Part shown: in pieces, positions 1 through 64,000 of the stretch | How the letters are laid out: every line of letters starts with the position of its first letter | Numbering within the stretch: position 1 is the first letter of the stretch | NCBI GenBank assembly: GCA_950097015.1 | Contig: CATNEN010000001.1 | Location: forward strand, 9,238,001 to 9,302,000 | From: Macrostomum hystrix | Lineage: Eukaryota > Animalia > Platyhelminthes | Direction of reading: 5' to 3' | Length of the DNA: 64,000 bases | Notes under the pieces: model-generated | Told to the model about the DNA's origin: nothing | Seen by the model: the letters and a program-made list of their open reading frames with translations, nothing else | Databases searched by the model: none | Made by a program: the position numbers and the translations under genes

Positions 1-3000
1 CAGAATCGCAGCAAGAACTGAAAGCAGAATCGCAGCAAGAACTGAAAGAAGAATCGCAGCAAGAACTGAAAGAAGAATCGCAGCGAGAACTGAAAGCAGA
101 ATCGCAGCAAGAACTGAAAGCAGAATCGCAGCAAGAACTGAAAGAAGAATCGCAGCAAGAAAGAAGAATCGCAGCGAGAACTGAAAGAAGAATCGCAGCG
201 AGAACTGAAAGCAGAATCGCAGCAAGAACTGAAAGAAGAATCGCAGCGAGAACTGAAAGAAGAATCGCAGCGAGAACTGAAAGCAGAATCGCAGCAAGAA
301 CTGAAAGCAGAATCGCAGCAAGAACTGAAAGAAGAATCGCAGCAAGAAAGAAGAATCGCAGCGAGAACTGAAAGAAGAATCGCAGCGAGAACTGAAAGCA
401 GAATCGCAGCAAGAACTGAAAGCAGAATCGCAGCAAGAACTGAAAGCAGAATCGCAGCGAGAACTGAAAGCAGAATCGCAGCAAGAACTGAAAGAAGAAT
501 CACAGCAAGAAAGAAGAATCGCAGCGAGAACTGAAAGAAGAATCGCAGCAAGAACTGAAAGCAGAATCGCAGCGAGAACTGAAAGCAGAATCGCAGCGAG
601 AACTGAAAGAAGAATCGCAGCAAGAACTGAAAGAAGAATCGCAGCAAGAAGGAAGAATCGCAGCGAGAACTGAAAGCAGAATCGCAGCGAGAACTGAAAG
701 CAGAATCGCAGCAAGAACTGAAAGCAGAATCGCAGCAAGAACTGAAAGAAGAATCGCAGCAAGAAAGAAGAATCGCAGCGAGAACTGAAAGAAGAATCGC
801 AGCGAGAACTGAAAGCAGAATCGGAGCGAGAACTGAAAGCAGAATCGCAGCGAGAACTGAAGGAAGAATCGCAGCGAGAACTGAAAGAAGAATCGCAGCA
901 AGAGGGAAGAATCGCAGCGAGAACTGAAAGAAGAATCGCAGCAAGAAGGAAGAATCGCAGCGAGAAGGAAGAATCGCAGCAAGAAGGAAGAATCTCAGCG
1001 CGAACTGAAAGAAGAATCGCAGCAAGAAGGAAGAATCGCAGCGAGAACTGAAAGAAGAATCGCAGCGAGAACTGAAAGCAGAATCGCAGCAAGAACTGAA
1101 AGAAGAATCGCAGCGAGAACTGAAAGAAGAATCGCAGCGAGAACTGAAAGCAGAATCGCAGCAAGAACTGAAAGCAGAATCGCAGCAAGAACTGAAAGCA
1201 GAATCGCAGCAAGAACTGAAAGAAGAATCGCAGCAAGAACTGAAAGAAGAATCGCAGCGAGAACTGAAAGCAGAATCGCAGCAAGAACTGAAAGCAGAAT
1301 CGCAGCAAGAACTGAAAGAAGAATCGCAGCAAGAAAGAAGAATCGCAGCGAGAACTGAAAGAAGAATCGCAGCGAGAACTGAAAGCAGAATCGCAGCAAG
1401 AACTGAAAGAAGAATCGCAGCGAGAACTGAAAGAAGAATCGCAGCGAGAACTGAAAGCAGAATCGCAGCAAGAACTGAAAGCAGAATCGCAGCAAGAACT
1501 GAAAGAAGAATCGCAGCAAGAAAGAAGAATCGCAGCGAGAACTGAAAGAAGAATCGCAGCGAGAACTGAAAGCAGAATCGCAGCAAGAACTGAAAGCAGA
1601 ATCGCAGCAAGAACTGAAAGCAGAATCGCAGCGAGAACTGAAAGCAGAATCGCAGCAAGAACTGAAAGAAGAATCACAGCAAGAAAGAAGAATCGCAGCG
1701 AGAACTGAAAGAAGAATCGCAGCAAGAACTGAAAGCAGAATCGCAGCGAGAACTGAAAGCAGAATCGCAGCGAGAACTGAAAGAAGAATCGCAGCAAGAA
1801 CTGAAAGAAGAATCGCAGCAAGAAGGAAGAATCGCAGCGAGAACTGAAAGCAGAATCGCAGCGAGAACTGAAAGCAGAATCGCAGCAAGAACTGAAAGCA
1901 GAATCGCAGCAAGAACTGAAAGAAGAATCGCAGCAAGAAAGAAGAATCGCAGCGAGAACTGAAAGAAGAATCGCAGCGAGAACTGAAAGCAGAATCGCAG
2001 CAAGAACTGAAAGAAGAATCGCAGCAAGAAAGAAGAATCGCAGCGAGAACTGAAAGAAGAATCGCAGCGAGAACTGAAAGCAGAATCGCAGCAAGAACTG
2101 AAAGCAGAATCGCAGCAAGAACTGAAAGAAGAATCGCAGCAAGAAAGAAGAATCGCAGCGAGAACTGAAAGAAGAATCGCAGCGAGAACTGAAAGCAGAA
2201 TCGCAGCAAGAACTGAAAGCAGAATCGCAGCAAGAACTGAAAGCAGAATCGCAGCGAGAACTGAAAGCAGAATCGCAGCAAGAACTGAAAGAAGAATCGC
2301 AGCAAGAAAGAAGAATCGCAGCGAGAACTGAAAGAAGAATCGCAGCAAGAACTGAAAGCAGAATCGCAGCGAGAACTGAAAACAGAATCGCAGCGAGAAC
2401 TGAAAGAAGAATCGCAGCGAGAACTGAAAGCAGAATCGCAGCAAGAACTGAAAGAAGAATCGCAGCAAGAACTGAAAGCAGAATCGCAGCGAGAACTGAA
2501 AGCAGAATCGCAGCGAGAACTGAAAGCAGAATCGCAGCAAGAACTGAAAGCAGAATCGCAGCGAGAACTGAAAGCAGAATCGCAGCGAGAACTGAAAGCA
2601 GAATCGCAGCAAGAACTGAAAGAAGAATCGCAGCGAGAACTGAAGGAAGAATCGCAGCGAGAACTGAAAGAAGAATCGCAGCAAGGAAGAATCGCAGCGA
2701 GAACTGAAAGAAGAATCGGAGCAAGAAGGAAGAATCGCAGCGAGAACTGAAAGAAGAATCGCAGCAAGAACTGAAAGCAGAATCGCAGCGAGAACTGAAA
2801 GCAGAATCGCAGCGAGAACTGAAAGCAGAATCGCAGCGAGAACTGAAGGAAGAATCGCAGCGAGAACTGAAAGAAGAATCGCAGCAAGAAAGAAGAATCG
2901 CAGCAAGAACTGAAAGCAGAATCGCAGCGAGAACTGAAAGCAGAATCGCAGCGAGAACTGAAAGCAGAATCGCAGCGAGAACTGAAAGCAGAATCGCAGC

Positions 3001-4225
3001 GAGAACTGAAGGAAGAATCGCAGCGAGAACTGAAAGAAGAATCGGAGCAAGAAGGAAGAATCGCAGCGAGAACTGAAAGAAGAATCGCAGCAAGAACTGA
3101 AAGCAGAATCGCAGCGAGAACTGAAAGCAGAATCGGAGCGAGAACTGAAAGCAGAATCGCAGCGAGAACTGAAGGAAGAATCGCAGCGAGAACTGAAAGA
3201 AGAATCGCAGCAAGAGGGAAGAATCGCAGCGAGAACTGAAAGAAGAATCGCAGCAAGAAGGAAGAATCGCAGCGAGAAGGAAGAATCGCAGCAAGAAGGA
3301 AGAATCTCAGCGCGAACTGAAAGAAGAATCGCAGCAAGAAGGAAGAATCACAGCGAGAACTGAAAGAAGAATCGCAGCAAGAAGGAAGTATCGCAGCGAG
3401 AACTGAAAGAAGAATCGCAGCAAGAAGGAAGAATCGCAGTGAGAACTGAAAGAAGAATCGCAGCAAGAAGGAAGAATCGCAGCGAGAAGGAAGAATCGAA
3501 GCAAGAAGGAAGAATCGCAGCGAGAACTGAAAGAAGAATCGCAGCAAGAAGGAAGAATCGCAGCAAGAACTGAAAGCAGAGTCGCAGCAAGAAGGAAGAA
3601 TCGCAGCGAGAACTGAAAGAAGAATCGCAGCAAGAACTGAAAGCAGAGTCGCAGCAAGAAGGAAGAATCGCAGCGAGAACTGAAAGAAGAATCGCAGCAA
3701 GAACTGAAAGCAGAGTCGCAGCAAGAAGGAAGAATCGCAGCGAGAACTGAAAGAAGAATCGCAGCAAGAAGGAAGAATCGCAGCAAGAACTGAAAGCAGA
3801 GTCGCAGCAAGAAGGAAGAATCGCAGCGAGAACTGAAAGAAGAATCGCAGCAAGAACTGAAAGCAGAGTCGCAGCAAGAAGGAAGAATCGCAGCGAGAAC
3901 TGAAAGAATAATCGCAGCAAGAAGGAAGAATCGCAGCAAGAACTGAAAGCAGAATCGCAGCGAGAACTGAAAGCAGAATCGCAGCAAGAACTGAAAGAAG
4001 AATCGCAGCGAGAACTGAAAGCAGAATCGCAGCAAGAACTGAAAGAAGAATCGCAGCGAGAACTGAAAGCAGAATCGCAGCAAGAACTGAAAGAAGAATC
4101 GCAGCGAGAACTGAAAGCAGAATCGCAGCAAGAACTGAAAGCAGAATCGCAGCGAGAACTGAAAGCAGAATCGCAGCAAGAACTGAAAGCAGAATCGCAG
4201 CGAGAACTGAAAGCAGAGTCGCAGC
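1..4225. repeat. 24-bp minisatellite (GAATCGCAGCRAGAACTGAAAGMA) interspersed with a 19-bp deletion variant; runs off the left edge
   Basis: Directly visible tandem units. The long minus-strand ORFs here are repeat artefacts. Confidence 0.97.
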
Positions 4226-5282
4226 TAGAAGTGGAGAAAGAACCGTAGCATCTAGCGATTGCAGAGGATAAATAAATTTAAGAAGCTTAGAGCAAATTAT
4301 TTGGCAGGTAAAATTCTACAAAATGTTCTGATATCGATAAAGCAGATAAAAAACTCTCGTAATAATTTATTTATTTAGCTATCTAAAAAACTTAAAATAA
4401 AACCTACTTTGGTGAGAAGCACGAATAAAAAAGTATTCTAACTTTAAACAATGTACTCGTAGCATAAAACAGCAAGTATAAACTAGCAGTTGTGGATAGA
4501 AAGGAAAAAAGCTATTAAAAAGACACTAAATAACCAGAACAGCAGACAGGCACAGAAAATTATACGCATTAGGCATACAATAAATCTAATTGTAAATATC
4601 TAGTCGCTTTTTAGAGGCAAAAATATGATAAAAACGCGATTTAAGTTAAGTTAGGCGTCATAAATTCACGCTTAAAACAGCTAATAAAACACTAAAAATT
4701 AATTAAATAATGTGCCATATGATTTCTCTGGGTATTTTTTTGACTCTAAAAAACATAGTCGCTCTAAACTATTGTGCTTACTTACAGTAATACATATTTT
4801 ATATATGTACATTCTGGAGGGATTATAGTAAAATTCACGAGTGGGGTTTTAAGCCGAATAATTGAGGCCACGCCACTCACCACTTGCTACTTAAAGTAGA
4901 CGATAAGCTCTAAATAACATTATTTTTAAGTCTGAGAATACCCAGTGAAAAAGCCGAGGCTTTTAAGAAACACAGAAACTACATAGAAAAAAAGCGAAGA
5001 CCTACAGTATATCATGGACTATGCTATTGTTAAAGCAAGTAGTTTAATATTATTTTCTTATTATTATCGAATATGAGACATCGAATTTTAAATCGAATCA
5101 ACACGACACTGGGGTGCCAAGAACAAAAGTTTCTATAAATACTGATTAACATATTAATAAAAGCTAATATAAAACTACAGACCTATCAATTTGTAAAAAT
5201 CAGCAGTAGCGATACTAATAAACAGTTTGCAAAATCTTTAGTCGATAGACGAATAACATTTTCGATTTTTCGAACTTTTTCG

Positions 5283-6300
5283 AATGTCACTATAAGGCGT
5301 CAATTGTTACACCCGTTTCTTAGAAAATGTCACTATAAGGCGTCAATTGTTACGAGCTACACCCGTTTCTTAGAAAATGTCACTATAAGGCGTCAATTGT
5401 TACACCCTTTTCTTAGAAAATGTCACTATAAGGCGTCAATTGTAACACCTGTTTCTTAGAAAATGTCACTATAAGGCGTCAATTGTTACACCCTTTTCTT
5501 AGAAAATGTCACTATAAGGCGTCAATTGTTACACCCGTCTCTTAGAAAATGTCACTATAAGGCGTCAATTGTTACACCCGTTTCTTAGAAAATGTCACTA
5601 TAAGGCGTCAATTGTTACACCCGTTTCTTAGAAAATGTCACTATAAGGCGTCAATTGTTACGAGCTACACCCGTTTCTTAGAAAATGTCACTATAAGGCG
5701 TCAATTGTTACACCCTTTTCTTAGAAAATGTCACTATAAGGCGTCAATTGTAACACCTGTTTCTTAGAAAATGTCACTATAAGGCGTCAATTGTTACACC
5801 CTTTTCTTAGAAAATGTCACTATAAGGCGTCAATTGTTACACCCGTCTCTTAGAAAATGTCACTATAAGGCGTCAATTGTTACACCCGTTTCTTAGAAAA
5901 TGTCACTATAAGGCGTCAATTGTTACACCCGTCTCTTAGAAAATGTCACTATAAGGCGTCAATTGTTACACCCGTTTCTTAGAAAATGTCACTATAAGGC
6001 GTCAATTGTTACACCCGTTTCTTAGAAAATGTCACTATAAGGCGTCAATTGTTACACCCGTTTCTTAGAAAATGTCACTATAAGGCGTCAATTGTTACAC
6101 CCGTCTCTTAGAAAATGTCACTATAAGGCGTCAATTGTTACACCCGTCTCTTAGAAAATGTCACTATAAGGCGTCAATTGTCACACCCGTTTCTTAGAAA
6201 ATGCCACTATAAAGCGTCAATTGTCAAACACGTTTCTTAGAAAATGCCACTATAAAGCGTCAATTGTCACACCCGTTTCTTAGAAAATGTCACTCCTGAA
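5283..6300. repeat. 43-bp minisatellite (AAATGTCACTATAAGGCGTCAATTGTTACACCCGTTTCTTAGA), about 23 copies
   Basis: Visible tandem units, two with an inserted GAGCTAC. Lies about 200 bp downstream of the opine dehydrogenase stop. Confidence 0.96.
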
Positions 6301-6500
6301 GCGTTCATTGTGACACTAATGTCCTAGACAAAATCACACTATTATAATTTATTGTACAACTTTTTTCGATAAAAGTAAAAAAAGAAAATATATTGTCACA
6401 ACTGATTTAAGCAAACTCTTTTTCAAAGACAAACTAACAGTTATAGAATCTTCATTGGTAATATCAACTCAATCAGACTCAACAAAATCAGTCGATGATC

Positions 6501-9500
6501 TCACTCAGGCCGGCCCAACACTTTTCCAACGCTATTGAGTCCGTATCGTTGCGGAGCCCTGGTCAGGGAAATGTCCGGCCCGTTGACTCTACCGCCGTCC
6601 GACGGGCTGATAAACTGCTTACCCATCTGGTCCTGGGCCCACACCAGCACGCGATCAATATTCGGCGTTGGAAATTTGAATATCTCGGCAATGCCCTTGG
6701 TGATGACCAGACCGAATGGCACGTCCTCGGTCATGTAGCGATAGCCGTAATTAGGACGATGAAGGCCATCATCGCAAGCCACAGTCGGATGACGCAGGCC
6801 TCGATAACTAGCGTTGGTTCGCATCGATGTGGCTAGAGTGGTTTTGTCGGCAATATCCTTGCCGTAGCAGTCCATGTACCAGTCGTAGATGTGTAGCACG
6901 GATTTCAAATCTATGCCCTGAAGATTAGTTTAAATTACGGTGAAAAGGACAATTTTATATACTACTGATAGCGTCCATAAAATAATAAGGATTTTATATC
7001 CACTCGATAGACGAAAATACATAATCTGAGATGTCAAAATAGTAAATAGTAATTATGTTTATATTGAATACTTTAAATAACTCTAATTAGCTTAACATTG
7101 TGTGTCCGATATGTATCGAAAACTACAAACTAGACGTTAAAACAGGTTTTTGATACAATTCGTGAAAAATAAGTTTTGAAGCTAAGATATACATGTAATG
7201 GTGAAAAATAAATGTATATAGTAATTAAGCATCCGTCTCAGATTTAACAGTATTTAACATTAGCCTTTAACAATATTTTCCGACATGTGTCTAAAAACAT
7301 ACTTTTAGACAATTTTAAATAACTTCTTCCTGTTTTTCCCCAGAATAATACAATGTTCTATGTAACATTCCAGGTTCTTTTAATCTAATTAAAATGTTTG
7401 CTTAAAACTATTACACAATATGTAGCCGATATGTATCGAAAAATTAAAATTCGACGCTGAAAATATTTTCGATACATATCGGGAACAGTAAAGAATCGTA
7501 CCTCAACATCGCTGATCTTCTTAGCCAGAGCGCAAATTTCGGCGCTCATCGAGTTCAGCAGACTGCCGGTCTCCTCGCTGATGCCCTGATAGAACAGCGG
7601 TGACTCAGGCAAGCCCTGGCCATCCCAGTTGTGCCACTGGCCGTACATAACAGCCAGGTGAACAATCTGATTCACTGAGCCAAGCGTGATGCCCAGGATA
7701 TGACCGGAAGCGTTTAGCACTGGGCGTTGGCCCAGGAGAGACTGAAATATTAATGTCGATGCAAAACATATATTTACAAGCCACAAAGTACAATAATATT
7801 TGAGTAGTATATAGTGTGCATTTGTGAGTAAAAAATATTCAGAATATTAGCAATGACCCATTAACCTGACTCATCAACCAGCTGGCAATGACCCATTAAC
7901 CTGACTCATCAACCAGCTAGCAATGACCCATTAACCTGACTCATCAACCAGCTAGTAATGACCCATTAACCTGACTCATCAACCAGCTGGCAATGACCCA
8001 TTAACCTGACTCATCAACCAGCTAGCAATGACCCATTAACCTGACTCATCAACCAGCTGGCAATGACCCATTAACCTGACTCATCAACCAGCTAGCAATG
8101 ACCCATTAACCTGACTCATCAACCAGCTAGCAATGACCCATTAACCTGACTCATCAACCAGCTAGTAATGACCCATTAACCTGACTCATCAACAAGTTAG
8201 CAATGACCCATTAACCTGACTCATCAACCAGCTAGCAATGACCCATTAACTTGACTCATCAACCAGCTAGCAATGACCCATTAACCTGACTCATCAACCA
8301 GCTAGTAATGACCCATTAAGCTGAATCATCAACAAGTTAGCAATGACCCATTCACCTGACTCATCAACCAGTTAGCAATGACCCATAAACCTGACTCATC
8401 AACCAGTTAGCAATGACTGGCAATTAACCTAGCAATTAACCTGACTCATCATTCAACTAGCAGTGACCCATTTAACCTGACTCATCAACCAGCTAGCAAT
8501 TAGACTCAACACTGACCTGCAGGCAGGGCACAGGATCAACGCGGCTAGGGACAGATCCCAATCGAACAGATCCTCGCATGGACTCCTTGGTGCCCAGCAC
8601 CTCGGCGTGGCAGCCGAACTTCACAAGCCGGCAGGCCCAGGGCAGCGTGACCCAGTCCATGAGGGTGACCATGCCGCTCAGCTCCGGTCCTAGAATGCCG
8701 TCGACTTCAAAGGGGAAGCCGGGAGCTCCGGGCATACCGCAGATGACAGTGCCCGGAGTGATGTAGGGCAGCAGTGCCCGCAGGTAACCGGCGTGAGCAA
8801 ACGCTGGCACCACCAGCATGATCAGGTCCACATCCCTGATGTATGAACGGGCAAGGATATTGGCCGGTGCATAGAAACTTATGAAGTTCGTAAGTCTAGA
8901 AACTGGAAATACAACTCCACGCCAAACCCCCATTTTCCAGACAAGCATGGGCTGACTGGCTGTCCTGAAAATACACTGGGCAGATACGAAATTATAACGT
9001 GCACCACTTATAATAAGAATAATAATTGCAGGAGGGCAGCGGGCAATGGCACATCATTTGGTGGCCCTAGACCCGCAGCCGGCGAAGAGGAAATTCTGCC
9101 CATTTCGCTGACTCTGAGCAGACACACGCTCACACAGGTGTGTACATCGGCCCTGACTTTCTCATCGTCAGGCAGTGCACACTCTCACGGTGCCTTGGAG
9201 GTTGGCCCTCAAATGCGTAAATTTCACGACAAGCCCCCAAGCCTTCTCCCCGCGGCTGCGCCCCAATCGAATGTGGCCCCGCCGTGGAATCGAACTTTGG
9301 TGCAAAAGGCAAACGCGTTAACCGCTCTGCCACCGAACTCCTAAAGTGCACCACTTGGCAACAAACATTTCGAAAATCTGTTTTCACGATACGGAAGTAA
9401 ATGGGGATTTGGCTGGGAAATGTTTATCCAGTTTCTAGATTCAGAGCTCTGTGAGACAATAAACAATTAGCCATATAGAAATTCGGACAACTCACTTGCC

Positions 9501-9752
9501 AGCCACAGCCGGGTCATTGGTGACAGTAGTGAGTTTAGTGTCCAACTCTTTAGTGGTGCCGGCGTCAGTGTAAGTTACACGCAGCTGGCCATTGTTGGCA
9601 GCCAGAGCGGCGCTGATTCGTTCGGCTTCGTCGCCAAAATTGGACATTAGGCGGACGTCGGCGCCGGCTAGAGAGGCCAGGGCCGCTGCCACGTGGGCTC
9701 CGTTGCCGCCGCCGCAGATCACCACCTTGACACCGTTGACGCTAGTTGCCAT
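6501..9752 (-). CDS. Opine dehydrogenase (octopine/tauropine/strombine dehydrogenase family), 4 exons: 9752-9496, 8835-8517, 7741-7502, 6917-6501; 410 aa
   Basis: Rossmann motif VVICGGGNGAH, plus VVPAFAH, TLPWACR and C-terminal YRYMTEDVPFGL. All introns are GT-AG with consistent phases. Joined length is 1233 nt. Confidence 0.92.
7848..8497. repeat. 35-bp intronic minisatellite (CAATGACCCATTAACCTGACTCATCAACCAGCTAG)
   Basis: About 18 tandem copies filling most of opine dehydrogenase intron 2. Confidence 0.95.
8893..9441. mobile_element. Degenerate MITE-like element with about 45-bp imperfect terminal inverted repeats, interrupted by a SINE
   Basis: TCTAGAAACTGG...GCCAAACCCCCATTT at about 8895-8935 is inverted to AAATGGGGATTTGGC...CCAGTTTCTAGA at about 9399-9439. 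Confidence 0.5.
9010..9345 (-). mobile_element. tRNA-derived SINE, near full length
   Basis: A-box GGTGGCAGAGCGG, B-box GTTCGATTCC, (TAT)n tail, 11-bp TSD GTGCACCACTT (8999-9009 and 9346-9356). Homologous copies occur elsewhere in the window. Confidence 0.88.
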
Positions 9753-9892
9753 GACAACGAATCTATTTCTCTTTATATGTATTTCTATAAGGTGGTAATT
9801 TGTTAGAGAAGACCGAATTGACACAGGCAGGCAACTAGACTTGCTGAAGATTTAAGGGATTAAATTAAGGATTAATTATTTATCAATAAGAA

Positions 9893-10860
9893 ATCGAATT
9901 CCTCAAATAATTCAAACAATCGAATCCCTAAACCAAATATTCCCATCGAAGAATCGAATCCCCGAACCAAATATTCCCATCGAAGAATCGAATCCCCGAA
10001 CCAAATATTACCATCGAAGAATCGAATCCCTGAACTAAATATCCCCATCGAAGAATCGAATCCCCGAACCAAATATCCCCATCGAAGAATCGAATCCCCG
10101 AACCAAATATTCCCATCGAAGAATCGAATCCCCGAACCAAATATTACCATCGAAGAATCGAATCCCCGAACCAAATATTACCATCGAAGAATCGAATCCC
10201 TGAACTAAATATCCCCATCGAAGAATCGAATCCCCGAACCAAATATCCCCATCGAAGAATCGAATCCCCGAACCAAATATTCCCATCGAAGAATCGAATC
10301 CCCGAACCAAATATTACCATCGAAGAATCGAATCCCCGAACCAAATATTACCATCGAAGAATCGAATCCCTGAACTAAATATCCCCATCAAATAATGGAA
10401 TCCCTGGACAAAATATCCCCATCGAAGAATCGAATCCCTGAACAAAATATCCCCATCGAAGAATCGAATCCCCGAACCAAATATTACCATCGAAGAATCG
10501 AATCCCCGAACCAAATATTACCATCGAAGAATCGAATCCCTGAACTAAATATCCCCATCGAAGAATCGAATCCCCGAACCAAATATCCCCATCAAATAAT
10601 GGAATCCCTGGACAAAATATCCCCATCGAAGAATCGAATCCCTGAACAAAATATCCCCATCGAAGAATCGAATCCCTGGACAAAATATCCCCATCGAAGA
10701 ATCGAATCCCTGAACAAAATATCCCCATCGAAGAATCGAATCCCTGGACAAAATATCCCCATCAAAGAATGGAATCCCTGGACAAAATATCCCCATCGAA
10801 GAATCGAATCCCCGAACCAAATATCCCCATCAAAGAATGGAATCCCCGAACAAAATTCCT
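9893..10860. repeat. 34-bp minisatellite (ATCGAAGAATCGAATCCCCGAACCAAATATTCCC)
   Basis: About 28 tandem copies starting about 140 bp upstream of the opine dehydrogenase ATG. Confidence 0.95.
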
Positions 10861-11694
10861 AATAAAAAATCGTGATATAACTATTAATGGATCAAATGAC
10901 CCTCAGAGTGTCGGCTATTATCCATAATTTTCCTCAATCACACCGCAAAATAAACTCATGAGACAACAATGGTTTTGTCTGGCGGACAAATTTTCTTTAA
11001 CAAAAAGTGATTTTTCTGGTTTATAACAAACACTTTTTCTCAACATTTTGACATTTTCGGCATCAGCTAGTTAACTTGGAGGGGATTTAGAAGATAAAAT
11101 TTGATGAAAAATAACAGGACAGTCGGTCTTACAAGCTTCTTTCAGTCGGGCACTGATTACAGGTTAAATGTACTGTAGTTAATAAAGTACCAAATAGAAT
11201 TTTATGTTTCAAGCCTAAATTATACTATAATGAGCTTAAATTACAAAACTTTTGCAACGTTGACTACTTTAAGTAGATAATTGTTACGGCGGAGAAAATC
11301 ATAAATTAGATTAGACATTTAAATGGCGTTGAAGACTCAAGCATCAGTGTCGAACAGTTGGTAAAGATAAGGATGCGATAGCAAACGCCACATAGCTTTT
11401 AATAACTGACGGAAAAGTGCGACGTATTTTAAAAGCAAAAAAAATGTGATGGCTAGAAAAGTTTGATTCGCTTTGTATGGTTTTATAATTTTCGAAAGTT
11501 ACACCGAGAAGACAGGACCTGGAGTAAACAATGCGTGAAAATAACAAGCTGACACAGAAATAGCAGTTTTACACTCAGCGCTTACTTATAGTAGGGTACA
11601 CGGAACATTTGCGCTATTTTTTTTTGTTTTGCTTGCTAACACCTTCAGTTAGCAGCTATTGTTCTTTTGAAACGCGCGTAGTTAATGGGGAATT

Positions 11695-14600
11695 TCAGCC
11701 CCTATGCAGGCCTACAATGCCGGCGTCAATCAGTTTCTGCAGCTTAGTGCGCACCTGCGGATTCTGCAGATGTTCGGCAACAGCTTTGGGATCTTTCTGC
11801 ATCTGGCCTAGGATCATCTGCATAGCCGGATCGCTAAGGATGTCCTGAATCTCCGGATCGTTCAGCGCGGCCTGACGACGCTGCTCGTCGTTGGTGCCCA
11901 TTTCGGCCTGCATGTAGCCGTCCTTGGCCTCTTCGCAGGTTTCGTCGATTTCTAGGGCCTTCCTGCACAATGCGCGGATTTATAATCAACATTTAGCAAC
12001 AAAGTCAACAAATATGAATTATAATTCCCGCTTTTAACAGCTTGGCGAACTGAAGCAACGCAGAGTCAAGTCTTCTGCTAAAAAAGACACAAATTGCTCC
12101 AGCATAGTCGGGACTCGAACCCCCGACCACTAGGCTACAAACCACTCACGGATTCATGATTGGGCAATAAGAAGGAAATTTTAGGGATTTAAACACAAAT
12201 TATTGGAAAAATAGATTGGATTTTAGAAATTATTTACATTTCGGTTGATAAAAATCTGTAATATTACCGGGATGTTATATTATGGGATTTAAAAAGTTAA
12301 GAAAGATTTTTATTTAATCGGATTGAAAAATACTGAATTTCTCGTCATGGGATTTGGAAACGTGAATTAGGATTTCCGGTTTGAGGGTAAATAATAATAA
12401 TATTAGTTGCAGGAGGCTGCTTGAAATGGCACATCATTTGGTGACACTAGACCCGCAGCCAGCGAAGAGGCCATTCCGCCAATTTCGCTGACTCCAATGT
12501 CAACCAAAGATTTAGAAACTTAACAGAAATGATGAAAAATTATTTGATTAAATTTTCGTCAGCAAAAGCCTGTCACTGGTCAGTCAAAGTATAAAGTGTT
12601 GTAAGTAAATAAAAGAGTGGGTGGAATGACCTTCAGCAGGCTGTTAGCTACATAAAGAACACTTTTTTCCTGAAAATCGCTGAAACTAGTCAATTATAAC
12701 AAAAAAATCGCTGAAACTAGTCAATCATAACAAAAAATCGCTGAAACTAGTCAATCATAACAAAAAATCGCTGAAATGAGTCAATTATAACAAAAAATCG
12801 CTGAAAGTAGTCAATTATAACAAAAAATTGCTGAAATTAGTCAATTATTACAAAAAATCGCTGAAAGTAGTCAATTATAACAAAAAATTGCTGAAATTAG
12901 TCAATTATTACAAAAAATCGCTGAAATTAGTCAATTATAACAAAAAATCGCTGAAATGAGTCAATTATAACAAAAAATCGCTGAAAGTAGTCAATTATAA
13001 CAAAAAATTGCTGAAATTAGTCAATTATAACAAAAAATCGCTGAAATTAGTCAATTATAACAAAAAATCGCTGAAAGTAGTCAATTATAACAAAAAATCG
13101 CTGAAAGTAGTCAATTATAACAAAAAATTGCTGAAATTAGTCAATTATAACAAAAATCGCTGATATTAGTCAATTATAACAAAAAATCGCTGAAATTAGT
13201 CAATTATAACAAAAACTCGCTGAAATTAGTCAATTATAACAAAAAATTGCTGAAATTAGTCAATTATAACAAAAAATCGCTGAAATTAGTCAATTATAAC
13301 AAAAAATCGTTGAAACTAGTCAATTATAACAAAAAATCGCTGAAATTAGTCAATTATAACAAAAAATCGCTGAAACTAGTCAATTATAACAAAAAATTGC
13401 TGAAAGTAGTCAATTATAACAAAAAAATCGCTGAAACTAGTCAATTAAAAAAAATAACTGAAACTAGTCAATTATAACAAAAAATTGCTGAAAGTAGTCA
13501 ATTATAACAAGAGAATCGCTGAAACTAGTCAATTAAAAAAAATAACTGAAACTAGTCAATTATAACAAAAAATTGCTGAAAGTAGTCAATTATAACAAGA
13601 GAATCGCTGAAACTAGTCAATTATAACAAAAAATTGCTGAAAGTAGTCAATTATAACAAGAGAATCGCTGAAACTAGTCAATTAAAAAAAATAACTGAAA
13701 CTAGTCAATTATAACAAAAAAATCGCTGTGATGGCAACACAAGCCCCCAAGCCTTCTCTCCGCGGCTGCGCCCCAATTGAATGTGGCCTCGCCGCGGAAT
13801 CGAGCTCAGGGACCTTGGTGCGAAAGACAAACGCGTTAACCGCCCTGCCACCGACCCCCAGGCTACATGTTATAGAAGCAGGAAAAAACATTAGGGATTT
13901 AAGATTACAGTACTTTGGGATATTAATTCAGATACACTGTAATGAAAAGAGGCAACCTAATTAGGATTTTAAGCTAAATGATTAAAAATGGGATAAAAAA
14001 ACACAAACAAATTACATTTTTAAAACAAATTCTCACCTGTAAGCTTCAGCAGCTTTGACATTCTCCTTCATAGCCATCAGGCAAGCGCCTTTGCGTAGGT
14101 AGCCCTTAATAAACTTCGGATCCTTTTTGATGCAAGTGTCGCAATCCTTCAGTGCCATGTTGAATTCCATCAGTTTAGTGTAGCAAGCGGCCCGGTTGCT
14201 ATACAGCTTTGGATCATCCGGGTTGCGTTTAATAGCCTCGCTATAATGCCTAATAGCGTCGGGAAATTTGCCCTTAGCAAAATGTTCGTTACCTTTAGTC
14301 TTCTCCTCTTCGGCTAGTTCGGGATTAATAAAGGCTCTCTCCTCCATGATTTTCAATTCTTTTTCAATCTCCTGGGCGCGTTTGATGACATCTGGCGCGC
14401 GGTGCTCGCTAAGCGACTTGTCGAAATAGCGTTTAGCTTCGCGCAAATTGCCTAGCTTAACGTAGGCATTTGCAATGCGGGCTAGAGCTTTGGCTATCAG
14501 CTTGAAATCGGCTCCGTGCTCACGCCCAATATCAATAGCCTTCTGGCACTCGGCTATGCACTCATCGTAGCGAGACTGCTCAAAGTACACGGCGGCAGTG

Positions 14601-17600
14601 TTGGTGTACAGAGACACATTGTTTGGCGTAAACTCCATGGCCTGTTTATAAAGCTCGATAGCTTTGTCAAACTGCTTGGCTTTGTAGGCCGAGTTGCCCT
14701 GCTCTTTGAGTTCGCTGGCCTGTAAATGTTTGGGTTTTTAAAACTGCTTTAACATACTTACATAAGCTTCGCGGCGTGTTTTTAGGGGAACTACTGGTAA
14801 TCGTGTGGAAATGTCATGGTTAGGCAATCCTTATCATCGTTGAAATGACAGGTAATCCTTATCAGCGAGGAAATGACATGTAATCCTTATCAGCGTGGAA
14901 ATGACATGTAATCCTTATCAGCGTGGAAATGACAGGTAAACCTTATTAACTTGGAAATAACATGTAATCCTTATCAGCGTGGAAATGACATGTAATCCTT
15001 ATCAGCGTGGAAATGACATGTAATCCTTATCAGCGAGGAAATGACATGTAATCCTTATCAGCGAGGAAATGACAGGTAATCCTTATCAGCGTGGAAATGA
15101 CATGTAATCCTTATCAGCGCGGAAATTACATATATAATCCCTTATTGCAAGGAAATGACAGGTAATCCTTATCAGCGCGGAAATTACATATATAATCCCT
15201 TATTGCAAGGAAATGACAGGTAATCCTTATCAACGTGGAAATGACAGGTAATCCTTATCTACGTGGAAATGACAGGTAAACCTTATTAACTTGGAAATGA
15301 CAGGTAATCCTTATCAGCGTGGAAATGACATGTAATCCTTATCAGCGAGGAAATGACATGTAATCCTTATCAACGTGGAGATGACAGGTAATCCTTATCT
15401 ACGTGGAGATGACAGGTAATCCTTATCAACGTGGAAATGACAGGTAATCCTTATCTACGTGGAAATGACAGGTAATCCTTATCAGCGAGGAAATGACATG
15501 TAATCCTTATCAGCGTGGAAATGACAGGTAAACCTTATTAACTTGGAAATAACATGTAATCCTTATCAGCGTGGAAATGACATGTAATCCTTATCAGCGT
15601 GGAAATGACATGTAATCCTTATCAGCGAGGAGATGACAGGTAATCCTTATCAACGTGGAAATGACAGGTAATCCTTATCTACGTGGAAATGACAGGTAAT
15701 CCTTATCAGCGAGGAAATGACATGTAATCCTTATCAGCGTGGAAATGACAGGTAAACCTTATTAAATTGGAAATAACATGTAATCCTTATCAGCGTGGAA
15801 ATGACATGTAATCCTTATCAGCGTGGAAATGACATGTAATCCTTATCAGCGTGGAAATGACATGTAATCCTTATCAGCGTGGAAATGACATGTAATCCTT
15901 ATCAGCGAGGAAATGACATGTAATCCTTATCAACGTGGAGATGACAGGTAATCCTTATCATCGTTGAAATGACAGGTAATCCTTATCAGCGAGGAAATGA
16001 CATGTAATCTTTATCAGCGTGGAAATGACAGGTAAACCTTATTAACTTGGAAATAACATGTAATCCTTATCAGCGTGGAAATGACAGGTAATCCTTATCA
16101 GCGTGGAAATGACAGGTAATCCTTATCTACGTGGAAATGACAGGTAATCCGTATCTACGTGGAAATGACAGGTAATCCTTATCTACGTGGAAATGACAGG
16201 TAATCCGTATCTACGTGGAAATGACAGGTAATCCTTATCAACGTGGAGATGACAGGTAATCCTTATCTACGTGGAAATGACAGGTAATCCTTATCTACGT
16301 GGAAATGACAGGTAATCCTTATCTACGTGGAAATGACAGGTAATCCTTATCTACGTGGAAATGACAGGTAATCCTTATCTACGTGTAAATAACAGGTAAT
16401 CCTTATCTACGTGGAAATGACAGGTAATCCTTATCTACGTGGAAATGACAGGTAATCCCTTACTGCGAGGAAATGACAGGTAATCCTTATCTACGTGGAA
16501 ATGACAGGTAATATCCGTGAGCAATGTGACAGTAATACGAGATAATTATAAGCGATAGGTTAATATACAAATCAGTGATCTCACCTTTTTCTCTTCAGCG
16601 CTAGCTTCGCTAGTGGCGGATGACGACGGCTTCTGCTGCTGCTGCTGCTGCGGCGGCCACTGCCGAGCCGTGGGCTGATCGGTCTCCATCGTCTCCTCTT
16701 CTCCGGCGTCACCGCCAGCGCCGTTCATTGCGTCATCAAGATTAACGCCGAGTAATTCGCTGACACAAGCCATCACTCTGAAAAGAGGCATGCGTTTAAT
16801 TGCTGATTATTATTTCCTATCAATCTAAACACCGGCTATTGATTCCTACAAACAGTTTATGATAGTCAAATCTTTCGAATTTAAATATTTAAGCGTTCGT
16901 TTCTTATAATGCAAAATTTTCTTCCGTGAAATCCAAGCTTTTGATCAATAACATTCAAAATGTGATTCTTAGAATCCAGGCTTTTATATTGTAAGAATTT
17001 AAACTTTTTATTCCTAGAATCCAAGCTGTCGGTTCTGAGAATCATAGCTTTTTTCTAAGAATTCGCGCTGTAAATCATCTATCGATTATAAGAGTGTGAT
17101 TCTTAGGTTTATCTACCATAATGCCAGACATTTTACAATATTAAAACTTATTAAATGACAAAATTAGATGATAAAAATATTTTGAAATCTCAGAAACAGC
17201 ACTAATGACACAGGAGCATTTAGTAAAATCAGGTTGAAAATGACCAACCTTGGATCCTGAATAAACTGTCCCAGCTTAGCCGGATCCTGTTGCATCATTT
17301 GTAGTTTCAATCGAAAATCCGCATCACTCAAATAGGCTCTCAACTTTGGCGATCGTTGAATTCGGTCCATCAGTTTCGGATCGGCAAATGGATTAAAGAA
17401 TGCTTTATTGCCAGACTGGGAATAAGCATTCTCTAACGCGGCTTTCAGTTGGGCATTATCTGGCTCCTTTTGCAAGGCATCTTCGTAAACTGCCACAGCT
17501 TCGTCGAAGCGGCCGAGAAATTCCAAAGCGGCGCCCTTGCGAGTGAAGCCTTTGGTCCAGTTGGGCGCCAATTTGACGCACTCCTCGGCGTCAGAGAGGG

Positions 17601-17763
17601 CTTCGGTGTAGCGCTCAGCTTTGCAATAGGCTGCTGATCGATTGCTAAACAGTACATGATTGCCTGGGTCGAGTTTCAGGGCCTCAGAGTAGCAACTTAT
17701 TGCTTCGTCAATATTGCCAGCAGATAGAGCAGCATTGCCTTTGTTCTTTAGTTCCTCTGCCAT
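11695..17763 (-). CDS. STIP1: Stress-induced phosphoprotein 1 / Hsp70-Hsp90 organising protein (HOP), coding exons 17763-17249, 16777-16585, 14719-14037, 11962-11695; 552 aa
   Basis: TPR1 (ELKNKGNAAL..NHVLFSNRSAAY), DP1, TPR2A, TPR2B (EEEKTKGN..LYSNRAACYTKL) and DP2 (DPEIQDILSDPAMQMIL..KLIDAGIV). GT-AG introns in phase, 1659 nt total. Confidence 0.96.
12098..12150 (-). pseudogene. tRNA-like 3' half fragment (possible head of a second SINE family)
   Basis: Minus strand reads GTCGGGGGTTCGAGTCCCGAC, a B-box/T-arm-like hairpin. No A-box or full cloverleaf. Confidence 0.35.
12390..12495 (-). mobile_element. SINE 3' fragment with (TAT)n tail
   Basis: Matches the 3' end of the 9010-9345 SINE (AATGGCACATCATTTGGTG..CTAGACCCGCAGCC). 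Confidence 0.8.
12673..13728. repeat. 30-bp intronic minisatellite (AAAAATCGCTGAAATTAGTCAATTATAACA)
   Basis: About 35 tandem copies in the last STIP1 intron. Confidence 0.95.
13735..13860 (-). mobile_element. SINE 5' (tRNA head) fragment
   Basis: AAACGCGTTAACCGCCCTGCCACCGACCCC matches the head of the other copies. Confidence 0.82.
14800..16520. repeat. 28-bp intronic minisatellite (AATGACAGGTAATCCTTATCAGCGTGGA)
   Basis: About 60 tandem copies in a STIP1 intron. Confidence 0.95.
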
Positions 17764-18689
17764 TGTTTGTTTCTGTTGAAGTTTTTAATAAAACAGGCAT
17801 TAAAAAATCTACTTTTACCAAAAGTTAGTGCATCACAAAAGCACAATTAACATGTATAAAAACTTATAACATAACATTTGTGCATTTATGTGTACCTTAA
17901 CCAACAATTTCTCCATATTGACCACATGGTACTAAAAAGAAGTCCCCACCCCACTAGCAAAAAATTGTCTTAATTTAACTAATGAAGGTGTATTCAATGT
18001 TAAAAACATTTTTCTTTACCAATTTTTTATAAGCTTCTTCTTCTGTATATCCCTAAGAAAAACAATTAATTTTATTCCTACACAATCTTACTTTGTGTAT
18101 AAGGGTAGCTGTATATAGTGCATATAAAAACAAAACATGTAAATTCTATATAATTATATTTTAATACTTTTTGCCTTTGTAATTGTGATGTGAAAGTAAA
18201 CTTAAGAAAACTTTCTTCTTTTTAGCAGGCATGGATTGTTAAAAACAACTATTGTTTAGTAAATTCTTAAATTTTAACCACTTTTAGTTTTTACAAACTA
18301 CAAATCCAAAAAATGTCAGTATAAAATATACATTTGAAATTTAAATGCTATAACTTGGTACTTTTTGTGATTTATCAGCACCCTATTGGAAAAAGTTGAC
18401 AATCCACAGACAGCAACTAACACACTTTGGATTTTTCTAAAGCACACACTTTTTCCTACTTCACTGCTATTTGAAAAGATGTGAGCAGCTAGCAAAAAGA
18501 GGCATGACTAAAGCACTAAATATTTCCATTATATTTTCCATTAGGTCTTAATATTAGAAAACAGGAGCCTACTAAACACTTATTTACTACACTAAAGTTT
18601 ATAGTGATAGGCCTACCAAAATTTTTGGTCAAATGGCAAATGTCAATTAGGGGGCCTATATATGCATACAGTACAAGTGACAAATTTAT

Positions 18690-19268
18690 GGGTGCCACTC
18701 TTTTCGTCTACCACTCTTTTCGTGCTGGGTAGACGAAAAAACTATTTTGCATTGAACTTTTCATCTGCTAGAAACTCAAGTTTAACGAGACTTCGATTCT
18801 TAGAACAACTGAAATCAGTAAAACAATCAATCAAACGACAAAATATTGTACAAATTAAAAATTTATAAAACTGAATTTCAATTAAGTAAAACAATATAAT
18901 AAAAAACTTGTGTTTTCTACTAAAAGTAATGCTGCAAATTTGCTAAAAATTTTTAATATGAAAATGAGAGAAGTAAGTGAGAACAGCTCTTGTCTCAATT
19001 GGGGATTCCTGTGAGCCCTACCCCAACACTCCAGGAAACCTGGATGTTTTGGTGCCAACAAACCAAGGACTTCTATAAATAGCATCTATAGAAGATGCTT
19101 CTATTCTAATTCAGTGGTCCTTGAAACAAAGACACCCCTATACACACACACAAACTACATGGCAGGGCTTATACTCGTATATGCCATAGAATGGCCAGCA
19201 GACGAACATGTTTGCATTTTCGTCTACTGAGCAGACGAACTGGCGGTAGACGAAAGAACTGGAATCCC
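18690..19268. mobile_element. Non-autonomous DNA transposon (MITE), 579 bp, GG-initiated TIRs, 8-bp TSD
   Basis: Left GGGTGCCACTCTTTTCGTCTACC and right GGTAGACGAAAGAACTGGAATCCC. AAATTTAT is directly duplicated at 18682-18689 and 19269-19276. Confidence 0.75.
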
Positions 19269-19569
19269 AAATTTATAGTCATATGCTCTAACTTGGCTAA
19301 TGTGAAATAAAAATATACTTGTTCATAAAAACTTTAGGGATAGAGCTCAAGAGACTGGAAACCTACAAAGCTTAGGGCCTAAAGCTACTTCATTTCATCC
19401 TTCACTTCTACGAATCTGCACTAGGCCTAGCTGCTGTTTCTTAAACGTGTGCCTAAAGTAATAGGCCTATCAATATGCCCTGACAAGAGGCAACAAACAG
19501 TAAAAAATATGAGAAGTGATTGTACCCATCCAAAAACCAGTAGAACTTATATATTTCACTAATACTTAC

Positions 19570-19698
19570 CAATAGGGCTTAGATCAGGGCTAAACTATAG
19601 ATTCGTATCGTTTCAAGAAATAAAGACACGTTGAACTCGTTAGAACGTTGGATGACCGTTTTTGTTTCTTATAAAGTATACAGAGAAGCTTCTAGAAA
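19570..19698 (-). promoter_or_regulatory. STIP1 promoter: heat-shock element, TATA-like box and putative non-coding exon 1
   Basis: Perfect nGAAnnTTCnnGAAn (aGAAgcTTCtaGAAa, 19684-19698). Minus-strand TTTATAAG at about 19668-19675. Donor G|GTAAGT at 19569 and acceptor TTCAACAG| at 17773, 9 nt before the ATG. Confidence 0.7.
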
Positions 19699-20197
19699 GT
19701 GCTCATATTTTAACAAAGATGTTTCGGCTGTCAAATACATAGCAGCACATCCAGACTTCTAACTACTAAATATTTACAAATTAAAATCCCTAGTCTCTTG
19801 GCTAAAATAAAATATAACTTCCTTCCGACTAATTCTTCGCACTCTTTCTTTACGGAATATTTGCCAGAATTTCCTGATACACTAGATCTTTTTTGCTTAT
19901 TGGTTTCATATTTTTAGGAAAAAAAAATTGTTTGCTTATATTTAATAATGGAACTTTTTAGCAAAAGTTGAAATCCTTGTTCACAACTCGACGTTGCAAT
20001 TTTCTGATTTGTATGACTATTATTGCTGATCAACTTGATCGAAAAACTGATTGCGCTGCATTGGTTTAGCTGCTGCTGGCCGGTTACTGCCTATTACAAA
20101 TAAGCAAATCTGCTTTGCTATGTGAAAACTGACAGAGTTTAGAAGAAGCGGTCAAAGGAGTATTTTGTATTTGGATTTGTATTAGTACAATTTTAGT

Positions 20198-21030
20198 GCA
20201 ATCAGAGTCACTCCACAGTGGTAGGACACAATCAGAGTCACTCACACAGTGGTAGGACACAATCAGAGTCACTCAAACAGTGGTAGGATACAATCAGAGT
20301 CACTCACACAGTGGTAGGACACAATCAGAGTCACTCACACAGTGGTAGGATACAATCAGAGTCACTCTCACAGTGGTAGGATACAATCAGAGTCACTCAC
20401 ACAGTGGTAGGATACAATCAGAGTCACTCTCACAGTGGTAGGATACAATCAGAGTCACTCACACAGTGGTAGGACACAATCAGATTCACTCACACAGTGG
20501 TAGGACACAATCAGAGCCACTCACACAGTGGTAGGACACAATCAGAGTCACTCACACAGTGGTAGGACACAATCAGAGTCACTCACACAGTGGTAGGACA
20601 CAATCAGAGTCACTCACACAGTGGTAGGATACAATCAGAGCCACTCACACAGTGGTAGGACACAATCAGAGCCACTCACACAGTGGTAGGACACAATCAG
20701 AGTCACTCACACAGTGGTAGGACACAATCAGAGTTACTCTCACAGTGGTAGGACACAATCAGAGTCACTCACACAGTGGTAGGACACAATCAGAGTCACT
20801 CACACAGTGGTAGGACACAATCAGAGTCACTCACACAGTGGTAGGACACAATCAGAGTCACTCACACAGTGGTAGGACACAATCAGTCACTCACACAGTG
20901 GTAGGACACAATCAGAGTCACTCACACAGTGGTAGGACACAATCAGAGTCACTCACACAGTGGTAGGACACAATCAGAGTCACTCACACAGTGGTAGGAC
21001 ACAATCAGAGTTACTCTCACAGTGGTAGAG
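20198..21030. repeat. 31-bp minisatellite (CAATCAGAGTCACTCACACAGTGGTAGGACA)
   Basis: About 27 tandem copies. Confidence 0.95.
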
Positions 21031-22139
21031 ACACTATCAAACTATAGTGTATAACGGTAAGTGTCTAAGTATCTAAACACATGGAGCTGAATAAACTGTC
21101 AAATGTGACGCTGCGCCTCAAGTTAAATCGATACTCGAAAGACATTGTGCGACGTGCGGAGATAAAAATTTGCTAGATAAAATACTAAACTGGCGCTGTA
21201 CTATACGCGAAAATCTAAGTAAATTTCCAAGCAGACTAAAGTGCAGTTAACTGCTAGATATTAGTGGCGAAATAGTTGGAGTTATTAGTGCTAGACACGA
21301 TTCGAGTTAATGTATTATCAGAATTAGGTAGACCCCAGTATTAAATAAATATGGCGTTATTGGGCAAGAAAAAACGGTCTAGCTGTCAAAAACGTCAAAT
21401 CTGATATGAGCACTGAAGTACTAGTTTGATTTGCATGAGACCATGCACACAGTGGACTTATACGAGGCTATGATATCTACAAATGACAATTTGTAGTATT
21501 TCAAATATCTACTATCTATTTCACGAATGCTCTCAAACCGATTAACCAATTTTCGTAAAAGTCCACTATTTCGATCTAAACTTTGCACCCTTTATGATAA
21601 ACCAACTTTCAAAATCCGTCCGAGTCAGCATTGTCGAGATGTTCAGCAATTCTTGTCGAAGACCCTGGTGACAAGGACAAATAGCATTGCTCTGTGTAAA
21701 AACATTGGTTTAAATATTCCTCATTGGGTTAATGATATAAAAATTTACAATATAATCAATGCACTATAATTAACAATAATAGCCGACATGGTTACTATGG
21801 TTACATGAAGAAATTTTGTGAGCAGAAAAATTATGCCTATATTGGTGGTTTTTGTCACCAGACACCCCGACAAAGTCGTTGAATATTACGACGATTTCGA
21901 TGTTTTGTGATTCTGGAAGTTTTTCATCGGATAGAGCGGATATTTGAAATAACCACACGTGCTCTCTTTACTGCTAAGGAAATAAGGAGAACTGAGTCGC
22001 TTGTGACAAGGAACCCGAGATGACTGTGGACATGGCGTTGGTTTGTGGGCAAATAATGCATCAATTGAGCCGATAATAGCTTTTTAATAGCATGGTATTT
22101 GCTTTTAAATGACCAAGTCCTCTTTGATCAAGGTCTAGG

Positions 22140-22720
22140 CCCTCTCAAGCCAAGTATTTTTAACAGTCCCACGTGACAGCAAACAGCTACTCGCTCCTCT
22201 CGCTGCTGGCGTCACAGCTGAAGCCGCCGCAGAACACCTCCTCCACCGGCTGCCCTGGAGACTGGCTTTGCCACCGCTGCATCCGCTGGCTCCTCCTTCG
22301 TCGAAGACCCCAGACAAAGCCGTCGCCTCCGGTGCTGCTGTTGCTGCTGTTGATGTTGTTGTTTGCAGGGGCGCTGAGTGATGCTCAGCCCAGGATGTCA
22401 CTGGAGAGCTCGAGCGCGCTGTAAACGAGGGCCATACCTGCTGTTCTAGGAAATGAGCTGGCACGAGCTTCGGTCTTCCCGAGGCCCTCCGCGGCTCTTT
22501 TAGCCAGGTGGTCGACCATCTCGTTGCCTTTCAGGTCGCAATGACCTGTCGCAATGATCCGCCGAACTGTGATCTGACCCGGAACGGTGTGGTCGAGCGC
22601 CCGGAAGTGCCGGCGCCGGCTGGTCAGGACGGTTGAGTAGCGCTTGGCTGTCCGAGCAAATGAGGAAAGGGGCCGGTATTCTGGTGATCTCAGGCCCAAT
22701 GCGCCGCCCGCTAGAAGGCT
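22140..22720 (-). pseudogene. Degenerate non-LTR retrotransposon fragment (RNase H C-terminus)
   Basis: GC-rich island. ITVRRIIATGHCDLKGNEMVDHLAKRAAE resembles the RNase H motif WxxGHxxxxGNExADxLAKxA. Confidence 0.65.
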
Positions 22721-23371
22721 AAAGCTTCCTCTTCATTTTTACTGATAAGTGCATGGTTTGGCGGAAAATGTTGGCCGATGTCGCCAGGACGCAGAGCTGG
22801 TCGCTGGGACAAAGCACATTCCGGTTGCATCAAGATTTTCACTATGGAATCTTGGAAAAGGTGACCTAACACTGCTTTATGCACGTCGCGTCCTAAATAT
22901 CATGATGAAGCCGACATCATATATAGTTAAGAGATTCTGTGCGACTAATTTCGAAAAATGTAATAGTATTTTTTAATTAGAATTTTCAGCGCACTGTTTT
23001 GGCTGTAGGACCATCGAGCAAAGTAAAGTAAATCATGAGATTATTTGCAGGTTAGTAGACACTATGCACATATGCCAGCTACGAATCATACGTATGGCTT
23101 ACGCATTGTAAATAACATTTCGGTCATTTTGGACGTCATAAAACTAATGGCTGTGAACTTAAGCACATGCTCGAAACTGGAAATTGCAGCTGAAATTCTC
23201 CCGCAAAAAATGCCGGAATGTCAAAGTAATGTCACCTTTGACACATGAGGACTAAAAATCATTATTTATCAGTAGTTATACTAGTCTATATAAGACGAAT
23301 TATTAGACCTAAAAATCTCCATATATCGATAAAAAATATTCACACATTTTCCAAAGTTGTGACTTAGCAAA

Positions 23372-24897
23372 ATGAAAAGCTTGTTGCTCGTCTTCCTCGT
23401 TGCCACGGCTGCACTTGCCGATGTAAGTAAATCACGTGGTCTGTACTGTACATAGTACAATCTATATCTCTTACCATCATACGAACCATCTCGTTACCAA
23501 TTCCATCTCGCATTTTGAAGTCGTGAAAATTAAACGAGCATACCCTCATTGCACACAGCAGCCACCAGTTGACGACCCGTCGGCTCAAGAATATGGCAAT
23601 GAAATCGAGGGCGACATGATCGAGCCGTTTGAAGGGGTGAGTAGGGCGGTCTTCTGTTGTCATATCAGCATAGGGATTTATTGTCATTTTGACAACTAAA
23701 TCAGCATGACCTCTGCAGGCGTTCTCTGGCCTGCTGAGCTCTTCCAATCGCTGGCCTGGCGGAGTGGTCGTGTACACCTTTGACTCTGGCATCTGTAAGT
23801 GCAGAGGGCTTCCAAATCTTATTACTAGGCAATTCATAATTTAGCAGAGACAAAACTTCCTACCTGTTCTATTTTGCTAATGAAGCGTCTACAGCCAAAT
23901 CGCGCAGTCTGACAGCGATGCAGCGCATCACTCAGGAGACTGGAGGCTGCATCAAGTTCCGCCAAGCCACCAACGCCGACGGTTCTAAATACGTCCGCAT
24001 CAAGCACAAAAGCGACGGGTGAGACTTCCACAGTGATTCATTGTGATGTCTATTTTATGTGGCATTGCAGTTGTATCATACTGAGGTTCATCGATACCAA
24101 TGTCAGGTGCTCCGCTACTGTTGGATACACGGGTCGCGAGACTAGAGTTGAACTGGCTTCCGACTGCTCTCTTGGCTCGATTATGCACGAGTTCCAGCAC
24201 ACTCTGGGTTTGATTGGATTGACTGACTTTTCGAAATATAATATATAAACTATCTTTAAAGTTATTGCCTGTAGTTAGGAGTGTTGCGATTCGTGCGATT
24301 CAATCTTTACCACCCGGACATTTTTCCAGGCATCTATCATCAACAGAGCCGACCTGACAGAAACTCATTTGTTTCCATCGCTTATGAGAACATTCAGACA
24401 AGTAAGAAATTATTAGTTATGTGCTTTCTCTTCTCAGGAGTATATTGTCGTATCGATCGGTGTCACTAAAAGCGATTATCAAAATTCAATTATTTAATGG
24501 CTATTGTGCCACGTAGCAGCCAAAAGTTTATGAGTTACAACAATTATACGAAGGTTCTTGACTAAGTAATATGTAACATGCGCCCACTTGGACTGGCTTG
24601 CCAAATGATGTGTCAACTGTATGCAGAGCTGTATTCCTGTGGTGTGATCAAACAATTTTTCTGTTTGCAGATCGCGAGGGCAATTTCGAAAGGCGCAGCA
24701 GCTCTCAGGTTGGCTCCTTTGGCGTGCCCTACGACTTCGGCAGCCAGATGCACTATTCCGAGTACGCGTTCAGCAAGAACGGACGGAAAACCATTGTGCC
24801 TCTGCCCGGCAAGGTGCCAGCCGGTGTTAGGATTGGTCAACGAGATCGCATGAGCAGCGGCGACGTTAGATTGGTCAAAGCCATGTATAGGTGCTGA
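23372..24897 (+). CDS. Secreted astacin (M12A) metalloprotease, copy 1; exons 23372-23422, 23559-23636, 23719-23794, 23886-24018, 24107-24207, 24330-24401, 24671-24897; about 245 aa
   Basis: Signal peptide MKSLLLVFLVATAALA, propeptide IEGDM, RWPGGVVVY, GCIKFR, zinc motif HEFQHTLGIYH, Met-turn YDFGSQMHY. Splice phases are consistent (738 nt). Confidence 0.92.
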
Positions 24898-25624
24898 TTC
24901 GGTGGTTGAAATTCGATCATGCCAAATTGAATTCGGAAAATATACGTGTGCGAATATTGTGACTACAGTTTGATGGAATCACAGTGTACCACACTATAAC
25001 TCCAAATTTCTATTGTTTTTCGTTTCTTTCCGAGTGCCTTTTAGCACATCGTGCCCTTAAAGATTGCTATATCGATCAAATAAGTTACTTAACCTATTAG
25101 TTAGAAAACTATTCATGTGCTCGGATGATCGGCTATAGTATATCCAGCAGATTCACCAGCTCAGCCAGTCTCAAAATGGTTATCAAAATCGGGTAGCAAA
25201 AATTTGGGGGGTGGAGACCCCAGCCGCCTTGAAAATGGGACGCAACAGCTTCAATTGTACCAACTGGCTGCAAATAGGGCCCAAATTTATTAAATTTTGC
25301 TTCGTGCAAACGTTGGCGAGAAAACTTCATGGTGTCTCTAACTATATAAAAGCATTTCCCAATTCGACAGATTCCATAGAAATCAGGGGAAAAACTGGCC
25401 TCATGAGGTAATGGGTATTTCTTCGCTTCCTGTCCAGATGCTATTATATAGAAGTCCTTGGACAAGCTAAGTGAGAATTTAGACGCCCTAATCGTGAATG
25501 GCCTTTAGACTAGTGTTAAGTGGTCGAGGGGTTTTCTGCTTATCTTGGCTTGATCCATAGAAAATTTTGACATTGATCCATAGAAAATTTTGACAAGCAA
25601 AATGATAAAAAGGAGAACATCATA

Positions 25625-27735
25625 CACCATTTTACCATCAATTTTGAACAACGAAAACTTCAATAGTGACAAACTCCGATTCAAATTCGACAGTTAACGG
25701 CAAGGCACGTCAAAGCTACATTCAATTTTGACACAGTCAACTTCAATTTTGAAAAGGTCCGATTTAGCCACTGCGCGAGCCAAATCCTCACTCCTCAAGT
25801 TGTCTAAAACTCTGATTCAATTTTGACACAGCGAACGACAAAAGTTACACTCTATGGTAAATTCTCCTGAATATCCGCTTCAATTTTATCAACTCCACTT
25901 CAATATAGACAGTCTACATCCAATTTCGACGGACTGGTAAGACAGAAAGGTGGTCGGTGGAGCGTAACATCTGTTGGATATATTCGTCCCATTTCCTCAC
26001 TTGAAGCCTTCATTAAAAACACCAGTTAACATTCATTTAACGTAGAACGGGTCCGAACAAATGGTGCATTGAAAACAGTCTTTTTAGGTCATTAAGTCCC
26101 TCATTGCCTCTAGCCCTCAACCGGCTCTGAGGCCAGGCAGCGTGGATCGTACGAATAGCACAGGTTGAACCAGTGCGCGCACTTCTCGGCCGAGACGCTA
26201 TTGACTGTAGTCCACTTCACGGAACAGGATGTCACGTCTGTAGGCCACCAGTGTCCGCCCTGCGAGCTGCTCTGCTGTGGGCTGGATGAAGTCAGCTTGG
26301 ATCCGAGCCAAACGCTGCTTCAGAGCTGCCTTCCAGCAAGAGATGGCGTTCTCTACCGGAGTCAAGAATGAGCTGTAGACTGGCAGTCGCTTGATCTCGA
26401 TCAGACCCGGAAGTTCGAAGACTTCAGCGTCATTGTGACTGCTGACGTTGTCAATCACAATGCTGCATCGCCGGTCCGGGTGCACCTGCTGGAAGTTGGC
26501 GATTGTGATGCTCACAAATTCGCCAAATCGCTCCTTTGTCATGCCCTTCTCGTAGGTGTGATAGTGCACGACACCAAGAGTCGGGCTGACAGCCAAGCAA
26601 ACCGTCACGCGCTGCCCCTTCTGCCCAGAAACCACTCTGTAAGCGCGTTGGCCTTTCTGGGACCGGCCCATTGAGCGGCGCATCCAGGTGTTGAATCCGA
26701 ACTCATCAATAAAGATCTTCTCCATCTCCAGGGTCTCCTCAGAGCACAGCCACTCTGCAAACTGGCATCGGGTCTCAATCGTAGTAACCGAGTTTCTCTC
26801 AGCCGGTGTGTCGCGAACCAGTTTGGTTGTATACAGAGCACCGTCAAGCTTGATGCTAATGGTCTTGTCCGAGACGTGCGGCTTGCTTGGGTATCTGTTG
26901 CGCAACATGCCGTTCATCTGCGACAGCGTAAGCAGTGGGTTGTGCTGGACGATTGCGCACAGAAAGCGTTGCATTTCGTTGTCCCACTTTGAATACTTCG
27001 CACCTCCCTTTGCTTTCTTCTCAGCTCTGCCGGTCCGAACAATGGCATAAGCAGTCGTCCTCTTTATCCCCAGTTGGATCGCAAGGTGTACGAAGTCCTC
27101 TCATGAGCTGTAATTAGGCGCTGTCGGTCCTGAACAGAAACTGACTGGTTTCTTCTTTGTTCCGGCTGCTGCTCTTCGTCAATCGGATCGTCGGTTGACT
27201 CCGAACCTTCTTCTTCCAGAAACGATTCCACGTCCTCGTCGATCATTTAAATTTTCTAAGTTATGGAATATAAAAATAAGGACGGAACGGAGGCGAGTCA
27301 AGGTGGCGGATTAAACTAGAGTGACACGGAGAAGAGAAGGCTCTCATCTAACTTTTACCCTGGACAAGACCATTTCGTTTATGGCAAAAGCTCCCGATGG
27401 TTCATGTACTGTATAGTCATGAAAAGTCCGTCAAGATTGGACGTAGACTATCTATATTGAAGTGGAGTTGATAAAATTGAAGCGGATATTCAGGAGAATT
27501 TACCATAGAGTGTAACTTTTGTCGTTCGCTGTGTCAAAATTGAATCAGAGTTTTAGACAACTCGAGGAGTGAGGATTTGGCTCGCGCAGTGGCTAAATCG
27601 GACCTTTTCAAAATTGAAGTTGACTGTGTCAAAATTGAATGTAGCTTTGACGTGCCTTGCCGTTAACTGTCGAATTTGAATCGGAGTTTGTCACTATTGA
27701 AGTTTTCGTTGTTCAAAATTGATGGTAAAATGGTG
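25625..27735 (-). mobile_element. Tc1/mariner/IS630-superfamily DNA transposon, about 310-bp TIRs, TA TSD, frameshifted DD32E transposase (about 27246-26110)
   Basis: TA|CACCATTTTACCATCAATTTTG ... CAAAATTGATGGTAAAATGGTG|TA. Catalytic motifs FIDE, IIDN(x32)E and LPVYSSFLTPVE. Frameshifts near 27100 and 26210. Confidence 0.93.
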
Positions 27736-27737
27736 TA

Positions 27738-28289
27738 GTAGGTACAGCAATCCCAAGACCATGCATCAACACGGCGAATTACTTTAACTTGGAAGGTTCA
27801 CTACATATCATAGGAGCTTCAGGCAACGCCACTAACGTTACGCAACCAGAAGTCATAATTGACGAAAATTACGACATCACGAATCTGCAGCTACGGTTCA
27901 ACAAGACACAATATACGCCCTTCGCAGACATCAAGTTAGATGAAATTACACCAGGATGGACAATCAACGATTTCCTACAGGCATTCATCAATCAGCGAAA
28001 CTTAATGAATCAGTTTAATGAACTGTTTGTACGAACAAAAGAAAAAGAATCGTCAGCGGCACTACCCATCAAAATGACAGTGGACCAGGCAATACAATTG
28101 TTTTGGACAAATTGCTTTCTGGATTTTATCAATGGGAGAGGATCCCTGTATCAAGGATTCATCTTCTACAGCGCCTGCATTGTCTGGATGGTCGTAATCA
28201 TCTTCGTAATCAGCCTAACTTATCCATTGACAAAATTCATAAACGCGTATGGTACCGAATGCAACCGAAAAAAAATCCTAAAGTCCTAA
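27738..28289 (+). CDS. C-terminal fragment of a viral-type membrane glycoprotein (gB / class III fusion protein-like env), truncated at the transposon TIR
   Basis: The frame is open from the TIR: VGTAIPRPCINTANYFNLEGSLHII. N-glycosylation sequons NAT, NVT and NKT, an amphipathic helix, a C-terminal TM segment (FIFYSACIVWMVVIIFVISL) and a basic tail. Confidence 0.5.
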   Translation, partial: VGTAIPRPCINTANYFNLEGSLHIIGASGNATNVTQPEVIIDENYDITNLQLRFNKTQYTPFADIKLDEITPGWTINDFLQAFINQRNLMNQFNELFVRTKEKESSAALPIKMTVDQAIQLFWTNCFLDFINGRGSLYQGFIFYSACIVWMVVIIFVISLTYPLTKFINAYGTECNRKKILKS

Positions 28290-28395
28290 AGTCCTAATAC
28301 AGTACAACAGCTATCAGCTACACGTATAGAAAAATTGCTTAAATATTACCCCCTGCCGCGTATAGCACGCACCGGCAGTCGACATCTCTTAACGT

Positions 28396-28626
28396 ATGCA
28401 CACAATAATGCTGCATGGCTTCGGTACTCAACGGAAGCGTATATTGAAGTACATCTACGGGCTTTTGCTCGACAACATGGATTGGGCGCATCTGGATGTC
28501 TACTACCGCACGCTACCAATACTAATCATGAGGCGGAGTGACTTCAGCTGGATCGTTCCTTACGAGCCGCACGATCCGTTATACTATGACCCACGAGCAG
28601 CGTCGCCGCAACTACCACCATTGTAG
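28396..28626 (+). CDS. Small intronless ORF of unknown function (76 aa) in the virus-like cassette
   Basis: ATG-initiated. Its TAG lies 2 nt before the ATG of the RING ORF. Confidence 0.35.
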   Translation: MHTIMLHGFGTQRKRILKYIYGLLLDNMDWAHLDVYYRTLPILIMRRSDFSWIVPYEPHDPLYYDPRAASPQLPPL

Positions 28627-28628
28627 AC

Positions 28629-29336
28629 ATGAGCAGCCTAGAGCCGTGTCCCGTGTGCAAGGATCCATCCCAAGCCGGTGAAGTGGCTATGTGCACATGG
28701 GGCCACATGGTCTGTGTCGGGTGCGTAGAGCAATTAGGCGAGGCATACGGCTGTATGGCACAATGCCCCGTCTGCCGAGAGCCGAGAGCTAAATGCATTC
28801 GGCATTTGCAAATGCATGCGGGAAAAATCCGACCCAGCGGGTGTGTCAATTGCAGCATTGGACGTGCAACACCTGCCTGCAGGCCATGGCGCGGCGGAAC
28901 ATTCAGCAGTGTCCGGACTGTTCAAATCCGTGTCCGTCGCGGGCTCCAGGGGAAATGGCAGCAACCTCTGACCGACACCGAAGAAGAAGAAGAAGAAGAA
29001 GACGAAGAAGAAGACACCGACCTCTTACTCGACCGCCCGGAGAACATCGACGTCGAACAATTAACCAAGGCGGTGACGTGGCCGGTGCCGCGCATAGCCG
29101 AGGATGCCATGCACGCGCTACTAAACCTGGCTCTCCAACTGGCAATGCGATACCCAAACTGGGATGCTGTGGAGTACTATCTGCAGATATGTCAGGACAC
29201 AGAGCATCCAGACTATGTATCGCTACAGCACCTGTTCTGGCCCATCGCCAATCTGATAGAGGAGCGCAACCAGGGTTACCGGACTGCGCTTCACTGCACG
29301 TTCGGCGTCTGGAGTCAGGACAGGGCTGCACCGTAA
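28629..29336 (+). pseudogene. Intronless RING-finger protein, probably originally tandem RING, with acidic tract
   Basis: CPVC-x11-CTWGH-xx-CVGC-x-CPVCR. A second RING-like C(N)AC..CQLQHWTCNTC..CPDC lies in a shifted frame. Poly-E/D stretch follows. Confidence 0.7.
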
Positions 29337-29719
29337 GACTTTTAACTTAACTATAAAAATTAAACACAACAATTATAATGTTTTTCAATGCGACCGCACC
29401 TCAGGATGTCAATTTACAGGCTTAAGACACTTTATTGCTCCGCACATAGCGTCACACTTTGACCAATTCTCTCTCAGGTGATATGATATACTCTTCTACT
29501 TTTTATGCTTAACTTATACCCGCTAACAATATACTTTTTACTGACATTGTAAATTTCGAGACGAAATTTTTGTAAAAACGGAATTTGTAGAGTGCAGAAT
29601 TACGGTAATATTTATTTTAAACAATCATGCGCTAAATACTCTACTCATCCGCTTAATAGTATTTTTAGAAAATGCGAACCAGAAAACATACAAGTACAGC
29701 ATGTGATTCATTTTACCAA

Positions 29720-30250
29720 AAAAGGAGAATCGAATCAATCAAAAATCATGTGACTACTATTAATAGTATCTAATCAATTTTTATGTCATAGGCAACCAGC
29801 GATCCCACCAATCATGCTACCCAAAATCAATCAGAAGGTCAAGAATGCGATAATCCATCTTTTTGCGCTTCTACTAGTTTAGTTGTAAAAAAGTCTATCC
29901 TCTCAAGTTGTCAAGCGTTGACCCAGACTTTTTGACACCAGTTTGACACCTGTACTTTAAACGCACTCATCGAACCCGAGAGGGTCCGATTCTCTATAAA
30001 TACAAGAACTCCGAGGCGAGCCCAGATTCAGAGTCTCGCCGAGAAGAGAAAACGGAGAGAAGAACCTGAAGTGGATCGGACTCCAGGTCCAAGACTTGTG
30101 GTAAGAGTTCCTTGAGTTATCCTCATTAATTATTTTATTAATTAGTAAGGCTTTTCTTGAGCTCAGTTAAACCTCTCCGAGTAATCGTTAAACCAACGAT
30201 TAAAGCGTAATCACAGGCGTGTGATTACATTGATTATATTACAAAGGGTG
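29720..30250 (+). promoter_or_regulatory. LTR-like promoter region downstream of the env/RING cassette
   Basis: Purine tract at about 29719-29729, CCAAT at about 29808, TATAAATA at 29995-30002, Inr-like TCAGA about 30 bp later, donor G|GTAAG at about 30101, ATTAAA at about 30199. No second LTR in the window. Confidence 0.4.
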
Positions 30251-30573
30251 AGCGCCAGACTCGTGGTAAAACCTACCAGGGCTGGTAAGAAGGAACACAC
30301 TCCACAAGTGACTATTCGTTAACCGACATCAACGACAAATCAGAATCAGGAAGATACTACACCGGATTTCTATTGGTTCATTGTAACCGCAACCGAGACA
30401 AGGAGAATTAATTAAATTCTCTTGTATTCAAACGATCCAGGTACTTGAAAGGCAACCAGAAGCCAAGCGCATCAAGCACTCGAAGCCTGCAGCAACCAAA
30501 GAGAGAGTGAGAGGCAAGAGAACCACTAAACAAAAGAATGTAAGATCTAAAACTTCTGCTAATTAAGTATTAA

Positions 30574-32160
30574 TTACTGGGGCACCCAGCAGTTGTTGGA
30601 AGTGATAAATTCCAGAGATTGGTTCTTAGAGATTGGTCGTTCACTGACTCAACTTGCATTAGCGACTCCGTCTCCATCGGCTCGAAACTCCCCAGTTTGG
30701 TTCCGGGGTAAAAGGTATGAGGCTTAGTGTCCGTGTTGACATAGTGCACAGCGATGAGTCCGCCTCGCATCACGGAGAGGCTGCGCGCTCCACACAGGAC
30801 ATTTGAGATTTCCTTTGAATTGTCGGGCTCAAAGATTCCGCACTCACCATGAACAGCAGTCGCTGATCCAGTCGCCAGTCTTGCAGGAAACACGATTTCA
30901 TGACCAGCGTGTACAGTTGTACGGTCCGCCACTTCAACGGCGAATGCACCACTCCCTTGTGCTGAAGATTCCATTTTTACTAGCTGACCGCACACACTGT
31001 GCATTTGACGATTGCAGTCGATGATGCAGCTTCAAGTTCTCAGGAAATCTGCACCCAACAAAAAATCCTTCGCCAGATTATTGACGATCAACACCTCCTG
31101 CCGAACAGTCGCAACACCGAAACTCAGCTGCACTTCCTGCCAACCACAGGCTACCAAATAGTTGCCGTCTGCCAGATTCAGATACACGGGCGTCGCCAAC
31201 GGCAAGAGTTTCTCATTCAGCTTACGAAGCAGGCAACTCGACATCAGCGACTGTGAACACCCAGTGTCAACCAAACAGCTGGCAGGGACACCCATCGGCA
31301 GAATGCGGCACTGCACCAGCATGTTGGCGCCGGTGGCTGAGCAGGACACCTCAAGGACTGGCTGCGCCGGGATTCTCACTTGCGGAACGGCACCCCGGCG
31401 GTCGCCGCTCCATTGAAGTTTCCCGACTTCTGAGAGCAGAATCTTTGAACGTGGCCCGGCTTACCGCACCTCCAACACGTCACGACTCCACGTCTGTCGC
31501 CGCTTCCACGACGATCTTGCTCTTTCGACTCCAGACGGCTGAGCTTGTTCGACAGCTCCTGCAGAGACCGCTGAATTCCAACAGCAAAGGCCTCGGGAGC
31601 CCCAGCAGCCAGTGCAGTGGCGGCGCCTTCTTGTGACTGCACTGATTCGACGAACTTCGCTGTTTCCACCGTCTCAGTGAACGTCGCTTTCGGCTGCATC
31701 TGCGTCTGCATCCGCACAGCTGGGTTTCTCAATCCAGAAAGAAATCGACCTTTGAGCAGCTCGTCCTTCGCTGTCGCTTCCGTCATCCTGCGCTCATCAG
31801 TCGCAGGCTCCTCTAGACTTGGAAAAGCGCGCTTCACCGCGATGACCAGGGCATCGGAGTACTCTGCAACCGACTGCCCGTCCTTCTAAGTGAGGCTGAA
31901 GAACTGGGCTTGCAGCTCAGCAGAGGATGCAGATGGCCGGAAACGACTGAGCAAAGCCTTTTCAAAATCGCTGTAGGACTGGGCAGCTGCCACAGATAGC
32001 TTGTGATTTTGTGGTCCGGTGGGCGATGGTGGTCGAGGTTGGTGGCAGAGCTGGTCGCTGGTCGCAGGACACCGTTCGATCGTTCACCGTCCTGACTGTT
32101 TCGCCTGGGGTTGTCAGCTTAGCCGCCGTGGTTTTATCTCGGGATCCAGATCGCCAATAA
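30574..32160 (-). mobile_element. Ty3/gypsy LTR retrotransposon fragment (gag-protease, truncated before RT)
   Basis: Gag motif SLT*KDGQSVAEY with a premature stop, zinc knuckle CWRCGKPGHVQRFC, slippery G GGA AAC (31424-31418) into the -1 frame, aspartic protease LVDTG..LLGADFL. Possible PBS TGGCGATC near 32156. Confidence 0.88.
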
Positions 32161-32994
32161 ATATTTGGGAAATTTTCGTTAAAGCACTTCTCGGACTCGC
32201 GAGCTAACATTTAGGAGCCTCTTATTTTTTTATACTGTTAGCTACAAAATTTTCGCAGAACAACATCCACCCCAAAAAAGCAAATAACAACCAGAAATAG
32301 CGTATTGTTCTGAAGACGGACGTCTTGTAGAATGCTTTTGAGAACACCTCGTAGCAATTATTGCAATGTCAAGAAGCACCGCAAGAATGCTCGTTGTTCA
32401 ATTTATCGACTCTGCACCAAAACACAAGGCTGTTCCGGTTCAATCGAGATTTCTGAATCGAATCAGCCACAGCGAAGCTTGGGGCAATCAATCGATCATA
32501 CACGTCACTTCCTAACTATCAATTGACATTACACAGTTTGGAGATTCTGTGCGACTGATGTCGATCAATCAAATAGTCTTTATTTCAATTAGCGTTTTCG
32601 GCCGTATTGAGTGTAGGACCACTGAGCAAAGTACTCGTAAATTAAAGCATGGAGATTATTGCAGATAAGTTGGCGCCATATGTATACCATATCACGTAGC
32701 TGATACTACGCCTTACAATAATCGATATGTGAACTTGAGCACATGTTCGAAACTCAAAATTGCCCCTGAAATTCCGCCGCAAAAATGTCAAATACTTGAT
32801 AAAACATGAGCAGGACAAAGTGAAACACGTAAAGTTGAGTGTCAAAGTAAATGTCACCTTTGACACATGACGACTAAAATAGCGGGTTCATATATCTGTC
32901 GCTACATTAGTATATAAGACGCATTTGTAAACCTAAAAAAAACTTTATATTGAGCAAAATTATCGACACACGTTTTCCAAAGACGAGCAATAGA

Positions 32995-34564
32995 ATGATG
33001 ATAAGCTCTTTGCTGGTCTTCCTCGTTGCCACGGCTGCACTTGCCGCTGTAAGTTACTGTGATATGTGCATAGCTAGTACAATGCATTTCTTACTAATTC
33101 ATTTCTTTCTTACTATGTTACTAACCGTCTCGTTATGAATTCAATCTCGGCATTTCGAAGTCACTAAGTAACTCCTTTATACCCACTGATAATCTGAATC
33201 TACCCTCGTTGCACACAGCAGCCACCAGTTGACGACCCGTCGGCTCTGGAATATGGCAATGAAATCGAGGGCGACATGATTGAGCCGTTTGAAGGGGTGA
33301 GTAGGGCAGTCTTGTGTTGGCACATCAGCATGGGGATTTATTGGCATTTGGACAACTAAACTAGTATGACCTCTGCAGGCGTTCTCTGGCCTGCTGAGCA
33401 CTGCCAATCGCTGGCCTGGCGGAGTGGTCGTGTACACAATTGACTCCAGCCTCTGTAAGTGCAGACGGCTTAAAAAAGTAGGCTTATTAATAGGCAGCTC
33501 ATAAGTAAGTAGAGACTAACTTGCGTCCTACCTATCTTTTTTCGTTCATGCAGCGGACACATCAAAATCGCGCAGTCTGACAGCGATGGAGCGCATCACT
33601 CAGGAGACTGGAGGCTGCATCAAGTTCCGCAAGGCCACCAGCGCCGACGGTTCTAAATACGTCCGCATCCGCAACAGGGACAGCGGGTGAGACTTTGACA
33701 GTGATCTAGTGCGATGATTTCTGTATGATACATTGCAGTAGCATTGATACTGCCGGACATTGTCAGGTGCTCCGCCACTGTTGGATACTGGGGTCGCGAG
33801 ACCAACGTTAATTTGGCTTCGAGCTGCTCAATTGGCTCGATTATGCACGAGTTCCAGCACACTCTGGGTTTGTTTGGATTGGAGTTTCCAAACGAGGAGT
33901 TAACAGTGTTTCGATTAATGCGATTCGATCTTTGCCACCCGAATTTTACATTTCAGGCATCTATCATCAGCAGAGCCGACCTGACAGAGATACATTTGTT
34001 TCCATCGCTTTTGAGAACATTACACCAGGTAAGCAACTAATAGTTGTTTCGATTTAGTTCGATTCCTGCTCATGATTCCTGCTTCCAGCTGACGAAGTGG
34101 TATCAAGATGTCCCCAAAGGCGATCTAAATTCAACTATTTAGTTGCTAGTGTCATACAGCAGTCAAAAGGTTAGGACGTACGACACTCACACGGGGCTCT
34201 TGGCTATGTACATATGTAGCTCGTACATTAAAATGCGTCTTACTTGGGCTCTGGGTGATCGAATTTCGCTAAACGATGTGTCAGCTGTATCCAGAGCTGT
34301 ATTCCTGTAGTCCAATCAAACAATGTCCTCATTGCAGGTCACGAGCACAATTTCGAAAAGCGCAGCAGCACTCAGGTCGGCTCCTATGGCGTGGCCTACG
34401 ACTTCGGCAGCCAGATGCACTATTCCGAGTACGCGTTCAGCAAGAACGGACAGAAAACCATTGTGCCTCGGCCCGGCAAGTTGCCAGATGGTGTTAAGAT
34501 TGGTCAACGAGATCGCATGAGCAGCGGCGACGTTCGATTGATCAAGGCGATGTACAAGTGCTGA
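32995..34564 (+). CDS. Secreted astacin metalloprotease, copy 2 (7 exons)
   Basis: Paralogous to copy 1 with the same exon layout. HEFQHTLGIYHQQSRPDRD and SQMHY present. Ends MYKC-TGA. Confidence 0.9.
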
Positions 34565-35115
34565 TTCGGTGCTTGAAATTCGATCATGACAAATTGAATT
34601 CGAAAAATATACGTGTGAGAATATTGTGACTACAGTTTGATGGACTCACAGCTTATAACACAATAAACTCCATATTTTTGTTGGTTTTTGTTCTTTGCTT
34701 CTAATTTTAGCACATCGTCCGTAACGGTTGTTGTATATCGATCAAACAAGTTTTTTAACCCATTACTTTGAAAACTATATACATGTCTCTTCTGCTATAA
34801 CTACTTCAGAAGACTCACTAAGACTAAAAATTGGGTATCCAAATCGGCTAGGTGAGTTGTGGCGATCCCCAGTCCATGGACTGAATTTGGAAGTGCCATG
34901 CAACAGCTTAGGCTGTACCACTGGCTGCGCACAAGGCCCAATTTAATGAGTTTTATTGGCGTCGGGCAAACGTCGGTGGGAAAATGGGTGTTTCTAGAAC
35001 TAACAATAGTTTCTATTTTTTATTAAGCTCTTTTTAGAGCAGCATTTTTATTTATTACAAGCACACTCGTAACTTGTTCTTTGTCAGTAAATTGTTGTTT
35101 TTTATTATACATGCA

Positions 35116-35159
<44 letters not shown>

Positions 35160-35512
35160 GTAGGAGGTCCGCGGGCAATGGCACATCATTTGGTGGCACT
35201 AGACCCGCAGCCAGCGAGGAGGCAATTCTGCTCATTTCACTGACTCCTGAGTACACACGCACACAAATACCGTACACAGGCTCACGCTCACACAGGTGTA
35301 AATCTGCCCTGACTTACTCATCGTCAGGCAGTGTACATTTCACTGTGCCTTGGAGGTTAGCCCTTAAAGGCGTAACTTTCACGACAAGCCCCCAAGCCTT
35401 CTCTCCGCGTCTGCGCCCCAAATGAATGTGGCCTCGCCGTGGAATCGAACTTACGCTCGTAAGGACCGTGGCGCGAGAGGCAAACGCGTTAACCGCTCTG
35501 CCACCGACCCCC
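35116..35512 (-). mobile_element. tRNA-derived SINE, full length, long (TAT)n tail
   Basis: GGGGTCGGTGGCAGAGCGGTTAACGCG head, GTTCGATTCC B-box, 3' stem-loop and (TAT)~13 tail. Confidence 0.9.
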
Positions 35513-35531
35513 TATTCTACATGTATATGTA

Positions 35532-37568
35532 ATAATAATAATAATAATAGTTACGCCCCACGCCGACCACGAAAAGTGGCGAAGAGGGGGGAGCGTCAAA
35601 TCGCGCGCTTCAGTGCCAGGTCTCTGATGTGCTTCACGCCTGCCGCCTGGCTGGGTGCTCGGGCGTCTTCAAAAAGTCGGTCGATATAGCGGGCTGATCG
35701 TCCCTGGCCGCGCCTGCGCGGTCCCTGCGAGGTCCACAGCAGGACATCCTGCAGCGGCTCTGGGCAGTAGGCTTCGGCGCGGATGACATGCCCGGCCAGC
35801 CGCAGGCGCCGCTGACTCAGCAGGACAGAAGGCCGCGTTAGGTGCGCACGCTGGTAGAGGGACTCGGTTGTCTCGCTGCCAGGGCCGCGGCGGGCACCGA
35901 AAGCGGCGCGAACTAGGGCCGCGTGTGCCGCGTCGACCTGCGCCTCGAGCGCCCCGGTCATCGTCCAGGTCTCAGCATTGTACAACAGGGCGGTCTAGAC
36001 AACCGCCTGGAACAGCTGGGACCTGGCGCCGTTCGACAGGGCCTCGGAGAGCAGCACCGCCCGCACAGAACGATAGGCGGCCCAGGCCTTGCCGCGTCGT
36101 CTCGCCAGGTCGTCGTCCACGTCAGGCACCAGTCCGCCGAGGTAGACGAACTGACGGCACTTCGGGAGCACGGTCCCGGGGCCGTTACCGTCTCTTAGTC
36201 GAATCTCGGCAGGTAGGTTTTGCGGCACCGTCAGCACCTCGGTCTTCATGGCCTTGATAGCGAGGCCGACCCTCGCCGCCGCCGCAGTCAGGCCATCCAG
36301 CAGCCGTTGGGCGCCTTCGGCCGTCGTAGACAGCAGGGCGAGGTCGTCCGCGTAGCCGAGGACAGACAGCTTCTTCTCCGGGTGCCGTCGACTAGTGCGC
36401 CTTTGAAGCAGAAAACCGTCCTCTGCAGTCGGCAGGCCGGTCCTGAGCGCCCAGTCCATCACCAGCACGAAGAGAAAAGGCGCCAGGGTGTCACCCTGCA
36501 GCACTCCGGAGGTAGTGCTGAACAGGTCCGACGGTCCGTCTGGCGTCGCTACCACAGCGGTGGTGTCCTGATACAGTGCCATGATGGCGGAGATCAGCTG
36601 CTGCGGTATGTTGTAGGCTCACGTGAGGCAGCGCGCCGCGGGCCACCGAGTCGAAAGTCAACAAAGATGACGACAAGGCTTGACTGGTGGATGCGCGCCT
36701 CCTCGATGATGCGGCGGAGGGCCAGGATCTGAGTCACCGTGCCGCGGCGAGGCCGGAACCCATTCTGCTCGTACCGCAGAAACGAGTCCAGCACAGGCTG
36801 TAACCCTGCTAACAGCACCCGGTTGAACAGCTTCGCGGTACTGGACATAAGCGAGATCCCGCGATGCTCCTCCTTCCGCGTAGTGCCCGGCTTCTTCGGG
36901 ATGCCGACGATGGTTGCCTGGGTCCACTCACGGGGCGCAGGGCCTCCAGCCAGGACGTCGTTCATCACGCGGGCCACCTCGGTAGCAACCCTTGTGACTC
37001 GCAGTGCCTCGACGGGGACCTCATCCGGACCGGGGGCGCGGCCTCCCGGTGCTCTGCGGGCGAACTCCACGATGTCGGTGCTGGTCAATGGACTGGTGTC
37101 GAAGTCCTCCTGCCGCGGTAGCGCCACCTCGGGGGGCAGCGGCATCTCGTTCGGCAGAGTCGGCGTCGGCGCGTTGACAATGGCGGCGAAGAAGGTGCGC
37201 AGCTCGTTTCTGCGGTCCTCGGCAGTGTCGCCAGCCAGGTTGAGCGCCGCCTTCTTTTTGCGACCGGTGAGGGCGTTCACAACGGGCCAGACGACCCTGT
37301 TCTGCCGTTCAGGCCCGACAGAGGTGACAGCCCGGATCGCGTCGTCAACAGCGGCTTTCTGTCGACTTGCGTAGGCGTCTGCCAAGGCCTTCTCGGCATC
37401 GGATGTCGGTCGCCTGGCTCGCCGCAGCTGCTCGACAGTGCGGCGGGCCTCACGGACCTCCGGGTCGCTCGCCGAAACTGGAAGTTGCCGTGACGCGGGT
37501 TCCATAAGCGGCAGAGTCTTGGCAGCGGCAGTGGCGATGGCTGAGTTGATTGTGCTGTAGTCCAACTA
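35532..37568 (-). mobile_element. 5'-truncated RTE-like LINE (reverse transcriptase, frameshifted, with a stop)
   Basis: RT motifs APGPDEV, RGISL, EQNGFR, VIFVDF, GVLQGDTLAPFLF, YADD and FVYLG. (TAT)n tail. 14-bp TSD TACATGTATATGTA at 35518-35531 and 37569-37582. Confidence 0.92.
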
Positions 37569-39039
37569 TACATGTATATGTATAGTTGGCAAGTCAACGG
37601 TAATGCTCGTAGAAGTAGTAAATTATGTGACACGCCGCTATAAATCGCTTGGTCAGACGATTTTTAGCATTTGAGAATTATATGTAAGTTTTTTAGTATG
37701 CAAACGATATCCGCTATGCGTTAACGATAAAATTTTCGTTTTCGTATAAAAAATTTCGTATAAAAATTTTAGTAACTCATTTAAAAAATATTGTAACTCT
37801 GTCGTGCAACAGTAGGGTGTTTAGTAGCCCCGATTTTTCGCGTCTCTTGTGCCTTGTCTCATTTCAAACGCTCATATTGATCCCCGATCAGTACATTGTT
37901 GCGGAGAGAGCGTTCAAGAGATCATTGTGACCCCGGGTAATATTCTCCTTAAAATACTTTATTGGGACGAACGAAATTGAACGAAAACATGCTCCGAACT
38001 CCCAAACTCCAGTGACCCATTCCTCAAGGTCAAGAGGAGAATCGACACTTGGAAGACCGATCGCCACAATATCGCACCAAGTAAATAACTTCAGGGCTGG
38101 TCATTACACAGCAAGCGTCTGTTCGGGCCAAGATCGACGACCTGAGGATCACAACAGACTGCAATACCTTCGTGAGGGAGCCAGTGAATATTGTGCTGGC
38201 TGCTCTCAAAATTGACTAAAACCACAAACATCTTCTTTCTGTGTATATTTTGCTCCGGCTTTAAGTTGTAATTTTTAAGCATCATAAATGTAACATAAAT
38301 GATACTACAAATACGATGCAAAAACATAGCACTTTAACAATTTTTTATTCCTTTATCTCATGGAACCTGGGTCCTTGGGACCGCTGGCTTTTTGAAAGAG
38401 TTAACACCAGGAGCTGTAAGGCGATGCTACAAGTCAGCCGAAAAGAAGCATATTATAGTGGGCCTCTATAACAAGCCGCCCAGATTCCATAATTTCATAA
38501 CTATTTGGGGAACCAATATACAGCGATGTTGGAATCAAAACCAAAATTAGCGGCGAAGTTACGCTAAACTGCAGTGGCATGAATCCTGCAAAAGCAGTTA
38601 GAAGACGGAGCAAATTTCGTGGCACAGTTCGATACCTACTGCATGCACCGAGTCTACCCGACTCTGCAGTTCTGTCAGTTCTGGGCGACAAGATTTCGGG
38701 CTACATTTCGCATCAGGCTACATCGGTCGCCAGCTAGCGAGTCAAGAAGCTCCGGTGCGTCTGTTACAAAAATGCTCTAACTGTCCAAACCGTGCAGCTT
38801 GTGCAACTGAAGGACGGAGGTGGCTTGTTTGCCCTTCTGAGCTGTGTGAAGTTTTGCAAGCTTTACAGGCGATATACCCTCACCTCGCCTACTGCATTCA
38901 ATCCTAGATCTATTGAGCGACTAATCATTCGATCCTAAAGCGCTTGTGTCTCGCGATTATGCTACTTTGCCAACCTGTCCTGCTCTGAAGCCGATTATGA
39001 AAATCATCGCTATTTTCTGGTGCGTAAGATCGTAAAGAA

Positions 39040-39580
39040 CTATGTTTCGGTCCGTCTGTCGTAGGGAAGCTTTCAGGGCTGCCCATGACTCACACACCGG
39101 CTACGTCGCGACCTATAACATCATGTCCTTGTCATGTTGGTGGCCCGGCATGCGCTCCGACGTCGAACTATTCGTTCGCCAATGTGCCACTTGCAACAGC
39201 CCCCGTCCAAGGCTAAGCAGGACCAGAGATACGTGGCCAGCACCGACAAACCCATTCCAGATGGACTCGTGAAGGATGCTGGAAATGTCCTGATTATCGT
39301 AGACTCCTACTCTGGCTGGATTGAGGCTTTTCCTTGCAATCATAGGTCATCCGATTGCGTCATTCATTCGCTTCGAACGGTCTTCACCAGATTTGGAGCT
39401 CCGGAGCTACTAAGTATCAGATAATGCTCCCGCATTTCTCAGCGACTCACTGCGATCATGGCTGTCTTTCAACGAAGTAACGAAGCTTGGGACGACGTCC
39501 ACGTATTGCCCTCAAGCAAGCGGAGCAGCAGAGCGGGCTGTTCAAACGGTCAAAGAGCCTTTTCGAGTCTGGACAAGGCA
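39040..39580 (+). pseudogene. Ty3/gypsy integrase fragment
   Basis: HHCC (HDSHTG..WWPGMRSDV..CATC), LIIVDSYSGWIEAF, FGAPE..SDNAPAF and AERAVQTVK, spread across frameshifts. Confidence 0.88.
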
Positions 39581-40108
39581 CTCACTCAGATTTTATTAAA
39601 TTTTAATCATTTAGCATTTTCAGCACATTTGTACTGCTATTTAGGCTGTAGGACCACCGAGCAAAGTAAAGTAAAGCTGAAATAGGTTGAAATTAGTACA
39701 CACATAAGACGCCACAATTATGCGAGCATAATTGTGCATCACACACAATACGAATCTTATGCATTGTGTGTGACATATGTAAAGTAATATATTAGGTGAC
39801 ATTAAGGTAAGTTTGGTCGCGTTACGATAATCAATGTGAACTTGAGCACATGCTAGAAACTCAAAATTGCGTCTGAAATTCCCCCGCAAAAATGCCTAAA
39901 TAATTAACAAAAATTGAGCATGACATATCGTGAGAAATGGTGAGCTGATTGTCAAAATAGTGTCACATTTGACACGAGACGACTAAAATATGAGGTTTAT
40001 ATAACTTATCGATACGAGTATAATGGTACATAAGACAAAGAAGTAGACTTAGAAATCTTAGAATTCAACAATATTTAGACACGATTTCAAAAGTTGTGCA
40101 ATAGCAAA

Positions 40109-41983
40109 ATGAAAAGCTTGTTGCTCGTCTTCCTCGTTGCCACGGCTGCACTTGCCGATGTAAGTTAATCACGGGGTCTGTACTGTACATAGTACAATCT
40201 ATATCTCTTACCATCATACGAACCATCTCGTTACCAATTCCATCTCGCATTTTGAAGTCGTGAAAATTGAACGAGCATACCCTCATTGCACGCAGCAGCC
40301 ACCAGGTGACGACCCGTCGGCTCAAGAATATGGCAATGAAATCGAAGGCGACATGATCGAGCCGTTTGAAGGGGTGGGTATGGCGGTCTTCTGTTGTCAT
40401 ATCAGCATGGGGATTTCTTGGCATTTTGACAACTAAATCAGCGCGACCTCTGCAGGCGTTCTCTGGCCTGCTGAGCACTTCCAATCGCTGGCCTGGCGGA
40501 GTGGTCGTGTACACAATTGACTCCAGCCTCTGTAAGTGCAGAGGGCTTCCAAATCTTATTAGTAGGCTCATTAGTAAGCACTTCATAATTGAGCAGGATA
40601 AAACTTGCTTCCTACCTGTTCTATTTCGTTCACGCAGCGGACACAGCCAAATCGCGCAGTCTGACAGCGATGCAGCGCATCACTCAGGAGACTGGAGGCT
40701 GCATCAAGTTCCGCAAGGCCACCAGCGCCGACGGTTCTAAATACGTCCGCATCCGCAAAAGGGACAGCGGGTGAGATTTTCACAGTGATCCAATATGATT
40801 GTTGTATGATACATTGCAGTAGCATTGATTCTGCCGGACATTGTCAGGTGCTCCGCCACTGTTGGATACTGGGGTCGCGAGACCAACGTTAATTTGGCTT
40901 CGAGCTGCTCCATTGGCACGATTATGCACGAGTTCCAGCACACTCTGGGTTTGTTTGGATTGACAGACTTTTCTAGGAATTTAGGAGTTAGGAGTGTTGT
41001 GATTTGTGGGATTCGATCTTTGCCACCCGAATTTTACGTTTCAGGCGTCTATCATCAGCAGAGCCGACCTGACAGAGATACATTCGTTTCCATCGCTTTT
41101 GCGAATATTCAGACGAGTAAGAAACAATTAATTACTGCGATCTCTCTGCTCATGATTACGAAGTCGTATCGAGATGCCTGCCACTATAGAGGCGATCTAA
41201 ATTCAACTATTTTATTGCTAGTCTCTAATAGCAGCCAAAAGGTTACGACCTACGACACTCATGCGAGGTTATTGGCTAGGTATATGTACATGAAAATGTG
41301 TCTTCCTTGGGCCAAGGTCGATCGATTGCGGGTCGGTGGCAGAGCTGTTAACGCGTTTGCCTCTCGCACTACGGTCCCTAAGTTCGATTCCGTGGCAAGG
41401 CCACATTTATTTGGGGGCGCAGCCGCGGAGAGAAGTCTTGTGGGCTTGTCGTGTAATTTGCGCCCTTGAGGGCCAACCTCCAAGGCACAGATAAGTGTAC
41501 ATACATACAGGGCAGATGTTGACACCTGTGTGAGCGTGTGCCTGCCTAGGGTATTTGTGTGCATGTGTGCTCAGGAGTCAGCGGAATGGGCAGAATTGCC
41601 TCCTCGCTGTCTGTGGGTCTAGTGTCACTTAATTATGTGCCATTGTGCGCAGCCCTCCTGCAAGTATTATTATTATTATGGGCGATCGATTGTCGCCAAA
41701 ATATTTGTCAGCTGTATCCAGAGCTGTAGTCCAATCAAACAATGCCCTCATTGCAGGTCACGAGCACAATTTCGAAAAGCGCAGCAGCACTCAGGTTGGC
41801 TCCTATGGCGTGGCCTACGACTTCGGCAGCCAGATGCACTATTCTGAGTACGCGTTCAGCAAGAACGGACAGAAAACCATTGTGCCTCGGCCCGGCAAGT
41901 TGCCAGATGGTGTTAAGATTGGTCAACGAGATCGCATGAGCAGCGGCGACGTTCGATTGATCAAGGCGATGTACAAGTGCTGA
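40109..41983 (+). CDS. Secreted astacin metalloprotease, copy 3 (7 exons; SINE in last intron)
   Basis: Same exon layout. HEFQHTLGVYHQQSRPDRD and SQMHY present. Ends MYKC-TGA at 41983. Confidence 0.9.
41329..41679 (+). mobile_element. tRNA-derived SINE in astacin copy 3 intron 6
   Basis: Head GGGTCGGTGGCAGAGC, B-box and (TAT)n tail, flanked by duplicated CGATCGATTG. The equivalent intron of copy 2 (about 34255) lacks it. Confidence 0.9.
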
Positions 41984-42759
41984 TTCGGTGCTTGAAATTC
42001 GATCATGACAAATTGAATTCGGAAAATATGCGTGTGAGAATATTGTGACTATAGTTTGATAGAATCACAGTGCACATGACACGTACTGTAACTCCAAATT
42101 TCTATTGGTTTTTGGTTCTTTCCGAGCTCCTTTTTAATTTTAGCACATCGTGTCCTTAAGCATTGCTGGATCGATCGAATAAGTTACTTATCCGATTAGT
42201 TAGGAAACTACTGTATACGCATGTATGTTCGTTATAATTTCTTCAGCAGACTCACTTAGATTCAAAATTGAGTATCCAAATCGGCTAGCAGAAACTTCGG
42301 TGAGTTGTGGCGACCCTCAGTCCATGGACTGAATTTGGAAGTGCGATGCAACAGCTTAGGCCGGACCACTGGCTTGGGAAAGGGCCCAATTTAATGAGCT
42401 TTATCGGCGTCGGGCAAACGTCGCTGGGAAAACGGGTGTCTAACTATCTTCTCTATTTTCTATTAAGCTCTCTGTACAGCAGCATTTTTATTGAAACGAG
42501 TACGCTTTACGCTTGTATATTACAGCCATAGTTTGTTCATGCGTTTTTATTCTATAGCTTGGTATTGATTTAGCATCAACAGAAGCTAAACAGACGGCAG
42601 TCGACATAAATGTGACACGACACTATGCCAGGGACGATCTCAGGCAAGATCGCAGGGACGATTGTGAAAAAGATCAGGGTTAAGAGAAGGTAGAATATGC
42701 AGGACAGCAAAGTACTTTTGTACTTATGGCTCACCCCCAAGGTCCATATCCGTTGAAAA

Positions 42760-44712
42760 TCTCATTGAAAACTCTCATTGAAAATCTCCCCCAACTCAGC
42801 TCCATTGAGAATCGCCTCCAACTCCCATTGAGAATCTCCTCCTTCTCCGAGTGAGAATCTCCTCCTTCTCCGAGTGAGAATCTCCTCCTACTCCCAGTGA
42901 GAATCTTTTCCAACTCCCAGTGAGAATCTCCTCCAACTCCCAGTGAGAATTTCCTCCAACTCTCATTGAGAATCTCCTCCAACTCCCAGTGAGAATCTCC
43001 TCCAACTCTTATTTAGAATCTCCTCCAACTCCCAGTGAGAATCTCCTCCAAATCTCATTGAGAATCGGCTCCAACTCCCAGTGAGAATCTCCTCCACTCT
43101 CATTGAGAATCTCCTCCAACTCCCAGTGAGTTTCTCCTCCAACTCCCAGTGAGATTCTCCTCCAAATCTCATTGAGAATCTCCTCCAACCCCCAGTGAGA
43201 ATCTCCTCCAAATCTCATTGAGAATCTCATCCAACTCCCAGAGAGAATCTCCTCCAACTCCCAGTGAGAATCTCCTCCAACTCTCATTGAGAATCTCCTC
43301 CAACTCCCAGTGAGAATCTCCTCCAACTCTCATTGAGAATCTCCTCCAACTCCCAGTGAGAATCTCCTCCAACTCTCATTGAGAATCTCCTCCAACTCCC
43401 AGTGAGAATCTCCTCCAACTCTCATTGAGAATCTCCTCCAACTCCCAGTGAGAATCTCCTCCAACTCTCATTGAGAATCTCCTCCAACTCCCAGTGAGAA
43501 TCTCCTCCAACTCTCATTGAGAATCTCCTCCAACTCCCAGTGAGAATCTCCTCCAACTCTCATTGAGAATCTCCTCCAACTCCCAGTGAGAATCTCCTCC
43601 AACTCTCATTGAGAATCTCCTCCAACTCCCAGTTAGAATCTCCTCCAACTCCCAGTGAGAATCTCCTCCAAATCTCATTGAGAATCGGCTCCAACTCCCA
43701 GTGAGAATCTCCTCCACTCTCATTGAGAATCTCCTCCAACTCCCAGTGAGTTTCTCCTCCAACTCCCAGTGAGATTCTCCTCCAAATCTCATTGAGAATC
43801 TCATCCAACTCCCAGAGAGAATCTCCTCCAACTCCCAGTGAGAATCTCCTCCAAATCTCATTGAGAATCGCCTCCAACTCTCATTGAGAATCTCCTCCAA
43901 CTCTCATTGAGAATCGCCTCCAACTCCCAGAGAGAATCTCCTCCAACTCCCAGTGAGAATCTCCTCCAAATCTCATTGAGAATCTCCTCCAACTCTCATT
44001 GAGAATCTCCTCCAACTCTCATTGAGAATCGCCTCCAACTTCCAGTAAGAATCTCCTCCACTCTCATTGAGAATCTCCTCCAACTCTCAATGAGAATCTC
44101 CTTCAACTCTCATTGAGAATCTCCTCCAACTCTCATTGAGAATTGCCTCCAACTCTCATTGAGAATCATCTCCAACTCTCATTGAGAATCGCCTCCAACT
44201 CCCAGTGAGAATCTCCTTCAACTCTCATTGAGAATCTCCTCCAACTCTCATTGAGAATCTCATCCAACTCTCATTTAGAATCTCCTCCAACTCTCATTGA
44301 GAATCGCCTCCAACTCCCAGTGAAAATCTCCTCCAACTCTCATTGAGAATCTCCTCCAACTCCCACTGAGAACTCTCATTGAGAATCTCCTCCAACTCCC
44401 AGTGAGACCTCTTATTGAGAATCTCCTCCAACTCCCAGTGAGAACTCCCATTGAGAATCTCCTCCAACTCTCATTGAGAATCTCCTCCAACTCTTATTGA
44501 GAATCGCCTCCAGCTCCTATTAAGAATCACCTCCAACTCTCATTGAGATCTCCTCCAACTCTCATTGAGAATCGACTCCAGCTCCTATTAAGAATCGCCT
44601 CCAACTCTCATTGAGAATCTCCTCCAACTCTCATTGAGAATCTCCTCCAACTCTTATTGAGAATCACCTCCAGCTCCTATTAAGAATCGCCTCTAACTCT
44701 CATTGAGAATCT
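42760..44712. repeat. 23-bp minisatellite (GAGAATCTCCTCCAACTC[CCAGT/TCATT]) with alternating 46-bp dimers
   Basis: About 85 tandem copies. Confidence 0.95.
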
Positions 44713-45189
44713 CTTTTTGCTCTCATCGAGAATTATAATAGCTTTTGAGTCACTTTTACTTTACCCATTGAATAGAGTAGCTATACTATATGCTGTGTGA
44801 GAATAGCTGGATAGCTTATTTATTTCTGTCCTTTTGCACACAGTATAGCTTTTTGATTGTCGTCGTGTGAAAATCCGAATGACGTTGCTTTACAAATGTG
44901 CCAGGGATTTTTTCTGCTCGTTTTACATGTGCGGTTAGCGAAAAATTTCCAGGAAAATAAACGGACTCTGCGGAGTGTCATTTCCTAATTCAGCTACTTA
45001 TGTTGTGGGCTACTTCGTTTATTATACCTACTATATCTAATCTTTAATTCTTCATCAGCAATTTTTGCACACTTTGTAGGCCTAGGGCTAAGCCATTTAG
45101 TATAGCCGTATAGGGCAAAACTAATCAATTTATTTTCATTTATAAGCGGAGTTACACCTAAATAAAGATAGTCCATGAAAGATCAAACG

Positions 45190-45560
45190 TTAGTGGCAGA
45201 GTGGTTAGCCTAACACAATTGTCACTTGCACCAAGGTACCTGAGTTTGATTCTGTGGCAAGGTTATATTCATTTGAGTTGTGCAGCTGCAGAGAGAAGGC
45301 TTGGGGGGGAGGCTTTTGTACAATTTACATCCATGAAGGCCAACCTCCAAGGCACAGTGAAAGTGTAGGGGCCTACACTGCCTGACAATAAGAAAGTCAG
45401 GACACGTGTACATGTAATCAACTGTGTGTGTGTCTCTGCAGGCCTACAGTTCTTAGGATTCATTGAAAATGGCAGATTTGGAAATTGAAATTGGGCTTTG
45501 CTGGCTCTGGGTCTAGTGACACAAATGTCCAAATCAGTGTTGCCACTCTTTATGTATTTT
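45190..45560 (+). mobile_element. Older, diverged copy of the tRNA-derived SINE
   Basis: AGTGGCAGAGTGGTTA, GAGAGAAGGCTTGGGGG, GGCCAACCTCCAAGGCACAG and GGGTCTAGTGAC are shared with the other copies. Confidence 0.8.
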
Positions 45561-46257
45561 AATACGGGCATTTTTGCTGTCTTGTATTTTTATTTATTGA
45601 ATTGTTTCTTCTTATTTTTTATCCTATGAATGGCTCTTGTGAACTGTTAATCATTAATAATTAAATGCCTATTGTTTATCTTATTGATTTTAGTATAGGC
45701 CTACAAATTAATATTGCTAGGCCTATAAAATTTGAAGCGCTAGGCCTAGTGTGGACAAGAAGCATGTCCACAACTTGCAAAATAAAGTAAATGTAAAATC
45801 TTTGTTTGTCAGTAGGGCCTATCTCTAACGTATTGTAGGCCCATGGTTGTGAATTTGAATTGATAGTCATTGTGCTTCTTTTTAAAAGACAAAGCTTCTA
45901 AGCTTCGTTAATTCATCTTCGTTAAAGGCGAATATAATACAATACAGAAGTAATATTGCACTATTCCAGTGTAGGCCCTACTAGATTCTTGATAGCAAGA
46001 TTTCATTTAAGCTAATCAGTTCAAAAATTATTGCTAACATCAATCTATAGGCCTATGCCATTGAACTTTCTAGATAATAGACCTATCTCTAATAAAAGTA
46101 TGTTGTAGGGCCTATGGCTATCTTTCTTACTAAACGCTTAATTCTACTAATGCCAGCAAAGTTGTTGCAGGGTTTTTTTAAAATAGTTAATATCTTCCTG
46201 AATATCATCAAAGTTGTCATAGTTCTTATACACTTTATTCAAATACTGTCTTTAATA

Positions 46258-47843
46258 TAGTATTTGTCATGCTATCTCAGCCTAGAGACATCCAAACTCA
46301 GCCAGCCCATCTCGACAGTGCAATTTTTTACGTAAGCCAGTCGACTTTTACTATAGACATGCTTCTTAAGGCCATGCTATCTCAGCCTGGGACATGCAAT
46401 CTCAGCCACTTTTCAGATGCTATGTCAAGCTGTCTGTGGCTTAGTCTGTGATCGAAGCAAATGAAACAGAATGAGAACAACAAGCAACGAAGACAGAAGA
46501 CGACTGATTGCTGCGTGGACGGAAGGTCAGGACCTACGTGTGGCCGCCAAAGTTCTTCGCATGAATATGAAGACAGCTCGGCATATCGTCAGGATTTATG
46601 AAGCAACGGGCCGGGTGGATGCCCTCCCGCGAGGGGGAAGAAAGATTGGCTCATGCAAGTTCGATGAGGAGATGCGCCAGGCGCTTATTGCTTTCGTGGA
46701 TGCGAACCCCCTGGCGACGCTGAAAGCATTGCGCACGAAGCTGAGTGCCCAGCTTCCCAACAAGCCGCCTGTCACCATCAAGACACTGGCCAGAGCCTTG
46801 GAAGGGGCTTTGTACACGTTCAAGATCGCTACCAAGAACACTGACATCCGACTGAGCGCAAACTCACAGGGGGTGATCGAGAAGAGACGCGAGTACGCGC
46901 TGCTCATGACCGAACTGCAACAAGACACGGTGGTCGTCTACATCGACGAAACGGGTTACAACCTGTGGACTCGCAGATCGCAAGGGTGGTCACGACGGGG
47001 TCAGCCAGTGAGGCGCCGATGCCCGACCCAGAGGGGTCCAAATCTCTCGATCTGCCTGGCCGTGTCTTCCGCTTTGGGGCTGGTGAAGAGCGAGTTTTTC
47101 AGGGGAGGCCAGACGAAGGAGAGATTTCAGCACTTCGTCAACGACCTTGTTGAACAAGTTGTCCCGCAGATCGGCAATGCCAGAGTCGTCATTGTCTGCG
47201 ATGGCCCCACCTTTCACCGTGGTGTGGCAGTGCCGGAGCAGCATCGCCACCAGTTTGAGCTTCATCTGTTGCCCGCCTACTCACCTTTTCTAAACCCCTG
47301 CGAAATGGCCCACAGCGCAGTGAAGGCCTCGATCAAGCTGCAGCTAGCTGACCCTGCACTGGTGGAGGAGGAGGCTGGTGGCCGACCCGATGGGTTCACC
47401 TGCGAAGCTTGGCGCCTCATTCTCTTGGAGCGAGTGGGCCGAGTCGCGCTAGATGCTGTGACGCCGCTAAAGGTGGCCAGATGGGAGATTCACTGCAATC
47501 GGAACTTCCCGCAGTGTATCGCAGAGCAGCCTTTCAACTAGGCTGAGCACTGAGCGTCTTACTGACTTTGTCCGTTGTTGCGTACCCTTACTGACTTTTC
47601 TTGTTGCGTTCATTCATTGCTGTTTGTTGCCATTTCATGTCACGTTACAGAAATGATAGCATTGAGATCTGTTTGCAATTGAAATCTATATTGGCTGAGA
47701 TTGCATGTCCCAGGCTGAGATAGCATGGCCTTAAGAAGCATGTCTATGGTAAAAGTCGACTAGCTCGAGCCAAAAAAACGCATTGCGGAATGGGACTGGC
47801 TGAGTTTGGATGTCTCTAGGCTGAGATAGCATGACAAATACTA
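46258..47843 (+). mobile_element. Tc1/mariner/IS630-superfamily DNA transposon, about 150-bp TIRs, TA TSD
   Basis: TA|TAGTATTTGTCATGCTATCTCAGCC ... GGCTGAGATAGCATGACAAATACTA|TA, with internal repeats of CTCAGCC. Confidence 0.93.
46471..47541 (+). CDS. Intact DD33E transposase, 356 aa
   Basis: N-terminal HTH with PRGGRK linker, YIDETG, VCDG(x33)E and LPAYSPFLNPCE. Confidence 0.92.
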   Translation: MRTTSNEDRRRLIAAWTEGQDLRVAAKVLRMNMKTARHIVRIYEATGRVDALPRGGRKIGSCKFDEEMRQALIAFVDANPLATLKALRTKLSAQLPNKPPVTIKTLARALEGALYTFKIATKNTDIRLSANSQGVIEKRREYALLMTELQQDTVVVYIDETGYNLWTRRSQGWSRRGQPVRRRCPTQRGPNLSICLAVSSALGLVKSEFFRGGQTKERFQHFVNDLVEQVVPQIGNARVVIVCDGPTFHRGVAVPEQHRHQFELHLLPAYSPFLNPCEMAHSAVKASIKLQLADPALVEEEAGGRPDGFTCEAWRLILLERVGRVALDAVTPLKVARWEIHCNRNFPQCIAEQPFN

Positions 47844-49905
47844 TACTTTATATCAATGTAATCAATCTATTGAATGTCTGTTTATTATGCACTTCTTATT
47901 TCAATTCAAATTGGAAGCATTTATGTATTTAATCTGGTAACGTTATATGGCCAATATTTATCCTCTCTATTTACTTCTACTTATAACCTTGCTGTATTAT
48001 TTCTGCAAAAACTCTTTATTGGTCTTTATCCATTTTTTATCAGTCTTTATCTGTTTTTATCATTCTTCAATTACTCTTCAATGAATCTTCAACTCAATCT
48101 TCAGTCTGTCTTGCGCTTTTACCAGTGGATCTAGATTTACAGCTCTCCTTTACTCTGTTTACATTTCTTTCGCAATGTCTCTTTCAAATAACTTCAACAC
48201 AAACACTTCAAGATTCAAGCTTTCTTTATTCTGAACTCCGTCTCAAACGAGGGTTAATTTCTTCTTTTTGGCTTGTGTGTATTTATACCAAAATTTCTCC
48301 TCCTCCTCACCTCCGCGACTTCATTAAAACCTTTTATTTTCAGTGCAATTAAACAAATTGGTACATTCAAACAAATTTTAAATGAAGTTAAACAAAATAC
48401 TAAATTTTTGTGGGAAATGGTTTCTAGGAATTGTACAAACAGGGCCCTATCTCAAGTAACTAAGAGTGCACACAGAGATAACAGAAGTTTTGTTTGTGTC
48501 ATTTAAATTTTGTCATGATACTGTAGGGCAAATTTAATATTCTACCTTTTATCCTTAGAATACCACTAAAGTTGTTCTTAGGTTTTTATAATTATTTACA
48601 TAATTATTTCTTATGTAACAATGTAATTTGAATATTTAACAATAATTTCTGGGTAGCATACTTATTAGTTAGTCTGGATTTATAATTAGTTAGTCTGGTA
48701 ATGTATTTAGTTTGTCTGGGTAACATGTGTTGTAGACCTAACTTCTTAGTAAAGTCTTTATCCCAATGATGCTACCAAAGTTGTCCTAGGGCTGTTCTAA
48801 TAAAATGTTTTTGGGGACTAATAAAAATATTCTCTTATGGCAAACTTATGAGTGTCTTTTAGTTATTTACTTTAAGTAATTTTGATTTTAAATTCAAATT
48901 GGTTGCATTAAATATTTAATTTGGTTGCATTATATTTTCAATATGGCAAATTTTTTTCCTTGATATTTACTTTCCCATTATAACTTTACTTTAATAATTC
49001 TGTACTTATTATTTTATCAGTCTCATTCACTATTTATCCAACTTTATCATTCTTTATCACTCTATCAATCTTTCTTAAGTCTTATCACTCTTCTGTTACT
49101 TTTCAATCAATCTTCAACTATTCTTCATTCCATTTTGAGCTTACCAGTGGATCAGGTTAGGGTTACAGCTCTCCTTTCACTTTATTCACTTTTCTTTCTC
49201 AGTGTCTCAAAATAAATTAAGGTAAACATTTCACTATTTCAAGCTTTTTTATCCTGAACATTGTTCACATAACAAAAATGTTGATTTTCATCTGCCTTTT
49301 ACTTATTTATTTATACCTGCTCTTTATGTCTCTCCTCAAGTTTCTCCACTTCAGTAAAACTTTTATAAACCCGGTGCATTAAAACAAAAGTGGTGCATTA
49401 AAACAAAGTAGTGCATTTAAACAAAGTGTTTATTATATGGAAAACAATTTCTAAGAAAAAAGCCCTAATTTCACATATTTAGTTATTCTGGCCAATTTAA
49501 TTTTTTGCATGTATGTATTTCTTAGCATAGGCTTTCCAGAGAGCATTACCAATGAATTCAAGTCTAAAGCAATAATTTCTATTTCTCTCTCTGAAACTCT
49601 CTAATTATTTTCCTCCGTATTGTATACAATCTTTGCTTAAGTACAAGGCTTCACAATGTTGAGTTTCTTTAGCTGGACTTTTCTGTATATATACTATTTT
49701 GTATTAAAAATGGCAGACACATTCAAACAAAGTTTTATTCATACTTTATAACAAATATTTTTTTCATTTTTAACAAAAGCCACAATTATAACAATCAGTT
49801 TTACCATATTTTGTTATAAAATGCAACTTAAAAAAATCAACCCATTACAATAGTGCTGTGTACAGGCAATGAGAATCTGTTCTCACATTTGCACTTCTAT
49901 TTCAG

Positions 49906-52900
49906 ATGGCGCAATATAATCAGTCAACTGATGTAATTGATATCCTAAATGAACTTTTTGTAAGTTAATTTTGCATGTGTTTTTAATCTATCTAAAATAA
50001 AAAAATCTACAAAAAAGATAAAATCGTTAATTTTAGTTACCTGAAACGAACTCTGAGCAGTCAGTAAATCAGCCAACAGTTATGAGTCAATATAGTCAGG
50101 GTTCTGCTGATAGTGCATACCTAAGCATTGGAGTATGTTTTTTCACTGTTCTATATATACATTTATCTAACAAAAACTGGCATTGTTATAAAAAATATTT
50201 TTCTCTAATAAATTATGCATGTTTCAGAACAATCAGCTAGATTTTAATCCATCGCAAAGCTTTGCTTTGGATTCCTCTATAAAATATTACTGAAATCCCA
50301 GATCCTCTAAAATATATTACTGAAATCCCAGATCCTCTAAAACTATAACTGAAATCCCAGATCCTCTATAAAATATTACTGAAATCCCAGATCCTCTAAT
50401 AAATATTACTGAAATCCCTGATCCTCTATAGAATATTACTGAAATCCCAGATCCTCTATAAAATATTACTGAAATCCCAGATCCTAAATAGAATATTACT
50501 GAAATCCCAGATCCTCTATAAAATATTACTAAAATCCCAAATCATCTATAAAATATTACTGAAATCCCAGATCCTCATGTAGAATATTACTGAAATCCCA
50601 GATCCTCTAAAACTATTGCTGAAATCCCAGATCCTCCATAAAATATTACTGAAACCCCAGATTCTCTATAAAATATTACTGAAATCCCAGATCCTCAGGT
50701 AGAATATTACTGAAATCCCAGATCCTCAGGTAGAATATTACTGAAATCCCAGATCCTCTATAAAATATTACTAAAATCCCAGATCCTCTATAGAATATTA
50801 CTGAAATCCTAGATCCTCTATAGAATATTACTGAAATGCCAGATCATCTATAAAATATTACTAAAATCCCAGATCCTCTATAAAATATTACTAAAATCCC
50901 AGATCATCTATAAAATATTACGGAAATCCCAGATCCTCCGGTAGAATATTACTGAAACCCCAGATCCTCCGGTAGAATATTACTGAAACCCCAGATCCTC
51001 CGGTAGAATATTACTGAAACCCCAGATCCTCCAGTAGAATATTACTGAAACCCCAGATCCTCCGGTAGAATATTACTGAAACCCCAGATCCTCCGGTAGA
51101 ATATTACTGAAACCCCAGATCCTCCGGTAGAATATTACTGAAACCCCAGATCCTCCGGTAGAATATTACTGAAACCCCAGATCCTCCGGTAGAATATTAC
51201 TGAAACCCCAGATCCTCCGGTAGAATATTACTGAAACCCCAGATCCTCCGGTAGAATATTACTGAAACCCCAGATCCTCCGGTAGAATATTACTGAAACC
51301 CCAGATCCTCCGGTAGAAAATTACTGATCTTCAGATCGCATACTACGAAGATCCTTGATCTTCAAAGTTTAAAAAAAAGTTGATTTGAAATTCACTGATT
51401 AAAATTCACACAAGCTTCCTCTGTTATACCTAACCAATGGCTGCAGCCGCTGGTAAATATACAAATCGAAAATCAGCCAATGAAGTCGCATCGAGTCAGA
51501 TCTAAAGGCGAAATGGCCGACTTTGCCAGCAGGGGCAGCGCCAAAGCCACTGGCAGTCGCCTGAAAGGTAGTCGCGGCACAAACGACTTTGTGACTATCT
51601 CCCTAACTTTAAATGGGAGTAAAGAAACTGTTAGTGGCGAGTTGATAGTTATGCTGATTGGATGCCATGGCGGACTAGATATCCAATCTAAACCAGTGAA
51701 AATTCATCCCTACAGTCTGTGTGGCGACTTTTGTGATAACGGACTGTACCGAAAGACAGTGCTAGTCGGTAGCCAACAATCTACTACTGTCATGTAAGTT
51801 AAAGTAAAAATTTACATTTTTTTCGATCCTTTCGTCGCATAGTAAAATATAAAAATGAGCTATTAAATCCCGGGTCCTGGATCCCCGAAAAAATCCCAGA
51901 TCCTCATACCAATAATTTGTTATGATTGTAACATCATACCAGATGCTTATACCAGATACTGGTACCAACCAATCATTTAGTGAGCTACTAGGGCCTGACA
52001 TCCCAGATCCTCATATTTAGTGAGCTACTAGGGCCTGACATCCCAGATCCTCATATTTAGTGAGCTACTAGGGCCTGACATCCCAGATTCTCATATTTAG
52101 TGAGCTACTACGGCCTGACATCCCAGATCCTCATATTTAGTGAGCTACTAGGGCCTGACATCCCAGATCCTGATATTTAGTGAGCTACTAGGGCCTGACA
52201 TCCCAGATCCTGATATTTAGTGAGCTACTAGGGCCTGACATCCCAGATTCTCATATTTAGTGAGCTACTAGGGCCTGACATCCCAGATCCTGATATTTAG
52301 TGAGCTACTAGGGCCTGACATCCCAGATCCTCATATTTAGTGAGCTACTAGGGCCTGACATCCCAGATCCTCATATTTAGTGAGCTACTAGGGCCTGACA
52401 TCCCAGATTCTCATATTTAGTGAGCTACTACGGCCTGACATCCCAGATCCTCATATTTAGTGAGCTACTACGGCCTGACATCCCAGATTCTCATATTTAG
52501 TGAGCTACTACGGCCTGACATCCCAGATCCTCATATTTAGTGAGCTACTACGGCCTGACATCCCAGATCCTCATATTTAGTGAGCTGCTAGGGCCTGACA
52601 TCCCAGATCCTCATATTTAGTGAGCTGCTAGGGCCTGACATCCCAGATCCTCATATTTAGTGAGCTACTAGGGCCTGACATCCCAGATCCTCATATTTAG
52701 TGAGCTACTAGGGCCTGACATCCCAGATCCTCATATTTAGTGAGCTACTAGGGCCTGACATCCCAGATCCTCATATTTAGTGAGCTACTAGGGCCTGACA
52801 TCCCAGATTCTCATATTTAGTGAGCTGCTAGGGCCTGACATCCCAGATCCTCATATTTAGTGAGCTACTAGGGCCTGACATCCCAGATCCTCATATTTAG

Positions 52901-55107
52901 TGAGCTGCTAGGGCCTGACATCCCAGATCCTCATATTTAGTGAGCTACTAGGGCCTGACATCCCAGATCCTCATATTTAGTGAGCTACTAGGGCCTGACA
53001 TCCCAGATCCTCATATTTAGTGAGCTGCTAGGGCCTGACGCCTCAAATCCTCAAATGATATTATGTAGCAATAGTTGGCAGTAAATTTCGCTAAACTACA
53101 ATTTTCAGGCTTAACAAACAAGGCATTGTTCAGTGCAAGAAGAAAGACCTGACCTCTACCGTCGATGAGAAAGCAAAGTTATTGCTGGAATTGTTCAAGG
53201 ATGAGAAAAGCCGCGGCTTGTTTTGTAAGTTGTAGCTAGAGGTTTTGCATATTGTTACTAAATATTTTAACGTGTTCTTTCTCTTCTTCGCTAACAAATA
53301 CCAACCAATCATATTTAGATCAACGAGATGACATGTTCTCTGGGCCATTGTGTATCGATCCGCTTAATACAGCAGATTCTAATCTGAGAATTCTATTTGC
53401 TTACCTACCGGCATCAAGCGTTATCAACGCTTTTGCGCTATCGGATCCAATTTCATGTAAGTATTACTGATATACTCTCTTGTGTATTACTCGGATGTAT
53501 TTGGCGACAGACACCTGCGTAAGTAGGCGCACAGTTAGCAGGCTATCTTAAATGATTTCAAACGATTTCAAAGATGTCAGGATGTCAGGATGTCAGTGAT
53601 GTCAGAATTTCAAAGATGTCAGAATGTCAAAGATGTCTGAATGACAGTATGTAAAAGATGTCAGGATGTCAAAGATGTCAGGATGTCAAAGATGTCAGGA
53701 TGTCAAAGATCTCAGGATGTAAAAGATTTCAGGATATCAAAGATGTCAGGATGTCAAAGATGTCAGAATGACAGTATGTCAAGATGTCAGAATGTCAAAG
53801 ATGTCAGTATGTCAAAGATGTCAGAATGTCAGAATGTCAAAGATGTCAGAATGACAATATGTCAAAGATGTCAGAATGTCAGAATGTCAAAGATGTCAGA
53901 ATGACAGTATGTCAAAGATATCAGGATGTCAATCTTTACCAGATGTCAGGATGAGTTAGCGAGAGGCAAACGTGTAAAACTGCGCTGCCCCTAGGGTGTG
54001 TGGTTTCGAGTCTGTATGTATAGTCTGCAGACTGCAGTTTAGGCTGGGAAACTACCGACATCCCTATGTAGAATATTCTAAGCTCAATAATAAAGCTTGT
54101 ACGAGTATATCGATGTTCTGAAACTGCATTCCGTGCCATTGCAGGCTGTGCTGGCAATTCCGGCGGCAAAGATTTCAAAGTGAAAGCCTTTAATCCAGTG
54201 TCTGTTGTGCTGAATGTTGAGCAGAATCCACCAATTAGTTCGGATGTGTGGCTGCAGCTGGAGGCTGATGTCAGTAAGTTGCTAATAATAATGATAAGAA
54301 AAGAAGTTTTTCGAGCATTCTGAACTATAAATAGTTTTTTTCTTGTGTCTTTTTCAGAAGTGAAATCTGAGAGGGTCACAGCTGAGTTGGTGCTGCCAGT
54401 CGCGCCTATACTTGTCGCTGATCCTGCCTCTCCGAAAACTGTTCGCGTTGTCATTGACGATTTGGAAGTCGAACGAGTAAGAGAAGGGGGCTTATGCAAT
54501 ACGCTCGTATATGCCCTTGAGGGCCAACCTCCAAGGCACAGTTGAAAGTGTACACTGCCTGACAATGCCTGTGTGAGCGTGTGCCTGCGTACAGTTTATC
54601 TGGGTGCGTGTGTGCTCATAGAATTAATGACGAGTGCCCCGTGGCAATGGGGTTGTTGGAAATTGGAAGTCAGAGTTCAAGGCAATGATTTTTTGACACT
54701 AACGGCTACCGCCGTTCGGCTACGGCTACGGCCGCTCGTGTCCAAGGCCTTAAACTCTGACTTCCAATGAGCCCTCCATTGCAAACATCATTATCGACTC
54801 AAAAGCGTCACCAACCTCTCAGAAAGGTCATTATACAAGTTAAACAATTTTTATCGTTCATAAATTGCAGAACCTCGTTAAGCTGGGCCTAACCCAGCTC
54901 AAATGTGAGCAACTAGAGCTACAAAATATTAACAATAGCGACTTCATGGCCGATTTGTGTCTATCAAGAACGTCCAACCCGATTGCTGGCGAGGCTGCCG
55001 CCCAGACAGTTACCAGCACTGTCGCCCTGAGAGTCGTCTTCGCGGAGACGCACACGGCCTCGATGGACAAGAGGCGTAAAGTGGCCTCCAATATGCCTTC
55101 ATATTAG
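49906..55107 (+). CDS. Divergent Rel-homology-domain (NF-kB/Rel/NFAT family) transcription factor; exons 49906-49959, 50037-50132, 51447-51793, 53109-53224, 53319-53456, 54145-54273, 54358-54476, 54871-55107; about 411 aa. The 5' exons are less certain.
   Basis: IQIENQPMKSHRVR..E, SRGSAK, KIHPYSLCGDFCDNG, LNKQGIVQCKKKDL, NLRILF..ALSDPIS, an IPT-like region and terminal KRRK. All junctions are GT-AG and phase-consistent (the last six exons total 1086 nt). Confidence 0.78.
50270..51325. repeat. 30/31-bp intronic minisatellite (AATATTACTGAAATCCCAGATCCTCTATA; later CCGGTAG variant)
   Basis: About 35 tandem copies with a gradient from 30-bp to 31-bp units. Confidence 0.95.
51975..53050. repeat. 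40-bp intronic minisatellite (TGAGCTACTAGGGCCTGACATCCCAGATCCTCATATTTAG)
   Basis: About 27 near-identical copies. Confidence 0.96.
53570..53952. repeat. Degenerate 8/9-bp repeat (AAGATGTCA / GGATGTCA)
   Basis: Visible low-order repeat in an intron of the RHD gene. Confidence 0.85.
54481..54620 (+). mobile_element. SINE internal fragment next to a splice donor
   Basis: GCCCTTGAGGGCCAACCTCCAAGGCACAG..CACTGCCTGAC..CCTGTGTGAGCGTGTGCC matches the SINE family. Confidence 0.75.
54662..54768. mobile_element. Small hairpin MITE-like element
   Basis: ATTGGAAGTCAGAGTTCAAGGC and GCCTTAAACTCTGACTTCCAAT form a 22-bp inverted repeat with one mismatch. Confidence 0.55.
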
Positions 55108-55556
55108 GGCAATATTTTGTTGCTTGTGTTAAGAGTTTCTCGATCTTTATTGCCGCTCATATTTTCTTGGTGTAGATTTTTTATATATTTTTTTCTAATT
55201 GTGTGTTTACATAATATATATCGGAGTTTTAATAATGATTGATTAAATCAATGCCGCAATTAATTAACTGCAAACAAATATATATCTGGCTCTTGTGTTT
55301 TTTAATTTATTTAAATCTTGAATTGAGAATGCGCTATTGCATAGGCATAGCACAGCGAGTATCTCTCTCCTTTTGCCGCTTTCCGATTGGTCCGCCTCTC
55401 ATCGTCTAGTCATATTCTCTTACCCTCTTCGCACACCCCACTCTTATCTACTACCGTCAACCCATCCGATATTGACCAACCGAAATACATTGGTCAATGA
55501 ACCCTAAACACTAGCAAGACATACTTTGGTTGTTTACTTTGGCGTTTTTTTAGTCA

Positions 55557-58500
55557 CATCCTTAATTAGTGTGACGCATTTGAAATCTCATCCTTAATTA
55601 GTGTGACGCATTTGAAATCTCATCCTTAATTAGTGTGACGCATTTGAAATCTCATCCTTAATTAGTGTGACGCATTTGAAATCTCATCCTTAATTAGTGT
55701 GACGCACTTGAAATCGCATCCTTAATTAGTGTGACGCATTTGAAATCGCATCCTTAATTAGTGTGACGCATTTGAAATCCCATCCTTAATTTGTGTGACG
55801 CATTTGAAGTCTCATCCTTAATTAGTGTGACGCATTTGAAATCTCATCCTTAATTAGTGTGACGCATTTGAAGTCTCATCCTTAATTAGTGTGACGCATT
55901 TGAAGTCTCATCCTTAATTAGTGTGACGCATTTGAAATCTCATCCTTAATTAGTGTGACGCATTTGAAATCGCATCCTTAATTAGTGTGACGCATTTGAA
56001 ATCTCATCCTTAATTAGTGTGACGCATTTGAAATCGCATCCTTAATTAGTGTGACGCATTTGAAATCTCATCCTTAATTAGTGTGACGCATTTGAAATCC
56101 CATCCTTAATTGGTGTGACGCATTTGAAATCTCATCCTTAATTAGTGTGACGCATTTGAAATCTCATCCTTAATTAGTGTGACGCATTTGAAATCTCATC
56201 CTTAATTAGTGTGACGCATTTGAAATCTCGTCCTTAATTAGTGTGGCGCATTTGAAGTCTCATCCTTAATTAGTGTGACGCATTTGAAGTCTCATCCTTA
56301 ATTAGTGTGACGCATTTGAAATCGCATCCTTAATTAGTGTGACGCATTTGAAATCTCATCCTTAATTAGTGTGACGCATTTGAAATCGCATCCTTAATTA
56401 GTGTGACGCATTTGAAATCTCATCCTTAATTAGTGTGACGCATTTGAAATCGCATCCTTAATTAGTGTGACGCATTTGAAATCTCATCCTTAATTGGTGT
56501 GACGCATTTGAAATCCCATCCTTAATTAGTGTGACGCATTTGAAATCTCATCCTTAATTAGTGTGACGCATTTGAAATCTCGTCCTTAATTAGTGTGGCG
56601 CATTTGAAATCTCATCCTTAATTAGTGTGACGCATTTGAAATCTCATCCTTAATTAGTGTGACGCATTTGAAATCTCGTCCTTAATTAGTGTGGCGCATT
56701 TGAAATCTCATCCTTAATTAGTGTGGCGCACTTGAAATCTCATCCTTAATTAGTGTGACGCATTTGAAATCTCGTCCTTAATTAGTGTGACGCATTTGAA
56801 ATCGCATCCTTAATTAGTGTGACGCATTTGAAGTCTCATCCTTAATTAGTGTGACGCATTTGAAATCTCATCCTTAATTAGTGTGACGCATTTGAAGTCT
56901 CATCCTTAATTAGTGTGGCGCATTTGAAATCTCATCCTTAATTAGTGTGACGCATTTGAAATCTCGTCCTTAATTAGTGTGACGCATTTGAAATCGCATC
57001 CTTAATTAGTGTGACGCATTTGAAGTCTCATCCTTAATTAGTGTGACGCATTTGAAATCGCATCCTTAATTAGTGTGACGCACTTGAAGTCTCAACCTTA
57101 ATTAGTGTGACGCATTTGAAATCCCATCCTTAATTAGTGTGACGCATTTGAAATCGCATCCTTAATTAGTGTGACGCATTTGAAATCTCATCCTTAATTA
57201 GTGTGACGCATTTGAAATCGCATCCTTAATTAGTGTGGCGCATTTGAAATCTCATCCTTAATTAGTGTGACGCATTTGAAATCTCATCCTTAATTAGTGT
57301 GACGCATTTGAAATCTCATCCTTAATTAGTGTGGCGCATTTGAAATCTCATCCTTAATTAGTGTGACGCATTTGAAATCGCATCCTTAATTAGTGTGACG
57401 CATTTGAAATCGCATCCTTAATTAGTGTGACGCATTTGAAATCTCATCCTTAATTGGTGTGACGCATTTGAAATCTCATCCTTAATTAGTGTGACGCATT
57501 TGAAATCTCGTCCTTAATTAGTGTGACGCATTTGAAATCTCATCCTTAATTAGTGTGACGCATTTGAAATCGCATCCTTAATTAGTGTGACGCATTTGAA
57601 ATCGCATCCTTAATTAGTGTGACGCATTTGAAATCTCATCCTTAATTAGTGTGGCGCATTTGAAATCTCATCCTTAATTAGTGTGACGCATTTGAAATCT
57701 CATCCTTAATTAGTGTGACGCATTTGAAATCGCATCCTTAATTAGTGTGACGCATTTGAAATCTCATCCTTAATTAGTGTGACGCATTTGAAATCGCATC
57801 CTTAATTAGTGTGGCGCATTTGAAATCTCATCCTTAATTAGTGTGACGCATTTGAAATCGCATCCTTAATTAGTGTGGCGCATTTGAAATCTCATCCTTA
57901 ATTAGTGTGACGCATTTGAAATCTCGTCCTTAATTAGTGTGACGCATTTGAAATCTCATCCTTAATTAGTGTGGCGCATTTGAAATCTCATCCTTAATTA
58001 GTGTGACGCATTTGAAATCTCATCCTTAATTGGTGTGACGCATTTGAAATCTCATCCTTAATTAGTGTGACGCATTTGAAATCGCATCCTTAATTAGTGT
58101 GACGCATTTGAAATCTCATCCTTAATTGGTGTGACGCATTTGAAATCTCATCCTTAATTAGTGTGACGCATTTGAAATCTCATCCTTAATTAGTTAGGCG
58201 CATTTGAAATCTCATCCTTAATTAGTGTGACGCATTTGAAATCGCATCCTTAATTAGTGTCACGCATTTGAAATCGCATCCTTAATTAGTGTGACGCATT
58301 TGAAATCTCATCCTTAATTAGTGTGGCGCATTTGAAATCTCATCCTTAATTAGTGTGACGCATTTGAAATCGCATCCTTAATTAGTGTGACGCATTTGAA
58401 ATCTCATCCTTAATTAGTGTGACGCATTTGAAATCTCATCCTTAATTGGTGTGACGCATTTGAAATCGCATCCTTAATTAGTGTGACGCATTTGAAATCT

Positions 58501-61500
58501 CGTCCTTAATTAGTGTGACGCATTTGAAATCTCATCCTTAATTAGTGTGGCGCATTTGAAATCTCATCCTTAATTAGTGTGACGCATTTGAAATCGCATC
58601 CTTAATTAGTGTGACGCATTTGAAATCGCATCCTTAATTAGTGTGACGCATTTGAAATCTCATCCTTAATTGGTGTGACGCATTTGAAATCTCATCCTTA
58701 ATTAGTGTGACGCATTTGAAATCTCGTCCTTAATTAGTGTGACGCATTTGAAATCTCATCCTTAATTAGTGTGACGCATTTGAAATCTCATCCTTAATTA
58801 GTGTGACGCATTTGAAATCTCATCCTTAATTAGTGTGACGCATTTGAAATCGCATCCTTAATTAGTGTGACGCATTTGAAATCGCATCCTTAATTAGTGT
58901 GACGCATTTGAAATCTCATCCTTAATTAGTGTGGCGCATTTGAAATCTCATCCTTAATTAGTGTGACGCATTTGAAATCGCATCCTTAATTAGTGTGGCG
59001 CATTTGAAATCTCATCCTTAATTAGTGTGACGCATTTGAAATCGCATCCTTAATTAGTGTGGCGCATTTGAAATCTCATCCTTAATTAGTGTGACGCATT
59101 TGAAATCTCATCCTTAATTAGTGTGGCGCATTTGAAATCGCATCCTTAATTAGTGTGACGCATTTGAAATCTCATCCTTAATTAGTGTGACGCATTTGAA
59201 ATCTCATCCTTAATTAGTGTGACGCATTTGAAATCTCATCCTTAATTAGTGTGACACACTTGAAATCTCATCCTTAATTAGTGTGACGCATTTGAAATCG
59301 CATCCTTAATTAGTGTGACGTATTTGAAATCGCATCCTTAATTAGTGTGACGCATTTGAAATCTCATCCTTAATTAGTGTGACGCATTTGAAATCTCATC
59401 CTTAATTAGTTTGTCGCATTTGAAATCTCATCCTTAATTAGTTTGTCGCATTTGAAATCTCATCCTTAATTAGTTTGTCGCATTTGAAATCTCATCCTTA
59501 ATTAGTTTGTCGCACTTGAAATCTCATCCTTAATTAGTTTGTCGCATTTGAAATCTCATCCTTAATTAGTGTGGCGCATTTGAAATCTCATCCTTAATTA
59601 GTTTGTCGCATTTGAAATCGCATCCTTAATTAGTGTGACGCATTTGAAATCTCATCCTTAATTAGTGTGACGCATTTGAAATCTCATCCTTAATTAGTTT
59701 GTCGCATTTGAAATCTCATCCTTAATTAGTTTGTCGCATTTGAAATCTCATCCTTAATTAGTGTGTCGCATTTGAAATCGCATCCTTAATTAGTGTGACG
59801 CATTTGAAATCTCATCCTTAATTAGTGTGACGCATTTGAAATCTCATCCTTAATTAGTGTGACGCACTTGAAATCTCATCCTTAATTAGTGTGACGCATT
59901 TGAAATCGCATCCTTAATTAGTGTGGCGCATTTGAAATCGCATCCTTAATTAGTGTGACGCATTTGAAATCTCATCCTTAATTAGTGTGACGCATTTGAA
60001 ATCTCATCCTTAATTAGTTTGTCGCATTTGAAATCTCATCCTTAATTAGTGTGACGCATTTGAAATCTCATCCTTAATTAGTGTGACGCACTTGAAATCT
60101 CATCCTTAATTAGTGTGACGCATTTGAAATCTCATCCTTAATTAGTTTGTCGCATTTGAAATCTCATCCTTAATTAGTGTGACGCATTTGAAATCTCATC
60201 CTTAATTAGTGTGACGCACTTGAAATCTCATCCTTAATTAGTGTGACGCATTTGAAATCTCATCCTTAATTAGTGTGACGCATTTGAAATCTCATCCTTA
60301 ATTAGTGTGACGCATTTGAAATCTCATCCTTAATTAGTGTGACGCATTTGAAATCTCATCCTTAATTAGTGTGACGCACTTGAAATCGCATCCTTAATTT
60401 GTGTGACGCATTTGAAATCTCATCCTTAATTAGTGTGACGCACTTGAAATCTCATCCTTAATTAGTGTGACACATTTTTTGAAATCGCATCCTTAATTAG
60501 TGTGGCGCATTTTTTGAAATCGCATCCTTAATTAGTGTGACGCATTTGAAATCTCATCCTTAATTAGTGTGGCGCACTTGAAATCTCATCCTTAATTAGT
60601 GTGACACATTTTTTGAAATCTCATCCTTAATTAGTGTGACGCATTTGAAATCTCATCCTTAATTAGTGTGACGCACTTGAAATCTCATCCTTAATTAGTG
60701 TGACGCACTTGAAATCTCATCCTTAATTAGTGTGGCGCATTTGAAATCGCATCCTTAATTAGTGTGACGCACTTGAAATCGCATCCTAAATTAGTGACAC
60801 ATTTGAAATCTCATCCTTAATTAGTGTGACGCATTTGAAATCTCATCCTTAATTAGTGTGACGCACTTGAAATCGCATCCTTAATTGGTGTGACGCACTT
60901 GAAATCGCATCCTTAATTGGTGTGACGCATTTGAAATCGCATCCTTAATTAGTGTGACGCATTTGAAATCTCATCCTTAATTAGTTAGGCGCACTTGAAA
61001 TCGCATCCTAAATTAGTGACGCATTTGAAATCTCGTCCTTAATTAGTGTGACGCATTTGAAATCTCATCCTTAATTAGTGTGACACATTTGAAATCGCAT
61101 CCTTAATTTGTGTGACGCATTTGAAATCTCATCCTTAATTAGTGTGACTCATTTGAAATCGCATCCTTAATTTGTGTGGCGCATTTGAAATCTCATCCTT
61201 AATTAGTTAGGCGCACTTGAAATCTCATCCTTAATTAGTGTGACGCACTTGAAATCTCATCCTTAATTAGTGTGACGCATTTGAAATCTCATTCTTAATT
61301 AGTGTGACGCACTTGAAATCTCATCCTTAATTAGTGTGACGCACTTGAAATCTCATCCTTAATTAGTGTGACGCACTTGAAATCTCATCCTTAATTAGTG
61401 TGACGCATTTGAAATCGCATCCTTAATTAGTGTGACGCATTTGAAATCTCATCCTTAATTAGTGTGACGCATTTGAAATCTCATCCTTAATTAGTGTGAC

Positions 61501-63650
61501 GCATTTGAAATCGCATCCTTAATTAGTGTGACGCATTTGAAATCTCATCCTTAATTAGTGTGACGCATTTGAAATCTCATCCTTAATTAGTGTGACGCAC
61601 TTGAAATCTCATCCTTAATTAGTGTGACGCATTTTAAATCTCATCCTTAATTAGTGTGACGCACTTGAAATCTCATCCTTAATTAGTGTGACGCATTTGA
61701 AATCTCATCCTTAATTAGTGTGACGCATTTGAAATCTCATCCTTAATTAGTGTGACGCATTTGAAATCTCATCCTTAATTAGTGTGACGCATTTGAAATC
61801 TCATCCTTAATTAGTGTGACGCATTTTAAATCTCATCCTTAATTAGTGTGACGCATTTGAAATCGCATCCTTAATTCGTGTGACGCATTTGAAATCGCAT
61901 CCTTAATTAGTGTGACGCACTTGAAATCTCATCCTTAATTAGTGTGACGCATTTGAAATCTCATCCTTAATTAGTGTGACGCATTTGAAATCTCATCCTT
62001 AATTGGTGTGACGCATTTGAAATCGCATCCTTAATTAGTGTGACGCATTTGAAATCGCATCCTTAATTAGTTAGGCGCACTTGAAATCTCATCCTTAATT
62101 AGTGTGACGCACTTGAAATCTCATCCTTAATTAGTGTGACGCACTTGAAATCTCATCCTTAATTAGTGTGACGCACTTGAAATCTCATCCTTAATTAGTG
62201 TGACGCACTTGAAATCTCATCCTTAATTAGTGTGACGCACTTGAAATCTCATCCTTAATTAGTGTGGCGCATTTGAAATCTCATCCTTAATTAGTGTGAC
62301 GCATTTGAAATCTCATCCTTAATTAGTGTGACGCATTTGAAATCGCATCCTTAATTAGTGTGACGCACTTGAAATCTCATCCTTAATTAGTGTGGCGCAT
62401 TTGAAATCTCATCCTTAATTAGTGTGACGCATTTTAAATCTCATCCTTAATTAGTGTGACGCATTTTAAATCTCATCCTTAATTAGTGTGACGCATTTGA
62501 AATCTCATCCTTAATTAGTGTGGCGCATTTGAAATCTCATCCTTAATTAGTGTGACGCATTTGAAATCTCATCCTTAATTAGTGTGACGCATTTGAAATC
62601 TCATCCTTAATTAGTGTGACGCATTTGAAATCTCATCCTTAATTAGTGTGACGCATTTGAAATCTCATCCTTAATTAGTGTGACGCATTTGAAATCTCAT
62701 CCTTAATTAGTGTGACGCATTTGAAATCTCATCCTTAATTAGTGTGACGCATTTGAAATCTCATCCTTAATTAGTGTGACGCATTTGAAATCTCATCCTT
62801 AATTAGTGTGACGCATTTGAAATCTCATCCTTAATTAGTGTGGCGCACTTGAAATCTCATCCTTAATTAGTGTGACGCATTTGAAATCTCATCCTTAATT
62901 AGTGTGACGCATTTGAAATCGCATCCTTAATTAGTGTGACGCATTTGAAATCTCATCCTTAATTAGTGTGGCGCACTTGAAATCTCATCCTTAATTAGTG
63001 TGACGCATTTGAAATCTCGTCCTTAATTAGTTTGTCGCATTTGAAATCTCATCCTTAATTAGTGTGGCGCACTTGAAATCTCATCCTTAATTAGTTAGGC
63101 GCACTTGAAATCTCATCCTTAATTAGTGTGGCACACTTAAAATCTCATCCTTAATTAGTTAGGCGCACTTGAAATCTCATCCTTAATTAGTGTGACGCAT
63201 TTTAAATCTCATCCTTAATTAGTTAGGCGCACTTGAAATCTCATCCTTAATTAGTGTGGCACACTTGAAATCTCATCCTTAATTAGTTAGGCGCACTTGA
63301 AATCTCATCCTTAATTAGTGTGGCACACTTGAAATCTCATCCTTAATTAGTTAGGCGCATTTGAAATCTCATCCTTAATTAGTGTGACGCATTTGAAATC
63401 TCATCCTTAATTAGTGTGACGCATTTGAAATCTCATCCTTAATTAGTGTGACGCATTTGAAATCTCATCCTTAATTGGTGTGACGCACTTGAAATCTCAT
63501 CCTTAATTAGTGTGACGCACTTGAAATCTCATCCTTAATTAGTGTGACGCATTTGAAATCTCATCCTTAATTAGTGTGACGCATTTGAAATCTCATCCCT
63601 AATTAGTGTGACGCACTTGAAATCGCATCCTTAATTAGTGTGGCGCATTT
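55557..63650. repeat. 32-bp satellite (CATCCTTAATTAGTGTGACGCATTTGAAATCT), about 250 copies, about 8.1 kb
   Basis: Long homogeneous tandem array with clustered variants. Confidence 0.98.
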
Positions 63651-64000
63651 GTTAAATAATAATTAATATGTACTTAATTTGTTAGTGAGGCGTTTGTAAA
63701 ATTAACTTCCCTGTTATTCTCGCACATCTCAGTTTTCCTATGGAAAAACGTTGCTTTTCTATCAGTGTTACTCACACTAGTAGCATATAACGAATGCGAA
63801 TTGATGAATTCATTAGAAATGTCGCCATTATAATGTAACATTTACGCGCTGAACTAGATTCTCATTGATAATTGCTATTTTAAGAATAAAGGATCATAAG
63901 TGTGTCGAAATCACTTCATGCAGTCTTATATAAGCCGCTAATTTCAACATCTACCCTGAGTGATGTTGAACTTGAACTGGACATTCAAAACAGACTGCTG

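What the first reader, a model, noticed from the sequence alone, without database searches (positions are those of the whole stretch)
49906..55107. Hidden, highly divergent Rel-homology-domain gene with hybrid NF-kB/NFAT features
Seen: eight small exons separated by minisatellite-filled introns join in phase to about 411 aa. Established RHD landmarks recur in the right order. I.IE.QP..HR.R..E corresponds to Rel EQP..RFRYxCE and NFAT5 QPETQHRARYLTE. SRGSAK is NFAT-type (SRGSVK/SRGAVK). HPYSLCGDFCDNG is Rel-type (HPHxLVGKxCxxG), and LNKQGIVQCKKKD is Rel-type (FxNLGIQCVKKKD). LRILF..LSDPI, an IPT-like beta region and KRRK follow. Inference: it combines an NFAT-like recognition loop with a Rel-like core and may be an undescribed RHD subfamily. 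If the host is a flatworm this matters, since as I recall NF-kB is reported missing from planarians and parasitic flatworms (to be verified).
Basis: partly seen in the sequence, partly recalled or inferred. Interest (0 to 1): 0.9.

Follow-up and report, generated by a model that had tools for sequence, protein, structure and literature searches.

The report
Divergent flatworm Rel-homology transcription factor gene
This is a real, expressed eight-exon gene for a small, fast-evolving member of the Rel/NF-kB family of gene switches in a Macrostomum-like flatworm; its Macrostomum lignano counterpart is already machine-labelled as such, so it is a divergent new member, not a new kind.

Summary
Eight GT..AG exons (49906-55107, + strand) give 411 codons. 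Three introns are filled with minisatellites. Transcript contigs from three runs of one study show four junctions exactly as predicted. A fifth (exon 3/4) follows from a loose end.

The product belongs to the Rel homology domain (RHD) family. Exon 3 alone hits only Pfam RHD_DNA_bind, weakly (14 bits). A profile of the genome's clearer RHD exons scores it 27.5 bits, against 11 for the best of 20,000 shuffles. The only outside relative, a 432-aa M. lignano protein collinear with exons 3-8, scores 25.6 bits. Its low-confidence model matches NF-kB/Rel structures first with two aligners.

The "hybrid" label is true only for short motifs. An NFAT5-like HR.R...E...SRGxxK loop sits beside a Rel-like core. 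Profile and fold comparisons put the protein nearer Rel/NF-kB than NFAT.

It is not undescribed. UniRef names the M. lignano protein "RHD domain-containing protein", and a 2026 paper reports seven divergent RHD factors in a planarian. This genome has at least nine further RHD exons and its own NFAT5-like gene.

Odd features: Tyr→Ser and Cys→Gly in the recognition loop, an enlarged loop, no ankyrin repeats or Pfam-recognised domain beyond the RHD, and a long branch. Verdict: new member of a known kind, moderate interest.

The parts
49906..49959 (+). Exon 1 (18 codons, ATG start; MAQYNQS...)
   Evidence: Open frame followed by a GTAAGT donor. MAQ.N.S is shared with the N-terminus of M. lignano P0004. 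A strong acceptor (tttcag) sits directly before the ATG. The junction to E2 was not seen in reads.
50037..50132 (+). Exon 2 (32 codons)
   Evidence: AG acceptor and GTATGT donor, phase 0. The contig length upstream of E4 (468 nt = 343 of E3 + 96 of E2 + 29) is compatible with it. It was not directly verified.
50273..51327 (.). Intron 2 minisatellite, 31 bp x34.7
   Evidence: Tandem Repeats Finder.
51447..51793 (+). Exon 3: first two thirds of the RHD DNA-binding domain. It holds the recognition loop HRVRSKGE (51489-51512), SRGSAK (51528-51545) and HPYSLCGDFCDNG (51705-51743).
   Evidence: Pfam RHD_DNA_bind is the only hit: E 0.046, 14.1 bits, profile positions 1-84. An HMM of the genome's paralogous RHD exons scores it 27.5 bits, against at most 11.0 for 20,000 shuffles. 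It aligns to P0004 residues 69-186 at E 1e-23. The 3' end at 51793 follows from the loose end.
51975..53053 (.). Intron 3 minisatellite, 40 bp x27
   Evidence: It shares the core ATCCCAGATCCTC with the 31-bp array.
53109..53224 (+). Exon 4: LNKQGIVQCKKKD... (Rel-type GI..KKK strand and the following helix)
   Evidence: 53% identical to P0004 residues 192-223. It aligns to FNNLGIQCVRKKE of RelB. The joint 53224>53319 appears in three runs.
53319..53456 (+). Exon 5: end of the N-terminal domain (LRILFAYLP...LSDPIS)
   Evidence: 45% identical to P0004 residues 240-283. Joints on both sides are seen.
53558..53932 (.). Intron 5 repeat, 17/25 bp x15-21
54145..54273 (+). Exon 6: start of the second, Ig-like domain (FKVKAFNPV...WLQLEAD)
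   Evidence: 57% identical to P0004 residues 288-327. Joints are seen.
54358..54476 (+). Exon 7 (Ig-like domain, weakly conserved)
   Evidence: Joints 54273>54358 and 54476>54871 are seen. There is no significant BLAST match to P0004.
54510..54618 (.). Dispersed ~110-bp repeat inside intron 7 (not part of the coding sequence)
   Evidence: At least 1386 first-look candidates genome-wide at 75-90% identity. It has very high depth in the RNA-like runs.
54871..55107 (+). Exon 8: end of the Ig-like domain, basic cluster KRRK (55069-55080), stop TAG at 55105-55107
   Evidence: 34% identical to P0004 residues 364-427, which has its own basic cluster (AKRPR) at the equivalent C-terminal position. Contigs run on to 55159-55274, which is the 3' UTR.

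Best explanation
The locus is a functional, expressed eight-exon gene of a macrostomid flatworm. It encodes a compact 411-aa transcription factor of the Rel homology domain family. The protein has a short N-terminal tail, an RHD DNA-binding domain (exons 3-5), a second Ig-like domain of the IPT/dimerisation type (exons 6-8), and a basic nuclear-localisation-like cluster 11 residues from the end. It has no ankyrin repeats and no Pfam-recognised domain beyond the RHD region. It is the single-copy counterpart of M. lignano BOX15_Mlig027372g2. The two form a long-branch, lineage-restricted clade beside a larger set of more canonical RHD genes in the same genome. Shown here: gene structure, splicing and expression for five of seven junctions, homology to the RHD, and collinearity with the M. 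lignano protein. Inferred: it enters the nucleus by the C-terminal basic cluster. It dimerises through the Ig-like domain, possibly with other RHD paralogues. It contacts DNA through the retained Arg-x-Arg...Glu loop. The Tyr→Ser and Cys→Gly changes and a 4-6-residue loop insertion probably alter its site preference. Lacking a recognisable activation domain, it may act as a modulator or partner rather than a strong activator.
For: Splicing and expression: GT..AG joints at 53224>53319, 53456>54145, 54273>54358 and 54476>54871, plus a loose end equal to the end of exon 3, in contigs of three runs.

RHD homology:
- Exon 3 hits only PF00554, at profile positions 1-84.
- P0004 hits PF00554 at 25.6 bits, positions 60-136, in a collinear register.
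- An HMM of nine paralogous RHD exons of this genome plus M. lignano P0006 scores exon 3 at 27.5 bits and P0004 at 20.3 bits. The best of 25,000 shuffles scores 11.6. Some of the paralogue exons pass Pfam's cut-off.
- Q, P, R, R, E, H, P, G and C of the RHD signature are among ten invariant columns in alignment A2.
- A profile of the subfamily alone finds 11 PDB sequences at E up to 10, and all are Rel/NF-kB (RelB at 0.007).

Fold (P0004, low-confidence model):
- The first 38 listed Foldseek matches are RHD chains, with E from 5e-7.
- VIA-align on 48,161 chains gives only five hits with Z of 8 or more, all NF-kB/Rel. p50 N-domain scores Z 9.1 and p65 N-domain Z 8.8 with rmsd 3.9 over 138 residues. 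Residues 290-416 match Ig-like/IPT domains at Z 6-7.
- ESM Atlas neighbours are RHD both by features and by structure.

Orthology: exons 3-6 and 8 are collinear with P0004 at 34-57% identity. There is one copy in the genome. The clade has 100/98 support.
Against: - No Pfam hit reaches the curated cut-off of 27 bits, neither for the window exon (14.1) nor for P0004 (25.6).
- All fold evidence is for the M. lignano relative.
- That model is weak (mean pLDDT 39, 55-66 in the N-domain). It was built with an alignment that contained true RHD exons, which may bias it.
- RHD_dimer (PF16179) is not detected by sequence, and the second domain matches generic Ig folds about as well as it matches NFAT1's.
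- The near-invariant DNA-contact Tyr and the Cys are replaced in both species.
- Exon 3 sits on a very long branch (1.45, against 0.34 for P0004). That could mean relaxed constraint.
- The homodimer test gave no answer.
- The E1/E2 and E2/E3 junctions and the true 5' end are unverified.
Confidence: 0.8

Rival explanations
1. It is an RHD-derived protein that has lost sequence-specific DNA binding. It would act only as a dimerisation partner or decoy of the other RHD paralogues, or be on its way to decay.
For: The recognition loop shows Tyr→Ser and Cys→Gly with an inserted loop segment, in both species. The branch is very long compared with another orthologue pair from the same two species (1.79 against 0.38). 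No Pfam domain is detected outside the RHD region. Pfam scores are below threshold.
Against: Both Arg, the Glu, HP..G..C..G, the GI..KKK strand and the C-terminal basic cluster are kept between two species that share only 34-57% identity in the exons that align. That argues for purifying selection on the DNA-binding surface. The frame is intact over eight exons, and the transcript stands as a spliced contig in all three runs.
Confidence: 0.15
2. It is not an RHD at all. It would be a lineage-specific beta-rich protein whose resemblance to the RHD is chance or convergence.
For: Single-sequence searches do not reach canonical RHD proteins. Pfam hits are sub-threshold. The structural model is of low confidence.
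Against: Independent lines all point to the same family and the same register. The shuffle control leaves a gap of 16 bits. Two structural aligners put only RHD chains on top.
Confidence: 0.03
3. It is simply the ordinary NFAT5 or Rel/Dorsal orthologue of this animal, misjudged as divergent.
For: It shows an NFAT-like SRGxxK motif and a Rel-like core.
Against: The genome has a separate NFAT5-like gene with the canonical HRARYLTEGSRGAVKD and CIGILKLRN motifs at C26 and C38. It also has clusters of much more canonical Rel-like RHD exons scoring up to 46.7 bits in the genome search. The window gene is not among the 11 listed matches or 12 scored candidates of PF00554 in its own genome.
Confidence: 0.02

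Closest known systems
Macrostomum lignano hypothetical protein BOX15_Mlig027372g2 (P0004, 432 aa; UniRef: 'RHD domain-containing protein')
   Same: Exons 3-6 and 8 align in the same order at 34-57% identity. It has the same altered loop (R.RS.GE with an insert and S[RQ]GS[AT]KA), the same HP..L.G..C core, the same start of the second domain (VKAFNPV, QLEAD) and a C-terminal basic cluster. There is a single counterpart in this genome.
   Different: Identity is only about 40% in the DNA-binding exon, far more diverged than another RHD orthologue pair of the same two species. The N-terminal tail is longer in M. lignano. No study of this protein was found.
Rel/NF-kB class RHD proteins (RelB, p65, c-Rel, Dorsal/Gambif1, p50, p52)
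   Same: These are the best profile and fold matches. Shared features are QP...R.R...E, HP..L.G..C..G, the GI..KKK strand, a two-domain layout and a basic cluster after the second domain.
   Different: Tyr and Cys of RFRYxCE are Ser and Gly. Extra residues lie between the Glu and the next loop segment. There is no ankyrin or glycine-rich part (class I), and no domain of any kind that Pfam recognises after the RHD region (class II proteins carry an activation region there). Sequence identity in the structural alignments is about 15-20%.
NFAT5/TonEBP and NFAT
   Same: It has His before the first Arg and an SRGxxK segment, like HRARYLTEGSRGAVKD of this genome's own NFAT5-like exon.
   Different: No NFAT chain is found by the subfamily profile. 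NFAT chains rank lower in fold searches. It has GIVQCKKKD where NFAT5 has CIGILKLRN. There is no BLAST match to the genome's NFAT5 exon.
Divergent RHD factors of the planarian Schmidtea mediterranea (PMC13563047, 2026)
   Same: These are flatworm RHD genes on long branches with no clear NF-kB orthology, alongside a well-conserved NFAT5.
   Different: They belong to a different flatworm order.

Membership tests
Rel homology domain superfamily (Pfam PF00554 RHD_DNA_bind) | Significant match to the RHD_DNA_bind profile | tested here: inconclusive
Exon 3 scores 14.1 bits (E 0.046) at profile positions 1-84 and is the only Pfam hit. P0004 scores 25.6 bits (E 1.4e-5) at positions 60-136, against a cut-off of 27.
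Rel homology domain superfamily (Pfam PF00554 RHD_DNA_bind) | Homology to bona fide RHD sequences beyond chance | tested here: met
   An HMM of RHD exons of the same genome (some above Pfam's cut-off) scores exon 3 at 27.5 bits. The best of 20,000 shuffles scores 11.0. With the subfamily-only profile, all 11 PDB hits are Rel/NF-kB.
Rel homology domain superfamily (Pfam PF00554 RHD_DNA_bind) | RHD N-terminal domain fold | tested here: met
   Tested on the M. lignano relative only. VIA-align gives Z 9.1 to the p50 N-domain and Z 8.8 (rmsd 3.9, 138 residues) to the p65 N-domain. The only five chains with Z of 8 or more among 48,161 are RHD. The first 38 listed Foldseek matches are RHD. Caveat: the model has pLDDT 39 overall, 55-66 in this domain, and its alignment contained RHD exons.
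Rel homology domain superfamily (Pfam PF00554 RHD_DNA_bind) | Second IPT/TIG-type dimerisation domain (PF16179) | tested here: inconclusive
   No Pfam hit. Model residues 290-416 are Ig-like at Z 6-7 and match many E-set domains, including the NFAT1 C-terminal RHD at Z 6.5. The homodimer prediction gave no answer.
Canonical kB-site-binding Rel/NF-kB proteins | Recognition loop R-x-R-Y-x-C-E with Tyr and Cys | tested here: not met
   The window gene has R-V-R-S-K-G-E and M. lignano has R-H-R-S-D-G-E. Both Arg and the Glu are kept, Tyr is Ser and Cys is Gly.
NF-kB class I (p105/p100/Relish) | C-terminal ankyrin repeats | tested here: not met
   The protein ends 11 residues after KRRK. No Ank hit appears in any exon or in P0004.
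NFAT/NFAT5 | NFAT-type loop (HRA[HR]Y..EGSRG.VK) and IGILKLRN strand, with best match to NFAT profiles or structures | tested here: not met
   Only HR.R and SRGSAK resemble the motif, with a 4-residue insert between them. The strand reads GIVQCKKKD. No NFAT chain appears, and NFAT chains rank below NF-kB. The genome has its own NFAT5-like gene.
Rel homology domain superfamily (Pfam PF00554 RHD_DNA_bind) | Nuclear localisation signal at the C-terminal end of the RHD | not testable with these tools
   A basic cluster is present at the right place: KRRK in the window gene and AKRPR in M. lignano. Its function is not tested.

The most novel reading that the evidence does not exclude
The window gene and its M. 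lignano counterpart would represent a separate, macrostomid-restricted RHD class. It would be a minimal RHD-plus-NLS factor with a rebuilt recognition loop (no Tyr, no Cys, enlarged loop with an NFAT-like SRGxxK segment on a Rel-like core). It would recognise a non-kB site, evolve fast, and serve as the immune-responsive RHD factor that flatworms otherwise seem to lack.
Probability: 0.15. Interest if true: 0.6.

Novelty: new member of a known kind. Interest (0 to 1): 0.35.

Why it matters
Canonical NF-kB (p50/p105) is reported absent from flatworms (PMC11432056). Which transcription factors carry their innate immune responses is an open question (PMC13563047). This locus shows that a macrostomid flatworm keeps an expressed, conserved but strongly remodelled RHD factor. 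It also keeps tandem clusters of more canonical RHD genes and an NFAT5-like gene. That gives concrete candidates for RNAi and DNA-binding studies in Macrostomum, which is a transgenic model. The altered recognition loop is a natural experiment on which RHD contacts are dispensable. It is not a new kind of system, and the M. lignano counterpart has been in public databases with an automatic RHD label.

Tried and rejected
- Single-sequence searches reached no canonical RHD. These were phmmer of exon 3 against 1.84 billion proteins, P0004 against PDB sequences and exon 3 against PDB sequences.
- Word-based searches with P0002, P0004 and alignment A2 returned only M. lignano proteins. No canonical Rel/NF-kB/NFAT sequences were therefore available by reference, and no phylogeny with them was built.
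- AlphaFold2 of P0004 without an alignment was useless (pLDDT 30).
- MAFFT alignments mixing many exon fragments (A1, A4, A5) were misaligned and were discarded in favour of A2 and A3.
- Complex prediction on two copies of P0004 residues 284-425 gave no answer, which is neither support nor evidence against.
- Rfam found nothing in the window.
- The 209-aa ORF on the minus strand (53936-54565) has no Pfam family and overlaps confirmed plus-strand exons, so it was rejected as a gene.
- Every search was made exon by exon, by reference.


Full report
**Observation**

The stretch 49906-55107 on the plus strand holds eight open pieces bounded by canonical splice signals.

| Exon | Coordinates | Note |
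|---|---|---|
| E1 | 49906-49959 | ATG start |
| E2 | 50037-50132 | |
| E3 | 51447-51793 | |
| E4 | 53109-53224 | |
| E5 | 53319-53456 | |
| E6 | 54145-54273 | |
| E7 | 54358-54476 | |
| E8 | 54871-55107 | TAG stop |

Tandem Repeats Finder confirms that three introns are largely minisatellite. These are 31 bp x34.7 (50273-51327), 40 bp x27 (51975-53053) and 17/25 bp x15-21 (53558-53932).

**Expression and splicing**

A run search found three small runs of one study (X2-X4, coded organism B) that hold about a third of the words of the stretch.

In each of the three runs one contig of 936-1378 nt skips exactly 53225-53318, 53457-54144, 54274-54357 and 54477-54870. All four skipped pieces have GT..AG ends.

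Upstream of E4 the contigs continue with 30 letters that equal the end of E3. The four letters that the aligner placed on the intron, with one mismatch, are the last four of E3. The E3/E4 junction is therefore 51793|53109 with a GTAAGT donor.

Contigs run to 55159-55274, which gives a 3' UTR of at least 167 nt. Only one, intron-bearing copy exists in the genome. The spliced contigs are therefore transcripts and not a processed copy.

The E1/E2 and E2/E3 junctions were not seen. The contigs of X2 and X3 both carry 468 nt upstream of 53105. That equals 343 nt of E3, 96 nt of E2 and 29 nt more. This fits either the last 29 nt of E1 or a short shared leader joined to E2, and I could not tell which. 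E1 begins MAQYNQS and the M. lignano relative begins MAQNNYS, which speaks for E1.

**What the product is**

The joined 411-aa product was therefore neither scored nor folded.

- Exon 3 (116 aa with the split codon, 115 without) has a single Pfam hit, RHD_DNA_bind. It is weak (E 0.046, 14.1 bits, cut-off 27) but starts at profile position 1 and runs to 84.
- A full HMMER pass over 1.84 billion proteins found only two real relatives, both from Macrostomum lignano. A third, weak hit to a repetitive 999-aa protein was not taken as a relative.
- A further search gave the full-length 432-aa protein BOX15_Mlig027372g2 (P0004). UniRef already names it "RHD domain-containing protein", with PF00554 precomputed.
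- Exons 3, 4, 5, 6 and 8 align to P0004 in order at 34-57% identity. Exon 7 does not align significantly.
- P0004 hits RHD_DNA_bind at 25.6 bits (E 1.4e-5) on profile positions 60-136. This continues the register of exon 3.

**Bridging evidence inside the same genome**

PF00554 finds eleven further exon matches in G000 (220 Mb, 42 contigs), four of them above the cut-off. They lie as follows:

- three in tandem at C7:0.39-0.41 Mb
- four at C1:23.98-24.02 Mb
- two at C7:12.50 Mb
- two NFAT-like C-terminal halves at C26 and C38

Their translations carry the canonical EQP...HRFRY..E and HP..L.GD.C..G.

Exon 3 aligns to them over its full length, with best BLASTP E 3e-7 in the small set and 0.02 genome-wide. 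In alignment A2 the columns Q, P, R, R, E, L, H, P, G and C are invariant.

I built an HMM from these paralogue exons plus M. lignano P0006, leaving out the window gene and P0004. It scores exon 3 at 27.5 bits and P0004 at 20.3 bits. The best of 20,000 shuffled exon 3 sequences reaches 11.0, and the best of 5,000 shuffled P0004 sequences reaches 11.6.

A profile made only of P0004 and exons 3 and 4 finds 11 PDB sequences at E up to 10. All are Rel/NF-kB (RelB at 0.007, p65, Gambif1), aligned over HPH.LVGK.C..G and FNNLGIQCVRKKE.

**Fold**

AlphaFold2 of P0004 alone failed (pLDDT 30). With A2 as the alignment, the mean pLDDT is still only 39, with 55-66 in residues 70-200.

Even so, the first 38 listed Foldseek matches are NF-kB p52, p65, c-Rel, p50, RelB, NFAT5 and NFAT1 chains. 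E-values run from 5e-7, with NF-kB ahead of NFAT.

VIA-align does not lean on Foldseek. Among 48,161 representative chains it gives only five with Z of 8 or more, and all five are NF-kB/Rel. The p50 N-domain scores Z 9.1, and the p65 N-domain Z 8.8 with rmsd 3.9 over 138 residues. Residues 290-416 match many Ig-like/IPT domains at Z 6-7, among them the C-terminal RHD of NFAT1.

The ESM Atlas gives RHD clusters as nearest neighbours, both by features and by its own model's structure (TM 0.47 over residues 69-409).

Three caveats apply. The model is weak. Its alignment contained true RHD exons. It is a model of the M. lignano relative, not of the window's protein.

**Rel-like, NFAT-like or hybrid?**

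This genome's own NFAT5-like exon reads QPELNHRARYLTEGSRGAVKD, and the window gene reads QPMKSHRVRSKGE-MADFA-SRGSAKA. The later part (HPYSLCGDFCDNG, GIVQCKKKD) is Rel-like, where the NFAT-like genes here have CIGILKLRN.

Every quantitative comparison nevertheless puts the protein nearer Rel/NF-kB. Exon 3 matches the Rel-like paralogues and not the NFAT5 exon. The His before the first Arg is shared by nearly all the Macrostomum RHD exons aligned here. In M. lignano the loop segment reads SQGSTK.

I therefore regard "hybrid" as a motif-level resemblance of unknown origin, not a demonstrated mosaic ancestry. A phylogeny with canonical families could not be run, because no canonical sequences were obtainable by reference.

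**Peculiarities that are real**

- In both species the recognition loop is R-x-R-S-x-G-E. The two Arg and the Glu that contact bases in solved RHD-DNA complexes (established knowledge of p50/p65/NFAT structures) are kept. The near-invariant Tyr and the Cys are not.
- The loop after the Glu is 4-6 residues longer than in Rel or NFAT5.
- The protein ends 11 residues after a basic cluster (KRRK; AKRPR in M. lignano). This is where Rel proteins carry their nuclear localisation signal. There are no ankyrin repeats, and Pfam detects nothing outside the RHD region.
- In a tree of the N-terminal exon, the window gene and P0004 form a clade (100/98) on a long stem. The path between them is 1.79 changes per site, against 0.38 for another RHD orthologue pair of the same two genomes (L014/P0006). 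Most of the excess lies on the window's branch. The gene evolves fast in this lineage.

**Likely mechanism (inferred)**

The protein is probably a compact nuclear RHD factor. It would dimerise through its Ig-like domain, alone or with the other RHD paralogues. It would bind DNA through the retained Arg/Arg/Glu loop with a changed site preference. With no recognisable activation domain, it may modulate rather than drive transcription.

A homodimer prediction gave no answer. The main rival is an RHD-derived protein that no longer binds DNA specifically.

**Host**

All relatives in the protein libraries come from M. lignano. P0004 itself is not in G000. Earlier notes of this scan call the genome a Macrostomum flatworm.

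The assembly's size and contiguity would fit the M. hystrix assembly mentioned in PMC11410931, but I did not verify the species.

**What is known**

- PMC11432056 reports no p50/p105 in Platyhelminthes.
- PMC13563047 (Development 2026) reports seven highly divergent RHD factors and a conserved NFAT5 in Schmidtea, none clearly an NF-kB orthologue.
- I found no paper on RHD genes of Macrostomum.
- The scan had not noted this on other DNA.

**Verdict**

The "hybrid/undescribed subfamily" reading is only partly supported. This is a new, unusually divergent member of a known family, whose counterpart in M. lignano already carries an automatic RHD label.

Noticed in passing
window 54510-54618 (intron 7): A ~110-bp dispersed repeat with at least 1386 first-look candidates across the genome at 75-90% identity. 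It reaches depth 500-1100 in the RNA-like runs, so it is carried in many transcripts. It looks like a SINE or MITE. Beside it is a 22-nt inverted repeat at 54662-54683 / 54747-54768.
   Followed up: partly
window 50273-51327 and 51975-53053: The 31-bp and 40-bp intron minisatellites share the core ATCCCAGATCCTC. The core also stands once at about 51893, which suggests a common origin.
   Followed up: no
window 55557 to beyond 60000: A very long 32-bp tandem array (about 139 copies, 95% matches) lies directly downstream of the gene.
   Followed up: no
G000 C7:389919-407456, C1:23977956-24016044, C7:12496861-12501011 (loci L004-L011, L014): Tandem clusters of more canonical RHD DNA-binding exons (EQP...HRFRY..E, HP..L.GD.C..G), up to 46.7 bits on PF00554 in the genome search. 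This looks like a local expansion of Rel-like genes in a flatworm.
   Followed up: partly
L012:243-575 (G000 C26, about 344.7 kb) and L013 (C38, about 8.416 Mb): NFAT5-like gene parts with the canonical QPELNHRARYLTEGSRGAVKD and CIGILKLRN...RLVFRV. The hit in L012 has one TAA inside it.
   Followed up: partly
window 46471-47541 (+) and 40825-41469 (+): An intact 356-aa DDE_3 (Tc1/IS630-type) transposase ORF lies upstream of the gene, and an astacin metalloprotease exon lies further upstream.
   Followed up: no
transcript contigs of X2 and X3, 5' ends: Contigs from two runs both begin exactly 468 nt upstream of 53105, which is 29 nt beyond exon 2. This could be a de Bruijn branch point at a shared spliced leader rather than exon 1. 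Strong acceptors precede both exon 1 and exon 2.
   Followed up: no
ESM Atlas neighbours of P0004: Several large rotifer clusters of 'hypothetical proteins' with only patchy RHD annotation sit among the nearest neighbours. They may be another pool of divergent RHD proteins.
   Followed up: no
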